Origin: an archaeon
GTDB taxonomy: Archaea > Iainarchaeota > Iainarchaeia > Iainarchaeales > CSSED10-239
DNA length: 14,798 bases
Direction of reading: 5' to 3'
Assembly (NCBI GenBank): GCA_037147375.1
Contig: JBAWVI010000015.1
Location: 1-14,798 of the forward strand
How positions within the stretch are numbered: position 1 is the stretch's first letter; every line of letters starts with the position of its first letter. The notes beneath the pieces were generated by a model, which did not search any database, was not told where the DNA came from, and saw only the letters and a list, made by a program, of their open reading frames with translations. The position numbers and the translations under genes were made by a program. Of this stretch, positions 1 to 14,798 are shown in pieces.

Positions 1-499
1 CATATATTCCATCTTGCAAGGTAATTGGATAAAGATAAGTTATTTTTTTAGTTGTTGAATCGCTTATGTTTAATAGATCTTCAAGATTTTCTTGATTATC
101 ATCACAAATATATTTTTTTGGATTTATTGCTGGAGGAGTTTCAGTAAATGTTTTTATTTGTTCAGTATAAATTATATCTGGACGACTAATGTTTAGTGTA
201 TTTTGATTATCTGTATTTAGATCTAAATCAATAATAAATGCATTCCACTTCTTGTTTGTGCTTACTTTATTACATGTTTTCATAAATAAATTATAATCTG
301 GAATTAATGGTTCAGATTTTAATATCATTGAAATTGATATTGCTTCTTGTTCAAGTGAATAAAGACCAGTGCTTGTTTTGTAGGTGTTATATGTGCTTAA
401 GAATACAGCAAAGAAGATAATTAGACCTAAGAATATTGGAATTAAGCTTGGGAGGTCATCTCCAATAGCTCCAATAAATCCTTTTTTATTTTTAACCAT
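1..499 (-). CDS. Partial (3'-truncated by window edge) N-terminally anchored, pilin-like hypothetical protein
   Basis: Absent from the ORF track because there is no stop inside the window. Manual minus-strand translation from ATG at 499-497 gives MVKNKKGFIGAIGDDLPSLIPIFLGLIIFFAVFLSTYNTYKTSTGLYSLEQEAISISMILKSEP... and stays open to position 1. A basic KKG is followed by a long hydrophobic helix. It starts 16 nt after the stop of the upstream same-strand gene (516), so it is probably co-transcribed. Confidence 0.5.
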   Translation of the reverse strand, partial: MVKNKKGFIGAIGDDLPSLIPIFLGLIIFFAVFLSTYNTYKTSTGLYSLEQEAISISMILKSEPLIPDYNLFMKTCNKVSTNKKWNAFIIDLDLNTDNQNTLNISRPDIIYTEQIKTFTETPPAINPKKYICDDNQENLEDLLNISDSTTKKITYLYPITLQDGIY

Positions 500-515
500 A
501 TTTTATCAAATCAAT

Positions 516-1217
516 CTAAACTGGTTCTGTTGTTAAATCTTTTTCAATGGCTATACAATTAAGATTAAGTCCAGGAGCCAAATCATTTTCTGGATACATA
601 TTTTCTCGAATATAATATCCACAACTTCTGTATCCGTACTTTTTTGCACAGGGCATTATATAAAAATAATTTTTATTATCTTTTACTTTTTTAATAAATA
701 AAATTGTTGAATCAATTGAATCTGCTCTTGTTGGACTAAAATCAATACTTATGTCATTTGTATTCCAATTAACTGGTATTGTATAATATCTTTGTAATAA
801 TGGCTGGTCTTCTGGTTTAAATGCATTTATGAAAGTTATTTCTCCATTATAATCCACATCATATGCTGCAAGTATTTTTGTTTTTTTTAAATTCATGATT
901 GTAATTACCATTTTATTTTCATATTTTGTTGTTAAATCAAATTTATGTGTGGATATATTCATAACATATGGAATTGAATATATAGACGAAGTGTTTTCAT
1001 TTGTTTTTAACTTAACTGGGATATCAATGTATTTTATTGTGCAATAACTTTCAGAATCAATTCCTGATTTTAGTTCCTTTCCGGTTTTATATGCAAGTTC
1101 AAAACCTTGTCTTGTCATAAGATTTGATGATACTGTGTTCATAAAAAATAAAACAATAGCTGCAATAGCGGTTACAAATATTAAAAGATTAAGTTTAGAT
1201 AAAGTAAATTCAATCAT
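516..1217 (-). CDS. Hypothetical N-terminally membrane-anchored extracellular protein (possible minor pilin/pilus-associated), 4 Cys
   Basis: 233-aa ORF with ATG start. GGGGTG Shine-Dalgarno at 1227-1232, 9 nt upstream. The single N-terminal hydrophobic helix is MIEFTLSKLNLLIFVTAIAAIVLFF. The rest is polar and beta-rich with 4 cysteines. I recognise no family. Confidence 0.55.
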   Translation of the reverse strand: MIEFTLSKLNLLIFVTAIAAIVLFFMNTVSSNLMTRQGFELAYKTGKELKSGIDSESYCTIKYIDIPVKLKTNENTSSIYSIPYVMNISTHKFDLTTKYENKMVITIMNLKKTKILAAYDVDYNGEITFINAFKPEDQPLLQRYYTIPVNWNTNDISIDFSPTRADSIDSTILFIKKVKDNKNYFYIMPCAKKYGYRSCGYYIRENMYPENDLAPGLNLNCIAIEKDLTTEPV

Positions 1218-1249
1218 TTATTTTTGCACCCCTATTCCCACATTAATAT

Positions 1250-1789
1250 TTATATACTTTTTAGAAAACAAAAATTTGCTGATATTTGATCGGTTGCTGT
1301 TGCAGCTCTAAATAATCTATATCTTCCTGGTTCGATTAGATGAAGATTCATTGGATCAATAGGTGCCCATTTAAGTTCATCTTCAGTACTTAATCCACAT
1401 TCCTCTGGACTAGTTATAAAGTTCATTGTTGTTGGAAGTCCAGTACATATTGGAGATATAGGATATCTTATTCCTTTTTCTGTATCATTATAAACATATT
1501 CTAAGAGAACACAACTAACTCCATTTCCACAATACGCTGTACATTTACTTTGTACTTCATAATGATTTAATTGAATGCTTTCTGCTTTAGAATTAAAGCA
1601 AGCTTTTGTTTGGAAAGTTATATTTCTAAAAGTTAAGTCAGAGCCTAGAACAACATCACGAAGTGAGGTTACAAGGTCACCCATTTCTTTTCTTTTATCT
1701 CCAAGACAAGTATTTTCAGATAAGTTTTTTAGTGCATAAGTTCCTGCAAGGATTAACAATAACAGCAACAAGAATTTCAAAAGGTGCAC
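1250..1789 (-). CDS. Secreted Cys-rich (8 Cys) protein; probably the body of a class III-signal pilin whose true 5' end lies in another frame (see 1716..1826)
   Basis: The 179-aa ORF only opens with GTG at 1789, since revcomp of 1787-1789 is GTG. Its N-terminus MHLLKFLLLLLLILAGTYA|LK could pass as a Sec signal. An ATG-initiated ORF with a canonical prepilin leader overlaps its first 24 codons in a different frame. Confidence 0.6.
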   Translation of the reverse strand: MHLLKFLLLLLLILAGTYALKNLSENTCLGDKRKEMGDLVTSLRDVVLGSDLTFRNITFQTKACFNSKAESIQLNHYEVQSKCTAYCGNGVSCVLLEYVYNDTEKGIRYPISPICTGLPTTMNFITSPEECGLSTEDELKWAPIDPMNLHLIEPGRYRLFRAATATDQISANFCFLKSI

Positions 1790-1826
1790 TAACTTGTCCT
1801 TTTCCTATATCTTTACTTGAAATCAT
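1716..1826 (-). pseudogene. 36-codon ORF encoding an orphan class III signal peptide (MISSKDIGKGQVSAPFEILVAVIVNPCRNLCTKKLI*); likely the displaced 5' end of 1250..1789 (frameshift, sequencing indel or recoding)
   Basis: Hand-verified codon by codon from ATG 1826-1824 to TGA 1718-1716. GKG|QVSAPFEILVAVIV closely parallels KKG|QAFSTFQLLIAAVV of the 3208..3765 pilin. TATA-like TTTAAATA at 1848-1855 is centred about 26 nt upstream of the ATG, the geometry of a leaderless archaeal transcript. Removing one base around 1752-1757 (GTT AAT CCT) would join it in frame, giving ...ILVAVIVILAGTYALKNLSEN. Confidence 0.5.
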
Positions 1827-1847
1827 ATACTAAAATATAATAAGAAG

Positions 1848-1855
1848 TATTTAAA
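1848..1855 (-). promoter_or_regulatory. TATA-box-like element (TTTAAATA on minus strand) upstream of the ATG at 1826
   Basis: Matches the archaeal TATA consensus TTTAWATA and is centred about 26 nt upstream of the ATG. AT-rich background makes chance matches common. Confidence 0.35.
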
Positions 1856-1899
1856 TTAGTTTTCTTTTAAGATAAGAGATTAATAGCTTAAAAAGAAAA

Positions 1900-2283
1900 T
1901 TATTTATTAGCTATTTTATTTTTTGAGTTGTATTTAATCATTTTCTTTTTTTCTGCAAGAAAAGCAGGTTTAAGTGCATTTATATTACTGAATATATAAT
2001 CTCTTTGTTCTTGGGTATAGGGTTTTTGAGTTATTCCCCGTCCCCTAAGAAGGTCCATAAACTCACCTATATAAATATCACAAAGTTTTGCTCCTTCAGA
2101 CATAGATATTTCATCTTCAGAATAAAGTTTAATAGCAAGTTCTTTAGATATTTCTTTAAGCCCTATATCTATTGCTTTTCTATAAACTTGTGCTTTATCC
2201 ATGAATGTATTTAATTTTACAATTAAAGCTACTTGATTAGTTGCTTTTTCATCAAGTCTTAGATTTACATTATTTAAAGCCAT
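1900..2283 (-). CDS. UPF0175-family-like antitoxin (N-terminal RHH-like segment plus HTH-like core, with C-terminal extension)
   Basis: The core ELAIKLYSEDEISMSEGAKLCDIYIGEFMDLLRGRGI matches the UPF0175 pattern (ELAIxLYxxGxISxGxAAELxGxSxxEFxxLLxxxGI) as I recall it. The ORF track starts at 2292, which is a GTG. I prefer ATG at 2283 (MALNNVNLRLDEK...), 5 nt after the PIN stop. Confidence 0.65.
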   Translation of the reverse strand: MALNNVNLRLDEKATNQVALIVKLNTFMDKAQVYRKAIDIGLKEISKELAIKLYSEDEISMSEGAKLCDIYIGEFMDLLRGRGITQKPYTQEQRDYIFSNINALKPAFLAEKKKMIKYNSKNKIANK

Positions 2284-2288
2284 ATTTA

Positions 2289-2783
2289 TCACATTATTAA
2301 TTTATTCATTTCTTCTATTTCATATTTATTAAATCTACCATTCATTATTAATAAATTTAAAGATTCTTTTGTATCTTCACAGGTAATAAATTTATTTTTA
2401 TGCATTTCAAATAAAAGTAACCAAGATGTATACAATTTTAGATGTAAAGACTTGCAAGCATTTATTCCTTTTTTATCATCAATCAATATTATTTTATTTA
2501 ATTCTTTTGCAAGAGCAATTGCATATAGCTCTCCAATATCTATTTTATATAATTTTGCAATTTCATTAACCATCTTTTGGCTAGGTTCTGAAATAACAAT
2601 TTTTTGGTTCGTAACTAAATTTTCAATTTCAAAAGCATCTGAATAATTTTTTTCTTTACCTTTTAACACTTCACTATAAACTATTTTCGGGATATATATC
2701 TTTATAAATTGAATAAGTTTTATTAATAGTTTTGATTTAGATAATAATATTAAAGTTGATGAATCAGATATAACTATTTCCAT
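2289..2783 (-). CDS. PIN-domain toxin, DUF3368-like (predicted RNase)
   Basis: The N-terminal VISDSSTLILLSK carries the first PIN Asp. GELYAIALAKELNKIILIDDKKGINACKSLHLKLYTSWLLLFEMHKNKFI matches the DUF3368 PIN pattern GEAEAIALAxEL..LLIDDxxARxxAxxLGLxVxGTxGVL. GGTG Shine-Dalgarno lies 7 nt upstream of ATG 2783. Confidence 0.7.
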   Translation of the reverse strand: MEIVISDSSTLILLSKSKLLIKLIQFIKIYIPKIVYSEVLKGKEKNYSDAFEIENLVTNQKIVISEPSQKMVNEIAKLYKIDIGELYAIALAKELNKIILIDDKKGINACKSLHLKLYTSWLLLFEMHKNKFITCEDTKESLNLLIMNGRFNKYEIEEMNKLIM

Positions 2784-2864
2784 TTGTTTACACCAAATAT
2801 ATATTATATAGAAAGAATTAAATATATTACGTTTTATTAAATCGTAACCTTTGGCTACATAACC

Positions 2865-2903
2865 CCTATAATTAATAAAATTTATAGGTTATTTTAATAA
2901 AAA
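2865..2903 (-). terminator. Possible terminator of the small pilin gene: T5 run (2899-2903, minus strand) followed by a 7-bp AT-rich hairpin (2865-2871 / 2882-2888)
   Basis: On the minus strand CTTTTTATT lies 25 nt downstream of the TAG stop at 2930-2928. CCTATAA / TTATAGG form an inverted repeat with a 10-nt loop. Oligo-T tracts are the usual archaeal termination signal. Confidence 0.35.
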
Positions 2904-2927
2904 GAATAAGTTAACTTAGTTAATTAA

Positions 2928-3143
2928 CTAGCTTGTGCCTGTTGTTCCACCAGTAACTGTGTTTGATGGTAGAGCTGCTTTCTTTGCACTAGCTTTAACA
3001 GAGTTATTAAACATTGGTTTAACAACAGCTATTAGGATGATTGCAACAATAACAACAATAAGGAGCATATAAAGAGTATTAGATTCAGCTTGTCCTCTAG
3101 TCTCTTTAAGAGCACACTTCAAATCTGAAATTAATCTTTTCAT
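2928..3143 (-). CDS. Minimal class III-signal pilin (71-aa precursor, about 54-aa mature); candidate major pilin
   Basis: MKRLISDLKCALKETRG|QAESNTLYMLLIVVIVAIILIAVV has a basic leader ending in RG, then Q-x-E-S...L and a 22-aa hydrophobic helix. The tail is short and ends GGTTGTS. It appears to have its own TATA-like box (TTTATTATATA), an AGGATGA Shine-Dalgarno about 9 nt upstream, and a downstream T-run. Confidence 0.75.
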   Translation of the reverse strand: MKRLISDLKCALKETRGQAESNTLYMLLIVVIVAIILIAVVKPMFNNSVKASAKKAALPSNTVTGGTTGTS

Positions 3144-3207
3144 AACTTAATTCATCCTAAATATATAATAAACAAAAATAATAAAAAGGGAAGGGGAAAA
3201 GAGAGAT

Positions 3208-3765
3208 TTATTGAGCTCTCTTTGGAAATATTACACAATTTGTAACTCCAGGATCTGCACTATCATCAAAGGTTATATCTTCTGGTGTAAATTTGATTTT
3301 AGGACTATCTCCGCTACTATAAGCCTCAATTGATGCCATCAAATCATCTTGAGTACCATCACAGAGTATACCTATCATGTATTTACCTTTATCAGTTTTA
3401 TCATAACCTATTGCAGTAGTTCCAATTGTACTAAATGTACCATCTAGTCCATTAATAGAAAATGCAATTTGTTGTCTATCAAGACCAGTATCATTTGTAA
3501 CTCCACTTGCTGCTAATGAGTTTGTTTTTCCAGAGAATGTTACTGATTCAGTGAAAGCTAATGTACCTGGATTATTTATTTGAGTTTTTAGTAAAGATTG
3601 AGCTGCTTGAGATGGATCCCCACCAATATCTACATTTTTCATAATTATTGGTAGTAATACACCTAAAAGAGCAAGTGCAACAACTGCAGCAATTAATAAT
3701 TGAAAAGTTGAGAATGCTTGTCCTTTCTTGTTTTTAATTTTTAAAATATTTGATAAATCTAACAT
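3208..3765 (-). CDS. Class III-signal pilin-like protein (185 aa)
   Basis: The N-terminus ...KIKNKKG|QAFSTFQLLIAAVVALALLGVLLPI is followed by a Gly/Thr/Ser-rich beta-type domain with 2 Cys. A strong AGGAGG Shine-Dalgarno sits 10 nt upstream of the ATG. Confidence 0.75.
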   Translation of the reverse strand: MLDLSNILKIKNKKGQAFSTFQLLIAAVVALALLGVLLPIIMKNVDIGGDPSQAAQSLLKTQINNPGTLAFTESVTFSGKTNSLAASGVTNDTGLDRQQIAFSINGLDGTFSTIGTTAIGYDKTDKGKYMIGILCDGTQDDLMASIEAYSSGDSPKIKFTPEDITFDDSADPGVTNCVIFPKRAQ

Positions 3766-3775
3766 TTTTAATCGT

Positions 3776-3781
3776 CCTCCT
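3776..3781 (-). promoter_or_regulatory. Shine-Dalgarno AGGAGG for the 185-aa pilin gene
   Basis: Plus-strand cctcct at 3776-3781 reads AGGAGG on the minus strand, 10 nt before ATG 3765. Confidence 0.6.
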
Positions 3782-3861
3782 TAATCTAGACATAAATATT
3801 ATATGTTTTTCAATTAAAACATTAAATCAAAACATATTTAAATGTATTTCTCATGGTTCCT

Positions 3862-4365
3862 TTAAACTATCTGATAGATTAGGTTAAAGCATACTGTTAT
3901 TATTGTTGGAATTACTAGCATGAAAAGTATATCCCATACATGTATCCCTGGTTGTTGTCTTGATTGTTTGTAATCAAAAAGATGATTCTTGTATGAATAT
4001 AATACTCTTCTTCTAATCGTCATTAAGTTCCATAAGGTACCAAATATAATTGCTGAAGTTACCCAAATTAAGGTAATTCCTGTTGTACCTGATTTTTGTA
4101 TTAAAGGAACAAATATTAATTTCCAAAATAAAAGAATTAAACCTACAGTTATTCCTGATGCAAATATCATCTTAATTAGGTTTTTCATAAACTTACTCTT
4201 AATTAAATCAATTAACTTGTTTAATACTAAACTTAAGATAAAAAATACAGTTATTAGTATAATTATTGCAAAGATTACAGCAAGTATAATTAATCCAAAG
4301 AAGTAACCTAGCACTAAGATAATGATTGCAATTAAAAACCATTTAAGTTTGTTTAATATATTCAT
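3862..4365 (-). CDS. Hypothetical polytopic membrane protein (about 5 TM), unknown family
   Basis: 167-aa ORF with ATG start, 19 nt after the upstream gene's stop. Hydrophobic segments lie at about aa 8-50 (two helices), 63-88, 93-115 and 142-165. I see no GxGD or paired-Asp motif of prepilin peptidases. Confidence 0.55.
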   Translation of the reverse strand: MNILNKLKWFLIAIIILVLGYFFGLIILAVIFAIIILITVFFILSLVLNKLIDLIKSKFMKNLIKMIFASGITVGLILLFWKLIFVPLIQKSGTTGITLIWVTSAIIFGTLWNLMTIRRRVLYSYKNHLFDYKQSRQQPGIHVWDILFMLVIPTIITVCFNLIYQIV

Positions 4366-4384
4366 ATTTTTTCAAATTTATTAT

Positions 4385-4906
4385 TTAATCAATAGCTTCA
4401 GGATATAAACTACTATCAGGTCTTGTATTGAAATATAATGCACAATATGTTGGACAATCTGTAGAGGTATTTAATATAATTGCTCCTTCATCTCCATAAT
4501 ATCCACAATAAACATAAACATCTGTTTTCATGAATTTTTTATTAATACTAATAAAATCAGTTGATGAATTATCAAATCCAGGTCCTGATTTAAATAGAAT
4601 ACATTCTTTTGAATATCCTGTTAACTTAGATATCCTTTCTTTTGAAATTATCCCAGAAAGCATAACATCTTCGATAATAAATGGGGTTTGCGTAGTTACT
4701 CCCGGGCCCTTGCTTGCAGAAATAATTCCTTCTTCAAACTTAGCAGTACTAATAATAATAGATTGATTATTAACTCTCCCAACCATAACAATAATAATAA
4801 CAAGAACAGCAGTTGCGAGTACAAAAGCGATTAAGAGGCGAAAGGATTCAGATGCTTCATCATCTCCTTTTTCATTCAAGCTTATTTTTTTAAATAATTT
4901 ATTCAT
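4385..4906 (-). CDS. Pilin-like protein with variant class III signal (173 aa, 4 Cys)
   Basis: MNKLFKKISLNEKG|DDEASESFRLLIAFVLATAVLVIIIVMVG aligns with the other leaders (ASESFRLLIAFV versus QAFSTFQLLIAAV). Its ATG overlaps the upstream gene by 8 nt (4899-4906). Confidence 0.65.
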   Translation of the reverse strand: MNKLFKKISLNEKGDDEASESFRLLIAFVLATAVLVIIIVMVGRVNNQSIIISTAKFEEGIISASKGPGVTTQTPFIIEDVMLSGIISKERISKLTGYSKECILFKSGPGFDNSSTDFISINKKFMKTDVYVYCGYYGDEGAIILNTSTDCPTYCALYFNTRPDSSLYPEAID

Positions 4907-5396
4907 ATTTAATTTTTCCAGTTAAGTCTATTTCATATCTTGGAAGAGAATGTTTTTTACTAAATTTTATTGATCTAATATTTCCTTCTTTGTCTTGCAC
5001 ATATAATTTATAACTATTTATATCTGCACCAATTACTTTTTTAACATTATTTAATTTTTTTAAAATATCATATTCTCTAGAACTACCTTTAACTAATTTA
5101 AACCCAAATATTTCTGCATATTTTGGATATTCATAAAAAATCCAAGAGTATGTTGCAATTTGGTCTAAATTATTTTCTTTAGCATGTTTAATTAATTTAT
5201 TTCTAATATCTAGTGCTTTTTCTCTTGTAAGTCTACCATTAGATATAAAATCATGAATTTCAAGGATTTTATGATTTGCTCTAAATGTTAAATGATAATC
5301 TGGAGTTTTAATTTCCTTTCTATTATTAATTATGTTTGCAACTGTTTTTTGATTTAATAATTTTTTCCTTATTTTAATGAATTTTGGGCTTTTCAT
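4899..5396 (-). CDS. Hypothetical soluble basic protein (165 aa), no TM or signal; unknown family
   Basis: ATG start 14 nt after the platform gene stop, with an 8-nt overlap into the next pilin-like gene, so it is embedded in the operon. It shows only a weak GNAT-fold-like pattern (ILEIHDFIS...LIKHAKENNLDQIATYSW...AEIFGFKLV) and lacks the Q/RxxGxG/A motif. Confidence 0.55.
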   Translation of the reverse strand: MKSPKFIKIRKKLLNQKTVANIINNRKEIKTPDYHLTFRANHKILEIHDFISNGRLTREKALDIRNKLIKHAKENNLDQIATYSWIFYEYPKYAEIFGFKLVKGSSREYDILKKLNNVKKVIGADINSYKLYVQDKEGNIRSIKFSKKHSLPRYEIDLTGKIKYE

Positions 5397-5410
5397 ATTT
5401 TATCAATAAT

Positions 5411-7645
5411 TTAAAATATTAAATTAGATGCAATTGTAGTTAATATAAATAAGATAATAGCTATTGGTAAGGTTTGTGCAATTCTTAGTTTAGCAAGAGT
5501 CATATTATCTTGTTCAACCATTGTAGTAAAGAATGTCATAATTATTACTATTTCAATAACATATATTGCAACTATGATTAAAAAGGTTGTTGGACCAGCA
5601 AGTTGACTTACTGCTCCCATATCAATAGAACCCATATTTCCAATACTTGAAACATCTATTCCACCAGTGTCAATTCCAGAGGTTGAGATTGATTGAAATG
5701 CACTATTCATTTCATCAAGGGTACCACTGTTTGCAATAGAGGTTAGAGTAGAAATAACAATCTTTTGTAAGGCTGTAGTGATTCCTAGAACTATTGGAGC
5801 AATGTACTTTGCCATGCTTGATAAAGTACCAGTAACACTTGAGATTAAGTTAGTTAGCATCTTTGAAACTTCATCAGAGTTTCTAAGTTGCATAGAGTAG
5901 GACATTAATGTTTTTGCAGCAACTGAAACACCAAGTTGAACAGAATCAACCATAAGTCTCATAGCACTATTAATTATGTTTGATGGATTATTCTTAAGTG
6001 CACCATAATTAGGATCAAATAAAGAAGAATTAAGATTAAGCCCTAAGATTCTAATGTTATCAATTGCTTTACCAAACACATTTTTAGCAATTAATGATTT
6101 TGGAAGGAAAGCTCTTGTATGAGCAAAAGCATCTTCAATTGGCTTATTTTCTCCTAGTCTACTTGCAATAACATATAATGCATCCTTAAATTCATCTTCC
6201 ATTTTCTCAGTTTCAATTTGTACTTTTCTCTTATAATAACTTTCAGAGAATAAAAATAAAGATAAGATTAATGAAAATCCAATTAACATACCATAGATTA
6301 AAAAGTAAGGAGTTACATCATGTGCAGAATCTTGCCAAAACTCCCTTTCACTAGCACACATGAACTTTGGATCAATTCCTTTTTGTGTAACTTCTTGAGA
6401 AGTACAATTAAACTTAGCAAGAGAAATATCTTGCCCTTCTGTAATATACCCTTCCTTAATTAATATATTTTCTTTTGTTTTACCTAAAGTTCCTTGCAAG
6501 AATATACTTCCTGCAATTATTGCAACTCCAAGTATTATCATTAAAATAAAAACATTAATTGGTGCTTTTCCAATCTTAATAGTGTATCTTGGTGGAAGAT
6601 CAGGATGATTTTGTGGAATATCTGGAGGATTATAAGTTGCTGGTCTACCTCTAATAATGTTTCTTGCAAACATAATACAAGCAAATGGGATAGCAATATT
6701 ATAAATTAAGATTAAATAAATTGGTTTAGCAAGAGCTGAACCAGAGAATGCTGATCCTACTGGAAGAACTATAATTAATAATAAAGGAAGAAGAACACCT
6801 AGATAGAACATTGTCATTGTTGGTTGATTAAGTCCTCTTGCATAATCTTCAAGCTTATTCTTAATTGAAGCAAGAGTATCAGTCATTGTTTGATCAAGGA
6901 TTGCATATCTTTTTGATTCACTTGTTTCAATAACTGAAGATCTAATCTTCATTAAAGCTTTTTTAAGTTCAACTGAAACATCTCCCCATTTGTAAGCTAG
7001 TTGATCAAGAGCTTCAGCAACTGATCCTTTTATTCCTACTTTAACTTCCCAAAGAAGTCTTTTAAGATCATCAGCAATCTTACCATGTCCATGGTTTGAT
7101 GCAAATTCAACTGCTTTTTCAAGGTTAGGAACAAGTTTCATTGACATTATCATATAACCTAAGATTTCTGGAACAAAGGTTAGAGCTTTTATTTTTTCAT
7201 CACGAACCTTTGTTAGAGGATAATTTCTAAATGTAATAAATGCATAAATAAATGCAATTGCAGGAATACCAATTGCAATTATGTATGGCATAATTGCGTT
7301 ACCAAATAAGCTTATCATTGGTCCAACTGCATACATAAAAAGAATGAATGCTATTATTGCAGTAACTATTAAACCAAAAATTAAAACAAACTTAGTTGCT
7401 GCTGTGTATTCTTCTGATCGAAGATCCCAATCAAGAAAATCCATAGCTGCTTGAAATTCAGGATCATATTTAGAATTAGCACCAAGGCCAGGAAATCTTC
7501 TATAAATATTTCTACAAAAAGCAACGAACTTATTATCTTTTCTTTTAATTAGACGAGAATCATCAACCCCAAAATCTCGTGCCTCAACAGATATTCCTGA
7601 GTATATTTCACCAGGACTTCTTCTGTCTTTTATTTTTTCAACCAT
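5411..7645 (-). CDS. FlaJ/TadC/PilC-type polytopic platform protein of a type IV pilus-like system (744 aa, oversized)
   Basis: Two repeats of a soluble helical domain followed by TM helices. The first runs at about aa 165-290 (LEKAVEFASNHGHGKIADDLKRLLWEVKVGIKGSVAEALDQLA...YARGLNQPTMTMFYLGVLLP). The second runs at about aa 480-640 (FKDALYVIASRLGENKPIEDAFAHT...MRLMVDSVQLGVSVAAKTL...). This is the T2SSF-like architecture of FlaJ/TadC. At least 8 TM segments. Confidence 0.7.
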   Translation of the reverse strand: MVEKIKDRRSPGEIYSGISVEARDFGVDDSRLIKRKDNKFVAFCRNIYRRFPGLGANSKYDPEFQAAMDFLDWDLRSEEYTAATKFVLIFGLIVTAIIAFILFMYAVGPMISLFGNAIMPYIIAIGIPAIAFIYAFITFRNYPLTKVRDEKIKALTFVPEILGYMIMSMKLVPNLEKAVEFASNHGHGKIADDLKRLLWEVKVGIKGSVAEALDQLAYKWGDVSVELKKALMKIRSSVIETSESKRYAILDQTMTDTLASIKNKLEDYARGLNQPTMTMFYLGVLLPLLLIIVLPVGSAFSGSALAKPIYLILIYNIAIPFACIMFARNIIRGRPATYNPPDIPQNHPDLPPRYTIKIGKAPINVFILMIILGVAIIAGSIFLQGTLGKTKENILIKEGYITEGQDISLAKFNCTSQEVTQKGIDPKFMCASEREFWQDSAHDVTPYFLIYGMLIGFSLILSLFLFSESYYKRKVQIETEKMEDEFKDALYVIASRLGENKPIEDAFAHTRAFLPKSLIAKNVFGKAIDNIRILGLNLNSSLFDPNYGALKNNPSNIINSAMRLMVDSVQLGVSVAAKTLMSYSMQLRNSDEVSKMLTNLISSVTGTLSSMAKYIAPIVLGITTALQKIVISTLTSIANSGTLDEMNSAFQSISTSGIDTGGIDVSSIGNMGSIDMGAVSQLAGPTTFLIIVAIYVIEIVIIMTFFTTMVEQDNMTLAKLRIAQTLPIAIILFILTTIASNLIF

Positions 7646-7765
7646 ATTTTAGTCAACTATAAATATATTTAATCATATATAACATAAAAAGAAATATTTT
7701 TATATCTGTTCATTTACATTAGATTTAAGGAATAAGCAAAAATAAACAAAATCTGGTGATTAAAT
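7646..7765. promoter_or_regulatory. Divergent promoter region between the platform operon (minus) and the ferredoxin operon (plus)
   Basis: 120-nt AT-rich spacer between two diverging ATGs. TTAAATATAT on the minus strand (7663-7672) is centred about 23 nt upstream of ATG 7645. GGTGAT Shine-Dalgarno lies at 7755-7760. It contains a TTAGATTTA motif (7719-7727). Confidence 0.4.
7755..7760 (+). promoter_or_regulatory. Shine-Dalgarno GGTGAT for the ferredoxin gene
   Basis: GGTGAT lies 5 nt upstream of ATG 7766 and is complementary to the archaeal 16S 3' end. Confidence 0.6.
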
Positions 7766-7960
7766 ATGGTATTTATTATTAAACATGATGAAAAAACATG
7801 TATTGGGTGTGGAGCATGTGTTTCTGTTTGCAAGGAAAATTGGAAGTTTTCAGGAACAAAGCCAAAACCAATTAAAACAGAAGTTAAAGAGATTGGGTGC
7901 AATAAGAAGGCAGCAGATATTTGTCCAGTACAATGCATAAAGATAACTGAGAAGAAATAA
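7766..7960 (+). CDS. Small monocluster [4Fe-4S]/[3Fe-4S] ferredoxin (64 aa), Pyrococcus/Thermotoga type
   Basis: CIGCGACVSVC (CxxCxxCxxxC) plus a distal CP (..ADICPVQC). The layout parallels P. furiosus ferredoxin as I recall it: three cluster ligands in the first motif, a fourth at the C-terminal CP, and an extra Cys pair (C22/C45) in the position of its disulfide. Confidence 0.8.
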   Translation: MVFIIKHDEKTCIGCGACVSVCKENWKFSGTKPKPIKTEVKEIGCNKKAADICPVQCIKITEKK

Positions 7961-7971
7961 AAGGTAGATAA

Positions 7972-8424
7972 ATGAAAACAAAAATAAAAAAATTAACAAA
8001 TAAACTTCTTGAACAAGACTTTTCTGGTTTTATTGAAACTTTATCTAATTTGCGTCCATCTAATGAATTAACACTAGATAAAGCAAAAGAAATATTAAAA
8101 CAAAAGAAAAAATTCAATAGTATTGTTCTTGTTGGTTTACTTGATAAAAAAATAGTTGGAACTGCAACAATAATAATTGAACCTAAATTTATAGCAAATG
8201 GAGGAATAACAGCGCACATTGAGGATTTAGTTGTTAGAAAGGGTTATGAAGGGCACCATGTTGGTTCAATGTTAATGGTTAAAGCAATAGAACTCGCAAA
8301 AGAAAATAATTGTTATAAAGCTATACTTGATTGTAAAGAGCATTTAATTTCATATTATCAAAAATTTAATTTTGAAAAAAAAGCAGTTAATATGAAATTA
8401 TATTTTTATGAAGATAAATTATGA
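7972..8424 (+). CDS. GNAT acetyltransferase, glucosamine-6-phosphate N-acetyltransferase (GNA1)-like
   Basis: IVGTATIIIEPKFIANGGITAHIEDLVVRKGYEGHHVGSMLMVKAIELAKENNCYKAILDCKEHLISYYQKFNF tracks the human/yeast GNA1 core as I remember it ([28 protein letters not shown]...RGKQLGKLLL...LNCYKITLEC...NVGFYKKFGY). Confidence 0.7.
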   Translation: MKTKIKKLTNKLLEQDFSGFIETLSNLRPSNELTLDKAKEILKQKKKFNSIVLVGLLDKKIVGTATIIIEPKFIANGGITAHIEDLVVRKGYEGHHVGSMLMVKAIELAKENNCYKAILDCKEHLISYYQKFNFEKKAVNMKLYFYEDKL

Positions 8425-9278
8425 AATTCAATAAACTATTATTTGGTCCTGCTGGTTTTGGTGGAGATGACCTAATACAAATACCAATTTCATCAAAGAA
8501 CCCTACAGGCGATGCTATTCCTGCAATTAAAAAAGCAGGCCTTGATACTCTTGAAATTGAATTTGTTAGGCAAGTATATCTTAAGAATAGTTCTCAAGAA
8601 AAGCTTGATGAAATCAAAAACAATGCAAAAAAGCTTGATTTTCCATTAAGCATACATGCTCCTTATTTTATTAATCTAAATACAAAGGAAGAAATTAAAC
8701 TTCAAAATAGTTATAGATATATTCTTGATTCTTTAAATGTTGGAAAAAAAATTGGAGCAAGAGTTGTAGTGTTTCACATTGGTTTTTTCCTAAAGGATGA
8801 TCCAAAAGAAGCTATGAAAAAGGTTGAAAAAGAACTTATTTATCTTCAAGATAAGTTTAAAGGAGAGGTTCTTCTAGGAACTGAACTTGTAGGAAAGAAA
8901 ACACAAATAGGATCTCTTGAAGAAATCTTAAGTTTATATGATAAGCTAGATCATAAGTTTCTTCTTCCAGTAATTGATTTTGCACATCTTCATGCTAGAG
9001 AAAATGGATTCTTTAAATCACAGAAAAACTTGGACGGTACATTTGAAATTCTAAAAAGTTATCCTGATGTGGTTGACAGAATGCATATTCACCTTTCTGG
9101 AATTAATTATACAGAAAAAGGAGAAAGAAATCACTTGATGCTAGAATATGCTGATATTCCTTACAAGAAGATCTTATCTGGTCTTAAGGACATTAAAGCA
9201 AAAGGGACACTTATCTGTGAGTCTCCAGATCCAGCAAAAGATGCAATACTATTAAAAAAAGAATATAAAAAATTATAA
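8421..9278 (+). CDS. Xylose-isomerase-like TIM-barrel protein, endonuclease IV (AP endonuclease family 2)-like
   Basis: ATGA overlap with the GNAT gene. The positions of the Nfo metal ligands are recognisable: IHAPYFINL, VVFHIG, GTELVG, IDFAHLH, MHIHLSG, ERNH, LICESP. The family also contains sugar isomerases and epimerases, so the function is not certain. Confidence 0.6.
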   Translation: MKFNKLLFGPAGFGGDDLIQIPISSKNPTGDAIPAIKKAGLDTLEIEFVRQVYLKNSSQEKLDEIKNNAKKLDFPLSIHAPYFINLNTKEEIKLQNSYRYILDSLNVGKKIGARVVVFHIGFFLKDDPKEAMKKVEKELIYLQDKFKGEVLLGTELVGKKTQIGSLEEILSLYDKLDHKFLLPVIDFAHLHARENGFFKSQKNLDGTFEILKSYPDVVDRMHIHLSGINYTEKGERNHLMLEYADIPYKKILSGLKDIKAKGTLICESPDPAKDAILLKKEYKKL

Positions 9279-9290
9279 AAAAAGAAATCT

Positions 9291-9314
9291 TGAAACTTGT
9301 TTTAAACAAGTTCA
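9291..9314. terminator. Palindrome between convergent genes (possible bidirectional terminator)
   Basis: AACTTGTTT (9294-9302) and AAACAAGTT (9304-9312) form a near-perfect inverted repeat. It starts 13 nt after the stop of 8421..9278 and spans the stop codon of the zinc-ribbon gene. It is flanked by an A-run on the left (a T-run on the minus strand) and by AAAATCTTTT on the right. Confidence 0.35.
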
Positions 9315-9577
9315 AAATCTTTTGATGCACCTGGCTTATTCTTAATCTTATCAGATAAAGATACACCATCATCTACCTTGTGTTTAATTGTTGAACTTGA
9401 TTCAACAAACTTTGTTCCACCAGGTTTAGTTGATTTCTTCATTTCATTTATTTTATCAATAGAATCAGATTTAACGTCTCCAGATCTATTACACATTGAG
9501 CATACATAGTTTCCATTTGCAGCATCAAACCTAACATTTAGAGAATAACATGCAGGACAATATTTATATAACACCAT
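9302..9577 (-). CDS. Zinc-ribbon protein with a disordered Lys/Ser/Asp-rich tail, unknown function
   Basis: CPAC-x15-CSMC forms a four-Cys zinc ribbon at the N-terminus. The ORF track start at 9583 is TTG. I prefer ATG at 9577 (MVLYKYCPAC...), which has a GTGAT Shine-Dalgarno 6 nt upstream. Confidence 0.6.
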   Translation of the reverse strand: MVLYKYCPACYSLNVRFDAANGNYVCSMCNRSGDVKSDSIDKINEMKKSTKPGGTKFVESSSTIKHKVDDGVSLSDKIKNKPGASKDFELV

Positions 9578-9745
9578 AATCAAATCACTTCTTTTTACCT
9601 TGTTTCTTTATTTTATTCATAGATGTTTTAATTTCATTAGATAATAAGATAGTTAATTAAATTTATAAATATATTGTATTAGATATTAGTAATTAAATAA
9701 ACTTATCTCAATCAAATAATATTAGAAACTTGTGTGTGAATAAAT

Positions 9746-10948
9746 ATGGTTGATAAACTAATTAGTAAACAAAAGATAATTGCAAGCCCATTACCTAAAC
9801 TTAATAAATATCTAAGCGATGATGATATTGAAGAAATTATGATAAATGGAATTGATAATATTTTTATAATTTCAAGAGAAAAAGGAAAAATCAAACTAGA
9901 TTTTACGTTTACAGTAAATGAACTTGCGGATTATGTTGCTTATGTTATAGAGGTTACTGGTAGAAACTTTAAATCAAGAGAATTTATAGATGGAATATTA
10001 CCAGATGGTTCAAGAGTTAACATAGTTTCTAAAAACGTTGCAAAAGAATATATTATAACCCTAAGAAAATATACTCAAGTACCATTAACTATACTTGATC
10101 TTATTCAAGATGAAACCTTAAGTGTTGATGTAGCTGCATATTTGTGGACAATTATTGAAGGATTTGGGGGTTTAAAGCCAGTTAATATCTTTATTTGTGG
10201 AGGAACAGCTACAGGTAAAACTACATTTTTAAATATTCTTCTTAAATTCATACCTTTAAATCAAAGATTAATTGTTATAGAAGATACAAGAGAACTTAAT
10301 TTATCTTCTTTTGAAAATAGTGTTAGATTAGTTTCAGATATTTCTAATCCTGATAATTTATTAGATATTACTATAAATACACTTAGAATGAGGCCTGATA
10401 GAATAATTATTGGAGAAGTTAGAGGTAAAGAAGCTAAAGGTTTATTTGCAGCTATGGAAACAGGGCATGATGGATGTATGGCTACATTACATGCAAACAA
10501 TAGTGCTGATGTAATAAATAAACTTTTATCTGATCCTATGAAAATACCAGAAGTAAATATTAGTCTTCTTAATGTTATTGTAATGCTTAAGAGAGAATGG
10601 AATTGGGATACTAAAAAAACTAAAAGAAGAGTTACTCAGGTTAGTGAAATTTCAAGAATAGGAAATATTAATTTAAATCACATTTATGATACTGGTAAAA
10701 ATAATGATAACTTAAATTCAGAAATTAAATTATATTCATCTAAAATAATTGAAGAATTTGCTGAATTCTTTAATATCTCAAAAAACGAGGTTATTGATAT
10801 TATTGGATATAGAGCACAAATACTTGATCATTTAGTTAAAACTAATAAAAACAAAAAATATACAACTTTAGAATTAATTGATATTTTTAATCAAAAAAGA
10901 TTAAACTATATATCAATACTTGAAGATATTAAAAGACTTAAAAAATAA
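9746..10948 (+). CDS. Type II/IV secretion-family ATPase (FlaI/VirB11/CpaF-like), presumed pilus assembly motor
   Basis: Motifs present: EEIMINGIDNIFI, Walker A GGTATGKTT, Asp box RLIVIEDTRELN, Walker B RPDRIIIGEVRGKEA and His box GHDGCMATLHAN. At 400 aa it is short for a FlaI-type protein. Confidence 0.85.
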   Translation: MVDKLISKQKIIASPLPKLNKYLSDDDIEEIMINGIDNIFIISREKGKIKLDFTFTVNELADYVAYVIEVTGRNFKSREFIDGILPDGSRVNIVSKNVAKEYIITLRKYTQVPLTILDLIQDETLSVDVAAYLWTIIEGFGGLKPVNIFICGGTATGKTTFLNILLKFIPLNQRLIVIEDTRELNLSSFENSVRLVSDISNPDNLLDITINTLRMRPDRIIIGEVRGKEAKGLFAAMETGHDGCMATLHANNSADVINKLLSDPMKIPEVNISLLNVIVMLKREWNWDTKKTKRRVTQVSEISRIGNINLNHIYDTGKNNDNLNSEIKLYSSKIIEEFAEFFNISKNEVIDIIGYRAQILDHLVKTNKNKKYTTLELIDIFNQKRLNYISILEDIKRLKK

Positions 10949-10950
10949 TT

Positions 10951-10955
10951 GGTGA
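10951..10955 (+). promoter_or_regulatory. Shine-Dalgarno GGTGA for the CofE-like gene
   Basis: GGTGA lies 4 nt before ATG 10960. It falls within the 11-nt gap after the ATPase stop, which implies co-transcription. Confidence 0.55.
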
Positions 10956-10959
10956 AACT

Positions 10960-12150
10960 ATGAATATACAAGAAAGCAAAATAGGTGTTATAGCATTTGG
11001 AGTTAAAACAGGAATAATTACATTTGATGATAATATAATTGATGTGGTTGTAAATACATTTAAAAAAAATCCAGAACTTTTACAAAACAAAGATATTCTT
11101 TGTGTTGGGGAAGCAGTTACTGCAATTACACAACATAATACAGTTTACTTAAATGATGTTAAGGTTGAGATTAAAAAAAGATTAAAACTTAAAGATAATT
11201 CAGTTGTTGGAGTATTATTTCCAATTCTTTCAAGAAATAGATTTTCAATGATACTAAAAGCAATCTCAAAATGTGTTCCAAAAGGTAAAGTTATTGTTCA
11301 ACTATCATTTCCAACAGATGAACAAGGAAATCCAATTTTAGATAAAACTTACACTATCAAGAATAACATTAAATATGAGGACTTAATTAAGGAAACAGAT
11401 ATACCTAAAGCTAAGAGACATTTACATCCAGAAACTGGACTTGATTATATTCAAGTATATAGAGATGTTATTGCAAATCATGGTAGAAAAGCAGAAATTT
11501 ATTTATCAAATATGGTTGATCATATGATAAGTAAAAAACCAGATGCAATTATTGTTGCAAATGTACATGCAAGAGATGAAATTTTAGAAAAAGTTAAAAA
11601 GAAATTTAAAAACGTTATAACTCTTCAAGATATTTATTCTAATCCTAAGCAAAAGGTTTATAGTGAATATGGGCTTCTTGGATCAAACATCTTAGATCCT
11701 GAAAGAGAAATATTGAAGCTTGCTCCTCACTCAGCAAATAAACTTGCACTTGAAATACAAGCTAAAGTTAAAAAAGAATTAAAGAAAGATATTGAAGTTA
11801 TTATCAAAGGAGATGGAGGATACAAGGATCCAGAATCAGGAATATATGAGCTTGCTGATCCTGTGTCTGCTTTTGGAGTAACTCCTGGTATAAAGAACAA
11901 GAATAGAATTGGAGTTAAAACTAAATATTTAATGCAAAAGTTATATACTGAAGGAAAAAAGAAAGAAGAAATATTAAAAATAATTGAGCAAGAAAAACAA
12001 AAGTTTCTAAAAGATAAAAAGAAAGATAATTTCAATGCACAAGGAACAACTCCACGAAAAATAGAAAACCTTGTTTCAGCTCTTGCAGATCTTGTGTCTG
12101 GTTCAGCTGACGCAAACACTCCAATAGTTGTTGTTAGGGGATTTATATAA
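10960..12150 (+). CDS. F420-0:gamma-glutamyl ligase (CofE)-like family protein, divergent and enlarged (396 aa)
   Basis: The N-terminus GIITFDDNIIDVVVNTF...NKDILCVGEAVTAITQHN parallels CofE PLIKEGDDLAELI...GDVLVVCSTVISKAEGR. The C-terminus ENLVSALADLVSGSADANTPIVVVRGF parallels CofE DEIAAFANLLMGEGGDGIPAVVVRGL. The middle region is not recognisable and the KAEGR motif is not conserved. Confidence 0.45.
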   Translation: MNIQESKIGVIAFGVKTGIITFDDNIIDVVVNTFKKNPELLQNKDILCVGEAVTAITQHNTVYLNDVKVEIKKRLKLKDNSVVGVLFPILSRNRFSMILKAISKCVPKGKVIVQLSFPTDEQGNPILDKTYTIKNNIKYEDLIKETDIPKAKRHLHPETGLDYIQVYRDVIANHGRKAEIYLSNMVDHMISKKPDAIIVANVHARDEILEKVKKKFKNVITLQDIYSNPKQKVYSEYGLLGSNILDPEREILKLAPHSANKLALEIQAKVKKELKKDIEVIIKGDGGYKDPESGIYELADPVSAFGVTPGIKNKNRIGVKTKYLMQKLYTEGKKKEEILKIIEQEKQKFLKDKKKDNFNAQGTTPRKIENLVSALADLVSGSADANTPIVVVRGFI

Positions 12151-12160
12151 ATTAAAACTT

Positions 12161-12193
12161 AAAGAATAAATTTTATTCCTTTAATCTTATTTT
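12161..12193 (+). terminator. Imperfect hairpin plus T-run after the CofE-like gene
   Basis: AAAGAATAAA / TTTATTCCTTT at 12161-12182 forms an inverted repeat with one bulged C. TTTT follows at 12190-12193. The element starts 11 nt after the TAA stop. Confidence 0.3.
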
Positions 12194-12245
12194 AGATTTA
12201 TCAAAATATATATAAATCCTTTATATATTATATTATCTGATTCAT

Positions 12246-13244
12246 ATGAATAAAGAAAAGATAATTATATCTATTAAAGATCTTAATAAGACTTTTAAAA
12301 CAAAGGTGAGTGAGCCTGGAATTAAAAGTGGATTTAAAAACATCTTCAATCCTCAGTATAAAATAATTAAAGCTGTGAATAATATCTCTTTTGATGTACG
12401 TGAAGGAGAGCTTGTTTCGTTTATTGGTCCAAATGGAGCTGGTAAATCAACTACACTTAAAATGTTATCTGGTATCTTGCATCCAGACTCAGGAACTATT
12501 AAAGTAAATAATTTAAGTCCACAAAAAGAACCTCAAAAACTATCTTATAAGATAGGTACTATATTTGGGCAAAAACCACAATTGTGGTTTCATCTTCCAC
12601 CAATTGATTCATTTAATCTATTTTCTAAGATATATGATTTAGATCAAAAGGAATTTAAAAAAAGATTAGAATATCTAATAAATAGTTTTGAAATAAATGA
12701 ATATATTAATCAACCAGTAAGAAAATTATCACTAGGACAAAGAATGAGGTGTGAGTTTGTTCTTGCTCTTCTTCATAATCCAAAGATTCTTTTTCTTGAT
12801 GAACCAACTATAGGAATGGATATTATTGTTAAGAAAACAATTAGAGAATTAATTAAAAAAATTAATGATGAAGAAAAAGTAACTGTTATTTTAACAAGTC
12901 ATGATATGGGTGATATTGAAAGTATAGCAAATAGAGTAATTGTAATCAACCACGGTGCAATTGTTTATGATGATTCTTTTGAAAATTTAAAGAAAAATTA
13001 CATAAAAAAGAAGATAATTAGAATAGTTACTGAAAATGAAATTAAAAACATAAATACAAAAGAAATGAAGATAATTGAAAAAACAAAGTATTCTCTTGAG
13101 TTTGAAATAAACACAAAAAAATTATCAATTCATGCAGTAATTGATTATCTTATGAAGGAAAACAAGGTTAAAGATATTTCAATTAAGGAACCACCAATAG
13201 AAGAGATAATTGAGGAAATTTACAAAAAGGAAGAAATACAATGA
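12246..13244 (+). CDS. ABC transporter ATP-binding protein (ABC-2 type, COG4586-like)
   Basis: Walker A GPNGAGKST, Q-loop GQKPQ, signature LSLGQRMR, Walker B ILFLDEPTIGMD and H-loop TSHDM are present. It is followed by two DUF990/ABC2_membrane_6-type permeases, the typical partners. Confidence 0.85.
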   Translation: MNKEKIIISIKDLNKTFKTKVSEPGIKSGFKNIFNPQYKIIKAVNNISFDVREGELVSFIGPNGAGKSTTLKMLSGILHPDSGTIKVNNLSPQKEPQKLSYKIGTIFGQKPQLWFHLPPIDSFNLFSKIYDLDQKEFKKRLEYLINSFEINEYINQPVRKLSLGQRMRCEFVLALLHNPKILFLDEPTIGMDIIVKKTIRELIKKINDEEKVTVILTSHDMGDIESIANRVIVINHGAIVYDDSFENLKKNYIKKKIIRIVTENEIKNINTKEMKIIEKTKYSLEFEINTKKLSIHAVIDYLMKENKVKDISIKEPPIEEIIEEIYKKEEIQ

Positions 13245-14050
13245 GCATCCTCAAAAGATTAAATAAATATAAAGAAATTGCAAAAATTAATTTCAAGAAT
13301 AGTTTTGTTTATATCTGGGATAGCTTGGTTGGGAAAAGTGCATTTATTGCTTTAATTATATTTATTTTTGCTCAAATTTGGATAACTATATTTGCACTTA
13401 ATGGAGTAGAAACAATTGAAGGATTTACTCTTCTAATGATGATTTGGTACGTTGTAATTGCTGAATCAATAGTTATATCACTTGGAATAATTATGATTGA
13501 AATTGGAAATGAAGTGAAATCAGGAGAAATTGCAAACTATTTAAATAAGCCTTATCATTATGTTCTATACAAATATGCACAAACAATAGGAAAAGCAATA
13601 TTTACTTTTTTACTAACCTTTATTGTTGCTGGTCTTGTAGCATACTTAACTATTGGATTTCCTATAATTAAACTATATACAATTCCATTTATTTTTATTA
13701 TTTGTTTCTTAGCTATAACCTTAAATTTTATATTAATGATGATATTTGGTTTATTTGCATTCTGGATAGAAGAAACTAGTGGTTTATATTTTATTTATCA
13801 AAAATTAGTGTTTACTGTAGGAGGTATGCTTGTTCCACTTGAAATTTTTCCTTTGTGGCTAGCAAAGATTGGTTTAATTCTACCATTTAGTTATATTGCA
13901 TATCATCCTGCTAAATTATTTGTAATGTTTGATTTTATTTATTTTATAAATATTTTAATTGTACAGCTTGCATGGATAGTTGTATTTATGTGTATTTGTT
14001 TATTTGTTTATTCAAAAATTGCAAAGAAGGTGAGTATTAATGGTGGTTAA
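13241..14050 (+). CDS. ABC-2 family permease (COG4587/COG3694-type, uncharacterised transport system)
   Basis: ATGA overlap with the ATPase gene. It is a 269-aa protein with about 6 TM segments immediately downstream of the ATPase. Confidence 0.7.
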   Translation: MSILKRLNKYKEIAKINFKNSFVYIWDSLVGKSAFIALIIFIFAQIWITIFALNGVETIEGFTLLMMIWYVVIAESIVISLGIIMIEIGNEVKSGEIANYLNKPYHYVLYKYAQTIGKAIFTFLLTFIVAGLVAYLTIGFPIIKLYTIPFIFIICFLAITLNFILMMIFGLFAFWIEETSGLYFIYQKLVFTVGGMLVPLEIFPLWLAKIGLILPFSYIAYHPAKLFVMFDFIYFINILIVQLAWIVVFMCICLFVYSKIAKKVSINGG

Positions 14051-14798
14051 GATTAATACTATTAAGAGTTATCTTACTCTTCACTTAGCATACTTTAAGC
14101 TTGCATTAAAAACAGCAATGGAATATAAAGCAAATTTTATTATTCAAGTAATCTCAATGTTTCTAAATGATGTAGTTTGGATATTCTTTTGGGGAATATT
14201 CTTAACTAAGTTCAATAATATTAATGGATGGGCACTAAGTGATATGGTGTTACTTTATTCAATGATTACAATTGCATTTGGTGTTGCTGGACTTTTCTTT
14301 GGTGGACATAAAAGAATATCTAAACTTATTGTTGAAGGGCAACTTGATTATTTTTTAACTTTACCTAAAAACTCATTATTTCATGCAATTATTTCAAAGG
14401 GAAGTTGGTTTGATTTAGGAGATATCTTGTTTGGAGTAGTACTTGCTATAGTATTTGTACCTTTAGTTAAGTTACCATTATTATTAATATTACTTATCCC
14501 TGCAATAATTATATTAATTTCATTTGGAATAATAGCAGAATCATTATCTTTCTATATAGGTAATTCACAATCATTATCTAGTACTTTATATGAAGCTATA
14601 GTTACATTTGGAGCATATCCATTAAGTATACATCATGGTGTCACAAAATTTATTGTAATGTTTATTATTCCTGCAGGAATGATGGTAGGAGTTCCAGTTA
14701 TTTTAATTAATCAATATTTTAATTGGTTATGGTTTCTATTAATATATGCATTTTCAATAGGAATATTTCTTATTGCAATTTATGTGTTTTATAAGGGA
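14040..14798 (+). CDS. Second ABC-2 family permease, partial (3' end beyond window)
   Basis: Absent from the ORF track because no stop is present. Manual translation from ATG 14040 gives MVVKINTIKSYLTLHLAYFKLALKTAMEYKANFIIQVISMFLNDVVWIFFWG...GQLDYFLTLPKN... and is open for 253 codons to the window end. It overlaps the previous gene by 11 nt and is polytopic. Confidence 0.7.
   Translation, partial: MVVKINTIKSYLTLHLAYFKLALKTAMEYKANFIIQVISMFLNDVVWIFFWGIFLTKFNNINGWALSDMVLLYSMITIAFGVAGLFFGGHKRISKLIVEGQLDYFLTLPKNSLFHAIISKGSWFDLGDILFGVVLAIVFVPLVKLPLLLILLIPAIIILISFGIIAESLSFYIGNSQSLSSTLYEAIVTFGAYPLSIHHGVTKFIVMFIIPAGMMVGVPVILINQYFNWLWFLLIYAFSIGIFLIAIYVFYKG

Follow-up and report, generated by a model that had tools for sequence, protein, structure and literature searches.

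What kind of machine is encoded by the minus-strand operon that runs from position 7645 to position 1 of a 14,798-nucleotide stretch of an iainarchaeal contig (JBAWVI010000015.1; hereafter the window), and how much of it has a counterpart among known systems? The operon comprises a 744-amino-acid (aa) T2SSF-type platform protein and a set of pilin-like proteins whose N-termini are of class III type, (K/R)(G/A)↓Q/F/Y (↓, predicted cleavage site); all open reading frames (ORFs) and coordinates of an earlier, sequence-only reading match the sequence. That reading had proposed a type IV pilus-like cluster, which is supported here as a TFF cluster of a DPANN archaeon; both the T2SSF-family platform and several class III-type N-termini were confirmed. 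Gene order and cleavage-site motifs were kept in at least 14 loci of small-genome Iainarchaeota/Micrarchaeota, the order of the seven pilin-like families after the platform being fixed (A, C, D, E, F, G, H); these families and a giant protein, K, were syntenic and orthologous across loci, with platforms 43–67% identical to that of the window. A conserved locus of about 13 genes, most of it lying in the window, probably encodes an archaeal type IV filament (pilus-like) assembly system of the DPANN groups Iainarchaeota (Diapherotrites) and, in part, Micrarchaeota. The machine is of a known kind, the archaeal type IV filament, and its pilin-like parts fit no catalogued family. The earlier suggestion of an 'undescribed surface apparatus' needs qualifying: DPANN type IV pilus (T4P) loci with class III-type proteins, small hydrophobic proteins of uncertain function and unrecognisable pilins had previously been described in a general way (PMC6393860).

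The features, with positions in the window and strand, are as follows.

5411–7645, minus: platform, 744 aa; divergent, long polytopic membrane protein of the T2SSF/FlaJ/TadC family
4899–5396, minus: basic soluble protein, 165 aa, no transmembrane (TM) segment; lineage-restricted accessory
4385–4906, minus: pilin-like family A, 173 aa; class III-type N-terminus EKG↓DDEASESFRLLIAF
3862–4365, minus: polytopic membrane protein, 167 aa, 4–5 TM; closest clade only
3208–3765, minus: pilin-like family C, 185 aa; KKG↓QAFSTFQLLIAAVVALA; candidate globular pilin
2928–3143, minus: pilin-like family D, 71 aa; helix-only candidate major pilin
1900–2783, minus: PIN-like (DUF3368) toxin and UPF0175 antitoxin pair (UPF0175 E=7.7e-9, weak PIN matches, precomputed DUF3368)
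1250–1826, minus: pilin-like family E, disrupted by an 11-bp deletion (junction ~1755/1756)
516–1217, minus: family F, 233 aa; leaderless, with a pilin-like N-terminal helix from residue 1 (MIEFTLSKLNLLIFVTAIAA)
1–499, minus: pilin-like family G, cut by the window end; KKG↓FIGAIGDDLPSLIPIFLGL; 183 aa in the longer sibling locus L003
9746–10948, plus: FlaI/GspE2-type T2SSE ATPase, 400 aa (T2SSE E=9e-29)

To the left of the window lie further genes of the locus, for pilin-like family H, a charged protein of the cytosol, the small polytopic membrane protein J and giant protein K (1500–1770 aa across loci; a 1688-aa surface protein left of the window end), which has a Sec signal and is anchored by a C-terminal TM segment.

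Platform and accessory membrane proteins

Homologues of the platform (n=372) all came from DPANN MAGs (Diapherotrites/Iainarchaeum, 'ainarchaeum' and Micrarchaeota), a few of them annotated as T2SS F family. Pfam T2SSF was matched at E≤0.01 by 27 of 37 family members (best 1e-6), in every case in the first cytosolic domain, whereas the window's own protein stayed under the cut-off (15.8 of the required 25.2 bits; E=0.014; residues 165–295). The duplicated architecture read from the sequence was visible in the AF2 model (pLDDT 86.3, pTM 0.83), in which two cytosolic six-helix blocks (142–271 and 467 to ~600) are each flanked by TM helices, but a second T2SSF domain was undetectable by sequence, the C-terminal half giving no T2SSF match in 10 members. 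Foldseek returned domain-level, non-significant GspF-like matches (SpoIIIAB 6bs9, OutF 5nbg and PilC in 3jc8).

Two further proteins previously counted among the components of the apparatus proved not to belong to its core. The 165-aa protein had no Pfam or NCBIfam match, and its orthologue was found in L025 only (50% identity), the space between platform and A lacking it in L008, L009, L007 and L010; relatives of the 167-aa membrane protein were confined to L025, L009 and L008. The latter was also considered as a prepilin peptidase and ruled out, since it lacks both a conserved GxGD motif and a conserved acidic pair and did not match Peptidase_A24. No prepilin peptidase was found in the window or within ±10 kb of any locus examined.

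Pilin-like families and their class III-type N-termini

Six of the seven pilin-like families share one layout: a variable basic leader ending in (K/R)(G/A), after which comes a highly conserved helix, first polar and then hydrophobic. Archaeal class III (PibD/FlaK/EppA-type) prepilin peptidases have substrates built in this way, and cleavage at this site is predicted. Per-column conservation among 10–14 orthologues per family was 0.34–0.46 in the leader, 0.74–0.94 at positions −2 to +1, 0.71–0.84 at +2 to +25 and 0.42–0.57 in the C-terminal domains; each globular member has a single N-terminal hydrophobic segment and an even number of Cys. The pattern exceeds chance: a heuristic requiring [KR][GA] within the first 35 residues and a hydrophobic 16-mer no more than 10 residues further on selected 4 of the window's 23 ATG-initiated ORFs (minimum length 60 aa) and 6 of the 25 from L003, all inside the cluster. 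The pilin-like proteins had no match at threshold to the Pfam models Class_IIIsignal (a search suggested by the sequence-only reading), N_methyl and Flp_Fap or to archaellin models, and no Pfam, NCBIfam or PDB match, which agrees with the earlier remark that their C-terminal domains resemble no named family. Four such N-termini had been aligned by eye in the window; three are exact, namely TRG↓QAESNTLYMLLI in the 71-aa protein, KKG↓QAFSTFQLLI in the 185-aa protein and EKG↓DDEASESFRLLI in the 173-aa protein, whereas the fourth, at the ORF starting at 1826, is disrupted.

Family A, with a single N-terminal hydrophobic helix and four Cys, had orthologues in 9 loci, mostly starting KG↓Q(A/E)F(D/E)V(F/Y)xLLI. 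Family C had 87 homologues, all from DPANN and all unannotated, in which G15–A27 and C135 are invariant and C177 nearly so; none of 58 members matched a pilin Pfam family. Its AF2 model, a confident one (pLDDT 89.6), shows an N-terminal helix (19–44) and then an alpha/beta domain, for which Foldseek found nothing in the PDB at E≤1e-3, so that the structure search proposed for this protein left it without a solved neighbour. In family D, 49–81 aa long in relatives (as ORF-called), (K/R)(A/G)↓QSEWNSVYMLIVLIIAALLLITVIKPMF was kept in 13 loci and ~40–55 residues are left past the predicted cleavage site; the window's protein had weak, sub-threshold matches to the GspG N-terminus (E=0.023) and Flp_Fap (E=0.098). 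By analogy with Epd and Flp pilins, this tiny helix-only protein is the likeliest bulk subunit and candidate major pilin.

Families F and G had both been read as N-terminally anchored proteins. F begins directly with its helix, and G is more than anchored, being itself class III-like: its site, KKG↓(F/Y)(I/L)G(A/P)IGDDLPSLIP, precedes the most conserved mature N-terminus of all families (0.84 over +2 to +25; 12 loci). In F, a TAA stop lies directly 5' of the ATG, and the start M(L/I)xF(T/I)LSK(L/M)NLLI was found in 12 of 12 orthologues. Furthermore, a profile search against 1.84 billion representatives gave 141 clusters, with no match starting past protein residue 10 and with profile positions 1–2 aligned to protein residues 1–2 in ~106 clusters. 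Being leaderless, F is not a usual peptidase substrate.

Integrity, motor and function of the apparatus

At family E, the ATG at 1826 opens an ORF of just 36 codons (MISSKDIGKGQVSAPFEILVAVIV, then a stop), and the 179-aa body (1250–1789) sits in another frame. Eleven base pairs are missing, with TTGT microhomology at the junction; the siblings GCA_964445425.1 and GCA_005795845.1 keep them and encode an intact 195-aa E, GKG↓QVSAPFEILVAVIVMGF. Orthologues in 13 loci share (K/R)(G/A)↓QE(E/S)APFE(L/V)L(V/I)AVI in a protein with eight Cys. Upstream of E, the PIN(DUF3368)/UPF0175 pair is a recent operon insertion outside the apparatus, missing from the same position in L025, L008, L009 and L007. With E frameshifted, this strain's system is possibly impaired, unless the deletion is an assembly error. 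A locus so far decayed that no functional apparatus is made is nevertheless improbable. The deletion does take out part of E's conserved helix, the inserted pair brings gaps of 144 bp and 73 bp between D and E, and each minor pilin is essential in the Epd system of M. maripaludis; but two sibling assemblies, ~99.9% identical, carry an intact E together with the same toxin–antitoxin pair, every other gene is intact, and the deletion, flanked by TTGT microrepeats in a metagenome assembly of ~6x coverage, could be an error of assembly or a variant carried by a minority.

The T2SSE ATPase that had been noted near the platform is indeed of that family, and its start is 2.1 kb away from that of the platform, but its role as motor is unlikely. 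Its best NCBIfam match was FlaI (213.7 bits against a cut-off of 550), its PDB matches included 2OAP (3e-45) and FlaI (1e-44), and archaeal ATPase/platform modules are exchangeable and can serve pilins encoded elsewhere (PMC4858521), all of which would suit a motor. Against this, it lies on the opposite strand, with four unrelated genes between it and the platform (for a ferredoxin, a GNAT protein, an AP endonuclease and a Zn-ribbon protein), and the F420-ligase/Zn-ribbon slot that it occupies is empty in L025, where the flanking genes are 82–89% identical to those of the window, and in L009 and L008. In sampled distant relatives (L007, L010, L011, L012–L024 and many metagenome loci), a T2SSE ATPase of ~760 aa stands immediately upstream of the platform, with an N-terminal extension of ~300 aa and FlaI as its best NCBIfam match (138 bits); the 400-aa protein is merely 24% identical to it. 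AT-rich metagenome loci (GC 0.24–0.33) retain this long ATPase as a stand-alone gene with housekeeping flanks and no platform downstream. The 400-aa ATPase is a lineage-specific insertion and probably not the cognate motor. That motor is most likely a T2SSE ATPase of ~760 aa whose gene lies in another part of the genome, of which one contig was examined.

In an assembly system of this kind, the leaders would be cut off by a peptidase encoded elsewhere, and a hexameric T2SSE ATPase would drive the platform so that the helices are pulled from the membrane and polymerised. D would form the bulk of the filament, the single-copy, globular, Cys-containing A, C, E, G and H may act as minor or tip pilins, F may remain uncleaved as a base anchored in the membrane, and K could be an associated adhesin or surface-layer component. 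An attachment or adhesion role, as suggested by the sequence-only reading, may apply by analogy. The same parts could instead build a short pseudopilus, comparable to a type II secretion system or the Sulfolobus bindosome, that exports, positions or anchors K or other surface proteins. The linkage of K (Sec signal, C-terminal anchor) and J to the pilin set wherever loci extend far enough, the many single-copy 'minor' pilin-like proteins without a tandemly amplified major pilin gene, and the bindosome precedent with S-layer/adhesin genes within T4P loci (PMC4858521) favour such a structure. We consider it quite unlikely: K, with a Sec-type signal and a membrane anchor of its own, needs no pseudopilus for export; the 40–55-aa helix-only D is the subunit type of true Epd/Flp filaments; and a cultured Micrarchaeota cell shows thin pili-like filaments (PMC11329633), reported without a link to these genes. 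That the cluster is an archaellum operon is close to inconceivable. FlaI was the top NCBIfam model for both ATPases, but with 214 and 138 bits far under the 550-bit cut-off; neither the window nor related loci gave an archaellin, FlaH, FlaF/G, FlaC/D/E or FlaX match; and gene content and order are unlike the seven-component archaellum set (PMC4858521).

Comparison with known systems

The proposed filament assembly system shares with the archaellum its class III-signal subunits, FlaJ-like platform and FlaI-class ATPase, the archaellum-specific components being absent. Its pilin-like proteins could not be linked by sequence to the pilin families of Epd. With bacterial Tad/Flp pili it has in common a helix-only pilin of ~40–55 mature residues, accompanying pseudopilin-like proteins and the TadA/CpaF-like ATPase class, CpaF being among the best PDB matches; it differs in having a one-polypeptide platform in place of TadB plus TadC, no Flp G↓xxxxEY motif (Flp_Fap remaining under the cut-off) and no secretin, TadZ or TadV. 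The Aap and Ups pili of Sulfolobales and the PilA pili of Haloferax likewise combine an ATPase, a single FlaJ/TadC-like platform and class III-signal pilins; their ATPase gene may lie apart from the pilin genes, and S-layer-like proteins are frequently encoded close by. These systems are simple, with one or two pilins or a stand-alone pilA, whereas seven dedicated families in fixed order are present here, and no solved pilin or archaellin emerged as a neighbour of the C model, an alpha/beta domain with a conserved pair of Cys.

The DPANN T4P 'dark matter' islands of Makarova, Wolf and Koonin (2019; PMC6393860, Fig. 2A) also combine genes for an ATPase and a TadC-like protein with proteins that carry signal peptides but fall outside known pilin families; the statement there is general, and the text as searched holds no family definitions, leaderless member, long ATPase or giant-protein linkage. 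Archaeal T4P loci often consist of a ~70-aa major pilin, at least five minor pilins and large adhesin/S-layer-like proteins (PMC4858521). The Epd pili of Methanococcus maripaludis and related 'clade 1 / system 1' archaeal type IV pili, system 1 being reported from a few DPANN genomes, resemble the present system (PMC4858521; bioRxiv 10.64898/2026.04.22.720090): their loci have many genes, among them one for a tiny major-pilin candidate that has no globular domain, five or more others for 'minor pilins' with class III signals, and genes for additional membrane proteins and for a surface/adhesin-like protein of very large size. In Epd/system 1 loci the platform is split over two genes and an EppA peptidase and a FleN/MinD ATPase lie in or near the locus, none of which was seen here; the system of Iainarchaeota and Micrarchaeota is set apart by a putative cognate ATPase of ~760 aa, with its long N-terminal extension, and by the leaderless pilin-like member F.

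Extent and conserved content of the locus

The window has a G+C content of about 27%; its sequence is identical to the ENA metagenome contig ERZ4223250 NODE_2057 and 99.9% identical to contig CAYUKR010000001.1 of the metagenome-assembled genome (MAG) GCA_964445425.1. The genes running from 7645 to 1 are closely spaced and all encoded on the minus strand, in the following order (single letters A to H denote pilin-like families; I, J and K, mentioned below, are further genes).

First in the cluster, minus strand: 744-aa membrane protein (platform)
Second, after the platform gene, minus strand: 165-aa soluble basic protein
Third, minus strand: 173-aa protein (A)
3862-4365, minus strand: 167-aa polytopic membrane protein (5-TM protein)
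After the 5-TM gene, minus strand: 185-aa protein (C)
After C, minus strand: 71-aa protein (D)
1900-2783, between D and E, minus strand: PIN-like (DUF3368)/UPF0175 pair
Start ATG at 1826, minus strand: disrupted gene (E)
516..1217, minus strand: 233-aa protein (F)
1..499, minus strand: gene cut by the window end (G)

Exact and homologous platform proteins were used as anchors for fetching the loci of relatives (numbered with the prefix L). All loci compared come from DPANN archaea (kingdom Nanobdellati), with source records named 'Candidatus Iainarchaeum', 'Candidatus ainarchaeum', Diapherotrites and, in one case, Micrarchaeota. The flanking genes of L025 are 82-89% identical to their window counterparts, and the platform proteins are 67% (L009), 60% (L008) and 43-48% (L007, L010, L011 and L012-L024) identical to that of the window. 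Throughout, these loci share the gene order platform, A (173 aa), C (185), D (71), E (195), F (233), G (183), H (276), I, J and K, where I, a charged cytosolic protein encoded in the opposite orientation, lies between H and J, and J, a polytopic membrane protein of ~175 aa, lies between I and K. In the window lineage H, I, J and K are found past the left end of the window, and the cluster is thus not confined to 1-7645 as initially supposed.

The remaining genes have a much narrower distribution. The 165-aa protein has its sole orthologue in L025, the 5-TM protein is restricted to the closest clade, and the PIN(DUF3368)/UPF0175 toxin-antitoxin pair is absent at the same position in L025, L008, L009 and L007. 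A GNAT acetyltransferase gene (7972-8424) and the gene for a 400-aa ATPase (9746-10948) are both missing from the otherwise collinear L025. As the toxin-antitoxin pair, the GNAT gene and the ATPase gene are absent even from L025, the comparison points to three recent insertions gained in the neighbourhood of the locus, and all five of these elements stand outside the core set. What the sequence-only reading observed was largely correct; its interpretation of the region as a pilus-like cluster was right in kind, but wrong or incomplete as to the motor, the broken gene, what is core and what is accessory, and how far the locus extends.

Two neighbouring genes are kept in L025, L009 and L008. The product of one (9302-9583, minus strand) is 93 aa long and bears a TFIIB-type zinc ribbon (E=1e-4); PMC4858521 mentions the proposal that TFIIB homologues act as regulators associated with type IV pili (T4P). 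The other (10960-12150), beside the locus, encodes a CofE-like protein (F420-0:gamma-glutamyl ligase) of 396 aa, an enzyme that one would hardly expect in a reduced DPANN genome, whose Pfam match spans residues 14-394 against a profile of 218 positions, which implies a large insertion.

Pilin-like families and their N-termini

N-terminal motifs and conservation scores were determined from 10-14 orthologues per family (10-14 genomes). Six families share a conserved class III-type motif.

Conserved N-terminal motifs of the pilin-like families (the arrow marks the predicted cleavage site)
A: KG↓Q(A/E)F(D/E)V(F/Y)xLLI; in the window lineage KG↓DDEASESFRLLI
C: KG↓Q(A/E)(F/S)(S/D)(V/T)F(Q/K)LLI(A/S)AV
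D: (K/R)(A/G)↓QSEWNSVYMLIVLIIAALLLI
E: (K/R)(G/A)↓QE(E/S)APFE(L/V)L(V/I)AVI
G: (K/R)(G/A)↓(F/Y)(L/I)G(P/A)IGDDLPSLIP
H: (K/R)G↓QAAITDAL(F/Y)FL

The leaders are variable in sequence as well as in length (conservation 0.34-0.46), positions -2 to +1 are highly conserved (0.74-0.94), as are the 24 residues after +1 (0.71-0.84), and the C-terminal domains again diverge (0.42-0.57). This combination of a variable leader, a conserved site and helix, and a diverse C-terminus matches the classic type IV pilin profile, and the conservation argues that the class III-type N-termini are conserved features rather than chance occurrences. A class III heuristic (K or R followed by G or A within the first 35 residues, then a hydrophobic 16-mer at most 10 residues on) found matches in the window and the longer sibling locus that were confined to cluster genes, and each of the pilin-like proteins has a single hydrophobic segment, at the N-terminus, and its cysteines are even in number. 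All N-terminal sequences that the sequence-only reading had quoted for these proteins were found in the window, and their assignment as class III-type prepilins was supported by the conserved motifs and variable leaders, cleavage itself being predicted from sequence. The product of ORF 1..499 had been described simply as N-terminally anchored; the N-terminal helix is indeed there, but its class III-like character, indicated by the conserved (K/R)(G/A)↓ motif of family G, had been overlooked.

No known family accommodates these proteins. No window protein matched the Pfam pilin, class III signal (PF04021), N_methyl or archaellin models at E<=0.1, and D gave E=0.098 against Pfam Flp_Fap (12.9 bits versus a threshold of 32.2). 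None reached threshold for the NCBIfam pilin, class III signal, Flp or archaellin models, 0 of 58 members of family C matched pilin models, and no Pfam domains were found in G, H, I, J or the giant protein K. In public annotation the platform and all pilin-like proteins are each a 'hypothetical protein'. The structural model of C (58 sequences; pLDDT 89.6) consists of an N-terminal helix (19-44), a second helix and a beta-sheet with one more helix, and contains a conserved Cys135-Cys177 pair, of which C135 is invariant and C177 nearly so; a Foldseek search of this 185-aa model against the PDB returned 0 matches at E<=1e-3. The impression that the C-terminal domains of the pilins resemble nothing known is supported by the Pfam and NCBIfam thresholds and, for C, by the want of a PDB neighbour. 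An extra 259-aa paralogue in L008 (13430-14209) combines a C-terminal domain like that of C with a different, multi-TM N-terminus and looks like a case of domain shuffling among pilin-like proteins. D is 49-81 aa long as ORF-called, the longest calls probably being over-extended starts, and after the predicted cleavage site comprises only a hydrophobic helix and a short tail.

Family E is represented in the window by a broken gene. The ATG at 1826 opens MISSKDIGKGQVSAPFEILVAVIV and a stop follows after 36 codons, with the rest of E (179 codons) in a different frame. Alignment of the window with the sibling contig revealed an 11-bp deletion, TATGGGTTTTG, between TTGT microrepeats (junction ~1755/1756). 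The gene is intact at 195 aa in GCA_964445425.1 and GCA_005795845.1, the frameshift being limited to the window assembly. The deletion could reflect genuine variation or, at ~6x coverage, a mistake of the assembly; if real, it could be a population variant or a phase-variation-like event. The fourth prepilin proposed from the ORF at 1826 therefore has the N-terminus ascribed to it, but its gene is frameshifted in the window and whole in the two siblings.

Family F departs from this pattern. A stop codon lies immediately 5' of its ATG (516..1217), and its orthologues all begin M(L/I)xF(T/I)LSK(L/M)NLLI. A profile search of 1.84 billion representative proteins retrieved 141 clusters, each with <=9 residues ahead of the match; F is therefore leaderless and has a pilin-like helix. 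We interpret F as an uncleaved membrane-anchored component.

The window, and +-10 kb around each of the related loci examined, yielded no A24-family prepilin peptidase (PibD/FlaK/EppA). Three membrane proteins were considered for this function and rejected: the 5-TM protein (3862-4365) has no A24 match and no conserved acidic/GxGD motif and is absent in distant relatives; the GLGDG of J in the window lineage is not kept in L008 or L007; and a 331-336-aa protein whose gene precedes that of the long ATPase in L007 and L010 has no family match and is almost without acidic residues.

Platform, motor ATPase and giant protein

The 744-aa protein had been proposed as a FlaJ/TadC-type platform, and its membership of the T2SSF/FlaJ/TadC family is established by matches to Pfam T2SSF (PF00482) in 27 of 37 orthologues (best 1e-6), the window protein itself scoring sub-threshold (15.8 versus 25.2 bits); some homologues bear precomputed PF00482 or T2SS-F annotation in public records. 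Its AlphaFold2 model (112 sequences; pLDDT 86.3, pTM 0.83) is all-helical, with an extracellular loop at 384-447 and two cytosolic six-helix blocks (142-271 and 467 to ~600), each between TM helices, whose helix lengths are similar (32/11/17/6/16/>=29 versus 30/11/16/13/15/29). A profile search against PDB sequences gave nothing at E<=1. Foldseek gave domain-level GspF-like matches to SpoIIIAB, which we take to have a GspF-like fold, to the OutF cytoplasmic domain and to PilC, which are biologically coherent though non-significant. The duplicated architecture read from the sequence is mirrored by the two blocks of the model, but the Pfam matches cover the first domain and the second escaped sequence methods: T2SSF (Pfam) was found in 0 of 10 C-terminal halves, and hhalign gave no signal between the N and C halves (Neff only ~1.9). 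On the basis of the model, domain duplication is likely, if unproven.

The 400-aa protein encoded at 9746-10948, 2.1 kb from the platform gene, is a genuine T2SSE ATPase of the FlaI/GspE2/CpaF class; it had been read from the sequence as a FlaI/VirB11-type ATPase and implied to be the partner of the pilus. The related loci argue against that pairing. In 17 of 17 more distant platform-bearing loci, a gene for a ~760-aa T2SSE ATPase lies directly upstream of the platform gene; these long ATPases are 66-72% identical among themselves but only 24% identical to the window ATPase, and have a conserved, Cys/His-containing N-terminal extension of ~300 residues. Within the AT-rich clade of the window, L025, L009 and L008 have no ATPase adjoining the platform, and the slot between the F420-ligase and zinc-ribbon genes, which holds the 400-aa ATPase in the window, is empty in all three. 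The apparent lack of the short ATPase in the sibling locus L001 is due to a 100-N scaffold gap (~6810-6910) and is no deletion; both the tail of the ATPase gene and the beginning of the F420-ligase gene are lost in it, which creates a false fused ORF of 678 aa.

A scan of JGI metagenomes identified relatives of the long ATPase, at least 580 of them. In AT-rich loci (24-33% G+C; L032, L034, L039 and L041-L044) the long ATPase is 56-64% identical and has no platform downstream, and in L042 and L044 it is flanked by housekeeping genes; these stand-alone loci, whose exact affiliation is not established, suggest that the long ATPase of the window species is encoded elsewhere in the genome. The contigs of L025 and L008 were not among the best 80 of the at least 580 metagenome loci, and a contig scan restricted to two N-terminal peptide patterns gave 13 loci, none from the window species, which says nothing either way on this point. 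On the simplest reading of these comparisons, the clade of the window would have unlinked the long ATPase from the platform, and the 400-aa ATPase would be an unrelated recent arrival.

Some long-ATPase genes differ from this form. Those of L022 (830-4711; 1293 aa) and L024 (2251-6081; 1276 aa) lose their likeness to the ~760-aa form at about residue 497, just past the Walker A region, which looks like an intein insertion. More distant long ATPases (L066-L105; 37-41% identical) are usually followed by a platform 24-31% identical to that of the window, and orthologues of the seven pilin-like families are not detected there, which suggests that related systems with other pilin sets form a much wider group.

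At the far end of the locus, K always follows the pilin set and the small membrane protein. In L003, a sibling-assembly locus (13458-18524), K is 1688 aa long, carries a Sec-type signal and has, at its C-terminus, a TM helix and then KKKKKK; its orthologues in L008, L009, L010, L011 and L025 are 1497-1772 aa long. It has no domain recognizable by Pfam, and a PDB sequence search was empty. Ahead of the locus, L007 (1-6470) and L010 (1-5404) carry a gene that resembles archaeosortases/exosortases (PF09721) and another giant protein, of 2600-2800 aa, with a weak or faint CarboxypepD_reg match, which looks like a separate surface-protein anchoring system adjoining the pilus locus.

Proposed working and comparison with known systems

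DPANN archaea are abundant, mostly uncultured and thought to be attached to other cells, an attachment whose molecular basis is, to our knowledge, largely unknown. The locus is conserved across Iainarchaeota and some Micrarchaeota, with at least 372 platform homologues and 141 clusters of family F at 50% identity, and nearly every one of its components is a 'hypothetical protein' in public records. The seven families, the motifs at their predicted cleavage sites and the ATPase proposed as the true partner can be turned into annotation rules for hundreds of MAGs, give proteomics, cryo-ET and antibody studies of the few DPANN co-cultures definite targets, and include a candidate new pilin fold. 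Nothing is overturned, given that the type of machine is known and unrecognizable T4P pilins in DPANN have been remarked on before; the main use is as a key for annotation and as a target for experiments on the surface biology of DPANN.

If characterised type IV filaments are taken as a guide (PMC4858521; bioRxiv 10.64898/2026.04.22.720090), the locus would work as an archaeal type IV pilus in kind. The leaders would be cut off by a peptidase encoded elsewhere, and the processed subunits would then be polymerized by the platform, driven by the ATPase. For the bulk subunit, D is the likeliest choice, since the Epd and Flp major pilins are of the same size and build, and A, C, E, G and H, being single-copy, globular and probably disulfide-bonded, would be minor or tip pilins. 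K may be a large adhesin or S-layer-like protein; such proteins are often linked to archaeal T4P loci, according to PMC4858521. For DPANN archaea it is plausible that such a filament would serve in cell-cell or host attachment. A cultured Micrarchaeota cell has been observed to bear thin filaments that resemble pili (PMC11329633).

Identity with the archaellum or with Epd pili had been raised as one challenge to this assignment. Archaellum parts (archaellins, FlaH, FlaF/G, FlaC/D/E and FlaX) had no matches in the window or the related loci, and the FlaI model scored 213.7 bits on the 400-aa ATPase and 137.9 bits on the long one, far under its cut-off of 550; the locus is no archaellum. In its complexity and in its candidate helix-only subunit it resembles Epd/system-1 pili and bacterial Tad/Flp pili. 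However, Epd-type loci (system 1/clade 1) encode the platform as two genes and include the EppA peptidase and a FleN/MinD ATPase, whereas here the platform is a single gene (721-806 aa) in all loci and no A24 or MinD-like match was found in any; D resembles the short Epd major pilin without a globular domain (arCOG06620-like) in size and build. Tad/Flp systems combine the Flp pilin with separate TadB and TadC, TadV and a secretin, in contrast to the single platform here, with the other Tad components undetected.

That DPANN T4P loci contain unrecognizable pilins was made as a general point by Makarova et al. 2019 (PMC6393860), and in a 2026 census of type IV filaments DPANN are mentioned for system 1, for Aap-like systems and for subsystem 4A only. 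We found no account in the literature of the conserved locus itself, of F as a leaderless member, of the ~760-aa ATPase or of the association with K. Tentatively, and with more doubt than confidence, we propose that the locus represents a separate, so far unclassified type IV filament subtype, widespread in DPANN, with which Iainarchaeota and Micrarchaeota would make contact with other cells. It would be set apart from these systems by a ~760-aa ATPase with its Cys/His-containing N-terminal extension, a single long platform (~720-810 aa), seven private pilin-like families, among them a helix-only subunit and a leaderless member with its hydrophobic helix beginning at residue 1, and C as a pilin fold without a solved relative, and an invariably linked giant surface protein.
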